DNA from: Basidiobolus meristosporus CBS 931.73
Lineage: Eukaryota; Fungi; Basidiobolomycota
Direction of reading: 5' to 3'
Length of the DNA stretch: 64,000 nt
Assembly: GCA_002104905.1 (NCBI GenBank)
Contig: MCFE01000033.1
Span: 1 to 64,000, forward strand
In this document: positions 1-64,000 of the stretch, in pieces
Layout: the number at the start of each line of letters is the position of its first letter
Position numbering within the stretch: position 1 is the stretch's first letter
Made by a program: the position numbers and the translations under genes
Notes under the pieces: generated by a model
Databases searched by the model: none
What the model saw: the letters and a program-made list of their open reading frames with translations, nothing else
Told to the model about the DNA's origin: nothing

Positions 1-979
1 AAATGACAAAACCTTAACTTGACCAAAAGTGTGTCAATTTTGCTCAAATAAGAAGCATTGGATAGCCCAGAGGCTATATACCATTATTACGATCTGTCAA
101 TTAGACTCAGCTTATTATTCAAGCCCGTACAACTGATCAAAGTTGATGATTAGTATTATGATCAGATCATTCAGATTTTTAGGCATATTACTAAGTAGAT
201 ATGCATACTGAATTCCAAGTTACTTGTTCTATTAAGTTGAACACAAATGCATACACCTTTGGATAATATATTAGTCCAGTATGCAAAACAGTTAAATCTT
301 ATACGCTTATTACAGATTTACACTCACAATATGTATTTATTACTCATGAATATTTTGTTGAGTGGGAGTGTTGTTGTAATTATTGAATTGTCACCTAAAT
401 ATTCATGCTAACTTAGTCACATAGATCTTATTCTGTGATTAGCATTCTGTCCTGACTAGATTTCTTGTTGGGATTTACTTAGAATATTTTCACCAAATTG
501 TCAGGTACCCAGATTATTATTTTTCTCAAAGTCGTCCAAAAGACCCCAAACTTTGCACACATATTCTTGGGACCTTCCTTAACAAACTCTACACGTTTGT
601 TTTCCTCTACTTTATCAAAAGTATAAATACCATACTTTTGATCAATAAATCTACAAGTGAATAACATGTAAATCTTCTAGTTCTCCACATCACTTCCAAT
701 ACTCCTCAGAATATTGCAACAAGTGTAAGAATATCTCTTTAAAAGGTTAGGGTGGTGACTTTGTAGAAATATATTCAAGCTAATATTTGTTCCTACTATG
801 CTCTTCTGCCTATAACCAGAAACTGCCTCTTTATTTTGCTGCTTGTTTGGTATTTATACCTTATTGTAAATCTGGTGATTTGTCTTTGATTTGCTTTTCC
901 CTGGCTACTGAGTTGTCTTTGTATGCATTGATGTCACTTAACATCAAGTGACTCTTTACTCTGTAGCAGCCCTGCGTGA

Positions 980-1061
980 GGCAAGATGGCCAAGTGGTCC
1001 AAGGTGCTGTGTTTAGGCCGCAGTCTCTCCAGAGGCATGGGTTTGAACCCCACTCTTGTCA
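980..1061 (+). tRNA. tRNA-Leu(UAG), 82 nt, probably a pseudogene (CpG-decayed)
   Basis: Acceptor stem GGCAAGA/TCTTGTC plus discriminator A; D-arm TGGCCAAGTGGTCCAAGG; anticodon arm CTGTG-TTTAGGC-CGCAG (anticodon TAG); long variable arm; T-arm ATGGG-TTTGAAC-CCCAC. The main deviations from the tRNA-Leu consensus are CpG>TpG/CpA changes, including TTCGAA>TTTGAA in the B box. Confidence 0.85.
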
Positions 1062-1484
1062 TACTCTTTGCAGGTGGGCATTTAACTTTGAGTTGCCATA
1101 GCCCATTTGGGCTAATCTTATGTCATCTGCTATATCTTGTCTCTTGCAATCCAAGTAGCCATGCAACATGTGCATGTCTTTTACAAAGACTGGTTGGGGA
1201 TCTTGCATTACAATGTTAGCATTATCTACCCTCTAACCCTAAATCCATATGAACAATGGAGATTCATCCAATAACATTGATATGTATACTTTCCATTGGT
1301 GATTAATTGTACCATAGCCTTAGGGTTAGATATTATGACTATATTTAAAAACAGCATCTGTGATAGAACACACAGCCACTCTAAACTCCTTATTAACATG
1401 TCCAACAGAATTTGTCATATCTGTAAACCTACAAGAACATTTGCCATTAGTGGCTCTCTATACACATATCAGAAAAATGTATAA

Positions 1485-2130
1485 AAGTTAACATTAACTA
1501 CAAAAAGAGGACCTGCTCCAATATACAGAAGTGAAGAAGACAGACAAGCCACTGCTTGGGAACAATCTTGGCAATATAACAAACACTTGAAGCTAAAAAA
1601 CCATTTATCTTTTTTCAGCACTGTGAAGCCATGGTCAGAATTGGTGTTCCTTATAAATATAACAGCAGTCAATTACTTGGCAGATGCTGCAGACTTACTT
1701 GCTGTTGTGTGCTATTTTTCCAAGCCATTAGTGAATTATGCTGATAGTATTATAACATTTAAGAGTGCACAGGAAAGCCTTGAAAAAGCCCAACAAAAAA
1801 ACTACTACTTAGCAGTCAAGACATATATATATTCTAACTCTTCCTCCTTTAAGTTACTCTTGTTACATGCATTGCAACAACACTCTATGCCAGATTTTAA
1901 AGCAGCAGCAATAGTGGAAACATAAGACCTCACTTCTTTACTTGATGAGAGTGAGAATACTCCATATACACAGTCACCACTAAGCACCATAACATAAATA
2001 TATGGCCTAAGGATGAGGAACTGTAGTCCTTGGAACCAGACCAACAAAGTAAAATAAGTAATATCAACAGCATAATGTAACATGGAATTAGGGCAGGGAT
2101 AAAGACTTGGCCTAGAGAACAGGTGGCCAT
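1485..2130 (+). pseudogene. Decayed ORF remnant of unknown family with N-terminal basic helix
   Basis: Frame 1485-1925 is open (KRGPAPIYRSEEDRQATAWEQSWQYNKHL...), then interrupted by TAA stops; no CpG in the segment. Confidence 0.4.
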
Positions 2131-4187
2131 TTAATTATCAACAGATAGGTTTAAATACAAGATCTTTGACAATAACAAATATTATATTTGCTCATTGCAA
2201 AAATTATCATGGTACTATAGAACATGCATATCAATATCAAGGGAATGGATGTTAGTTGGAATGACAAGGTTAAAGGATTCAGCATCATCATGTATTACAC
2301 TGAAGTCTTAAGGTCCGTTCAATTTCACAATTAGATCAAATAACTCAGTTAATCTTGTAGATTTATCCATCAACAACAGCCGTATCCAACAGCTTGACAG
2401 GTTGGTTTCCGCTTACTGTCCAAAGTGGCCATTCCTGATGTATACAACATTATCATGTTTCAGCAGCTTCATTATGTTAAATCCCATTGCTTTTTCAATA
2501 ACTTTTTCTAAACCAACAATATCAATTCTTGTTTACAAACAAAGCAGTGTTTGCACAAACTGTTCAAAAATTTCTTGGTATCTTCTAGCCACAGACTCCC
2601 TGTATTCAAAATTGAAATGGGGATCAGCTTTGGCAAATCTCTGGTTAATAATCCCATAGGACGCGGGGATAGCATCATACTTTGTCATTGTTTTCTTTGG
2701 TATTGGGGAGGGGAAATTGATCTTCTATGATATGATGACGACTTATATCAAACAGCGGTAGGCTACAATTATGTCATGAAATACTGATTTTGCTCCAAAG
2801 GCACCACCAAGTCATAACATATTTGATGAAGGAAGGATCAGCAGAATTCCACAGCAATGGCAGCACAATCACCATAATGGTGTTGATAGCCATATTCAGG
2901 AAGGTTTGGCTTACGTAACTGATGGAAGATAAAGCAACAACGCTTGAATGTTACTTTTGTAAGTGATAAGCATTCAGGCCGCCGTTTGGTAAATACATAA
3001 TTTCTACCATGGTCTTGTTCATTTCATTGTCGCACTATTGTGGTGATCATCTTGGTTCATAATCAGCTGGCAGCAAGCATATATGTTGCTGACCTGACTG
3101 ATTGTTATAATAGCATTATCGCAGCCTTCAATGTACAAGTGGCATTTTTAATGGTCTCTGGGTGAAAGCCTATTCCATAACTGAGCTACAAATATACCAC
3201 CAATGTTTGATTGCATAAATTAGATGGGTGCTTCCTTAATCTTCACGCAAACACCGTACCTCCATATCATTGGATATGCGTTGCAGAACCAAGGATGCTA
3301 ATTTAAGGATGTTCACTGGTACTCAACTTGCTAATAAGTTGGTGGAGTTTAGTCTTATACGGGAGATAGCCATTATTCCTTTCATTGCTCAATGCAAGAT
3401 TCGTGGTCACTTTTGATTGCTTCATTAAGCTCTGTGGAAGTGGCAGATATTTGTCAAACATCCATCAAGACATGTACCAACATATCTGATTTCTTAGCAC
3501 TTGATCCATCAACGTTATTGTAAATCTTGTATGATGGTCTTCTTATTCTTTGGTAGAAAACCAACGTGGGTCGATAAGGCATGGACCTGTGAATACAGCA
3601 TTTTTGTACCGTTTGCTATGCTGGTACATTCTAATCAGACAAGACAATAAAGTAGCTTTTCTATACACCATGGACTGAATGTAGTGCAAGACCCACCAGG
3701 GGAAATACCAATCCACATGAAGCATAATTGCATACTCTATCTACCGTTAGAAACTGATGTGTATTTCCGCTTACCCATCACCCAACCCCCATCACCCATC
3801 ACACCTCCACCCCACTCTTTAAGGAACTATGATATTGGAATGACGAAGTTGTGGTCAGATCATATTGCGATGATTTTCATGGTTACACTAGAGCAGATCA
3901 TTTCGTATCAGATATTTTTATTAGCATCTCTTTTACACTGGCCAGACACATGAAACAGCTGCCTTATTCTGTCTAGATGATTGGTTGTATTCGAAGTCCA
4001 ATTCCCACTATCAAGTTCTAGTACCTGACGTTATGAGAAATTGATGCACTTCACTATGGCAGTCACTATGATTCATATATTAGTCAATGTGAAGGTCAAC
4101 TGAATTCTATGCTTATAATTATTGATTTTCTTGGCTCAAGTGATGTTTGAATCCTGCATTTGAAGCCTCAGTAGAGGATATTATATT

Positions 4188-6074
4188 ATGTTTGCTTCTG
4201 GCTTGAAGAATCCGCTGAAGTTTGTTGGTGGCTCAAAAATCCGCACTGTTCATTCTTCCTGTTTCCTATATCGCGAGTTGGTATCACTCAACAAGGCAAC
4301 CGTATTCAGGCAGTCGGGCAGGCAACCTTCTTTCAAAGATATCAGCTGGGTCCTTAAGGATGGGGAAAACTGGGCGATTGTTGGATCCGTAAGCTCAGGC
4401 AAAACTACATTGGCCGAGGTATGCTTGCGCTCTATAATATGTCCAGCTACGAGTACTCAAATATTTCATGTTCACTTTAGACACTGGCGGGAAAGCAACT
4501 TGTACAACCACTTTCAGCTATTCAATGGCCATTCCTAGAGGGCTCCGACTCCTCCTTTCCCTCTGACCACATTCATTTAGTGAGCTTCAAGGAAGACTCT
4601 CGCATGTTTTCGTATGGAGGTCATTACTACCAGGAACGTTTTAATTTTAGGTATTCATCCACAATTGTTTCAGAATTCAATAGCAAGTCCTCATACTCTT
4701 TCCACCCGAACAGTGATCCGCTTAATGACATAACTCTTGAGAATTATCTGCTAGCCAACTTGAAGCAACCTCCCTCCGAGGTCAAGTCGGAGTTGGAGCA
4801 ACTTTGCCAAACCCTAGGAATACATCATCTGTTACCGTTGTCTTTCATGAAACTGTCTAACGGGCAAACAAGGCGTGCAAGAATTGCCAGAGCGCTGTTG
4901 AATAAACCAAAAATGCTAATTTTAGACGAACCTTTTAGTAAGTAAAGGCATATAGATGGTAATAATGGTAGGTTAGTACTGATAGAGGTTGTTCACAGTG
5001 GGCTTGGATGTAGCCAATCGTGCCAAAATCTCCGACATTCTTGGGGAGATTGCGAGCGGGGGACAAACCAAGATAGTCCTAATATCCAGACCTCAGGATA
5101 CAGTGCCGCCTTGGGTAACCAACGTACTTCAATTGGACAAAATGGCCATAGAGTGGACAGGTTCACGGAACGAGTTCACTCGAAGATTTGAGCTGCAACA
5201 AGAGAAGAAACGCAAGAAAGCTCTTGTTCAAGAGCCCAAGCAAGCCCGTGAACCGACAAGTGCTGAAGCGATTGTCGAGCTGAATAATGTAAATGTCATA
5301 TATTCGGGAAAGAAAATCCTAGACAACGTTAATTGGACGGTAAAAAAAGGCGAGAAGTGGGCGCTACTAGGGCCTAATGGTAAGCTTAGCTACTGCTTTG
5401 TATGGAACCAATGCAGCGCCTTACTCAAGCTTATCCTTAGGCTCGGGTAAGACCACGTTGCTCTCGTTGATGACTGGAGATCACCCACAAGCTTATGCTA
5501 ACGACCTGTGGCTCTTTGGCCGTCGACGTGGCACTGGTGAATCCATCTGGGAAATCAAGCAAAAGATTGGCCTGTTGAGTCCAGAACTACATCTCTACTT
5601 TGACCAAGAGCTTGATGCTGAGACAGCTGCAGGTACTGGATTCTATGATGTCGTGGTCCCACGTAAGACTACGCCCGCTCAACAGGGGACCGTACGTAGA
5701 CTTTTCGAAGAATTTGGAATGAAGCATTTGTTAGGTCAGAAACTCAAACGCATGTCGACTGGTGAGCAACGAATGGTGCTGTTGATCCGTTCACTGGTAA
5801 GCGATCTTCGTTGGTATCTACCGCAGCTCCTCTTGTGTAATACCCATGTATTGGTATGTAGGTCAAAGAGCCGCCTCTTCTCGTATGGGATGAACCCTTT
5901 CAAGGACTTGATGAAGATATGATAGAGGCAGTCAACAACTGGCTTATTAATCATATCTCACCAGAACAGACGCTCATTTTAGTTACCCATCACCAAGAAG
6001 AGATACCCAGCTCTGTTCAAAACACATACACATTGACAGCTGAAGGAGGCACGCAGGAAAACACCAAATGTTGA
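4188..6074 (+). CDS. ModF-like double-ABC-ATPase protein without transmembrane domains (YDR061W-like), 6 exons
   Basis: Spliced ORFs 4188/4580/4989/5377 give two NBDs: GSVSSGKTT, LSNGQ, ILDEP and GPNGSGKTT, MSTGE, VWDEPFQGLD, ending VTHHQEEIP...KC*. Confidence 0.85.
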
Positions 6075-6774
6075 CAAGAAATAAAGCCCGGTGGCACAGT
6101 TATATTCAAGGATCTAGATATATCGAGCAATGCACCGAAAACATGGGTGCTGGTGATTTCCAGATGGCGTAATCGTCCCTCGATTAGACAAAACAAGCTT
6201 GCCTGGATACCAATTTAAGGCAGATAGCATTAATATGCATCCTTTATCTGGAAGCGACTGGAAATGCTACATGCATTAAATCCATGAACCACTTTCCGCA
6301 ATCACTGGTTGAAATCCAAAATCGTATCAATTATAATAAACAACGCATCCGCAGATAACATTCGAATGCTTTATTAGTCAAATGTCCGAATGATTTCATG
6401 AGAGACTGGTGGTACGTTGACAAATCAAAGATACTGGTTTTAAGGGAATTTTAATCAGTCCTACGTTTGAGCTGATATTCTATCCCTGCTTACCAATCCA
6501 AGAACGATCGTCACAGGTGTGATTCGATTGCAAAAAACTTTGTATTATTCAGCAAATAGCTCCCCATTGCCATATTTAAGAAAAATTTGGGGCATTTCTT
6601 TGGTTATATTCCATCTCCTTAGATTTATTGGAGTCGTTGGGATTTAATAGGCGACTAGAATACCGTGACTGGGACGGAGGATTGTATTTTTTTAGATCCT
6701 AGATATTCTTCATTATTTCTCAAGTTCAGGGCCTTGCGCTTTTCCACCCACATTTCATACTCTAGCCAGATTTG

Positions 6775-9700
6775 ATGGATACTTTTTTATCAACAGGCTG
6801 GTTGACTTGCTCCGATCCAGAGGGATGGGTAAGTATTTTGAAGTGTTTTGGGTACTCGGTTCATTTTACAAACTCGCGGATATTCTAATGCTTCTATAAG
6901 GGCCCTTGGTCGTTCCGCACTATCGACTTCACACTGTGCTTCGAATATGGGTATGTCGAAAGTGAATGCCTCGGTTATGTATCATGCTAACTTTCAATGC
7001 CACCAGCGTTGTATTATTAGTTCCAACGCTATTTTTGTTTGTTTTCGGGATACCCCGTTTACAACGACTTCGTCAGAAAATTGAACTTCCTCAAGATTCA
7101 TTAATAGAAATTCACTACTGGGCCAAGATGGTAAGGGCTATTAACCTTATCTTCATACGGTGGGTAGCTAACGTTATAAGATTTTGTTGTAGATCACACT
7201 TCTTGCAATCTTCGGATTGAACATTGCCCTAGACGTGACAATTGCCCTGAAGCTGAAGGACACATGGTCTACTTGGTGGAGCGAGATCAGTTTTGTCTCA
7301 AACTTGGTTGTTATTCTTAGTATGGTATGCATTTTCAAGGTCGTATTTCTTTGGTTATCCTGTCGTCGTAACAACATTTACTATCCATTACCAGTTCTTG
7401 ATTTTCACCCTTCATCGATTGGAACATACACGTAGTCGCAAGGCTTCCTCGGTTCTTCTGCTATATTGGTTATTCAAACTTGGTGCTAATGTGATTTACC
7501 TTCGCACTTTGATTGTATCCGATTATCGTCTGAAGCACCCAACAGAATTCATATTTATTGCTACTGTGGCTTCCCTTGAGGCTTTAATCTTCATCTTGGA
7601 GCTAATTCCCAAGCATAAGCTTGACTACTTGCTTCCAGGAGAAGAAGCAAATGTCTGTCCGGAGCAGTATGCCAACGTTTTCTCGTTGATTACTTTCAGC
7701 TGGATGAATCCTCTTTTAATGGCTGGAAGTAAGAAGCCTTTGGTTGAAGAAGATCTTTGGTCGTTGGAGGATGAGTATAAAGCCAGACAGATCTCAGACC
7801 AATTCCAAGATGTATGGCAACACGAGCTATCGCAAGAAAAGAAAGAGCCATCATTGGTGTGGACTCTTGCCAAATCTTTTGGTCTCCCATTCTTATGCGG
7901 TGCATTCTTTAAAGTCCTTCAGGATATCCTCGCGTTCGTTCAACCTCAGTTACTGAAGCAATTGATGGGCTTCGTTGGAAGTCAGTCTACGGACGACCCC
8001 GAGCCCGCATACCGTGGTTATTCAATTGCCGGTAAGTCTCCATCTGGCATAAACTAAGCTGCGATAGCCAACTAATCGGTGGGTTTGACAGGTGCCATGT
8101 TTTTAACCGCCATCGTACAAACCATCTTCTTGCACCAGTATTTCCAGCGCTCCACAGTGACCGGAATGAAGCTCCGTTGCGCATTAGTTACCGCTATTTA
8201 CCGAAAGGCCTTGGTGCTTTCCAATACCGCGAGACAAAACTACACCGTTGGTGAAATCGTCAATCATATGACTGTTGACGCCCAACGTGTCCAAGACTTA
8301 TGCATGTATGGCAACATCGCTTGGAGTGGACCATTCCAAATTGCGCTGTCATTGTACTTCTTGTATCAAACCCTGGGACCAAGCATCTTCGCCGGAGTGG
8401 GTATCATGGTGCTCTCGATTCCTTTAAACGGTTTGCTTGCACGGAAGATGCAGGCTCTTCAAAAAGCTCAGATGAAGAACAAAGACGCTCGTATCAAGTT
8501 GACTGATGAACTGCTGAACGGAATTAAGGTCATCAAGCTATATGCGTGGGAAAAGAGCTTCCTCAGCAGAATTTTCCACGTTCGTAACGATCAGGAGATT
8601 GAGACATTGAAGAAATATGGCTACACCTCCGCTATTCAAAATTTCTTTACCATCTGCGTGCCCTTCTTGGTGTCTTTATCCACATTTGGTATATACACAC
8701 TTGTTGGCGATAACGATCCATTGACCCCGGACCTGGTGTTTGTCGCTTTATCGCTCTTCAATCTCCTTCAATTCCCGCTCACTATGTTCCCTCACGTTAT
8801 CTCTGCCTTGGTCGAAGCCTCCGTAGCATTTGGACGTTTGTACAAATTCTTAACCTCCGAGGAATTGGACTCTGAGGCCGTCCAACGAATTGCTTACAGC
8901 AGAGACACAAGGTTGGGTAGAGTTGATGAGGAGTCGACTGACCTCGACGATGAGCAAGGTCGCAAAAAGCCGATGGTGCAGATTCGTCACGGAACCTTCC
9001 GCTGGGACAAAAACTCCCCTTCATCTACATTGAGCAATATTGACCTTTCTTGCAAGAAGGGTGAGCTACTCGCAATCGTAGGAAGAGTCGGATCTGGTAA
9101 ATCTTCTTTAGTATCTTCGTTGCTTGGCGAAATGGAGAAGTCCCCAGCCAGCAATATTCTGATCAGAGGCAAGGTAGCCTATGCACCCCAACAGCCATGG
9201 ATTATGAATGCTACTGTGAAGGAAAACATTCTTTTCGGACATCGCTACGACGAGCAATTCTACCAGGAAACCATCAAGGCGTGTGCTTTAGTAAGCGATC
9301 TCGAGATGTTGCCAGGTGGAGATATGACAGAAATTGGAGAAAAGGGAATCAATTTATCAGGTGGTCAAAAGGCACGTATCTCACTGGCTAGAGCTGTCTA
9401 TGCTCGTGCCGATGTGTATCTGCTCGACGACCCACTATCAGCAGTCGACGCACATGTTGGACGCCATATCTTCGATCACGTGATTGGGCCTAAGGGATTG
9501 TTACGAACCAAAGCCCGTATTTTTGTTACCCATGCGATCGCATACATCAAGGACGCCAATCAAGTTATCATGCTTCGGGACGGTCAAATCATCGAGAAGG
9601 GCGGATTCCGCGAGCTGATGGATAAAAAGAATGAACTCTACAACCTTATTTCCGAATTTGCCAGAGATCAGTCTTTGGAAGAGCCTGCTGAACAAGACCC

Positions 9701-11660
9701 CGAGCTGGTTATTGGCTCCTTGAATTCTGCCAAGAGCATTGAGGCATACATTGATGGAAACAATTCTCAGCTTCGACGCATGGGGACCAAAGATTCTGCC
9801 TACACTTTACGCCGCGCTTCAGTGGTATCTGAGCATGATGACGAAGAGCATGCTCTAGGTAAATCTGGCCTAATGACTGTAGAGGAATCCGCCAAGGGTA
9901 GCGTCAGCTGGAAGGTTTACAAAGATTTTGCAAAGTCCTGCTCCATCCCAACTGTACTTATATATCTGCTCTTGCTCGTTTGTGTCAACATGTTCCAAGT
10001 TGGCTCCAACCTTTGGTTGAAATGGTGGACCTCCCAGAACGTCAATGCGGAAGCATCCATGGGTGTCTGGGGTTTCTTGGCAGTGTATTCCGGCTTAGGT
10101 ATAGCCGCCTCTACCTGCACCCTTCTGCAATCCATTATGTTGTGGGTTGTCTGTGCTGTACGCTCTGCCCGAGTTACTCACACCAACATGCTTCTGAGTG
10201 TTATACGCTCTCCTATGAGCTTTTTCGATACTACGCCATTAGGCCGTGTTCTCAACAGATTCAGCAAAGACCAGTACACACTCGACGAAGTGTTGCCACA
10301 ATCGTTCAACGGCTATTTCAGAACATCCCTCAATGTGGTTGCTGTGATGACAGTTATTACCTTCTCGACTCCTGGCTTCTTGATCGTTGTTGCTCCCATT
10401 TTGGTTCTTTACATCATCATTCAAAGATACTATCTCAACACCTCTCGCGAACTCAAACGCCTGGAATCCATCTCCCGCTCACCAACATACGCCCATTTCC
10501 AGGAGACCATTGGTGGAGTTAGTTCGATCAGAGCCTACGGTCAGGAGAAACGCTTCATCCGAGAGAACGAGTTCCGTTTGGACAAAAACCTAATGGCGTA
10601 CTACCCAAGCCTTTCGTTGAACCGCTGGCTTGCCGTCCGTCTTGAATTCCTGGGTTCAATCATCATCTTCACTGCTTCCATTCTAGCAGTCATCTCAGTC
10701 TTGACAAATGGCAAGATTGATGCTGGTTTGGTTGGTTTGTCGATCACATATGCCCTGAATGTCACCCAGTCGCTCAACTGGTGCATTCGTATGTCCTGTG
10801 AGATCGAAACCAACATTGTCTCCATGGAGCGTATCAAAGAATACTCTGAGCTGCCTTCGGAAGCGCCCGAGATCAACGAAGCCACTCGCCCATCCCCCAC
10901 TTGGCCCGAGCAGGGACAGATCGAGTTCCGTGACTTGGCATTGCGTTACCGTGCTGGTCTCGACTTGGTGCTCAAGGGAATTTCGTTCACAGTCAACCCA
11001 CACGAGAAGATTGGTATCGTTGGCCGTACGGGTGCTGGAAAGAGTAGTCTTACACTTTCGTTATTCCGACTTGTAGAGCCAGCCAGCGGTAGTATCATTA
11101 TCGACGGCGTAGACATCACCAAGATTGGACTTTACGACCTGAGATCTCGCTTGACCATTATTCCCCAGGATCCCTTCTTGTTTGCCGGCACTGTGAGAGA
11201 GAATCTGGATCCATTTGGAAACCATGAAGATCTGGAAATCTGGAATGTCCTCGGCTTGTCTCACCTGAAAGATCACGTATCCTCCCTAGAGGGCAAACTG
11301 AATGCCACAGTGCTACAAGGCGGTGAAAACTTCAGTGTTGGCCAAAGACAACTGATTTGCCTAGCCCGAGCACTACTTCGCCGTACCAGTGTATTGATCC
11401 TCGACGAAGCCACAGCTGCGATTGATGTGGAAACGGATCGCTTGATCCAGGAGACCATTCGTCGAGAGTTCGTTCATTGCTCCGTTTTGACCATCGCCCA
11501 TCGTATCAATACCGTGTTGGACAGCGATAGGGTGCTGGTACTAGATCAAGGCAAGATCGTCGAATTCGACTCTCCCAAGACCTTGTTGAATGACTCGAGC
11601 TCCAAGTTCTACGGCTTGGCCAAAGAAGCGGCCGCCACCCCAACAAACGCCTCTAAATAA
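6775..11660 (+). CDS. YCF1: ABCC/MRP glutathione-S-conjugate transporter (long form with TMD0)
   Basis: Start MDTFLSTGWLTCSDPEGW|GPW..DFTLCFE, short 5' exons, then the 1193-aa ORF with GRVGSGKS/LSGGQ/LLDDP, regulatory LRRAS site and GRTGAGKS/FSVGQ/LDEA. Confidence 0.93.
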
Positions 11661-12139
11661 TCCTTACCAACATCTATTATTTCGACATCTTGCCACTGCT
11701 TCTCCACCCAACCTGGGAGCCTTCTCAATCAAACCTAAATCATAAATTCTAATAAATTGTTCAAACATACAAACCCAATCTATCTACTTGACAACCAGCC
11801 GGAATTTTCAGGAATTCCATGGCCTTTCTGGGAAAATGAAATCATATGGAAGTGTGTATTTTTGGAAGATTGATTAAATCTACGGGGAATAAATCAGGGG
11901 TGCAGCATGTCTTTTGTGCGGGAGAATAGATTAACCTGAGGCTGGAGGGGTGGGTGGCGCGTCGAAATGGAAGTTGACGTAACTGTTATTGTGAACTTTG
12001 GAAAAATACAAATCAGCAGAAATCATAAGGGGTGAAGGGTGAGAGTGTATATACGGATGATTTCTTTTGGGAATATATGACTGAGGCTAGGGATTCGGTT
12101 TGAGGGGGTGGGAATCCAAAGGAATATAGCGTTTCCGCG

Positions 12140-13794
12140 TTAGGACTCTTCGGTGGTTTTGGTATGTTGACGCCCGAATACTGATGCCCGGACTTTTTCA
12201 CACATCAGCAACTCGTCAGAATCTTGGAACAGTGTCCACATATCTGGGTCCAGCCCGGCGAAAACTTTCTCCACGCGCGATTGGAATTTCGTCAGGGTGG
12301 AGGAATAGGATTTTATCGAATCGGAGCTGTACGTGCGAGGGAAACCGAGGCCGAGTCCAAGTTTGGCTTGGCTCGCTTTCATCTTTTCAGCAATCCGTTG
12401 ACTTAACCGCGGTGTGGTCACATCTCTTATGAAGATCTTGATGATTTGTTCGGGGTACTGGCGTGCCAAACCTGCATAGAGCTCCATGTCCAGCTCGCCA
12501 GAATCTCCCACCAAAATGAATTTGCGTTCTGGGAAATCCTCAAGGATCTCGACAATGGCCTCGCGTTTGCCGACATCCGCCGGCTGCCACAATTTTCCTA
12601 TCCGATCCATTAACTTCAAATGGGCACTGCCGACTGGGAATGTGTGCTGATGAAAGAACGACTCCAGAGTAGGCAGTAATTCCCAGGGAGAATTGCTAAC
12701 GTAGTGTATAGACACGCCTTTCAACCACCAGTAATGGTATATGTTGGCCATCCCCGAAACCGAGGTCAGTTCCTTTAAAAATGTATTAGAGAGAACCGCC
12801 TTGGCTCCAAGGAAGACATCCGAGTGTTTGATAGTATCATCAATGTCCGATATCACTGAGATTCCCTCTGGTTCGATTAGATTAACATATCCATAGGATG
12901 TTTCCCCTTCAAGGTGTATGTTAGTCAGACCTTCTCCATATGTTGCTGAATTCTGACGCTTACCTAAATTCTCTGCATCCGCTCGAATTTTCAGCAGCTT
13001 TCGAACCCCTGCTGGGTCAAACAGCCCCCATGATTCCACCAAGCTACAAGGTACCGACATTGTCGTTGAGAAGTGACCGTTGATAGCTCGGGCTTGGGTG
13101 TGAATGGCGTAATCTGGCGTAGGGAGTGCGGTCTTTTCGGCGTCACCGCTAAGCATCATATGGGAGGCATGTGAAAGGCCGGCCACCGAAAGGTCAATGT
13201 CAAAATTACGGGCATTAGAAGCCATAAAGAGGCGAGCACGGGTTTCCAAGTTGAGATTGGTGTTGTGGCTTCTCGAGACACCAGCAAGCGTTCGGGCCAA
13301 ACCTGAAATGTGAGTTGGTGGGTTATGGTACGCTGACAAGGCGATGGGAAAAGGGAGTCAAGGACCGACCTAGCATGAGTTTTTTCTTTCTATTCCCTTT
13401 GACCGAGAAGGCCCAGCCTCGCACTCGAATATTCCAAGTGGGTTCCCCGTTTTCATCTTAGTTTTGTTAGAATGGAGGGATGGACGAAAGTATAGTGGGT
13501 GAGAAACGTACCTATCCCGCGCTTGGCGTAAGTAGGGAATACCAGACACTCTCGTTTCAAGCGAGAGAGTATTTGCTCCTGTCCCTCGCCACCTTCCTTC
13601 CCAACACTTGTAGCAATATTCGGTGCGGAGCCTGTGTTGTGCCAGGTTTGAAAACCGGATACATAAGCGGGTGAGTCGATGGCGCGCATGTTGGATTCCA
13701 GTGGGAACGTAGAAGAGCGCTTTGGTCTACTTGTGGAAGGTGGTTTCTCGATGGTTGAACCAATGGAGTCTACCTGCTCAGCCTGGATTTCCAT
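12140..13794 (-). CDS. APP1: App1-family phosphatidate phosphatase (actin patch protein 1), 3 exons
   Basis: GISVISDIDDTIK (DxDxT), HYVSNSPW, FILVGDSGELD and IFIRDV motifs; start MEIQAEQ inferred. Confidence 0.85.
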
Positions 13795-14538
13795 GTTGTG
13801 CTCAGATAGACGGAGAATTATGTATATATATGTGTGAAAGGGCAATAGACCAGACGAAGGGCGTTAATAAACAAAAGCTCAATTATGTCGGAAACAAAAG
13901 TATAATTATATAGTTATTCGCACCCTAATAAAAGTAGGATTCAGAAAGAGCGAAAGAAAGAATGGAATCAGTGAGGAGTACAAATGGGATATTTTTAGCA
14001 GATGCAAGTTGAGCATTCATGGAGATTATATGCAGAATATAGCCCTTGCTACCAAATCTAGTTTGGAGCAAAGCTTAATGAGCTAGGCACCATCACATTC
14101 GACTCGACCTCAATTCAACCATCGTGACACTCACCAATTTCATTACTCGATTTCCTTACTGGGCACCCTTTTCGAATTCATTTCACCCATTCTCGATTTC
14201 ATTACTCAAGCAGATGTATGTGCTACAAAACCCAAAATGCAATGATCAGTGATTTCATGGCTTCCCACTCCAATAGGATCGAGAGTTGCAGAACAATCAC
14301 GAAGTCCTAGCTATAGCACTCTATTGGCCGACTTTGAATCGCACACAATGGGGAAGGCGCCTAACAACCTGATTCAAGCCTCGAGGGTGGTAAACATTGG
14401 AGCATGAATGCGCATCCAAGACATCACTAGCCACCATCAAAACCTTATGATGGCGCACCCGTAGAAAACCATGTACCAAGAGAATATAGAATAACCTGGA
14501 GTGCTTAGGGTGGGGTTTATTACAATGCCCTGTCCAAA

Positions 14539-16692
14539 CTACTGGCTGTCTAACATCTTCGTCCAATCCCAAGGCTTCCACTGTTTCAAAAAGTCCGCTA
14601 CTCTGCGATGGCTTTCTTGTTGATGGATGCGTTTGGGGCGGCGATATAGGTTGGGAGGAACCTCGCACATCCCTGCGATTACTTCTTTTCCAAACCACTT
14701 GGGAAAATCCTTGTCATCCTCGATCACGTGGCCGTAGCCCTTATCAGGAGTGAACCATACATGGAAGAATGGTAGATTCCCAGTGAGTGAGCGCCTGAAT
14801 CCATTTTTGGAGGTGTCAATCAGCTTTTTGTGCTGGGTCCATTCGGCTTCACAAGATAAAATGGCCTCTCTGAAGTAGGCAGGTGCATCTTCATACAAGT
14901 CCCAAGAGATGGGGATACATTCGATCACTGTGTGTTTATGCCAATTCAAATTCATGACGGTTTCCATGAATAGCACCCCTTTGTTGTCGTTTGCATGCAT
15001 TTGGATTAAGCATTTCATGAAGTTGCGAATCTCGTCCCAAACATCATCTTCACACTCGAGGGTGCTAAGGGAATGCTGTGTTGGTACGATCAAGCAGTGG
15101 CCTGGCACTAGCTCCTCGTGGTTGGGAAGAGCCAAATACGTCTTGACGCCCAACGATACAACGGGCACGTTGGGTGGACTGGATTCGCGGTAGCAGTAGT
15201 CGCACTTGTCGAGCGCAGACTGAGATTTCTTGTAATCATGGATCGCAAAATCCCGCTTCTGCGAATCAGTCATCTTCTTGAATTTGGCCATTTTGTCAGC
15301 GTTTTCATCCATGTAATCGATGTCATCTTTGTATGCCGTATCACGTGAGATCCGTTTGGCAAGCTCCATATCCATGTTTCGTGAATTTCCGTAACGTTCC
15401 TCCTTGAGCATTGCGGCAACATCTATGGTATCCTCCGATTCATGCTTCTTTCGCTTGTTTCCAGGGAGTGGTCTGGATGATGTACCTATATCTAGCATAC
15501 GTCCCCGGCTGTCGAACGTGGGCAATACTACGACATCCTTTTGAGCTTCAGAGCCCGTGCTAGCAGAATTAGCGGCCCTTGCCTTTTCAAACTCATACTG
15601 ATCCTCAAGTTCATCGGCATTGGGCATATTCATTAGTCTAGCCTTCATGGCCTGTGACTTGAGCTTGTTCAGCTCATTTTGCGATAATGTAGGAGGATGC
15701 GTGTTGTTGCTGGTTGTATTTGTAGGGGAGTCATGGGTCTTCCTGGCCGCATTCTTGAGTTTGGAGAGTTCGTCTTCGCGCTTTTTGCGGTTGTAATAAT
15801 CGACAATATAGTTTGCACGCTTCTTATTATCTCTTCTGTCCAGAATCTCTCGTTCTTGAAGAACACGCTCGAACTCCTCGATAGACTAATGGTTTCCTTG
15901 TAAATACTTGTTCATACTGGGTGGAATATATGAGAAACGAACCCCAAACTGATCAAAGCCTAACCGCTCCATAGGAATGTCTTCTTCCTGTGATCTTTCT
16001 ACTATACGCTTCAATTTTGCCATTCTCCAAGTTGAGCCGGAGTCTCCAATCTCAAACTCTTTTTTCTCTACAGATTCACTCTTTAGAATGATGTGGCCGA
16101 TTGCTATACACATATTTTGCTTGATAGATACCTTCTTCGGGGTATTCATCCACGTGTCTACCCTCCTTCAGATAGACGTTAAGCTCACGTTCACTCACAG
16201 CCGGCTAAATTCGAAGCTGTCAATTGCTTACTGCTCTTGGTTCAATCAACTTTTGCCACATACCTGCTCTATAGCTTTCCTACGCTCTTCGTCACGTTCT
16301 TTTCTCTTTCTGTCTAATTCACTTCTACGACTCTCACCACTGCCTCCAGTAAATACAAACTCCTCAAACCCAGGTACTTCCTCCATCCAAGAATGTCGAG
16401 GGGCCACAGTTGAGCCGATATTTTCGGCCATTTCGCTTGTGCTTGCATTTATGGCAGGTGCGTTTGAGGCGGCAGAGGGTTCGATGTGTACAGGCTCTTT
16501 CTCAACCCAGATCATTTCCGACTCGCTTACTTCATCCTCTTTTCGTTCGGGATCTGCGGAAGACCTTCTATGTTTTTTATGTTCCCTAGAATGGCGATCT
16601 TTTCGGTGCTTCTTGGATTTATGCTCCCTTTCATAATCCCGATCTTTCTTATGCTTCTCCTTGCTATGCTTGTGTCTATGACCGTCACTCAT
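14539..16692 (-). CDS. CWF19L2: CWF19-like protein 2 (CwfJ domains; spliceosome-associated), 4 exons
   Basis: Lys/His-rich N-terminus, PAVSERELN and GDSGSTWRMAKL motifs, C-terminal CDYC...GHCLIVP...HTVIECIP...YFREAI...WDWTK. Confidence 0.9.
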
Positions 16693-16998
16693 TTAATCAA
16701 CACTATTATGATAGAAACCAAACTACTTTGGGGGATTATTTATGGTGTAAAGTGGTAAGTTGGTGGGGAGTATTCTTTCGTGTTCAGTATTGTTTGATGG
16801 CAAGCACCTTGGTGAATCTTATTCAGTGTTCTTTATTTTCTAGGTATCCTCAGATTGTAAGGCAATTTTATGCATCAAGTTATACCAGTTATTGCAATTC
16901 TGAATTAGTATGGAAAATGGATAATTTTGTTTGTTTACTTCCATTTAGAATCAATATATTCAACTTCACGTCAGCTAGATGCTCTTTCTTGAAGAGTG

Positions 16999-19900
16999 AT
17001 GGGTATGCAAGCTATACAGTCTAAAGAAGATCTTATAGTAAAGAGCCTACGGGAATTGGTTTCCTTGTATGTTCCAGAGGATCGTCACTCCGCCAATTCT
17101 CGAACTTTCAGGCTCTGTACTCGTTTGTTAGGAAGGTACTGGCTTTACTGCAGCCTTCCACAAACATTATTTACAAATTGGTTGACTTGGTTTTTTACTT
17201 CTTTCGATATTCTCTTCAACAGCCGACTCTCTGGGAGCTCTTTAAATGACACATATGTAGCCGAAAAAATGCGACGAAAGGGTTGGGTTACATAATTCAT
17301 TTCGGATCAAGTCTCGTTTTTACTAACGTTTTATAAAGTGGCTAATCTTGGGGACAACCAAAAAGCATTAGAGTTAAATAGGCTATTGAATCTCTTTGCA
17401 TCACGAGTACGCCAACCTTTCATCCCATTCTTAACTTATAGTCTGTCTGTTAACCATATCTATAGCTAGAGGTTTCCCGTAAGAGCGAGCTTCTAGGTTT
17501 CCTGCAATTAGTTAGCGAGCAATCTGATTTAGATGATCCGCCAGTATTTCAGTCCATGGTGATCATCTTGATAGTTTTCTAGCGATTCTTTTTGATGGAG
17601 ACTAAACAATTTCGTTATCGACAGAGTATCCCAAGACCATCACTACCGGTGAACAAGCATTCCGTTACTGCACCCGAAGAATCTTACATGTCCAACAATA
17701 CAGTGCGTCCAGCAAGCTCTTTCGATAACTTCAGCCAAAGCTTGTCGAACGCACTTTCTTCGGAGAAAAATAATACTTCGCAGTCAATGGGTAGCAGTGC
17801 TTCACCTCGCTCACGTACAACGCTAGCAACTAAACATTTCATAGTCCCAAACCTAGATCAGGATCACATATCTGAACCGCTACTCCTCCGCGATATTATC
17901 TTCGTCATGCAAGGAATCAGCGGTAGTTATCTAAAGTATGATACAGAGAGAGCTTCATTTGATCTTGACGATAAGGTTCGATAGCATTTTTCAAGCTGAC
18001 TCGAAGGAAAATTCTCATCAGAGCGTAATTATAGGTATCGGTGCCATATTCTTGGCGTAAGATTACTGAGAAGATCTGCAAGATTGGGTTGCTTTGCGTT
18101 GATGTTCAGAACTATATCAAGGAAAACGTAGATACATATGGTGGACTGGTTCAACAGGTGCGAGACTCGACTTCTGATCTTTCCCACCTAGTAGACAGTT
18201 ATTCTGATTATCATTCTCAAGAGCCTATGCTCAGCCTTACAGAAAGAGCTTTCCGAATACTATAAATTAGTGGCCGTATTGGAGGCTCAGTTGCCCAAGT
18301 CTTCCCAAGACGCTAGCGACAACAACTCAGCCAAGGGATTAACTTTACAACGTCTATACATGTGGACGCGTCAGCCATACCTCAGATTACAGCTGATGTG
18401 GATGTTGATCAAGTCATGTAAAGGTATCTTGAGGTCGAAAGGGGTTTTTTGGTGCTGGCTAATCACCGTGCGTTTGAACAGGGTTTGTTGGAGGAGAGCT
18501 TGTTTCAAGAATCTTTTCCTTCGGGGATCATGGAGACCCATTTGTACAGCAGTTCATCAATCAAATTCTTGACAGTGTAAGTAGGCTTACTGTTTGTATC
18601 GACCAGCAATCCAACTTATCCTTGGAACTAGGTTTCCCGTCCATTCTTTCATATGCTCCACCGGTGGATCTATGAAGGGGAACTAGAGGACCCATATGGC
18701 GAGTTCTTTGTAGCCGAGTCCGATTTTACTGAGCAGGATTTATGGCAAAAGAAGTACACCATGAGAGCGAACATGATTCCAGAGTTTATTAATAATGGAC
18801 TAGCCAACAAGGTTTGTGCGGCTATGCTAGCTGTGTTTCAGCCGTATGGTACTAAGGTTGTATCGCTAGATTTTTTCAATTGGTAAATCCCTCAACTTCA
18901 TCCGCCACAGCTGTCACGAGGAGATCTTGTTGAATAGCCAAACGGAGGCTAGTACCACCGAGGGTTCGTTGTTTCCATCCTCGAACGCCGTTATAAGCAA
19001 AGTGGATTAACATTACGTAGACCTCAAGTATAGTGATATGGCGCTCATCGAATCACGCATCGATCAAACATACGATTTAATCAACACGAAGATACTTGAG
19101 GTGCTGTTCGATAAATTCAAGCTCGAAACACAGCTTCTTGCCCTCAAGCGTTATGTGTTCTTATATCAAGGAGATTTCGCCCATTATCTAATGGAGTCCA
19201 TCATGTAAGCCACTTTCTCTGCTTGCAGCTAATTGCAGCCAATTGACGGCAACGCATCAATACAGGCCTGAGCTGTCAAAGCCCATCGCGTCCATCTACG
19301 CACACAATCTATCTTCTATACTCGAAGGTGCCATCCGTGGCTCGAATGCCCAGTACGAAGATCCGGATATTCTTCATCGTTTGATCGCCGAGGTTTCCAA
19401 GGTATGAGCTATTGCAACCTTACGCAGCGATTTCAGATATTGATGCATAATAGGATGACGGCGAATCGGAGGGAGACGGGTGGAATAGCTTTAATCTTAC
19501 TTATTATGTTGATTCGCCCGTTAGTACCATCCTCACCAAACAAGCATTGGAGCAATACTCCAAGATCTTCAAATTCCTGTGGTCTCTCAAACGAGTGGAG
19601 TACACGCTAAACGCCGGATGGCGTCGACAGATCACCGCTACACACACACATAGGAAAAAATCTGGTTTGTGATTTCGTGGATTCTCGTTTCCCAGCGAAT
19701 GTTAACCCGGACCATAGAAATTCGAACCGAGTTCCAACAAAGCTACCTTGTCTGTGAAGAAATGCTTCACTTTATCTATCAATTCCAGTGCTACGTACAA
19801 TTTGAAGTGCTGGAATGTTCTTGGGATGAGTTGCAACAGTTTGTGCAGAAGAAATCGGGGGATCTTGATTCCCTGATCAATGCACATTACGCTTATCTAA

Positions 19901-20451
19901 ATAGAATAATGAACCGGCTTTTCCTCGAATCCTCACAAGTAAGTTTGGGTCTGCCATTGCATGAACCGGAATAATTGCGTCTAAATGTCATTCCAATTCC
20001 AGTCGGCCATGTTGAGACTGCTCAATCAAATATTTGAAACGATGCTTCAATTCCGCCTTGTTCAAGTAGGTTCTCGTTGAAAGCTTTCGGTGACAAGGGG
20101 CTAATAACAGCTGCTTTAGGATAAACTTTACAGATATACACAAACTACCCTTGACCCTGGAAGATCAACATTGAATCTTTCCGATGACGATTCGGACCTG
20201 GCTTTGGAAGATGAAGAATTGCTTCCCATCCGTGCTGAGCTGTTTGAAGTTTCCCACATATTCAAGGTAAGATTAGGCTACACGTCCAAGTTGCAGCAGT
20301 ATGGCATATTGATTGCTTTTTAATTGCCAAGGAACAAATCTCTTCACTTATCGAGAATCTGTCCAATCGTCATGATGAATATTTGAAATCGTTGAGATTG
20401 CGATTAGACTTCAACGAATTCTATTACAAAGATATGGTGAAGCCTTATTAG
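16999..20451 (+). CDS. SPC98: Gamma-tubulin complex component 3 (Spc98/GCP3), many introns
   Basis: Spliced exons give LLRDIIFVMQGISG, SLCSALQKELSEYYKLVAVLE, WIYEGELEDPYGEFFV, QGDFAHYLM, FLWSLKRVEY and terminal LRLRLDFNEFYY. Confidence 0.9.
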
Positions 20452-20885
20452 ATTCCATGGTTGACCCCCTAGCTGTCACCCCACCTGAATTTTCAATAGT
20501 CAACGTAAATAGGTAAATTCATAAACATGCCTATTTCCCCTTAGACCTGGTTTAATGCTTGTAGACTCCCAACTGATAATAAACTGTGCTACAAGAAGGA
20601 TTATGGTTCAGATCCACGCAGTACATGAGTCACTAGTCAGCAAATCTAGCATTTTAGCATCCTTCCATTCTAAGCTTCTAAGCCACATTCATACAAACTG
20701 CAGGTATTTTCCTGTACTAAATTAGCGCAGAATTGAAAAATACCCGTTTGTGTAAAACATTTAATGCCCTCCTCCCATCCAATCAAATCAGAATAAGGAA
20801 GTCATTGACGTATCTCTTCCCTGCTCTTTTTATCTGTCCTTGGTCAGTGAGAATTGTTGAACTTGGTTTTCTATCACGCAAGACA

Positions 20886-23328
20886 ATGCCACCACAAGTA
20901 CTTGATCCACGAAATCTTCCAGAGTCTGAAGAGGCCATTGACTTCTCCGACATCGAAGCCAAGTATGCCGTCGACGACGAAGATGGCTTTGAAAACATCC
21001 TTGTCGTAGACAACATCCCAATTGTTGACGAAGCAAAAGAGGATAAATTACTGAAAGTCATCCACAAGATCTTCAAGTCCGCAGGTATCAACCTCAGAGA
21101 AGGCTCCATCTTCATGCCTCAGGCGGTCGACCCCAAGTCTGGCAAGAAGAAATCAAAAGGGTATAGTTGTGCCGATTTTTGTTATGCTACAATTGTTTCG
21201 CTGGCTAACCATACAAAAGTTTCTTGTTTGTCGAGATGGATAATGCAGAGAAAACTTCGTTGGCTATCAAGAATCTGAACAATTACGCTATGGATAAAAC
21301 CCACGTCCTGTCGGTGAATAAGTTTACCGATATTGAGAAATATGCCACCTTGGAGGACGAGTATAAAGAACCGGAGATTGAAGCCTTCGACGAGAAAGTA
21401 AGTGTTTCTTAACTACTGCTACTGTCCATTAGTTTTCGGTTGTATTGGTGCTGATGCCTACCTCTCAGGAACATTTGCGTTCATGGCTGGCAGATCCTCA
21501 GGCACGCGATCAATGGGTGATGTACAGAGGTGAAGAAGTCAGTATATACTGGAACAAAAAAGCTGAAGCGCCCGAACACGTTCACAGTAGACCAGTGAGT
21601 AACTCACTAATATTCCATCCCTCTCAAGAAGCCTGGTTACTCACCAATGAAAACCCTTGTTTGTAGAACTGGACGGAGACTTATGTGCAATGGTCACCTT
21701 TAGGTTCCTATCTTGTTACCTTCCATCGTCAAGGAATTGCGCTTTGGGGTGGTGAAAGTTGGAGCAAGATTGTTCGATTTGTCCATCCAGGTGTAAAGTT
21801 GATCGATTTCTCGCCCAAAGAAAATTACCTCGTGACCTGGAGCAATGAGCCCATTACTCTAAGCGCTTCAGTAAGCAATGCCTCACTTCCTTTCGGCCCC
21901 GAAGATGAGGGAAATCAAGTCTTGGTATGGGACGTCAAGACCGGTGAGCTCTTGCGCTCTTTTCCCAATATATCCACCAGTGGGGATAGAAGTGGACCAA
22001 CCAAGATCAACTGGCCAATGTTCAAATGGTCGTCCACTGAGAAATACTTTGGCAGAGTCACGCCAGGCCAAATGATTTCTGTTTATGAAGTACCCGGCAT
22101 GGGATTAGTCGACAAGAAAAGTATTAAAATCGACGGGGTTCTTGATTTCGAGTGGGCTCCGGCGGGACGGCAAAAGCCCAATAGCCAGAAACCGGCGAAT
22201 GATATTCTTGCATACTGGACACCAGAGGTTGGGAACCAACCCGCCAGAGTCACGCTGCTAAACTTCCCTAGCAGGCAAATCATTCGAACCAAGAACTTGT
22301 TCAACGTCAATGGATGCAAACTTCACTGGCACCCTCACGGACACTACCTTTGTGTCAAGGTTGACCGACATACTAAGACCAAGAAGTCCTCCTTCACCAA
22401 TCTGGAGATCTTCCGAGTGGTAGATAAGGACATTCCAGTGGACGTTGTTGAGGTACCCGACGCAGTCATCGCGTTTGCATGGGAGCCAGCCAGCGAGCCC
22501 AGATTCGGCATCATCTCTACTGCTGACACCAGTACCACTGCAGCCGGGCAATCCGGAACTGGAACCACTGCCAATACGCCTAGAACCAGCGTTAGCTTTT
22601 ACAAATTGGAAAAAGGCAAAGGTAAATTGGCCACGACAGAGTTCAAGCTGATCAAGACACTTGAGCGCAAGACCACCAACGCCTTAGTATGGTCACCACG
22701 TGGACGCAACCTTGTTCTGGCAACACTTCGTACCCAAACCACTTGGGATCTCGAGTTCTACGACATGGATTTCGAGCCGGTGGAAACCAAAAAAGAGCAA
22801 ACTGGGAATGTCAACGATCCAGCCGCATACATTAACCTGCTTTCTACTCAGGAGCATTACGGAGTAACTGACATCGAATGGGATCCAACTGGTAGATATG
22901 TCTTGACTAGCGCTAGTATGTGGAGACACACCATGGAAAATGGTTTCATGCTTTGGGATTTCAAGGGGAACATGCTATTCAAAAAGGTTCTAGACAAATT
23001 CAAGCAAATCTTGTGGAGACCTAGACCCAAATCCCTTCTGAATGCCGAGCAGAAAAAGAAGATCCGCAAGAACCTGAAAGATTACTCGCGAGAGTTCGAT
23101 CAGGAAGATCTTTCTTCGCAGAATGCCGTTTCGGCCGCAGTCATAGCCCAGCGCCGTAAACTCAACGAAGATTGGTATTCTTGGAGAAGACGCGCCGAAG
23201 CGGAGCTTGCTGAAGAAAGAGCCAAGAGCGGCAAATCTTTGGCTAACATTGATACCAAGAATTATGAAACGATTGAGGAGTGGATTGAAGAGGTCATTGA
23301 GGAGACCGAAGAAGTGCTTGACGAGTAA
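20886..23328 (+). CDS. PRT1: Translation initiation factor eIF3 subunit b
   Basis: RRM (ILVVDNIP, KGFLFVE), WTETYVQWSPLGSYL, WD-like propeller, ILWRPRP and C-terminal EEWIEEVIEETEE. Confidence 0.96.
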
Positions 23329-23502
23329 TCCACGCTCTGGATTACGCCTTGTGTTCTGAATTTTCTCAGCGTTTTAAATAAAGTAAATTCCGTGAAGGAT
23401 ACCAACGAGGCTGATTGACTTTCAGTGACTTTATTATGATTGTGTGATGCGGAGGACGAATCCGATGGAACTTTTCGGTTCATATCGGTTGTTCTTGTGT
23501 TC

Positions 23503-24177
23503 TTAAAGTTTGATTTGGAGCCCTTTTAATGTCGCATTACATCTTCTTTTAGTTTCTTCGTTATCCAGAGGATCCATGCCTTGCAATGTCTCCATTACAT
23601 ATGGAAGTTGGTCACATCCCCAGAACACTTGGCCGTCGACTACCATACTAGGGACCCCAAAAACACCCGCTTCCAGTGCCTCCTGGACATTCTTTTCCAA
23701 TTCTGCTTTAGCCTGTTCCTCACTGCTACCCGGGGCGTCGAAGCCTTTACTTGTCAGAAAAGTGTTCAGCTCCTCCTTGTTGGATAGGTTGACAAAGCTC
23801 TCGTTAGGGTTCCACGTAACATTAAACAACGCTTCCACCAAATCGTTTTGCCTGTCCCCCGCTGCCGCATATACTGAGGCCCTCAGAGCATAAATCGAGT
23901 TGAACGGATGTTGCGGAGGAAATTGAAAAGGAATGCTGTTCATAGAGGAATGTCTATAAGCGTCTTTTACGATCCACTTCTGTTTGGCCTTGTTGCTGAT
24001 CGGAGGTGGTTGCTTCCAATGTTGGAGGATGTTAAAGAGGAACACGGGCTTCAGCTCGAGCTTGTGTTTGCTGCCACGCAAGAGATTTTGAAGGTTCTTA
24101 TAAGCCAAGTAGGAATAGGGGGAGACATAGTCAAAGTAAAAATGGATGACTTTTCCGCTGGAGGTTTTGGTGGCCAT
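23503..24177 (-). CDS. DsbA-like 2-hydroxychromene-2-carboxylate isomerase / kappa-class GST, intronless
   Basis: FYFDYVSPYSYLA, PPQHPFNSIYALRA and GVFGVPSMVVDGQVFWGCDQL motifs; single 224-aa ORF. Confidence 0.88.
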   Translation of the reverse strand: MATKTSSGKVIHFYFDYVSPYSYLAYKNLQNLLRGSKHKLELKPVFLFNILQHWKQPPPISNKAKQKWIVKDAYRHSSMNSIPFQFPPQHPFNSIYALRASVYAAAGDRQNDLVEALFNVTWNPNESFVNLSNKEELNTFLTSKGFDAPGSSEEQAKAELEKNVQEALEAGVFGVPSMVVDGQVFWGCDQLPYVMETLQGMDPLDNEETKRRCNATLKGLQIKL

Positions 24178-24578
24178 GTTGAAGTTGTTGCTATTCTGAC
24201 TGTAGCGGACTGTGCGTGCTTAAAAGCCACCAAACAAGTTATTTTTAGAAATTACGAGTACAGCAGAACTGGCCATGCTGTTGGTGGGAATATTACTCAT
24301 AACGTGGCTGCATTCGAATCCTATGATGCTTAGTAATGGCGAGTTGCTTTGACATCACTTGACACAGGCGATCAAGATGTCGTCTGCGTGATCCAAGCCA
24401 TCCAAACACAAGAAAGCCAGAAATCCATCGCTATAGATAGTAATTTACCACATACCTAACTAGCCAAACAATAGTCTGGAAATCCATGATTTCTGACCTG
24501 GCTGCAGTAAATAGTAGCATTCTTGATACAAATTCCAATTTCCAAAATTTTGTTACTTGAAATAGAATACTAAATCCC

Positions 24579-25279
24579 ATGAAGCACGAAGCTACTGCAC
24601 GCACTGGTAGAGATAAGCAGATCTACGACGAAACAGGAGCACGAGTTGTTGGTATAGTTCCCTTTATTTCGCTCACTGCACATGTTAAACCTTTTGATAC
24701 CCACGGTAAATAGGTAGCTGGTTGCGTTCCAATAGATGTAAACACGAAGCCGAATTTTGTTAATCTCGAGTCGCAAACACCCAGACAGATGGATTTTGGT
24801 ACGATTCATATATATGTACTGATCCCCTGTTAGAAAGCACCAGTTCTGACGTAGTCTTTTAGCCAAAAGGTGGTTGGGAATCCGACGAGGACCAGGAAAC
24901 CTCAGCACAACGCGAATGTTGGGAAGAAGGTAGACTCCGGTTGTTTCCTGTTAACTTCAGTACTATCTATTGAGACTGTTTGTATCAGCTGGGGTCAAGG
25001 GATCCATAGCAGGCTACTTGGGGGCCTGGAGGGAGACCCAGAAGAAGCAACCCTGTTCGTTTAGGTTTTTCGAACTGCATGTAGAGTCGTTAGAAGACAA
25101 CTGGCCTGAGAAACACGAACGCCGTAGGAAATGGGTAGGTCCCAGGGTGATAATATGTTGCCTGGAGGCATATACTAAGTTTACTTTTCCAGGCCACATA
25201 TGAAGAGGCGTTGGCTCTCGTGCCTCGTCAATGCATGAAAGAGGCTGTAAGACAATGCTCCTTGGGAGGTTCTCAGTGA
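24579..25279 (+). CDS. DDP1: Nudix diphosphoinositol-polyphosphate phosphohydrolase (Ddp1/Aps1/DIPP), 5 exons, apparent +1 frameshift at ~24750
   Basis: Exons 24579-24651, 24718-24798, 24863-24929, 24989-25134, 25193-25279: ARTGRDKQIY..RVVAGCVPID / [41 protein letters not shown] (complete Nudix box) ...WPEKHERRRKW. Confidence 0.88.
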
Positions 25280-25595
25280 GATGTATACAATAAAGTTCAG
25301 CGTGTATTACATGTACACAATAAAATCCAGTGACCATCAATTACCTGCACACCACCTTCTGGAAATCGAGCTTGCTGTATAAATAAAAAGCAGTGACCAG
25401 AAAAATCTTTTCACCGTGACTGCAACATATATGGTAACTGATTCTGGAATTCATCAAAATACGCTGGCTCAATTTTTTTGCCCAATTTAAAGTGCGGCTC
25501 CGGGTTTGGCTTCTACTCAGCTTGTAGTAATTTGATACCCAGGTTACTGAGCGAACCAAATAGATACAGCATACATACTCTACAGTGTTGAAAAT

Positions 25596-27028
25596 ATGAC
25601 TAGTGGAACTGGTTCATCCCCTAATACCTCCGAGCTTCCTGACGTTGCTGCCCAGGCTGTGCTTGTCAAGTCCACTCAGATGCCTGAGGGCACTCTTACT
25701 ACAAAGGGATACGACTTCAACGAAGGTTTAGACTATTCCAAGCTACTCGACTCATACTTGAGAACAGGATTCCAAGCCACCAGTGTTGGCCAGGCCATCG
25801 ACGCAATTAACCAAATGGTACTTTTATCTCTTTGTTTGTTTTACGATATTTGCCACTGACTAGTATCTCAACAGAGAAACTGGCGACTATCCGACGATCC
25901 CGTCGCCGAGGATGAGCTCGACGAATTTAAAGATCCCGAAGTGCGTGCCAACACTCGCTGCAAGATTTTCCTTGGGTACACTTCCAATTTAATCTCCTCT
26001 GGACTGCGCGAAACACTTCGTTTCTTGGCCGAGCACAAGATGGTAAGGCAGCATCGTGAACGGATGGGCTCCGAGTTGAGGTATTAATTGGTGCGTTGGA
26101 TCTCTAGGTCGATGTTATCGTCTCAACTGCTGGTGGTATTGAGGAAGACTTCATCAAATGTCTGGGCTCCACCTACCTTGGAGCGTTTAGTACCCCCGGA
26201 AAAAGCCTACGCCAGCAAGGCTTGAACCGTATTGGAAATCTAGTCGTCCCCAACGACAACTATTGTAAGTTCGAGGATTGGTTGATGCCCATCTTGGATA
26301 AGATGCTAGAGGAGCAAAAAGAACAGGTATGCGTTGCTTGGGCATGTCATGCGATCAGGCGTTTGTTAACGCAATTCCTGTTAGGGTGTTGTATGGACTC
26401 CCTCCAAAATCATTCATCGTCTTGGTAAAGAAATCAACAACCCCGAGTCCGTGTATTATTGGGCATACAAGGTATTTCCTGAGCTCCTCTTTCCACCAAT
26501 TGCCTATACCCGTGCTAACCTATCTCCGCTACACAATAGAATGATATTCCTGTTTATTGTCCAGCTCTGACCGATGGCTCCCTCGGTGACATGATCTACT
26601 TCCACTCTTACCGCAACCCTGGCCTTATCGTAGATATTGCTGGGGATATCCGCTCCATCAACAGCCAGGCAGTCTTCGCCAAGAAAACCGGAGCCATTAT
26701 TTTGGGTGGCGGCCTCGTGAAGCATCACATTTGTAATGCTAACCTGATGGTATGTGTTCTTTCAAGCCATGCATAGGTCCACCGCAGCAACTAACGAGCC
26801 TGCGACTTTTAGCGAAATGGCGCTGATTATGCTGTTTTTATCAATACCGGTCAAGAGTTCGATGGCAGTGATGCTGGTGCTCGCCCGGATGAAGCGGTAT
26901 CTTGGGGCAAGATCCGAATCAACGCGAGCCCCGTCAAGGTATATTGTGATGCTACCGTGGCCTTCCCATTGATTGTTGCCCAGACCTTCGCCAAAGGCTA
27001 CCACGCGGGAGAATACGCCAAACACTAA
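25596..27028 (+). CDS. DYS1: Deoxyhypusine synthase
   Basis: [60 protein letters not shown] and [18 protein letters not shown]. Confidence 0.97.
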
Positions 27029-27439
27029 TGCCTGCCCGCTATGTAAAGTTGAATGATCATAGAATTTTGAGATTTTGTAGTATTGTTAGTAGTCAATAAA
27101 TTAGACAGGCTTCATGAGAACGTGCTTAACCTATCGTCATGAATTCTACGCGGAGTTCATAAAATAAACCTCGATTTGTGACCTATTGAAAATACCCCAT
27201 TGCCATTGCTCGGGATCCGAGGATTTAAGGATTCGAAACTATGGATTAAGTTACAGGCGCATTTGACCTAAAGTATCCCTGAGAATCGAGAATTAGGTCT
27301 CTCAATCATATTGATCCACTTCGAATTCATCTTTATTGAGCGTAGACCCTTCAGTAAACCCTGTTGAAAACCAACATTCCTCGTTCCGTTCTTGAGTCTT
27401 TCCTTTCCTTTCACCAGTGTATTAGGAGCTGTACAGAAT

Positions 27440-30400
27440 ATGGCTTACGTGAACGTCTGTAGAGCGATTTATGACTACACAGCTCAAGATGATGAAGAGC
27501 TGTCCTTTCAAGAAAACGATGTTTTGTATATCAAAGACACTTCCGATCCTGAGTGGTGGGTAGCTCAAGAGAAAACTTCAGTTACCGAGGACGAAGGCAG
27601 AAAGGGGTTGATTCCTAGTACTTACGTGGAAGAGGTACATTTTTCCACTTCGTTTATTTTCCTTCATGGCGAGCATCAGGGGTTGGATTTCCTGAGAACG
27701 GTGCTTTCTCGAAAGAATTCCCTCTAAACACCATATATTAGCGTGTTGTTGATCTCTCTTGTTATATTTAGCTCCCATACATAGAGGTAGTGAAGAGTAT
27801 GTACGATTATGAGGCAAGAACAGAAGAAGAGTTGTCTTTCGGGGAGAACGAAATAATGTATGTATTCGAGAACGACGATCCAGACTGGGCCTTGGTCAAA
27901 TTGGGAGACAAGTTCGGCTTTGTACCCTCTACCTACCTTGAACCGGTACGTGTTTTCATTTCTTCGGGCCCAAGTTCCATATACATATGGATATATTGCC
28001 AATTGTTACTCGTTCATCTTGTGACTCATTAAACCTGCCCTGCTGAATTTGTAGACAGAAGAAGGTGACAGTCAACCACAAGTGTCAGAGGAGGTACCGC
28101 AAAACCATATTGAGGTATGTCGTGACAAGCGTTACGATTTAACTCCTGGTTCAATCTAAAGGTGATTTATAGACTTCAGCTCAGAGCGTGTCACCGGTAC
28201 CGGTACCAGTCCCGCAACCGCCTGCAGTAGTAGCCTCAGAGCCAGCGAGACCATCTTCCTTGGCAATAGCCGAGGACATGGAGTACTGGTCCGTTTCGGT
28301 ATAGTTGCTTTTCCATGGCTGATTGTTGTTTCACCCTCAGGTCTAAACTCTCAATTACCAGGAAGTGGATAAGAAGAAAAAGAAAAAGAAGGGAAAGCTC
28401 GGGATTAGCTCACAGGCGATCTTCTTCTTTAGTGAAACGGACAAAGTAACAAGCGTCTAAAATAGTGACTTTATTATCAGTTTTTTAATACCCATTGGTC
28501 ATACAGACGCCGGTGCGCAAATGGTCCTTTAATGACTTGCGTGATTTCTCTACCAAAGCTAAGCATGTGTATGTCGAGTTTGGTGGCAGCGATGCTGCTT
28601 CCTTTGATTTCCATGCTGGAGCCAAATCAGAGGCTGAGAAGATCTTCAAGAAATTAACAGACTGCAAGACGAAATTCTTTAGCGCGCCTAAAGAGGCTAC
28701 GCCGCCTCAGATACCTGTACCACCCCCAACCTCTGGTCCCATAATACAAGATACGCCAGCAGTACAACCTGTTTCGGTCCCCGAGCCTCAAGTTGATGAA
28801 GCTCAATATGATGAGCAAGAACCAGCACAACCAGACGCAATGTATGAACTTCCCGAGCCCAAGTTAGCAATCGCACTGTACGACTTTGAGCCGGAGAATG
28901 ATGATGAGCTAGAGCTACGCGCAGACGAGCAGGTCTGGATCGTGGATGATTTTAGTAGTGATGAATGGTGGAGATGCAAAATCGTTGACGAGCATGGTAA
29001 CGAAAGAGAGGGTGTTGTTCCAGCCTCATATTTACAACTTGAGGGCGTTGACGACGGTTATCAATATGACGACCAACAATACGATGACCAACAATATCAA
29101 TACGACCAACAAGCTCAGTACGATCAGCAGGCCGATGAAGATTTGGACGACAAACCCCCTCTTCCTCCGATGCCCAGTCAGAAAGATATTCCACCTCCGC
29201 TCCCACCCATGCCAACTCAAAAGTATGCTGAGGAGGATGTGCCACCTCCACTCCCACCCATGCCAAATCAACGTTACGCTGAAGATGATGCCCCACCTCC
29301 ACTTCCTCCTCTGCCACAGAGAGCTACAGACGAGGATGTTCCACCTCCTCTGCCACCTCTGCCAAGAGCTGGCACGGCAACTCAGCCCGCAGCCCCACCT
29401 CTACCCCCCAAGAATAAGAGTATCGACCCTGAAACAAAGCCTCTGCCCGAAATGCCACCACCATTAGCTGCTCGACCATCGATGAAGTCCAGAAAATCGA
29501 CCGACGATATTCCACTGCAAATGATCGTGAACGCAAACCAGAACCCGCCATCAAAACCGCGTAGCCAAGCCGTTTCCAAGCCTGCTTCGTCTAAGATACG
29601 TGTATGGGCGGACCGAAGCGGCTCATTCAAGGTCGAAGCTGAATTCTTAGGATTGAAGGATGGAAAAATCCACCTGCACAAACTTAACGGAGTGAAGATC
29701 GCCGTACCAGTTGAGAAGATGAGTGTGGATGATTTGTACTACATTGAGGAGATTACCGGCCTCGAGATCCCTACTTCTGCTTACGAAGGAAAGACCGGCG
29801 TGCCAAAGAAGGCGTCTTCCAGTCAGTCTTCATTTGACTGGCGCGAGTTCTTTATCAATGCTGGCGTTGCCCCCAACGCGGCATCGAGATACAGTTCAAC
29901 TTTCATAGCGGAGAGGATCGATCAAACGATTTTCTCTGATCTGAGCCGGGACATATTGAAGGATCTTCATGTTGCCGAAGGGGATATTATTCGCATCCTC
30001 AAGGCTACAAAGAATGCCGAATCCAGTCCCGCCCCTAGACTGAAGCCTAAGAGAAGTGTTAGCTTTGGAGATACCAAGGTTATTCCCCATCCTGAGACCG
30101 ATCATGACGAGGAACTAGCCCGAAAGATCCAGGTACGTTGCGTGTGTTTACCTTGTTATATTTGGAAAGGTACTCATGATGATTGCCGCGTTTGAAACAG
30201 GAAGAGGAGGTACACAATCTACGTGACGGATCTAACCGCGCTCTTAACAAGCAGCAGATAGAGAAAGATGAGCAGCTGGCTCGAGAGCTTCAGGCCAAAG
30301 AAAACGCAGCTGCCAGATCCTTCAATCAGCCAGTTGGTCTCAGTCTCTCCGGGTCATCTGGCGCGAAGTTGACCAGAAAAGGTACGTGTTCCCTACACTA

Positions 30401-32652
30401 GAGTCCTTGCACTCTGATTCCAAGCTAATTCACGGCTGATCAGGCACTCGTCCTACCCCACAAAAATCTGCTCCCTCTTCCATCACCTCAGAGAGTATAG
30501 CTACTGCGCAGGAAAAATTGAAGAGTGCCAACACTGCTCAAGGTTTCGATGATGACGCCTGGGGTCCTAATGGATCGATTATTGATCCCAAGTCAGTGCA
30601 GAAGGAACCCTCAAAATTGGTCGCTCAACCTGTTATAAGCAGTACACCCATTACTTCATCAGCACCTAAAAACAATGAGGTTACCTCTAGCCCCGCGCCC
30701 AAGTCTACTCCCAACGATTTCTCATCAGTATGGGGTTCCACTTCTAACTCAACTCAGGTAGTCGAGTCGCCTCTTCAACAGGCTAAACCAATCATTGCGC
30801 CCCAACCAGTTATTCAGCAGAGCAACTTCCAGGCATCTCCTCAACCGGTTATCTCTCAGAACAATTACCAAGCGCCTCCACAGCCTGTCCTTCAAAATAA
30901 CTATCAACAATCCCCTCAACCAGTTATATCTCAGAATTTCCAGCAGTCACCCCAGCCTGTTATTTCTCCGAGCAACATTCAGCAGCCACCTCAACCATTG
31001 CCACAACAAGTGTTCAAGCCTGTTAATGTTCAAGCGAGCCTTCCTCCTCCTCTAGTCCCAACACCCAACAACAACTCACTTCCCCGGACCTTTGTTCCCA
31101 CTCGCGCCCCGGACAATCCATTCGGTAACTCAGCTGCTATCTCTAAGCCACCTCCAAGACCATCAGTTGAGGCCAAAGGTTCTTCGATCTTCCCTCCACC
31201 AGCCAACAACTTCAGATCCAACATGGGAGCTAATCAACTGCAAAATGGTCCAAGCGGTAGTATCTTCCCTAAACCTGCATCTCAACAACCTGGTGGGTCC
31301 TCAATCTTCCCGAAGCCTGCCCCTCAACAACCTGGTGGGTCCTCAATCTTCCCAAAGCCTGGACCTCAGCAATCTTCCATATTCCCCAAACCTGCTCCTC
31401 AGCAACCTGGTGGCTCATCGATATTCCCCAAGCCTGTGACCTCTCAGCAATCTGCAAGTCCTGCTCAAAGCATATTTCCGAAACCTGCTTCCAACATGCA
31501 ATCCAACACTTTATTGCCCAATACCTTCACTACTCCTCTCACTCCTCAACCAGCCAACCAATCGTCCCAGAATATTTTCCCCAAGTCTGTTGGTAATTCG
31601 GGCTTCTCTCAACCACTGAGTCCTCAGCAGAACCAAAGTATTTTCCCTAAAACGGGAAGCACATCTGGAATATTTAATAACAGTCCCCAATCGAACAATG
31701 CTGGAGCAGGTATCTTCCCCAAGTCCATCACACCAACCGCCAACGCAAACTCTCCCCAAAGCCTCTTCCCGAAACCCAGCAACCAGTCTAGCCAGAGCGT
31801 TGCTCCCCAAAACATGTTCCCTAAAGCTGGAAACCAGGTTCAAAACGCCACCCAAAGTATGTTCCCTCGACCATCGTCGAACATGTTACAGCCGGTAAAC
31901 AACAACATGAACACGGCTTCCCCAATGTTCCAAAACAACAACTCCATGTTCAACGGCGGAAATATGGGCAACCAAACACAGATGAATCGACCATCTCAAT
32001 TCACACCATCCCCCATGTCCTCGAATTCTGGAACTTTCTCTTCTCCAGCAGGAGGAATGACGAATTCAATGCAAATGCAACAATCATCGTTCGCCATGAA
32101 TAGATCTGCCAACTTTGCTACCTCAAACAACATGGGAAGCAACTCAGGAACTCCACAAACTGGTTTCGGCAACCAACTCGCTATTATGGGACCTACATCT
32201 TCTAATGTATACGGAGGTGGGCGATGTTTAGCCGATACTCGCATTTTACCGTTTAGGATCTAAATTTTACTTGTTCTTCAATAGGCTCCGCTTCCAACGA
32301 CAAATATGCTGCGTTCTCGCAGATCAACGCCAATTCACCTAGTGTGTTTAATTCATCTCAACGTAAGTGTGATCCTTCATTCTTCCCGCTGCCCAACACA
32401 TCTCATTGACCCTGATCTGCCCCAGATATGACCCAGCAACAATTCCACCAGCAAACTTTCACCCAGACCAGCTATCAACAACAAAATGTGTTCATGTCCC
32501 AGCAACAAGGCCAATTCTCCAGCTTTTCAAACAACAACATGCAGGGCAACATGGGCAATGGCGGAATGAATGGCGCCCCAAACGCAGGTAACAACTTCTT
32601 CCCCGGTGCAAACCAACAGAACCCCAACATGAATAGAAACAACTTCTATTAG
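27440..32652 (+). CDS. SLA1: Sla1 endocytic adaptor (3 SH3, SHD1, SHD2/SAM, low-complexity tail)
   Basis: SH3s (AIYDYTAQDDEELSF; MYDYEARTEEELSF; ALYDFEPENDDEL), SHD1 RVWADRSGSFKVEAEFLG..KIHLHKLNGVKIAVP, SHD2 FDWREFFINAG, plus GFDDDAW. Confidence 0.92.
29150..29410 (+). repeat. Imperfect coding repeat D-x-P-P-P-L-P-P-[ML]-P (about 5 copies) within SLA1
   Basis: DKPPLPPMP, DIPPPLPPMP, DVPPPLPPMP, DAPPPLPPLP, DVPPPLPPLP. Confidence 0.85.
31181..31875 (+). repeat. Coding repeat [SN]-[ILM]-F-P-[KRP] (about 13 copies) in the SLA1 tail
   Basis: SIFPPP, SIFPKP x6, NIFPKS, SIFPKT, GIFPKS, SLFPKP, NMFPKA, SMFPRP; DNA-level repeats CAACAACCTGGTGGGTCCTCAATCTTCCC. Confidence 0.85.
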
Positions 32653-33095
32653 AATGATATCTGAATGTACGAATTCTCCTCGTTTGTGATGAAATTTCTT
32701 TATAAAACTGTATTATTGAAGCAACCGGTTTTCTCGATCCGTATTAACCAAGCAAAGTGGTTGGAGGCAGCCGGCTGTTTTCTGAAGTAGATCCATTGCT
32801 CTACATACTGCCATTAGGGAATCGGCAAAGGTTGACTCTGAGGAAGGTTTATTGAGGTGGATTGATCCGGTTCAGGCACTATGGCTGACCAAGAACACGA
32901 ATTCACAGAGCCATATTGATAGGGAATAGATAGGCATACTACAATATTTGATACTTGCTCTAGAAATGGGGGAGGGGTTCGTATACGTATCGGAAAATCC
33001 GGTATAGAACAGTTTAGGTATTTAGAGGTGGGTCAGATTCTAATAAACTGGAGGATTCTTGCTAGAAAGAACCAGCCGTTGTAATGGAGAACAAG

Positions 33096-33971
33096 TTAGA
33101 AGTTCTTCTTCTTCTCATCCACTGAGATCCCGCCCGGGCCCAAGCTTATCAGCAGCATGAAACCCCCCATGATACTAAGGGTCTGGAAGAAGTCGTACTT
33201 GACGAAATCCCGGCTGGGATGGGCGTGGTGGATGGTCCACCAATTGTTGATGATCACGTTGAAAATGGAGAGGAAGAGAACCAGGAACATGGCAGACCAT
33301 TTGGCCTTGAAACCGACAACCACCATGGTGCAAGCGACAAATCCGATGATGGAGAAAACGAGGCGAGTGGCGTTCATCTCTCCGGCGAAGACCAGGGAGA
33401 GGAACAGGAAGATGAGCAATATACGTCCGGCCAGCTGGAAGTAGGTCGACTTGTCGATGGTGGCGACAGTTGGGAGCCCAGCGAACACATTCTTTTTCTT
33501 GGCTAGGGCATCAGCCAGCAACATCAGGAGTCCACCAACCACGGACAGATTGTGCAAAAAGAAACGTAGGTCAAAGATCAGCCCATATCCAATTGTCTGG
33601 GACACAACAACCGCAAAGAGTCCAAGAATCGCGTGCTCGGTGTACTTCTTGGCGATGGCCATCGTGGACCCAGTCATCATTACCTAGAAAGGGTTGAAAT
33701 CAATGCCCGGTCAAAAACCACCCATGATCACCGTGCCGCTTACCAAAACGTTCAACGCCAAGAAGAGCTGACTGAATCCGGAGTAGAAGCCTTGGTACTT
33801 TTCCAGATAACGAACCTGGTCTGTCCATTGAACCACAATACGAAACGAATCTTCAAAGAAAGTGACCACTAGTAGGAAGCGAGCAATCGCTGGGATATAT
33901 GGTTTGATTGGGTAACTGACTTTAGCCAGAGTATCTTCCATACGTGAAGAGAACGATCTAACAAACTCCAT
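33096..33971 (-). CDS. ERV29: SURF4/Erv29 ER cargo receptor, 2 exons
   Basis: KPYIPAIARFLLVVTFFEDSFRI, YDFFQTLSIMGGF, GPGGISVDEKKKNF (KKxx ER-retrieval end). Confidence 0.95.
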
Positions 33972-34533
33972 GATGATCTTGAAGCAGAGTACTGAAGATG
34001 TGTTGTGGATAGGTTGTAATTCTCTCAGCTGCCATGGGGCTCGCTTTTATACTGAGGGAATTGTTAGCTTGCGAGGTGGGATGAACGTGTGCAGGATCAG
34101 GAGAAGCATCCGAATGTTTGGAAGGGAAATACTACGATCAAGTTTGTGGAGATCAACCATTGTATTGGCAATCTATTGCAAAGCGTGTATGCGTGTACGA
34201 AAAATGCCATTCTCATGCGAGATTCAAACTCAATCAACAAACGCTTCGAAGTCTCCTGTCAGCACGTGTCCACAAGGTGGTGTACTTGTGCTGTTTCAAA
34301 TGGTGTACACTGGAATTCCTTACTTTGCGGCCAATCAGCTTGCTAGTAAGGAAATTGATTTATGGGTGCCGTGACTGGCAAAAATGGGTGGATACATCGA
34401 TTTTTCAGGTCACTGATGAACATTAACATGCCAACTGCCAAAATCGGTCAATAATCCATATTTTGTACAAACTGCAAAGTCCAATATTACTCAATAGGCC
34501 TTGGCCTGCGTGGCTTGCCAGAGAAGAAGTGCT

Positions 34534-36410
34534 TTAGTATTCACTGAACTGACTAAAATGGGAGGGATACCCTGCGGAAGAACGCTTTGGCCTAGTCTGT
34601 CTAAATCCAAATCCACCGTGATAGGCATACTGACGGGCGAACATCTGGGCCCACATATCGTTCATGTCGGCACCAGCAAATCCACCGCCCATATCCATGT
34701 CATCGAAGTTTGCTCCAGAATCATACTGTCGGCGCTTCGTGGGATCCGAAAGAATAGAATAGGCCTCGCTGACCTCTTTGAACTTAATCTCAGCCTGCTC
34801 GTCCCCAGCATTCTTGTCAGGGTGGTGCTGTAGAGCTAGCTTACGATAAGCTTTTCTGATTTCAACATCGCTTGCCCCCTTGCCTATGCCCAAGACCTTA
34901 TAGTGGTCCCTACGCTGCGACTTCTTCAACTCCAGCTCAGCATTCTGAAGCTCCCTGTGGACGTCTCGATTACTCGGATCGATTTCCAAAGCATTGCGAA
35001 GATCCTCCATCGCCATGTCGAACATCTCTCGCTTAATGTAGCTGTTGGCTCGACGCCTGTAAGCCTTTACGTAATTGGGGTCAAGATTGAGTGCAGAATT
35101 GCAATCTTCGATTGCTTGCTCATGCTTGTTCATCTGAGTTAGAGAAGATGAGTAAGAGCCTACGTATAACAAGGTGACCGTGTGTCAGACCATTGCTAAG
35201 GCGATTGCCCTGTTGTTGTGGATCCTGGAATTGGTTAGACTGTTCTCTGGATCGATCTCCAGGGCGGCTGTATACAAATCATAAGCCTCCTGATACTTTC
35301 CAGCTCGACATGCGTCATTGCCGGCACTTTTCTTACTGTCGACGTCTTTGATGGTCTACAACATGCCTGATCAGTCAAACTCTAGTCACACCACAAAACC
35401 ATTACCTTTAACAGGTTTCTCGCTTTTGAGTGGTCAGGGTCACACCGCAAAGCCTCTGTGCAATGAGCTAGTGCTTTAGAATGCTCACTCTCTCTGAACA
35501 AAACCATGGCCTTCAGGTACAACGCGTCAGGGTTGGTTGGATCGATACGCAGCGCCTCACTATATCGCGGAGAGTTAGGCGTAGTGCGAATTGACTACGA
35601 GCCAGGAACAACACACCTTGCGATCCTGGTGGCGTCATCTAGCCTCTTCATGGCGCACAGAATGTTGCCTCGAAGCAACTTCCATTTAGTCGGAGCGCAG
35701 ATGCCGTCTACACTAGGCTCCACGGTCGCTATGAGTTTGGAGACACAGGCAAGTGCCTGACTATAATTCTTCATATCAAAGGAACTATTTGTCTGATCAA
35801 GTAATGTCTTGTAATTGTCCAGATTACTCAGCTCTTTGCGAGTTTGCGCATTCGAGGGGTCTTTCTGGAGAAGTAATTCGCATTGACGAACAGCCTCGGA
35901 TAAACTCCCCAAGGCCAAATAACACCTAGCCAGTCGAAAATAGCCCTTTTTTGTCGAGTCAGAGGTCAGAACCTGAAGCCGAGTTAGCAGCAACCAACAC
36001 AACAAGTTACCTTTAGGAAACCATCATCGATGCTCAAATGCCCTATGACAATCCACAATAGCCCCTCTATACAGACCGAGCATCATGAAAGCAGCTGCTC
36101 TGTTGCCGTGGTATACAGCCCTTGACTCCATTTCTATTTGAGAGTAGAAAATAGACCCTTTGGTCAATTGCTTCTAAGAGACCGATGTCGCAACACTGGT
36201 CACATAAAAATGGAGGCCTTGCACCAACCAATTGCCTTTGTATATAGAGCAATAGCCACTTTATAATCGCCGAGATAGAACTCCTCGTTTGCATATTCTT
36301 TTATTTCTTCAGCAGTACTAGGATTGCACCAAGTATTAGCAAGTCACAGTAGGCTCTAGTCGACCGACATAGGAACTTGGCCATATGACTTACCAATCTC
36401 TTTTGACCAT
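34534..36410 (-). CDS. DNAJC7: TPR + J-domain co-chaperone (DNAJC7/Tpr2-like), apparent +1 frameshift at ~36037
   Basis: Start MVKRD(C)[10 protein letters not shown], several TPRs ([32 protein letters not shown]), J domain DHYKVLG...HPDKN. Confidence 0.88.
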
Positions 36411-37231
36411 TGCAGAAAGCTTATGCTAACAGGTAATAAACAACGAACGGAGCGTCACAAGAAGTGCCATTGAATGCCAGAGGCTCTCGTCATCACTGCA
36501 TTCAGAAGATGAAACAAATTAGCATAAGCCTCACTATTTGACCAATATCATCTACATGGTTTGACGATAAATATCCACCTATTTAACCAATATCGCGACG
36601 AATTCTTCTGGCTTGAGGAAATCTAGATAGTTACCCAGCATAACCCAGTAATTTCAGCAACCGGGTTACTCAAGACAGAAGTAATTTCTGGATCCTGTGT
36701 GTTCGGGGATGACCATAAACAACACTATCCCTGAAGAAATCAGAATTCAATTTGTCATACATTTGTGGCACTCCTAATTAATACAGTACAACTACCTCCG
36801 CTGCTTCGACCTTTCGAAATGCAACATTACAATGATACAAACGCTAATCCAAAAGCGATAGCCATTTCCACCAAAGTGATAGCAGCACTCACCCCCTCAC
36901 TCCCCAGAGAACTGGGCATGAACAGGTTTCTCCCGGTGCCAAGTAGTTGCGTATAGCTCAGGGTACTTTATGTCCATTGGCAATGCATTAATCGTCAATA
37001 TCTAGTGATGTATATTAAGCCATAGCCTTTTCAGGAGAAATTCTAAAATAATCTTAGACCGGTGATACATGCACTTGGTTAATTTCTCTATCATATAGAC
37101 AACTTTCAGGTCCCAATATAGGTCAATGGGTGTGGTGGTACATCTGGGCCCATCGTACTTATAAGCCAAATGCACCACGTAGATGTAGTCATCATTCTTC
37201 TCTTTTCTTCTTTCAATACACTGGTTGTATA

Positions 37232-38784
37232 ATGGGATACTCTGAAAAAGATTCAGATGGAGCTCTTCCTTTGATCAAGAAGTTCAAGAGCAAGTCTTTG
37301 GCACCACGTATCACTACACAACACTTACTTTCCTATTCCACTCCCAACTCAGCAACCACACTCTCTCCCTCCACACCCTTCCCTGGCACCCCTAGAGTTT
37401 CTCGACGATGTACTCGACTGTTCGTGCTATTTTCTCTTCTTCTCACAGTCCTTGCCCTGGCTGCGTTGACCAGTAGTACATTCCCAAGCGATTTTCAAAC
37501 CACAGTGTCTACTCCTGACGTGTACTTGACAGAGGCGATGGAGCCGGAGCCGGAAATACATCCACCTTTCGAGTGTGGGGAAGATCTTGGAATCCCTTGT
37601 AAATTCATATTCCCCACATTCATTGCTGAGCAAGAATCTAAAGGGATTCAACACTTTTGGCAACTGGCAATGCTTGCCAAGCAACTCAACCGCACCATGG
37701 TTCTCCCTAACACCTTCACCTCTCGTATGTCAACCTGCTACCAATACCCATTCTCTCACTACTTTTCCGTTGAGACCCTGAAGGCCGCTGACGTCCCTTT
37801 TGTGTACATGTCTGACTTCTACGATTGGGTAGGTAGACAAGGGGATGTTCCCGCGCAGCCGGTGCTATTTCAGGGAAGGGCTGACCTACACTCGACCTGG
37901 TCGAAGAGAAAGTACGTCAAGACTTCATGCCTGGGAAATTGGCAATTTAATCTGGATGAATATGAGCGCTTAGTTCTCAGTCCAGATAAGGGGTATTGGA
38001 GGACTCCTGAGAGTCGAGCCAATACCAACAAGTACATCGTTGATAGCCTGACGAATAGCGTCAATGCCGAGGGTGAGACGCCAACCGTGTATCTCGTGGA
38101 ATACAGATTCTTGTATCGGTTTATCGAGGTTGAGAGAACATCGGCCCCTCTGAACTACCATCCGTATATCCAGAAGAAGGTGGACAATGTGGTCGCATCT
38201 CTCGGTCCCTTCATTGCTGTTCATTGGCGTAAGTGTTGGGCAATTGCTACATGTACCCGTGGGGCATGTATTAACCCATTTCTCGCATTTCTTTAGGCAT
38301 GGAGACTGTCACCCCATACCAGAATCTTCCACGTTGCGCGGAAAACTTGATAAGATCCCTGAAGAGAATATCGGAAGCGGAAAACATCAAAACCATCTAT
38401 TTGGCGACTGATTATCCCCTGGAGGACCTTTACCCTCACTCTGGCAGCTGGGATCTAGAAGAGCTAACTGACTATCATCATAACGCTATCCGAATCATGA
38501 AATCCAATGTCCAGCTGGAATCCTGGATTTCTCTGGAGCAGGGGCGCCACGTCAACGACACCCTCTCCATAACCACGGAGCAGGATTTCGATCCAGGGCT
38601 GTTGGGAATCTTCGACAAAATGATGTGCACGCGTGCCAGCTATTTCCTTGCTGGCCCTCCGGAATGCTCCAGAGCCAGCTCGTTTACTGCTCAGATTGCC
38701 AACACTCGTGAACAACTACAAAGCAACGGTCTTGACAAGGTTGCTCTGGAGTATCGGAATATCATGGATCGCTGGTCTTTCTGA
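37232..38784 (+). CDS. Type II membrane GDP-fucose O-fucosyltransferase-like glycosyltransferase, 2 exons
   Basis: N-terminal cytosolic tail and one TM helix (LFVLFSLLLTVLALAAL), EQESKG..H..QLAMLAKQLNRTMVLP, FIAVHW|RME across the 38229-38297 intron, IYLATDYP, GIFDK. Confidence 0.75.
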
Positions 38785-39025
38785 ACTGCCACTTTTCCAC
38801 TCTAAATACTTCAATTTCCCTTTGCTCACTGTATAGTAGTCTGTTCATCATAAACAAAACCTAAAGGATACATAGTTCGTCGAATATACTAGTAATAAAT
38901 AATCTTCATGTAGTGACTATCTTTATGGACCTCAAGATCGATACTTCGCCAGAAAGCGGCATTAACAAAGTGATGGACGAGGGGAATATGCGAGCTGGAC
39001 AGAAATAAAGTGCAAGACATGGATT

Positions 39026-39690
39026 TCAATCATTGTAACGTTCCTTGGAGAAGTTGGGTCCTGTACGAACGGAGCAAGAACCTTACTACCCGTCTGCAAC
39101 AACGGATGTCCAGCGACACTAGTGAAATTGGGTTAGCGAGGTCTATTGTCAAACTTGAAGTCGCAACCTACATCTGCAAGAATCGTTCTAGACCTTCCCG
39201 GCGATGCTCAATTACTTCGTCCGAGAATCGATGAGTGAATACTTTTCCGGGGAGGTATGGTATGTTTACTCGAGGGCATTCGCGTTCCAGGACGTCACGG
39301 AACCACTCGAAATCTCGGTAACGCCTACGCACCGAAGAGGAGGCCAATTTGAAGGAGGGGAGATTTGTCTATGGGTTGAGGTGGAATAATGTGAGAGTTC
39401 AGGTCCACCAAATGAACCTGATAGTGGAACGCGAAAATTAGTTCTTCATAGATCGCCTACTTGACAAACCACCTCGTAGTCAGTGTACATCTTTCTGCCA
39501 AAGCCTAAACTTTGCGTTAGCTAGCCTGTTACGGCCAAGAAAATAGAAACAGGTCTCTCGATTTACCGTGTGTTTGAGGATTCCTCACTTCGATTTCTAA
39601 GAAATTTTCCGGAACGCCATAGATATCTTCCAGAGACTGTTCCTTAATATCGGGTCTGACTTCATTTCCGAAGGAGCGGTGTAGGGTCAT
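39026..39690 (-). CDS. SNX3: Sorting nexin-3 (PX domain), 4 exons, probable 1-nt deletion near the C-terminus
   Basis: MTLHRSFG...[19 protein letters not shown]|[14 protein letters not shown]|TNLPSFK...[54 protein letters not shown]|[21 protein letters not shown]; absent from the ORF track. Confidence 0.93.
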
Positions 39691-40352
39691 TGTTGGTATA
39701 TATCTTACAAAGGTGTATACAAGTTAACAAGGTAAGACACGGGTGAATTAGTGTCTGGCTCGCAACCAAGTTACCAGTATTTTTATGGAAGTCACTATGA
39801 AACGCCACAACGAGCTTCACCAACCTTAGTAATATCGCATTCTGTGCGGAAATTCGAACTTCAGCTTCCAAATTATTCGGATGGTTCCAACCAATTGAGA
39901 ATGCCATATTGATCTTTTGTTCTAGACACAGGACAATCGATCTACCCACTTTTCGCCAATACCAAGGAGCTGATGAGGTGAATATTAGACATATATTTAG
40001 CCATGAATTTAACCTTCTTCGAAACCAAAAGGTATCGTTTGAAAGCGGGGTGAGCTCGAGAGTCACGGAGATATATGCGCATATAACCTCCGGATCATGT
40101 ATGCTGGGCCAGGTATGAGGCCCCAGGTGTTCGAAATATTTGTCGAGCTTGTTTCACCGGACACTGATACGTTGTTTCCTTCGTACAAATATCCAAGGAC
40201 AAATATAAATAAGGAAGTGGGGGGTTTGCAGAGTTTGAAAAGTGATTCAGTGCAGCGTTTCCCGTAACGAACCATCACAAAACTCAAATCTAAGGTGCAG
40301 GCGCCTGTCACGGCATAAACGATATCCACCAGAAAGCGGTTTATCCAGAAAT

Positions 40353-40951
40353 ATGAGGACCAACACTTGTTTGGTCTCTAGTAACAGCGAGACCAGCTCA
40401 ACAAGAAGCAGTCTGCGTACTCAAGAGCTGTGTCAGTTCTTTGACGACGAGCTCCCCGCGTTGAAGAAAACGCAGTCCGTTAAGTCACCCAGGGAATTTC
40501 GAGTGGACGTGAAATCTTTAATAGCAAAGGTATGCACACCTACCTCTTACCAGAGTTTTCTAGACCTAACGGAGTGCTTTAGTTCGATTCAAACAAAACT
40601 AGCAGCGCGCCTTCCTCCGTTCGTACGCAGGACAGAGTGCTTCGATGCACTACTCTCCAAACCCCCTCTAGTGAAGCGAGCCAATCGCAGAAATGGCTAA
40701 GAACATCCCCAACTTATCAGCTGGCCAAACTGAGTTACGGAAAGACCAACACCTCTACCAAGTATTCGACAACACTGTCCATTTCGCCGAATCTTGTGTC
40801 ACCAGCAAAGTCACCAGTTCGCCTTGCGAAAGCTTCCGAAGAGCAGCGATGTACAATTTGTAAAGAGCATGTTGACGTCAACAAGTTCGCGGTGATATCA
40901 GGCGAATACTACTGTAGACTTCACTTCAAGATCACTTATCGGCTCTCGTAG
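40353..40951 (+). CDS. Small Ser/Thr-rich protein ending in a single LIM-type zinc finger, 2 exons
   Basis: ATG 40353, intron GTATGC...TTTAG, C-terminal CTICKEHVDVNKFAVISGEYYCRLHF (C-x2-C-x17-C-x2-H); TATAAATA at ~40204. Confidence 0.55.
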
Positions 40952-42043
40952 GAAATACCCCAATTTAATCACATGTATGATTGGCCACAACAAGTGGAAT
41001 AGGAATGCTGATATCGGCCTTCAATTCTTACACCCGTTAGCCAGTGTGCATTGGTCAACTCGACATGTTTATTCTTGCTGGATGTTGAACGAGAACTTCG
41101 AAAGAATCGTGCTACTGTGATAAATATGCGGCTTGAGGTTTCAAAGACATGGACAGAAGTATTCCCGAAATTTGCCAACAACACTACTGTGGAAGATACG
41201 ATGTAGAGATAGCAGAGCCCATTCCCAGCGATGTCACACCTTGCCGTCTCCGATTTCTACCAGGCCATGGGCGATGCATTGCATTTAAATACTCTAAACA
41301 CCACTCTTGATTAGGAACTACCAGAAACGGATTTACGAACGCTAAATGACGCCACAAAAAAGTCAACCCACTAGTCCTGGATTATCACTACCTCGTCAAC
41401 TCCAGCAAAAGGAATATTATCGATTCACGATACACAGAGCTTACCAAAATTAGATCAAAACTGCCTTTGTCAACAGTTTGTCGCTTGGGCCATGAGAATA
41501 CCATTATGGGGTAGTGACCAAGAATTCCTAAGTCAATTGACTTGCAGACAATCCAACAATTTTCCTTGTCATGTCACTCACGGTAAGATAGGCTCACCGT
41601 TGAGAAAGCATGCGAGTGCCTTCATGATCGAGAAATAATACAGGACTGTTTGCCGAGTTTGATGAATCGTTGGATATTTCCGGAAAACATTTACCAGCAA
41701 GTCATAAACAGTCTCAATAATTTTGGAATAATGAACCTTTCAACAATAAAAACTCAGCATATCCAAGTCAATGCTCGATACACCGATAGATGGCAAGTTC
41801 GCGATTTCGGAGCTTTGAGGATTGGCACATCCATTTATTCAAGTCCATTAGGTTGGACATACGGATGCTATCTTCATCTTTCTTCCTCGTATTACAATGC
41901 TTTACCAATTATAGTGGTCATCAATGTAGTTGAATTGTTAAGCATGTAGAATACATTTAAACTCTATGGTGAGGGGTTTGTATAGAATAAGCAAAAAGTG
42001 ATGAAGCCAACAGCAAATGTCAATAAGCTGTCGTCGAGATTGC

Positions 42044-43021
42044 TCAAGAGAAGAGTCGGAGTACAGATTCATATACCAAGAAGTTTATCGAGTGGATGGG
42101 GAATGCTCGTACCAGAGTGGGCACCATTCCGGAGTATAGACCGCGGACTCCAGATTGAGCTTTGACCTTTCTGAAACAATCCCAAAATCCATTGTATGTT
42201 TTTGTTGGAAGGAAGGCCTCCTTTTGGATCCGGGATTTTATAAGGTCAATCGGAAATCCTACCAACCAAGAAAACGTTCCACTACATCCACCCGCCAATA
42301 GAAAGACGAGCGGGGAAGGAGCGAAATGGAAAACATCAAGTGCTGTATGCTTGAAGGTCTCGTAGAAGCCAAAATAAAAGGCAGTACCAAGACTGTCTCT
42401 AAGTGCGTGAAGATGAGTACTGCTGTATAGTGAAGGCAATCCATGGGAACGCAATAAACGAAGGCCACAAGAGAAAGTATTTTCGTTCAGCGGAATTGAG
42501 TTTGTCGAGCTAGCAAGTACTCGCTGAAGTTGCATTTGAATCTTTATCAATTCCAAAGGAGTGCATATCAAACTGGTGATAAAGCCGGAAGTCGCCCCTG
42601 CTCCAAGAATGCAAGGTAGTGTACTATAATAGTTAGTCTTGGTATACTCTTCTATGGGTGCATCGCTCGAGCCGAGGCAAAAGCGGCGGATCAACGAATT
42701 TTTCCCCTCAACATACACCGTAAAGGAGAATGCTTTAATTAGGGTCACGCTTACCAGAGGGCTGGCAATTCCTCGCCAGAAGGCGCCGACTCCCTCATTC
42801 TGTAGAACCAATCGAGCACAAGCATTCATAGAAGGGTAATCAGCTGTTTGCATACGGGTTTTCAAGCAATCGAACGGGTATCCGACTAAGGTTCCGACGG
42901 TCCCTGACGCGCCAGCTGCAATAGCAGTCTTGTATGGCCGCAAGCTTGCTATGAGGGAAGAATCGTTGTCTAACTCATTTTTGCCGGTCTTTGGTAAGAG
43001 TTGGTGAGGGCCTTGACTCAT
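42044..43021 (-). CDS. Mitochondrial carrier (SLC25; Ymc1/SLC25A45-like), intronless
   Basis: Three P-x-[DE]-x-x-K motifs: PFDCLKTRMQ, PLELIKIQMQ, PIDLIKSRIQ; start MSQGPHQ inferred. Confidence 0.9.
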   Translation of the reverse strand: MSQGPHQLLPKTGKNELDNDSSLIASLRPYKTAIAAGASGTVGTLVGYPFDCLKTRMQTADYPSMNACARLVLQNEGVGAFWRGIASPLVSVTLIKAFSFTVYVEGKNSLIRRFCLGSSDAPIEEYTKTNYYSTLPCILGAGATSGFITSLICTPLELIKIQMQLQRVLASSTNSIPLNENTFSCGLRLLRSHGLPSLYSSTHLHALRDSLGTAFYFGFYETFKHTALDVFHFAPSPLVFLLAGGCSGTFSWLVGFPIDLIKSRIQKEAFLPTKTYNGFWDCFRKVKAQSGVRGLYSGMVPTLVRAFPIHSINFLVYESVLRLFS

Positions 43022-43505
43022 GTTCAAGAAAGGTATCTCTCTAAAGTAAGACCTTGCTACTAACACCAAATACCGCAGAACTTAAAGCCAAGTAAACCTC
43101 CTGCTTGAGTATCCTTGATTCTCATGTACGATCATAAAATATTTGTAATCAGCAATTTCGGATTATATCTAGCGTATTGAATGAATATAGTTGGGGTAGT
43201 TGTGGAGATAATTGGCAGCCTACGAATTTGGTAAGATGTATCTCACCAACCAGTACTCACGGCTATTCCTTCACAACTGCAGGCAAAATGAAAATTTATC
43301 CGCTTACCAGTGATCCGAACAGGGTGGGAACTCTGGTTATCCCTTAGCCGAAGTTGCTACAAGTGTGGGCCATCGAAGGCTGGGGTTAGGTTTGTCTTCT
43401 ACTGCGGGTTGTATTGAGTTTATTCAAATGTATGGTTGGACAATGACGGTATGTAAATGATGCCGGTTTGGCTTTGGGAATACGGATGATATCTATACAA
43501 CAGCC

Positions 43506-44761
43506 TTAACAGGCTTTTGCATGCTCGCGAAAGTACTTCGACATGTTTTCATAAACTGCAAAGGTTACACATGTCCCGGGTAGCACGCGGATAGTATTCG
43601 GCCCAAGTCCTTTGTAGAAACCAGACATGCCCTCTGACCTGTAATCCAGTTAATTGTCGAATTCTCATGATCGAGACAGTATCCAAACCAACCTAAAGAT
43701 CTTGGTGATAGTGTCGATCGTGCCGGTGTATTTCGCTTCGACTTGGTAGTTCTAGGTGATATTTTAATCATCAATTCCAAAATGGTTTAGCGTATCCGGA
43801 GATGTACCTGCAGGCGAGTCTTGACCACTTGGTATGGGTATGTGGACACGCTGGCAAAGACCTTCGAAGCAACGGCCATGGCGATGTATTCATAGGTGTC
43901 CTATCAACAACCGGTTGGTACTATGCTTGGAGCTTGCGATTAACAGAAAAGCCATTACCAGTTTATTTTTATCCTTCGATGGATCGTATTCAACCCGCCA
44001 CTTTTTCATTTCCTCGTACGCCATGAATTGTATCGCGCCATGGGACACACCGAATAACGCAGGTACAATACCTCGGTAAAGCCCGCGGATTCCTTCGTTC
44101 TTGGCGATCTGGTAGAGGCCATCTGGCAAAGTTTCAGGGAAAATTAGGGCAATATTCTACTTACACGCTTGATGGCATTCTTACCGAATAGCCCGTTATA
44201 AGCCTGGGTGTAGTTTTTGCTAGTAGCCAACATACGAGTCTTGACTACCCAAATTGGATTGGTGCACACACTAGTGACAGCCCCTTTGGAAGCAAGGTAA
44301 GTCATATAACTACAGAGGATTTACCGAGAAAAAATCTACCTGCTTCAGCTGCAGCCAACAAGTGTTGAGCGGCTGAGAGTTTGGTGTCGCTATTACTTGA
44401 CATTTGTCTTTTGAAAACACTATACCAATAGAAATAGAACCCCCAGCTAAGGGTTGCTCCAGCCAGGTTTGGAGACAGACCACGATATAAGCCGGCAAGC
44501 CCGTCTTCAAGGAGAATAACCTTGGTGGCTTTCAAAGCACGACCAACGATTGGCTTCCGGAGTTCCTTCGGCGATGTGTCCACTATGCAAAGTCACGATA
44601 AGCAACAACGGAAAGGAGTAATCGGTACGACGAAAAGGTCTACCTTGCAATCTGGTTTTGATAACATCCAGAGGATGCACAGCAATAGTGGTCACTGCAC
44701 CTGCGGTCAGACCAGCGACAGCTTGGTCTACAGCTGGGAATCCAGAGAACGACTTGGACAT
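43506..44761 (-). CDS. FLX1: Mitochondrial FAD/folate carrier (Flx1/SLC25A32-like), multi-exon
   Basis: [20 protein letters not shown]...[68 protein letters not shown]. Confidence 0.88.
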
Positions 44762-45010
44762 GAACAGAGGATGGAGGAAATATAATACACCTCTTGACTT
44801 CGATCGGTATAGTTAGTCAAGTTTCAGCCTTATATTTTCCTAGGATCGGAATCAAGATAATCTCTCCATGCAACTGCACAAATCCAATAGATGATTAATC
44901 GCCAGATCCAATAATCAATGATCGCAGTCACTTCCAAAAAAAAAGACCACGTGATGATATAAATTATCGTCAGTGGGAAACCTGGATCAATATTATCAAT
45001 CTTTACCGCA

Positions 45011-46633
45011 ATGGACAACATAGGCTTGGGAAGTCCCACCCTGAAAGCACCTCCAACACTACAGCAAATAACTGAGAAAGTACTGATAAACTGGCGGAGC
45101 TGTACGTTGGATGTTTCTTCTTCAGAGTTTATGTTAGCAACCTTTGATTTACTCCTTCTTTGGCAACAACAGCCATCAGTGACTTAGGAGATGTGCCATA
45201 TTACCTTATCTATCCGGTCCTGAAGGAATGCTCAGCTTCCCAACTTGCCCATATCGAGCACAACAATCCAGTAAGAAATAGACCCCTTCATACACACGTC
45301 GAGAAAATCCTAACTTGATTCCACTTTTGATGCAGCATGTTGTCGAAGAAGATGATGGTTCGTTTACTCCAACATTCAAGATTTTCTACCGTATCTCTAA
45401 AATACCGCTTCCTTCGTATGGATGTTATTTTCAGAATTATGGAAGCCGTTATGTCTACGAGATTTCATTGAGGTTCGACAAGAATATGATTCACACACTC
45501 TCCCAACTGTTATCTCCTGGAGAGAACTGTACATGGTATGACCAATTTATCAATTGTCCACCCCTTGCCTAGCCTAACATCCAGCGTATCAGGAATATGA
45601 GCACAAAAAGCAACTCAAGTTCGAGGAGTGGAGCAAGAAACTGAAGGAAAGGTATGCTCAAGTTCATAACCAGAAGAAGCATACCATCTACACCGAGGAC
45701 GTACCACCACCACCGAGAGGGTATTCTTCCGGTTGGGCCTCATTTAGAACTGGCGAACGAAAGACCACCCGCGGGTTTTCTATTGCAGCAAAGGCCCGAG
45801 CAGAGACCAGGCAAATCTCATCCATCTACAGATCTAACACAAACCCATATTCTGGCTTCAGTCGTCGCAAAGAGAAACCAAGCACTAGTGTTCCAAACAG
45901 CTCCTCTCCGCCGAGGTACGGACCTCCATTAGCATCCAGGTATCCGACCAAACCAGCAGCCGTCCGCCCCTCTCAAAACCATTCGCCACCCTCCGAAAGA
46001 ATCATCGGTAGCTCGCTGTCCGAATGTAGAGAACCAGACAAGAAGAGAAGTATCGAAATCACTTGTTACACTCCACCTGGAAAGCAACATGCCGCTGAGT
46101 CGATTCTCAGAAAAGGCTCCCACTCGGCCCCCGTTTCCAGTAAAGTGTTTTCATCTGAGTGGAGTGTTTTTCAGTCCTCCAATACCGATCACGATTTCAA
46201 CCGATCCAAAACCAGTTCATCTGTCGTTCGTAAGATACGCAGCGAGACTCGTGGTGAATCTCTAAGACTCATGACCCCATCCCCAACCCACCCACCCAGA
46301 CATAATACCGGATCTAGAGTTAATACAGCCAGTCCACATTCTCCCACTTACAACTCTAGAACGGCAAGAACTTCGAGTGCATCCAGTACGATGATCTTTA
46401 CAACTAGCCACTTGACCGAAAATGAACCTAACCACTGCCTTCGTATAGCTCCACTACGTCAGAACGACCAGAATTCCGGAGCTAATCCATGGTGTAGCCC
46501 TGAAGTAGACGCAACGTTTTTTGCCATGGTAAATCCAATCCCTCTTCGCTTACTTTTCTCTGTGGACTAATGGACCGTCAAATAGCTGCACGGAAAGAAG
46601 CCCTCCAAAAAGCTGAAGGGAAGCTCTAACTAG
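45011..46633 (+). CDS. ELA1: Elongin A (RNA polymerase II elongation factor SIII A)
   Basis: PTLQQITEKVL, ISDLGDVPYYLIYPVLKECSASQLAHIEHNNP, ELWKPLC..DF, SWRELYM, then a long Ser/Pro-rich tail; last exon (46586-46633) inferred. Confidence 0.8.
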
Positions 46634-46955
46634 ACCTTTCACCCACATACATTTGACATGGTGTAGCCAATACCCCAAGCATTGCCAAATGGTCTGGCTA
46701 GACATCGCCCAATAGCGCCCATGTAGAATGGAGTCTTGCCTTTGAGTGACTCAGTCCAAGTACCAGCTATGTATATACACTTCGGAAGTACCAGAACCGG
46801 CCAATGTAAATCTCCAACTTTTGCACCAAGTAGATCATATCATGTGATCAGACGATGATCAGCACAAAATAAAGATGAGCACCATAATTTATTTCTCCTT
46901 TGAGCAAGTCAATTTTGTTCTATACACTTTGATTGCCCCTAGGTTTTTGAGCGGC

Positions 46956-49802
46956 TTATTCCTGTCTCAGGGCAAGAACCAAGGCAGTACGGGTGGGAAT
47001 GTAAACCTAATAATGCGGTGTGAGCCAAGGGTTCATGGCAGGTGTGGGTTGCTCTAGTGTACCTGAATATGCTGCGGTCGGCCATGACGTTCACCAGGAA
47101 GCGAGAAGTACACTTGGTCAGGCTCAACCCGGTTATGGCCCTCGAATTTCGCGTCATCAGTGTTCAGGACGATTTTATAGCTGAATAGGCAAGCGCGGTG
47201 TTAGCCCCTTTACTGTGATTAGTCTGTCAGTCATCTCCAAGCAATTTACCTGCCAGCTGAGCCAGTTCCCACTTGATAATCGACATGACTTTTTGTAGGA
47301 TGGAAATTGAAGATCCATAGCAAACCGCCTCGCTCAAATGCGATCACTTTATCGTCCTCGTGGGCTAGGTAGATCCATGCTTGTGGGGATTTGAGCCAGT
47401 TGTACTGTTGCTCGGCCAGATTCATGCAGCGATCGAATTCATTTAGTTTACTGTAACGGAGCAACTCATCCAATGCAAGGTTGAATTGACGTCGAGCGTA
47501 GTGGTAGCTGTAGTTGTTTCCCTCGCGAGGGAAGTCTAACCATTCGGGGTGGCCAAACTCATTTCCCTCGAAGTTGAGGTACCCCTCGCCACCGAGCCCT
47601 TGTGTTATTAGTCTGTGAAAGGCGTGTCAAATGGCTGACATGGAGAAATACCCTAACGAAGCCACATTACCTAATCATCTTATGCAAAGAAAGTCCACGA
47701 TCAATGACGGTGGTCATGGGGCTATGGATTGACATGTTTTGATACATCTCTTGCTCCATCAACCAAGAAACAATCGTCTTGCTACCAACAAGGGCCTGGT
47801 CATGAGATTCACAGTAGGAGATGGTTTTTTCCTAATGAACGCCAGGGTTAATCAGAGCACAACAAATCCATGAGGCCGCAAGCATGATTTCCTACCAAAT
47901 CGCGTCTATTTGTCAGATTATGCACGATGTAGCCCATATTCCAACTCTCATCCTTTGGAACCTATGTTAATACAGTGACAAACTGGACAGTCTCTGCTCC
48001 ATCCATACCGGGTATTCCCGTAGTAGCTTGACCCACATTTCCGGAATAGCCATAGCTAGGCGCTGATCGAAGCCGATTCCACCTTCTTCAATATCTCGAC
48101 AGAGACCAGGCATACCCGAGACGTCTAGATTGTACCAAGTCAATCACCAAGCCACAACATGCAATGCAAGAATGGATACTACCTTCGGCAATGGTGATTA
48201 TATTAGGAAAGATATGGTGAAGCATGGCATTGGCCTAAATGTGTTGAATGCTTAGCGAGCGTTGGGCCGTAATGAGCACCATCGATTGTATTACCATCAT
48301 CAGAAACAAAACCCCGTCGTCGTCGGTATGCTCGTTGAAGTATTCGGCGTAGTTGCCGGTGAACCCGACCCCGATCCCATGGTGATGGAACATGATAGAG
48401 GTGACCGCATCAAAGCGGAAACCATCAAAGTGATATTCTGCAGCGTAGAAGCGCACATTCGACAGTAGGAATCGCTGAACTTCCAATTCCCCATAATTAA
48501 ACAATCGACTATGCAATAAAATGAGTACAGGCCATGCCGGGAAATCCCCACTCGACAAACTCTTACCTATTCCATATAGGATGGAAGCCGCGCTCCCCAC
48601 TGTGAAAATAACACTGATCAGTTCCATCGAATTTATTCAAACCGTCGCTGATGTTGCTACTTGCGTGTGAATGCACAATATCCAACAATACATATAGCCC
48701 CAAGCCGTGGGCTGTATCTATTAGTTGTTTGAGGTCCTCAGGTGTGCCTATGGTGGAAAGTTAGGGGCTACCTTTCATGCAATACTTCTTACACTTGCCC
48801 TTGCACTAACCGAATCGACTTGAGACCGCAAAAAAATTGGTGACTTGGTATCCAAAGCTAGCGTAATATGCATGCTCCATGATTCCCATTAGCTGGATCG
48901 AGTTGTATCCCAGTCGCGCAATATGCGGCAGTACGTTTTCGGTGAATTCCTTGTAACTGGCAATCTTGGGCTCTGGCGAGGAGATACCGACTGTTTTTTC
49001 AAGAGCTTAGTGGGTGTCAGGATAACGGCGTACACAACCGCTCAACCAACCATGGGCTTCGTAAATCTTGAGGTTCTCTGGTTTGGGAGGTGCTGCGTTT
49101 CTCCACTCGTAAGGTTTTTCCGGGTGCCAGAATACAGCGCTGTATGTAGAATTGACATCAGACTCGGGAACTGCTCGTCTGATCCAGGCGGGCAATCTGT
49201 CTATTACTTCGCCTTCGGGGGTTGTCATGGATATCTAAAAGACCGTTACTACGAAACATCGCCAATGCACCATGCGATAAAGGGGCTACCTTCACCCTGC
49301 TGTTGTGAGGGATAGCTAGACTTCCGTCCGGGCGATTGGGAACAAATGTCTCCCAGGCGTTATTGCCACCTTTGTTCATTGGGTTTGCATTTCTATCCCA
49401 ATTATCTAGAACGGTCAGTGGTTAGCCACGAGCAAGGTTTTGTGTCTGACCGATATACATACTGAAGTCACCAACTAAGCTGGCGCTTACAGCGTTCGGT
49501 GCCCATTCTCTATAGATGATTCCCCCGGGGACAACGTTGAAACCGAATTTCTCGTAGCCACGAGTGAAATTGTCCCAGCCACCTTCGTATTGGTCGATCC
49601 TTTCGCAAATCTCCCGATATCTTAGATATCTAAGGGAGTGAGGTGCTTAGATTCCCTTCCCGGCTGAAGTGAGGCGAGAGATAAGTTCAAGTTACCTGCG
49701 ATGCATAATCGGAGCGTATGGCTTTAACCAAGGGTCTTGGAAAGCCATAGAGGTTCCAGGTGGGAACCCATCAGTTCTTGCTCTAAAGACACGACCCTCC
49801 AT
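46956..49802 (-). CDS. GLC3: 1,4-alpha-glucan (glycogen) branching enzyme, many introns
   Basis: [52 protein letters not shown] (catalytic D/E/D present), [14 protein letters not shown]. Confidence 0.95.
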
Positions 49803-50144
49803 AACAGTTTCGAGATCTAAGTGTAAGGCTTCGAGTTGCGAACACGTAAAACTTGGTGAGAAGCGAGTAGTGAGGCACCCTCCGATTTGACAATCAATTA
49901 ATAACCAATATTAAGTGAAATTGGAATAATACGTGGTCAGTGGACATGTGTAGTCAATGTATGTACCAATGATTATCATCCTGAACATCATCAAAATGGC
50001 TTATTTGTTGATCGTGATGTCGATCATCCAAGGATTAGGATAATTTAACCTAGTTACGTCACATTGAAGTAAAGAAAGTCAACTCCAACCCAATGCTACC
50101 AATTGCTTTGACCCTTGGTAAGCCACATGCAAACACACACATAT

Positions 50145-50163
50145 ACGCACGCACGCACGCACG
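50145..50163 (+). repeat. (ACGC)n microsatellite next to an (AC)n run
   Basis: ACGCACGCACGCACGCACG in the GLC3/DPH5 divergent intergenic region. Confidence 0.7.
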
Positions 50164-50354
50164 TACAGGTGGCCAGCTGGGCAAGGTTGGATGCTTATGA
50201 TAAACCAATTGTTGAGTGGAGGTTGAATCATAGTATATAAGAAATCGCTAGTAAAAAAGAAATAAAAATTCTCGGATGAACCAATTTTTTTCAACTGCAA
50301 TCATGTTCACCGGCAATTTCCGACGCTCTCGGTCGTCTCTTTACCTATAGCACG

Positions 50355-51270
50355 ATGTTTTACATAGTTGGTCTTGGCCTGTCGGACGAGCGTGATATCA
50401 CTGTGAAGGGGCTTGAGGCAGTCAAGTCATGCCAAAGAGTCTATCTTGAGGCCTACACCAGCATACTGATGGTCGAAAAGGAAAAGCTGGTACTTTGATG
50501 TTTCCTAGGGATATCCGAAGGGATCTTCTTTATGTAACTCGTTTGTTTTCCAGGAAAAATATTATGGCTGCGAAGTGATCATCGCTGACCGTGAGATGGT
50601 CGAAACCGAGAGCGACGCCATTTTGGCCGATGCTGAGAATATCAACGTCGCCTTCTTGGTGGTCGGCGATCCATACGGCGCCACCACCCACACCGATCTT
50701 TATCTTCGTGCTCGCGAACTTAACATCCCCGTCAAGGTTATCCATAATGCCTCCATCATGAATGCCATCGGTGCCTGCGGCTTGCAACTGTACAACTATG
50801 GCCAAACCATCTCCATGGTCTTCTTCACCGAGACCTGGCGTCCGGATAGTTTCTATGACAAAATCAAGGAGAACAGACAAATCGGGCTACACACTCTTTG
50901 CTTGTTGGATATCAAGGTGAAGGAGCAGAGCATTGAGAATATGGCTCGTGGTCGCTTGATTTACGAGCCTCCTAGATATATGACCGTCAACCAAGCTGTT
51001 GAGCAATTGTTGGAAATCGAAGACAAGCGCCAAGAGGGTGTGTATCACCGGGAAACCATTGGTGTTGGTATCGCTCGCGTTGGTTCCGACGACCAAGTCA
51101 TCAAGGCCGGTACTTTAGAACAATTGTTGACTGCTGATTTCGGCGCACCACTCCACTCCTTAGTTCTTGCTGGTGACCGTATGCACTTTTTAGAGGCTGA
51201 TATGCTCCGTCAATTCGCCATCGATAAGGATGTTTTTGATGAGGTTGTTGCCAAACACTACAACATTTAA
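50355..51270 (+). CDS. DPH5: Diphthine methyl ester synthase, 2 exons
   Basis: [64 protein letters not shown]. Confidence 0.97.
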
Positions 51271-51502
51271 TTCAGGATTCATGTACCTAGCTTGAGAACA
51301 CTAAAGAATGATTTACTTTTAATGCCTGTGTTTATGCTCCACTGGTGCAGTGGCTTTCACTTCTCGGCTGTCTAGCCAGGTGAGACGTGAAGAGTTTCAA
51401 CCAATGATTTGCAACGTTTATCTTATGAGCAGCCGATACCAGGGCTGATGGGAAAATACAATACTGTGGATGAGTGTGTATTTGGACGGTTTTAGTAGTA
51501 TG

Positions 51503-51580
51503 TACTGAAATAATACAGGCAGCAATTCATGGTTTAGCTTCTACTGAAGTAATACAGGCAGCAATCCATGGTTCAGCTTC
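51503..51580 (+). repeat. 39-bp direct tandem duplication (2 copies, 3 mismatches)
   Basis: TACTGAAATAATACAGGCAGCAATTCATGGTTTAGCTTC followed by TACTGAAGTAATACAGGCAGCAATCCATGGTTCAGCTTC, between convergent 3' ends. Confidence 0.9.
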
Positions 51581-51664
51581 TAAAATACTCCGCACTTTCA
51601 ATTCACAAGACCTACTGGCGCTAGGCTTCAGGAAATGAGTTGATCGGAGTTCCGGTAGAAATAA

Positions 51665-52318
51665 CTATTCATTGGCTTCTAAGCTTTGCTTCGTAACAGC
51701 GTCGAGCAATACGTTTTTCTCCGTCTGCAAGCGTCGCAGTTTTTTCTTCATCAGTAGATACTCCTCACTCAAGCACTCGCTTTCCCTTTTGATGTATCTG
51801 TATTTGGCTTTCTCGAAGAGGTATTTTTCCGAATACGACTGATCATCCGCAGAGGACTCACTTTCCGAGGTTTCCTCGTGGTCGACCACCGCCTGTGGCT
51901 CTTCGACAAGCTCGTTTTCCAACTTGACGCCGGAGTGCCTTGTGTGCTTTGCCGACTTGTGTAAGGGCGAGGTGTCTTGTGTGTGTGGGTCTCGAACAGT
52001 GTCTCCGTGCTGCTGCTTGAAGTGCTTGGCTAGGGCATCAGAGCGAGTAAAGCTCTTATCGCACTCAGGAGCTGGACAATCGTAAGGCTTCTCCCCAGTG
52101 TGGCTTCGAAGATGAGAGATTAACGCGAAACGGGTGGTCTGTGGAAGACCTTTACGGGGACAATCGGTCCAATCGCACGAATACACCCCTTTCTTTCTAC
52201 CGATGTGATCTTCCGATAAATGGTACACCAAATCCTGTAATTGAGGAAAACTGAGAGAGCATCCTTCCCAACGGCATGAAAAGCTAGGCTCGGGGGCGGG
52301 TGGAGGTGAGTTGGACAT
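51665..52318 (-). CDS. GLI-type three-finger C2H2 protein with C-terminal coiled coil (INO80 subunit Iec1-like), intronless
   Basis: CRWEGC..HLSEDH, CDWTDC..HLRSHTGEKPY, CPAPEC..HFKQQH; C-terminal helix YSEKY..ESECLSEE..EKNVLLD. Confidence 0.8.
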   Translation of the reverse strand: MSNSPPPAPEPSFSCRWEGCSLSFPQLQDLVYHLSEDHIGRKKGVYSCDWTDCPRKGLPQTTRFALISHLRSHTGEKPYDCPAPECDKSFTRSDALAKHFKQQHGDTVRDPHTQDTSPLHKSAKHTRHSGVKLENELVEEPQAVVDHEETSESESSADDQSYSEKYLFEKAKYRYIKRESECLSEEYLLMKKKLRRLQTEKNVLLDAVTKQSLEANE

Positions 52319-52770
52319 ATGGAAGCTGTGTAGAGTAGGTTTGTGTGTATCCCAGTACTCTTAACGCAATCCACGCTCAGATAAATCGAAAATTTTGGAT
52401 CGCTTTATTTAACCATCAATATGCCATCCCTACATCTTCCCTAAACCATTCCTAAAATTGATATTCGAACACCATGCTTCTTGGCTCTAACCACATAGCA
52501 TAGTATTTTGACAGTGACCACCACCATTCGGCACGGGAAATCACCTGGGCCACGCTGCCATTGTTGCGATTTCATTGGCTCCTTCATGTCTTCCATAGGG
52601 AAATCAAAATCACACCCGATAAGAATCCCCTGTTTTTCTTTGGGAACGGGAAAATTTTGGCTCGGGTCTAGTGAAAATATGGTCTCGAATCAAGGGATAT
52701 TCTTTCTCTCTCTTTCACGAACTCTGTAGGTTGAAACTATTGAAGGTTTTACCTTTGTTCACCGTTCAAG

Positions 52771-52897
52771 GTACGGTATCCTGTAGAATGCCTATCAACC
52801 CGTAGCCCAGGAATAGGGAATAGAGAATGTTGAAACCTGTGTTGCGGAGATACCCTGTCCAAGTCGCTATTTGATTAACTGACTGATTTTTTTGCAG
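52771..52897 (+). other. Probable 5'-UTR intron ending immediately before the RPL21 ATG
   Basis: CAAG|GTACGG...TTAACTGACTGA(T7)GCAG|ATG. Confidence 0.7.
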
Positions 52898-53380
52898 ATG
52901 CCCCATTCCTTCGGTTACCGCGCTCGTACTCGCCACTTGTTCTCGCAGAAATTCCGTGAACATGGCCCTGTCAAGCTTTCGACCTATTTGAAGACCTACA
53001 AGGTTGGTGATATCGTTGACATCAAGGCCAACGCTTCCATCCAAAAGGGTATGCCCCACAAGTTCTACCACGGTAGAACCGGTATCGTTTACAACGTTAC
53101 CAAGACCTCCGTCGGTGTTATTGTCAACAAGCGTGTTGGAAACCGTTACATGGAAAAGCGTGTCAACATCCGTATTGAGCACATCAAGCACTCCAAGTGC
53201 CGTGATGACTTCTTGAGACGTGTCAAGGAGAACGCCTTGAAGAAGAAGGAAGCCAAGGAGAACGGACAAACCATTCACCTTAAGCGTTTGCCTGCTCAAC
53301 CCCGTGATGCTCGTCACGTCTCCACCAAGGATAATGCTCCCACCACCATCTATCCTATCGCCTACGAGACCCTTATTTAA
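52898..53380 (+). CDS. RPL21: 60S ribosomal protein L21 (eL21)
   Basis: MPHSFGYRARTRHLFS...GMPHKFYHGRTG...RIEHIKHSKCR; strongly biased codon usage. Confidence 0.98.
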   Translation: MPHSFGYRARTRHLFSQKFREHGPVKLSTYLKTYKVGDIVDIKANASIQKGMPHKFYHGRTGIVYNVTKTSVGVIVNKRVGNRYMEKRVNIRIEHIKHSKCRDDFLRRVKENALKKKEAKENGQTIHLKRLPAQPRDARHVSTKDNAPTTIYPIAYETLI

Positions 53381-53592
53381 GTCGGTTCATTCGTTATGAT
53401 ATATGTCTTGAAGAATCGTATATCAACATTGACAATAAACTGTTCAAAGAATTCAACAAAGTGACTATGATGCTCTGAGTATTGTGAGATGGGTCGGAAA
53501 AAAAATAAAAAAATGCTGATCACGTGCATGCGGGCTTCGATGTTCTTGAAATTGTTCGTTTCCGGGTGGCATCACTACACCTGCAAGTAACC

Positions 53593-54622
53593 ATGACAGG
53601 TACGCATCAATGGGAAGAGCTGTTTCGCGGGTCGAGTACTTACCGTTTCGTTGAAAAGGACCGCAAGTAGTAGTTTTCGAAGACCCAAGTCGTAAAAGCG
53701 CTGGTTCTGGGGGTACCAAGCAAGATTGGAAATCTTTTATGGTCAGTTGAAGGTCCAGCGAAGGTTTCGAATATGTCACGCAGTCGTCGTAACCTTTTCT
53801 CGCTTGTACAGTCCTCAAAGATCTCCAAGATCAACGAGAAGCCGCCCCCACCAAAAACCAAAAAGGAGCAGTTAGAGGAGGAGTAAGTTGTCAGAGCCCG
53901 GTATGGCGCAAGCTACGGATGGCATTTAACCGGGGCTTCTTCTTTAGTGAAGATATGGCGAATGATAAAGCATTGAAAGAGCTTCTCGATTCCTCGAACC
54001 TCATTGAGAAACTGAGTAAGTACCGGGCTATTGTTTTTTTTCGGAACTTGTTCTTAACTCTATCCCTTCCTACAGCTACTGAGGATCTGTCAGGAAAGGA
54101 TCGACGTAAATATATGCAGCAAAAGCTGGTTGAGCTAGGGGGAAAGGTAAGTTGTGGGGAGATAGGCCAAGGCAGTGTATAACAGTCAACTGAATCCCCG
54201 CCTTTGCTATTTAGCCTGCAAAGCAACCCAAAGTTCCTCTAGGTATTCACATTGGTATGCAAGCGAAACAGAAATCACGAGCAGCCAAGGCACTCAAAGA
54301 TGTAAGTGGACTCGTTGAGATGTCCGAATTTTGTGCATATCCGCTAAAACATTTTTCTTAGGCCAAGGAGCAAGGAATGTTCCACGACTCCATCAAGCAT
54401 CAATTCGATGCCCTTAAGAAGGAGAAAGACAAAGGATTCCGCCAAGATCGAGGAATCAAAGGCTCTATCGGTAAATACAAGGACGGTGTTCTCCATATTA
54501 GCAATAAGGACATTAAGCGGATAGAGAACTCCGGCAAAGTACAAAAGCGCGGCGGCGGCAGGGGAGGTCGCGGCGGCAGAGGGGGCCGAGGTGGCCGAGG
54601 TGGCGGTAGAGGTCGTAGATGA
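53593..54622 (+). CDS. FAF1: Faf1/C1orf131-like 40S biogenesis protein with RGG tail, multi-exon
   Basis: PQVVVFED, KSFM|SSK, DKALKELL, PKVPLGIHIGM, RGIKGSIGKYKDGVLHIS; tiny first exon (ATG ACA G) inferred. Confidence 0.72.
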
Positions 54623-54710
54623 TAAAAGATATCCGTGTACTATATGAAATCAATTGGTTTGTTCCCTCGATTAATAAAAGCAGTAAAATCATTTATTTGT
54701 TGTTGAAGGC

Positions 54711-55468
54711 TTAGATAGCGTCGGTGAGCAACTTATTCAATTTGGCAACCTTGGCTGCAACGGACAAATCGATGGTTTTATCCCCAAATTCGATGATGAG
54801 GCCACCCAGGATCGTTGGATTGACTTTGTTTTGAATGGTAAGCTTGCTGTTGCCAGCAAGCGTACCCTTGGCCAAGGATTCCTTGATTTGTCTCAACTGT
54901 ACCGGTTTAAGATCGACAGCCGAAGTGACAGTCACCAGAACTTCTCCACGTTGCGCCATCATAAGTGAGCGATAGGCACTGATGATCTTGGTGGTTTCAT
55001 TAAGTCGTCCGTTGTCGGCCAAAAGTTCGAATAGGTTTCTCGTGACCTCGGAGTATTTATATTCCTTGAAGAGAAGTTCGAGTCCGGCCTTCTTCTGGTC
55101 ACGACTCAAGGTAGGATTCTCGAGGAAGAATTGGATTTTTGGATTCTTTTCGATAAAACCGCCAATGCGGGTCATTTCCCCCTCTACTGCTTCCAGCTTA
55201 TTCTTTTTTGCTGCGGCGGTGAAAAGGGCAGTTGCGTAGCGACCATCAATACCGAAAAGTGTCAAAGGGACCTGACATGTCCCACCGGGTGAGTTAGCTA
55301 AGGTGCAGAAACAAGTGAGGCAACCAACAATCATACTTGAACTTTTGTTGAGGTGGCATATGTGCGAACGGAGCGCTGTCAAGGAAACACTGAGTAGGGG
55401 AGTAGGGAGATTCAACAAATGAGGAGAGTACTTACCAAAGAGCCTGCGACAACTCTAGTGAGGAGCAT
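54711..55468 (-). CDS. ATP5: Mitochondrial ATP synthase OSCP (subunit 5), 3 exons
   Basis: Presequence MLLTRVVAGSL|RSVRTYA, VPLTLFGIDGRYATALF, VNPTILGGLIIEFGDKTIDLSV. Confidence 0.96.
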
Positions 55469-55950
55469 AGTCAGTGTGTGCAGCAGAGGACAATGTAGCA
55501 GCAAGATAGTTCGCTGACCCTCCACCCACACCTGACCACCAATACCTGACCCCAAAAATTGATCTGCCCCTGCCCCATATGGTTATGCTACTGGGCATAC
55601 ACGACTGGATGCTAATGAGTATTCATTTACGCGACGGATGGCGTTCAACATCACATCTACCAAACAGGATAGCACCTCCGAGGGTGAGGCAGTAGCCTAG
55701 GGACTCTAGACTAATACTGAAGGGGGCTTATGCACAGGATGGTGCTTCATTACTACTTATACTGCTGATTTGTTCACTAGTAAAATAAACCAACCAATAA
55801 GCACTGCCGGAATAATTAAATGTATTTAATCTCCGGCTGAAAGTCATCGGAAAAGTCGTCGTCCAGACTTAATATAATTAGATTCGTGCCAGCTCGAAAC
55901 CATCCATATAGACTGGTTGCGACTTGTCTAGTGACAGATTTCGTTGAACA

Positions 55951-58086
55951 ATGTTACCTTTCGTATACTCCCTAGTTCGCTTCTTTATCAGACTTATATT
56001 CCTATTCTTCTTCAGAGAATACGGGAGCTTTGGAACTGAAAACGTCCCTGTGGATAAGCAGGAGCCCGTACTTCTATTAGCTGGCCCTCATGGAAACTAC
56101 CTTTTGGATATTTTTTCCCTGATTGGCACCTGTCCGAGATTCATATCTTTTCTCAGCTCCATTTCAGTGATGGAAATTCCCCTCTTCGGTTCCATTGCTA
56201 AGGCCATCGGAACAATCCCGGTCACGAGGTGATATATTGGACTGTCAAGTTTGGTTCTTACACTCTACTAATTCCTTTGCTAGACCTCAAGATGCACAGA
56301 GAATCGAAGGAGAGGGGCTCGTCACAATTAGCGAGGATCTCTTGGAGGTTCATGGCAATTCTATTGGACAGCAGGTTCAAGTAGGAGATACACTCTACGT
56401 TACCATTGAAGATAGGACTATCCCCAAGCAATACTTCGGGGTAGTAAGCAGTGTAGCCTCACTTTCTTGTGTCATGATTCAAGAGCCCGGTATGAAGGTG
56501 ATTGATCCTCTCCTAGCCGGAGCTATAAAGAACAAAAAAGCCCTCAAAAGTAGAAAAATTGTGCGATATGGAAGTATCAATATACGCCTACAAGATGGAA
56601 TGACCGAGGAGGATTTGAAGAATCTTGGTTTGCCAGCAGATGAAAACATGCAAAAATTTGTAAGCACCTATCTCAAGACTAATTCCAAGCCTCATCCTAC
56701 CGATGATCAACCTGCTCAGCTTACTGACGAGATAGTGGACTCTGTGGAATCACCATTGTCTGGCAGCTTCAGCTTCTCTCACCCGCTGATACAGTCTGGC
56801 TTATACAGCACTGTGTGGGATACTTTCTCCTCAGCCGACCCCCGCACGAATAAGTGTCTAGCTATTTTCCCAGAAGGTGTGTCAACCGACTATACGCACC
56901 TCAACCCATTGAAGTATGGATGTACTGTTATGAGTCTGGGCTACCTAGCGAGAAACCCCGGTGCTACGCTCACCGTCGTACCTTGCGGAATCTATTTTGG
57001 GAACAGGCACAAGTTTCGCTCTGATTGCTATGTAGAGTATGGAAACCCTTTGAGAATTCGTCCCCAATGGGTTACGATGTACGCGCAGGGTGGCGAGGCC
57101 AAAAGACAAGGTATTCTCCCTCATTCATACTCATAGGCCATGGACATGCTCATGCTCATCAAATGTCTCTTCACAGCGAGCCAGGAATTTCTACAAGAGA
57201 TCCAGAATTCCCTGGAGACGCTTGTTCTCAATGCTGCCGACGAGGAAACATTGCGAGTTTATCAGACCACAAGAAGATTGTATCAGCAAAAATATGAACT
57301 CAGTGGTCAAAAGCTGACTGTCACGGAGAAACTCCAGCTAACTAGGAGGATTGCTCAGGTACTTTCATATGGTCCATATAGCCTGTTCATCAGTGTTAAT
57401 GCTTGTTGCAGGGATACCAAGCTCTTTGTAATGCTGACGGTGTTCGGCTGCTCGACACTGACCTCTCTCGCCGACTTCTTGTATACGCTAATCGCATATA
57501 CCGTCATGGACTTATTGATTCACAAGTGGTTCACATCAGAACCAGCATCTCTTTCTCCGTATTGCTTCGCCTTCTGGCCAATACACTTGAATTGCTGCTA
57601 GTCGGGATGCTGATATTCCCAGGGGCCCTGTTGTTTGGGTGGATCGGAATCTTGGCAAGATGGGTGGGTAACAAACAAGGGAAGTCAGCCATGTTGTACT
57701 ATGACCAAGCTTTACCAGTTACCAGATGGCCAGGCCGTGATCTGATTGCTACATGGAAGATCATCATATGCATCTTCTTCTTTCCCTTGATGTGTTGTCT
57801 TTACTCGGTTGGCTTGTATTATCTTCTCCAAGCCCACAGAATCCCCCTGGGACTCAACGACACCCATATTCTGTGGGCTGTCGCTGGCGTGTGTGTCGTA
57901 GGATTCCCAGTAGCCACATACTTCACCATTCGCTTTGGGGAGGTGTTTGTGCTTATTGGCAGAAGAGTAGTCTCCCACTACTGGTCTCTTAGAGGGTGGG
58001 GAAAGGATCTGGTCAGCCTCAGAGAAGAGCTCCGACACGAAGTGTGTGATTTGGTAGAGAACCAGATGAAGCTTGGGTTTCTCTAA
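55951..58086 (+). CDS. Glycerol-3-phosphate/DHAP O-acyltransferase (Gpt2/Sct1 family), 4 exons
   Basis: GPHGNYLLD (H-x5-D), IPVTRPQD, IFPEGVS, VPCGIYF..RHKFRS..VEYG, C-terminal TM helices and GRDLIATWK. Confidence 0.88.
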
Positions 58087-58221
58087 CCAACGATACTCCT
58101 ATTTATTATTAATTTAATTAACCTTTAGAGTTGTGTTGTTCAATCAGTTATCAAAAAAAGCAATAAACTGATGTTTTGGAAACAAGTGAACAAAGGATGG
58201 ATGTTGTTTGGCAGGATTTTA

Positions 58222-59606
58222 TTACGAACAATGGCTCTGTGCTGGGGGAGGAATTGACAAGTCAGGCCTGGGCAGACTGGGGTTGTCAAATGGAGTTGGG
58301 AAGTCCTTGCCCATTTCCCTCAGCTGTCTGACGGTTGAGGCGCGCTTATCTAGTGCGTTGGGCGAAAGAAAAGATTCGAGGGAATTCAGGCTCTGAACAA
58401 ATCTAGCGTTCTCAAGCTCGTATTCTCGAACCCTCTCTTCTGAGCCATGGTGCATTTGGATATAATCTGAAGGAATCGGGTATGGGATACGAATCTTCTG
58501 GCGATTTAGTCGATCGTCGGGATTGGGTCCACCAAATAATTGGGAATAGTCCGGGAGACCGCCTGTGGGAAGTTTGATGGCGCTTGTGTCAAGCAGACTG
58601 CTCTTGGGAGCGGTTGAATTGAAACTGGGCGTTGGGCTGTATATATAGCAATAGCCTTTGCTTGTGGTATCGAACTGCCCATCAACACGAATGTCAAAAG
58701 GGGGCAATCGATCACACTCCTTGCTAGGGTTCCCGTCGGCTCTGTTAGTTCCTGTGTATGTACGAGCCAGCTGAGGATGCTTTTTCTGCCATTGGGTCCA
58801 TATATTATCCACGAATGCATGATGCAGGAAGAAGATTGGGCTATTAAGGCAAACGTTAGTGCGATTCAACCGAAGAAAATTCCGTTGGTTGGAACCTACT
58901 CGTTGGGACTAATGAGGACAGCCATATCCCCGCCAATACCTCGATGAACTGCCGCATGCGGGCCGTTCTCAATCGTATCTCGAAACTTGTCGTAGTCCTC
59001 AATGGTATTAATCATGTTGCTTACCGACTCGGAGGAGTAGATGGCCAGAATCTTATCTCCGCCGTTGAATTGCCGCCGTAAGCAATGGTCATTAGAAACA
59101 CTGGCCCTCCAGTTAGCAAAGGGGCCGTCAACCACGCATTGTAAAGGGCCTCGTCCATTCCCGCCAAACCATTTGAGAACCTCACTCTCTTCAGGAGCCT
59201 GCGAGTCTATTGTCCAATCCTGTGCAAAATCATTGGTAAACATCACGAGAATCTAGGCACTTCTGTAGTTGAAGCATACCCAATACGGCAGCACAACCGA
59301 AGGGTTGATCTTTTGTAATGCATTCTCAAAGAGTCTAATATAATATCGATGCCAAGGAAAGAAACCGGGCGTGATATGGGCAAATGGAGCATAGTCGTTG
59401 TGCATAGGAGAGAATTTCTCGTACTCCCCGCTCGCTTTGAGCTGATTGATGGCATCTATGAAAGCATTACGCTCGTTCTCAGAGAGCTGACGGATTTCCT
59501 TTCTGACCACAATCGTTGAGCATTGGTTGTTAGGTTGCGGTGGCACTGGTGCGGTGAAGATTGGGGCTACTAGCAAAAATAAGCAATAGATGCTCTTGAG
59601 TACCAT
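58222..59606 (-). CDS. Secreted tyrosinase-like type-3 di-copper protein, 3 exons
   Basis: Signal peptide MVLKSIYCLFLLVAPIFTA; RKEIRQLS; CuA His in MH..AH..FFPWHR; CuB HAAVH...SPND|PIFFLHHAFVD; all six His present. Confidence 0.9.
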
Positions 59607-60134
59607 GATAAATTTCTACAAATATGTTGGGTTGACGTTTCCCTGTCGTTTTATTTGGATGGCTTTGAGGGGTTAATGCTAGACCTGCTTATGCCCCTTT
59701 CAAAGTTTAATTAGGCATTAGATCATCACCAGTAGCTGGGCTGCAGTGGATGCACCGTATGCAAGAACAACCCAAGATACGGTTACGGTACAAATCGCAC
59801 CTGGCTGGAACGATGCATGTGTAGTAAGGATCTTTGCATCGCCAGGACCCTCCTTTTCATTTCACCTGATGTAGAATCTATCAGGTCGCGATACGCTAAA
59901 CAACCCACTGCCCACCGTTACCAGCGCACATGGCACGACTCTATTTCGGAAATTATCCTTGATACGATGTTTGGAGGAGATTGAAACGCGCTGAAGGGAT
60001 GTAAGATAAACTACCAACCAACAGGACAAAACTGACCATGAAACAATGACTTTTGATGTCACGTATTTATACGATCCCTCCAGAGCCTAGCCACCTCGCT
60101 CGCACCTCAAGGCATTAATCATCTGGACTGAGAA

Positions 60135-61163
60135 ATGGCAAGTTTTCAATTAGCAAGAGGGATTCTCTTCACCTTGTCGATCTCGTGGTTTGCATGGGGT
60201 AGTCCGTTCTACAACATCGATCCTGCTATTTCACTCAAGGCCAAGCCTGTCATTAATTTCAGTCCAGATATCAGTCCGGAATTCAAAGGACTCTGTGTTC
60301 TTGCTTTTGAGTGCGAGCGAATCCACCGTCCAGTGACAAATCCGTGGATCCCTGGGTATTCTAGCCTTGAAAATGCTGTCAATTTCCTCGCTTCACGCTT
60401 AGCGCCCCCATATCGCGGAGCAATCTACCCACCACCACCACCGTATTTTCCCGGCCAAGACCTTCCAGGCTCCAACCCCCAGATACAACCCTATCAACCA
60501 ATATTGGATCAGGGCCCGCCAGCTGGACCCCCAGGCATTTCCCCTGGCATATCCCCTCTATCGTTGGGTGATGTATCAAATCTCCTCCCAGTGATCCAGA
60601 GACTACTAGCACAGAACCCAGGGCTAGCTCGATCACTCCCCTCGATAGCCGGGGGCGAAAGCAATGCCCCTCCATCGTTGGGCGATTTGTCAAATCGCCT
60701 CCCAGAGATGCAGAGACTACTAGCACAGAACCCAGGGCTATTTCGATCATTCCCCCCAACAGCCGGAGGCGAAAGCAATGCCCCTCCATCGTTGGATGAT
60801 TTATCAAATCTCCTCCCAGAGATCCAGAGACTACTAGCACAGAACCCAGGGCTATTTCGATTATTCCCCTCAATAGCCGGAGGAGGTGAAGGCAACGAGA
60901 GTGACCTTTCAAGTTTACTGGACCTCTTGAAACGCCCTCAAAACGGGGAGCCGAAGTTTAGGAATTTGCTAAAGAATCCGGATTCAGGGCTAGGTGCAGG
61001 GCTAGGCAATAGCGACCCGGCAAACTTCTTAGAGGGTCTGGTTGATAATCCAGAGTTCATAGATCTCCTCAAGAATCTAGATAAGGGACCTGACGAGAAA
61101 AAGGCGCCAGTTAGTGCGAAACAGGCTCTCCCCGATAATAAGAATAGCACCAAGTCACGATAA
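60135..61163 (+). CDS. Secreted protein of unknown family with three 38-aa tandem repeats, intronless
   Basis: Signal-peptide-like N-terminus ending AWG-SP, Pro-rich linker, repeats containing LPEIQRLLAQNPGL; 342-aa ORF. Confidence 0.8.
   Translation: MASFQLARGILFTLSISWFAWGSPFYNIDPAISLKAKPVINFSPDISPEFKGLCVLAFECERIHRPVTNPWIPGYSSLENAVNFLASRLAPPYRGAIYPPPPPYFPGQDLPGSNPQIQPYQPILDQGPPAGPPGISPGISPLSLGDVSNLLPVIQRLLAQNPGLARSLPSIAGGESNAPPSLGDLSNRLPEMQRLLAQNPGLFRSFPPTAGGESNAPPSLDDLSNLLPEIQRLLAQNPGLFRLFPSIAGGGEGNESDLSSLLDLLKRPQNGEPKFRNLLKNPDSGLGAGLGNSDPANFLEGLVDNPEFIDLLKNLDKGPDEKKAPVSAKQALPDNKNSTKSR
60561..60890 (+). repeat. 114-bp coding tandem repeat, about 3 copies
   Basis: Units start at 60561, 60675 and 60789 and share CAGAGACTACTAGCACAGAACCCAGGGCTA. 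Confidence 0.95.
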
Positions 61164-61164
61164 G

Positions 61165-61196
61165 GGCCATACATACGGCCATACATACGGCCATAC
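61165..61196 (+). repeat. 12-bp tandem repeat (GGCCATACATAC x2.7) directly after the stop codon
   Basis: Visible directly in the sequence. Confidence 0.85.
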
Positions 61197-61481
61197 CTCT
61201 GGTTCGATTGACCAAATTTTGGAATTTCCATTTATTAATACTAAAATAAAAATCATGGTTAATTGATGGTTAGAAATCAGAAGATGATTGGATTAAACGA
61301 ATTACTAAACTCAGTTAAAGTGTCCTTGATACTCATCCCCACCCCCCCTCGCTATTCCAACCAGAGTCCATCATCATTGGACCAAATCGTCATCGAAACA
61401 ACTCCCATTTTTAACAAACCACTTCGTTTCTGCTTTTTTGTCACTTATTCCTTTTGTTTTCCACCTCACTAACTCTTTTGA

Positions 61482-62162
<681 letters not shown>

Positions 62163-62486
62163 GTGAAACACCCAATTTCATCTAACAAGATTTTCGAGCC
62201 ATTCGTTCGTCTTTTTGTACGTGAGTGAAGTTTATATGAAAATTGACATTTTGTTAGAATTTTTCTTTTAATTAAACCGACAATTATATCATAAACATTT
62301 TCGCCGATTGTTCCTTTAGTGGAGGACTTGAAAATAATTGAAGAACTGTCGTAGACGAACTTAATCAAATCGACTGACAACTTCCATCAAAATTAACAGT
62401 TGCTTAAAATATTTGAATTTAAGTCTGGATTTTAGATTTTTGTTTGTATTTGAAAATGTGAATGTATATTGGTACATACAATGTGG

Positions 62487-62760
62487 GTATATACACCGCA
62501 TGGTTATTCCCAACCGTCAAGGTGACATAGTCACCTGGTCAAAAGACCTACGGAAAGACATAGAATATACGGTGCTCTCATTCCATCGTCGAACTCCACC
62601 CCAAGGGGCTTCGCTCAAGACAACAGACGAGTTCTCTCAATGATGTGCCGGATAGAATTATACACCACAAGGGCGACGATTCGCGAAGGATTCGTCTGGG
62701 TGCTTCGTAGTACCGATCGAAAGGGCAACTTGCAGAGCAAGCTCCACGATCCACATCAAC
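62487..62760 (-). ncRNA. snR30: snR30/U17-type box H/ACA snoRNA (18S rRNA processing)
   Basis: Minus strand: 5' stem TGATGTG (62758-62752) pairs with CACATCA (62647-62641); H box AGAGAA (62637-62632); internal hairpin; 3' hairpin CACCGT/GCGGTG enclosing m1-like ATATTCTA (62568-62561) and m2-like TAACCAT (62506-62500); ATA box exactly 7 nt after m2, then 3 nt. Confidence 0.8.
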
Positions 62761-62787
62761 TGAGGGTGGAAGTGGATCGCTCCGATG

Positions 62788-62795
62788 TATTTATA
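62788..62795 (-). promoter_or_regulatory. TATA box (TATAAATA) about 28 nt upstream of the predicted snR30 5' end
   Basis: The plus strand reads TATTTATA; spacing fits a Pol II snoRNA promoter. Confidence 0.55.
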
Positions 62796-63011
62796 TTCGC
62801 CCCTCCAATCACCCGGACCACCGTAAAATTTGGGATACAAAAAAAGGAAAAAAAAGAAAATTTTCTACCTTGGCAGCTTTCGTGGGCACCAAACAATCAA
62901 GGAAACCAAGTATATATCAAGACTCACGAGCATATATTTTATTTGAATATTAAAACAAAGTAAATCTTTTATACATAAAATCTATGATGCTTCGAATTTC
63001 CTACTCCTCGG

Positions 63012-64000
63012 TCAAAGATCCAAATCAGAGCCGTCTCCCAGCCCAACCTCTTTTTCGAATTCGGACTGCTTCATCTTGCCCTTCTTCACCTTCTTGGCCA
63101 ATCTTTCTTCGCGTTGCAGACTTTCCCACTCGTCATCATCGTCCTCGTCGTCACTTGCATCGCGCTTCTTGCCTAGCTGTATGGCTGCCTCAATGGCCTT
63201 TTGGTTGAGATATTCTCGTTTTTTATCCTTCTTCAAGCGACGTTCAGCACGGCGGTCCTTGGCTTCTTGCTTGTCCGACCAAGCTTGCTTTTTCTTGGGT
63301 GCCCTGGGCTCACGTTCTGGACTGAAACAGAAGCCGGATTCATTCAATTAATCTGCCAGAACATGAAACGGCTTGACGAAGCTTACCGATTTTCACGCTC
63401 CTTCAATTTCAAAAGTCTCTGTTTCTCCTTGGCTTTGTCAAGATACTTGAGCTCATCAAGCTAAGGTAGCCAGGAAAGCGGGGTTAGATCGCGATGATTA
63501 GAGGGGAAAGCTGACCGGTACGTACATTAACATCGGGTGGAGAAAAGTCTACTTGACGATCTTTGAGCTCGGGCATTTTAGGGAGCTGTAGAATAAACAT
63601 ATGAGTACGCAGTTTGAGACATGCTAAGAACGGCCTCCCGCAACTAACCCTCAGCAAGCCATAGCCTCTAGCAGCCTTTCCAAAGTCGAAATCCTTGACA
63701 CGGAAGATATAAGTGGCCTCGTGTTTGGAGTAGGATCTTGCAAAGGAAACGAACGCTTTCATGCTCTTGAGAATAAAGGTCAATCATGTAATAGCTTCTG
63801 CGTTGAGGAAGTACATATTACTTTGTCATAGATATCCCTATCAGAGGCCACAATCTGCTGAACTTCCTCTAATATCTTGTCGTTTTCGGGATCTTCGAGA
63901 TCTTCGCTTGAGCCTGAAAGGGGGCTCAGATCTGATTGCAGATATGGGTATCTACGAAGGGGGATCTTTCGGATGTGGAGGAAGTCTTATTGGCGGTTAG
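63012..64000 (-). CDS. SPB4: DEAD-box RNA helicase Spb4/DDX55, 3' part (gene continues beyond the window)
   Basis: [16 protein letters not shown]|[28 protein letters not shown]|[14 protein letters not shown], charged tail. Confidence 0.92.

Follow-up and report, generated by a model that had tools for sequence, protein, structure and literature searches.

An unannotated stretch between the ARF1 and SPB4 genes

The DNA analysed was a 64,000-nt stretch of contig MCFE01000033.1 (assembly GCA_002104905.1, Basidiobolus meristosporus), referred to as the window, and its minus strand was read directly. The candidate stretch is not covered by any called gene. Its called neighbours are an Arf GTPase gene (ARF1) upstream and, on the other side, a DEAD-box helicase gene with CTE_SPB4/CTT_SPB4 domains (SPB4), each of which is split into short exons. 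A first-pass annotation had dismissed the open reading frames across the candidate as spurious; they do not exceed 107 aa, five of them were absent from the protein collection (three, with GTG or TTG starts, may have been missed through the start residue alone), and the 58-aa ORF, the one that was searched, had no homologue.

The minus strand of the same stretch is predicted to encode an H/ACA snoRNA of the snR30/U17 type (Table 1). The features that the first-pass annotation had listed for this strand, namely the stems, the H box, the internal hairpin, the m1 and m2 motifs, the ATA box and the sub-hairpins, were all present between 62762 and 62487. In the 3' hairpin, the basal stem opens into an internal loop that starts with AUAUUCUAU, the m1-like motif, and ends with UAACCAU, the m2-like motif, above which an upper stem is formed by UCUU..CCGU and ACGG..GGGA. 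The tip consists of two perfect sub-hairpins, GGUC-UUUU-GACC and GGUGAC-UAU-GUCACC. The m2-like motif is followed by the 7 nt GCGGUGU, the AUA box and a further 3 nt, UAC, that lead to the predicted 3' end at 62487. The folding check that had been proposed for the RNA was carried out against shuffled sequences, and gave z = -4.2 for the 3' hairpin, where none of 200 shuffles was as good, and z = -2.2 for the whole RNA.

The block upstream of the RNA is presumed to be an independent promoter, probably for Pol II. The TATA box, said earlier to lie about 28 nt upstream, was found as TATAAATA at a distance that brackets this value. The flank on the other side of the RNA may serve in 3'-end formation.

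Table 1. Coordinates of the candidate RNA, its parts and the related copies. Positions are those of the window unless marked L001, a piece of the contig that reaches 7 kb past the end of the window.
Feature	Position	Strand	Basis or remark
Predicted snR30/U17-type H/ACA snoRNA, ~276 nt, predicted ends	62487..62762	(-)	Rfam matches and folds
5' hairpin domain, closing stem GAUGUG (62757-62752) / CACAUC (62647-62642)	62638..62761	(-)	MFE and centroid folds
H box AGAGAA (consensus ANANNA), immediately 3' of the 5' hairpin	62632..62637	(-)	Direct reading
Internal hairpin (CUCGUC...GACGA..GAG), from H box to 3' hairpin	62577..62631	(-)	Fold
3' hairpin, basal stem (G)CACCGU/GCGGUG(U), 6 bp	62493..62575	(-)	Fold, SNORA73 alignment
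m1-like motif AUAUUCUAU (canonical AUAUUCCUA)	62560..62568	(-)	Canonical form from PMC7601244 Table 1
m2-like motif UAACCAU (canonical AAACCAU)	62500..62506	(-)	Canonical form from PMC7601244 Table 1
AUA box (ACA-box variant), 7 nt 3' of m2	62490..62492	(-)	Direct reading, Rfam alignment
Upstream block, presumed independent promoter	62769..62843	(-)	Co-duplicated with the RNA; motifs read
TATA box TATAAATA	62795-62788	(-)	26-33 nt 5' of the proposed 5' end
CCAAT-type box ATTGG	62809-62805	(-)	Motif reading
Downstream flank common to copy B, presumed 3'-end formation region	62431..62486	(-)	Inverted repeat reaches 62431
Copy B	L001 15642-16054 (window-equivalent 65776-66188)	(+)	Inverted repeat of window 62431-62843
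Decayed 3'-hairpin relic, 64 nt, 75% identical	L001 16123-16186	(+)	Directly after copy B

Elsewhere in the window, a single-exon gene (60135-61163, plus strand) encodes a 342-aa protein whose N-terminus resembles a signal peptide and in which a repeat of about 43 aa with the motif QRLLAQNPGL occurs three times. This protein had no Pfam match on record and, among 5.8 billion proteins, no homologue but itself, on one contig only. A tRNA gene (980-1061, plus strand) was the sole match in the window at the Rfam gathering level; it spans 82 nt against a model of 71 positions, an excess that probably reflects an intron or an extended variable arm.

Comparison with the snR30/U17 family

Three snoRNAs are essential for ribosome synthesis in yeast, and snR30/U17, which is needed for making 18S rRNA, is one of them. 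The definition followed here was that of Atzorn 2004 and Fayet-Lebaron 2009, as found in PMC2664660 and PMC7601244, in which the family is defined by its H/ACA architecture, the m1 and m2 motifs, the distance between m2 and the ACA box and the pairing with ES6 of 18S rRNA. The distance of 7 nt between m2 and the box is invariant and functionally important (PMC2664660), m1 carries an AUAUUCC that is invariant across 14 species (PMC7601244 Table 1), snR30/U17 is also marked by an internal hairpin that follows the H box and precedes the 3' hairpin (PMC7601244), and AUA is an accepted variant of the ACA box (PMC6984369, PMC7991803).

The order of elements in the candidate is that of snR30/U17: the 5' hairpin comes first, then the H box, the internal hairpin and the 3' hairpin, and a box of the ACA type comes last. 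In both, the basal part of the 3'-hairpin loop carries m1 on one strand and m2 on the other, with m2 7 nt before the box, a spacing that was exactly as the first-pass annotation had put it, and in both the upper stem pairs a pyrimidine-rich strand with a GGGA strand. The m1-like motif occupies the 5' strand of this loop directly after the basal stem and agrees with the canonical motif at eight of nine positions; the base missing from AUAUUCUAU is the second C of m1, one of the positions without variation in the 14 species of PMC7601244. The m2-like motif, which immediately precedes the basal stem on the opposite (3') strand of this loop, agrees at six of seven positions, with U in place of the first A. 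The candidate thus differs from the family in having AUAUUCUAU, UAACCAU and AUA where snR30/U17 has AUAUUCCUA, AAACCAU and ACA, respectively.

The targets of the two motifs in 18S ES6, rm1 (yeast G802-A806, GGAAU(A)) and rm2 (U836-U841, UGGUUU), are conserved from yeast to human (PMC2664660). No rRNA of the host lies in the window or in L001. With these yeast-to-human targets, which stand in for the host's 18S, the m1-like motif could form five Watson-Crick pairs and one G.U pair with rm1, and the m2-like motif 5 bp with rm2. The m1 helix would be extendable to 9 bp, one of them a G.U, if the flanking bases of a yeast-type 18S are assumed, and on the same yeast-type targets and assumed flanks the predicted stability of the variant m1/m2 pairing is about that of the canonical pair.

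The first-pass annotation had looked to an Infernal search with Rfam models for confirmation. No match over the candidate was obtained when the whole window was searched at gathering thresholds, and two matches below threshold ended at the same base. The latter were obtained when the region 62200-63100 (901 bases) was scanned by E-value against all 4227 Rfam families. SNORA73 (RF00045, clan CL00078), which served as the reference for snR30/U17, matched 62487-62656 on the minus strand with 20.4 bits (E=0.01 in the 901-base scan), and Afu_309 matched 62487-62775 on the same strand with 17.2 bits (E=0.026 in the same scan), both below the gathering score. These were the only structured-RNA matches over the candidate, and both stop at 62487, the predicted 3' end of the RNA. 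Against the SNORA73 gathering score, which is a curation cut-off and not a biological defining feature, the candidate fell short with 20.4 of the 74 bits. The 5' two-thirds of the SNORA73 model aligned poorly, while the 3' hairpin was aligned with high posterior probability at model positions 147-219, and the alignment was ungapped from m2 through the final model position, 219 of 219. Outside m1 and m2, likeness to the SNORA73 consensus extends to the upper stem (CUUUCC.G / C.GG..GGGA) and a UGAC motif.

When rescaled to one family and the whole genome, which we take to be about 89 Mb, the SNORA73 E-value becomes about 0.2. The Rfam scores of the candidate alone would not survive a genome-wide search, and the chance of the core signature was for this reason estimated independently. 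The pattern ATATTC / 38-83 nt / AACCAT / 7 nt / AYA was sought in 20 Mb of first-order Markov sequence built on the window, and occurred twice; in neither case did 5 or 6 of the basal-stem positions pair. The corresponding expectation per 178 Mb is about 18 bare matches and, using (6/16)^6 for the stem, about 0.05 matches with all six pairs. As a negative control, about 120 matches to a loose m1/m2/AYA pattern were collected from metagenome contigs; they were AT-rich and due to chance, and none had six of six pairs in the basal stem. The candidate's arrangement of motifs exceeds chance.

Paralogous copies and covariation

A second copy of the candidate (copy B, the candidate itself being copy A) lies inverted beyond SPB4 and outside the window, 97% identical over 413 nt, so that the SPB4 helicase gene is flanked by both arms of the inverted repeat, with 2932 nt between them. 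The duplicated unit extends from about 45 nt 5' of the TATA box to about 56 nt past the predicted 3' end. The joint duplication of presumed promoter, RNA and 3' flank speaks for a stand-alone gene and against an origin as a retro-copy or as a piece of the SPB4 transcript. Copy B gave an equivalent outcome in Rfam (SNORA73, 20.5 bits). The two copies differ at 2 of 276 sites in the RNA, at 62718 and 62609, and at 5 of 122 sites in the shared flanks (Fisher p=0.03); their 3' hairpins are identical, and every box and the promoter block are kept in both.

The relic that follows copy B, 182 nt downstream of the corresponding part of that copy, goes back to an earlier duplication in tandem. Its m2 has become UUACUAU and its AUA box UUA, and it illustrates the decay that occurs without constraint, in which both motifs are destroyed. 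With an inverted twin and a relic, the candidate belongs to a small amplified family in Basidiobolus. The earlier description of the candidate as "the orthologue" can accordingly be kept as regards membership of the snR30/U17 family and has to be given up as regards a sole gene, since it is one copy of several.

Only one public run shared sequence words with the candidate (X1, a small run whose status as RNA is a guess). It yielded one 202-nt contig, 96% identical, that spans window positions 62545-62746 with both ends inside the predicted RNA and has eight differences from the candidate, seven of which were listed. The contig shows that a paralogue or relative is present in the run, not that the candidate copy is transcribed. 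Where the contig covers it, the m1 motif of this variant is identical to that of the candidate, and the variant's H box, AAAGAA, still satisfies ANANNA.

Covariation was examined in a set of paralogues only, comprising the candidate, copy B and the X1 contig. When the differences were mapped on the predicted fold, all five that fall in the internal hairpin kept the pairing: U142-A188 is replaced by A-U, a double compensatory change, two G.U pairs by G-C and, in copy B, one G.U pair by A-U. Conditional on the sites hit, the probability that all pairs remain intact was about 0.02, and the occurrence of two of the seven changes on pairing partners contributes a further factor of about 0.07. The 5' hairpin is the least constrained part of the candidate RNA. 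Two of the paralogue differences break predicted pairs there, which fits the 5' domain of snR30, reported to be dispensable and not conserved (PMC7601244).

It is highly probable that the candidate is a genuine, unannotated copy of a gene of the snR30/U17 family, its m1, m2 and ACA boxes departing slightly from the canonical forms. This reading, which was that of the first-pass annotation, gained support from several observations: 1) the motif signature, 2) the 7-nt spacing, 3) the common end of the Rfam matches, 4) the co-duplication of the promoter and 5) the covariation.

An unlikely alternative, though the strongest of those considered, is that the candidate is a silent or decaying snR30 paralogue and that the functional snR30 is another member of the family or a more canonical gene. 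The inverted twin and the decayed relic next door would suit such a history, as would the m1, m2 and ACA boxes, all slightly off-consensus, and the presence in X1 of the 96% variant and not of the candidate's own words. However, whereas the relic has lost m2 and AUA, copies A and B have retained all boxes and the promoter block and do not differ in the 3' hairpin, and their RNA part has changed less than the flanks that were duplicated with it. Moreover, since the odd motifs are common to copies A and B and the X1 variant has the same m1 where its contig covers it, the off-consensus m1, m2 and AUA look like the normal state of this family.

That the candidate is instead a pseudouridylation-guide or orphan H/ACA snoRNA, with a coincidental likeness to snR30 in two short motifs, is very improbable. 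The overall architecture is indeed common to H/ACA RNAs and the Rfam score is weak, but no other H/ACA family matched copy A or copy B even at E up to 10, the likeness to U17 reaches into the upper stem, m1 and m2 lie in the basal and not in the distal loop with the 7-nt distance that is specific to snR30 (PMC2664660), and the internal hairpin is itself a snR30/U17 trait (PMC7601244). A chance hairpin-rich intergenic repeat without an RNA product, for which the absence of the candidate's own sequence from X1, the sole related public run, could be cited, is scarcely credible against a composite signature expected about 0.05 times per genome, a 3' hairpin with z = -4.2, compensatory changes among the paralogues and a co-conserved upstream block that bears a TATA box.

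Proposed role and relation to known systems

If the candidate acts as do other members of the snR30/U17 family, the RNA would be made from its own transcript, probably a Pol II product, whose 3' end is trimmed back to a point 3 nt past the AUA box. The RNA would be expected to assemble with Cbf5, Nop10, Nhp2 and Gar1, and to have no role as a pseudouridylation guide. The snoRNP would instead pair with ES6 in a non-modifying mode that uses the basal pocket, and this pairing would hold ES6 and the 18S platform apart in an immature fold. Utp23, Krr1 and Kri1 would presumably be recruited until release allows the A0, A1 and A2 processing steps to proceed. The mechanism by which the snR30 snoRNP acts on ES6 was confirmed structurally (PMC12095548).

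A more specific proposal, for which the odds are low, is that the altered m1, m2 and AUA co-evolved with an altered 18S ES6, through compensatory changes in rm1 and rm2 or through the 9-bp m1 helix, and/or that the paralogues are functionally distinct snR30 isoforms, the inverted pair being co-regulated with the ribosome-biogenesis helicase gene SPB4. Most differences among the paralogues fall in the internal hairpin, and the internal-hairpin region of yeast snR30 crosslinks to Utp23. In trypanosomes, H/ACA RNAs have a single hairpin and an AGA box. The snR30 of Trypanosoma brucei provides a natural example of an altered m1 with compensatory changes in rm1 of 18S rRNA (PMC2664660). An altered m1 is common to the T. 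brucei RNA and the candidate, whereas a match with rm1 is established for T. brucei alone; if it were true, co-evolution with ES6 in Basidiobolus would be the second natural case of such covariation, after Trypanosoma.

Apart from its motifs, the candidate can be compared with the known RNAs in size, gene organization and fold. The lengths of S. cerevisiae snR30, S. pombe U17 and human U17 are 606, 325 and 207 nt, respectively, and the candidate, with a predicted length of about 276 nt, falls between the human and S. pombe RNAs. Like yeast snR30, it is presumably an independent gene, but it is multi-copy, whereas the yeast snR30 gene is single-copy. Unlike that of snR30/U17, the distal part of its 3' hairpin forks to give two small hairpins.

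The candidate is very probably an addition to a well-known RNA family, with boxes that are mildly unusual and an unusual copy number. It was missed by homology models, with 20 bits against a cut-off of 74 bits, and it fills an annotation gap in an early-diverging fungus. To our knowledge, snR30/U17 is poorly catalogued outside Dikarya and animals; in a survey of the fungal snoRNAome, snR30 was named solely through a Neurospora match, and the literature search returned no paper linking Basidiobolus with snoRNAs. The specific DNA pattern of the candidate had no match in metagenome, prokaryotic-genome or viral collections, and neither pattern scans nor searches with the ORF and the neighbouring protein found an orthologue from another species. 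The candidate can serve as a seed for finding snR30 in other Zoopagomycota, and it provides an example of natural change in m1, m2 and ACA, which are otherwise invariant. For the genome itself the practical consequence is small: the RNA is a housekeeping one, and its gene is multi-copy.

The second family matched in Rfam, Afu_309 (RF01512) of Aspergillus fumigatus, was described in its source paper only as a conserved non-coding RNA of Aspergillus, 320 nt long, with no known function (PMC2377427). The RNA is intergenic; its Rfam consensus and the candidate can be aligned over their whole length, with little sequence similarity beyond the motifs. In the Afu_309 consensus, m2 is 9 nt from ACA and the basal stem has a 2-nt bulge, whereas the distance in the candidate is 7 nt. 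Since it carries AUAUUCC, AACCAU and a terminal ACA, in this order, Afu_309 looks like the snR30/U17 of Aspergillus; in Rfam it is placed outside the SNORA73 clan.
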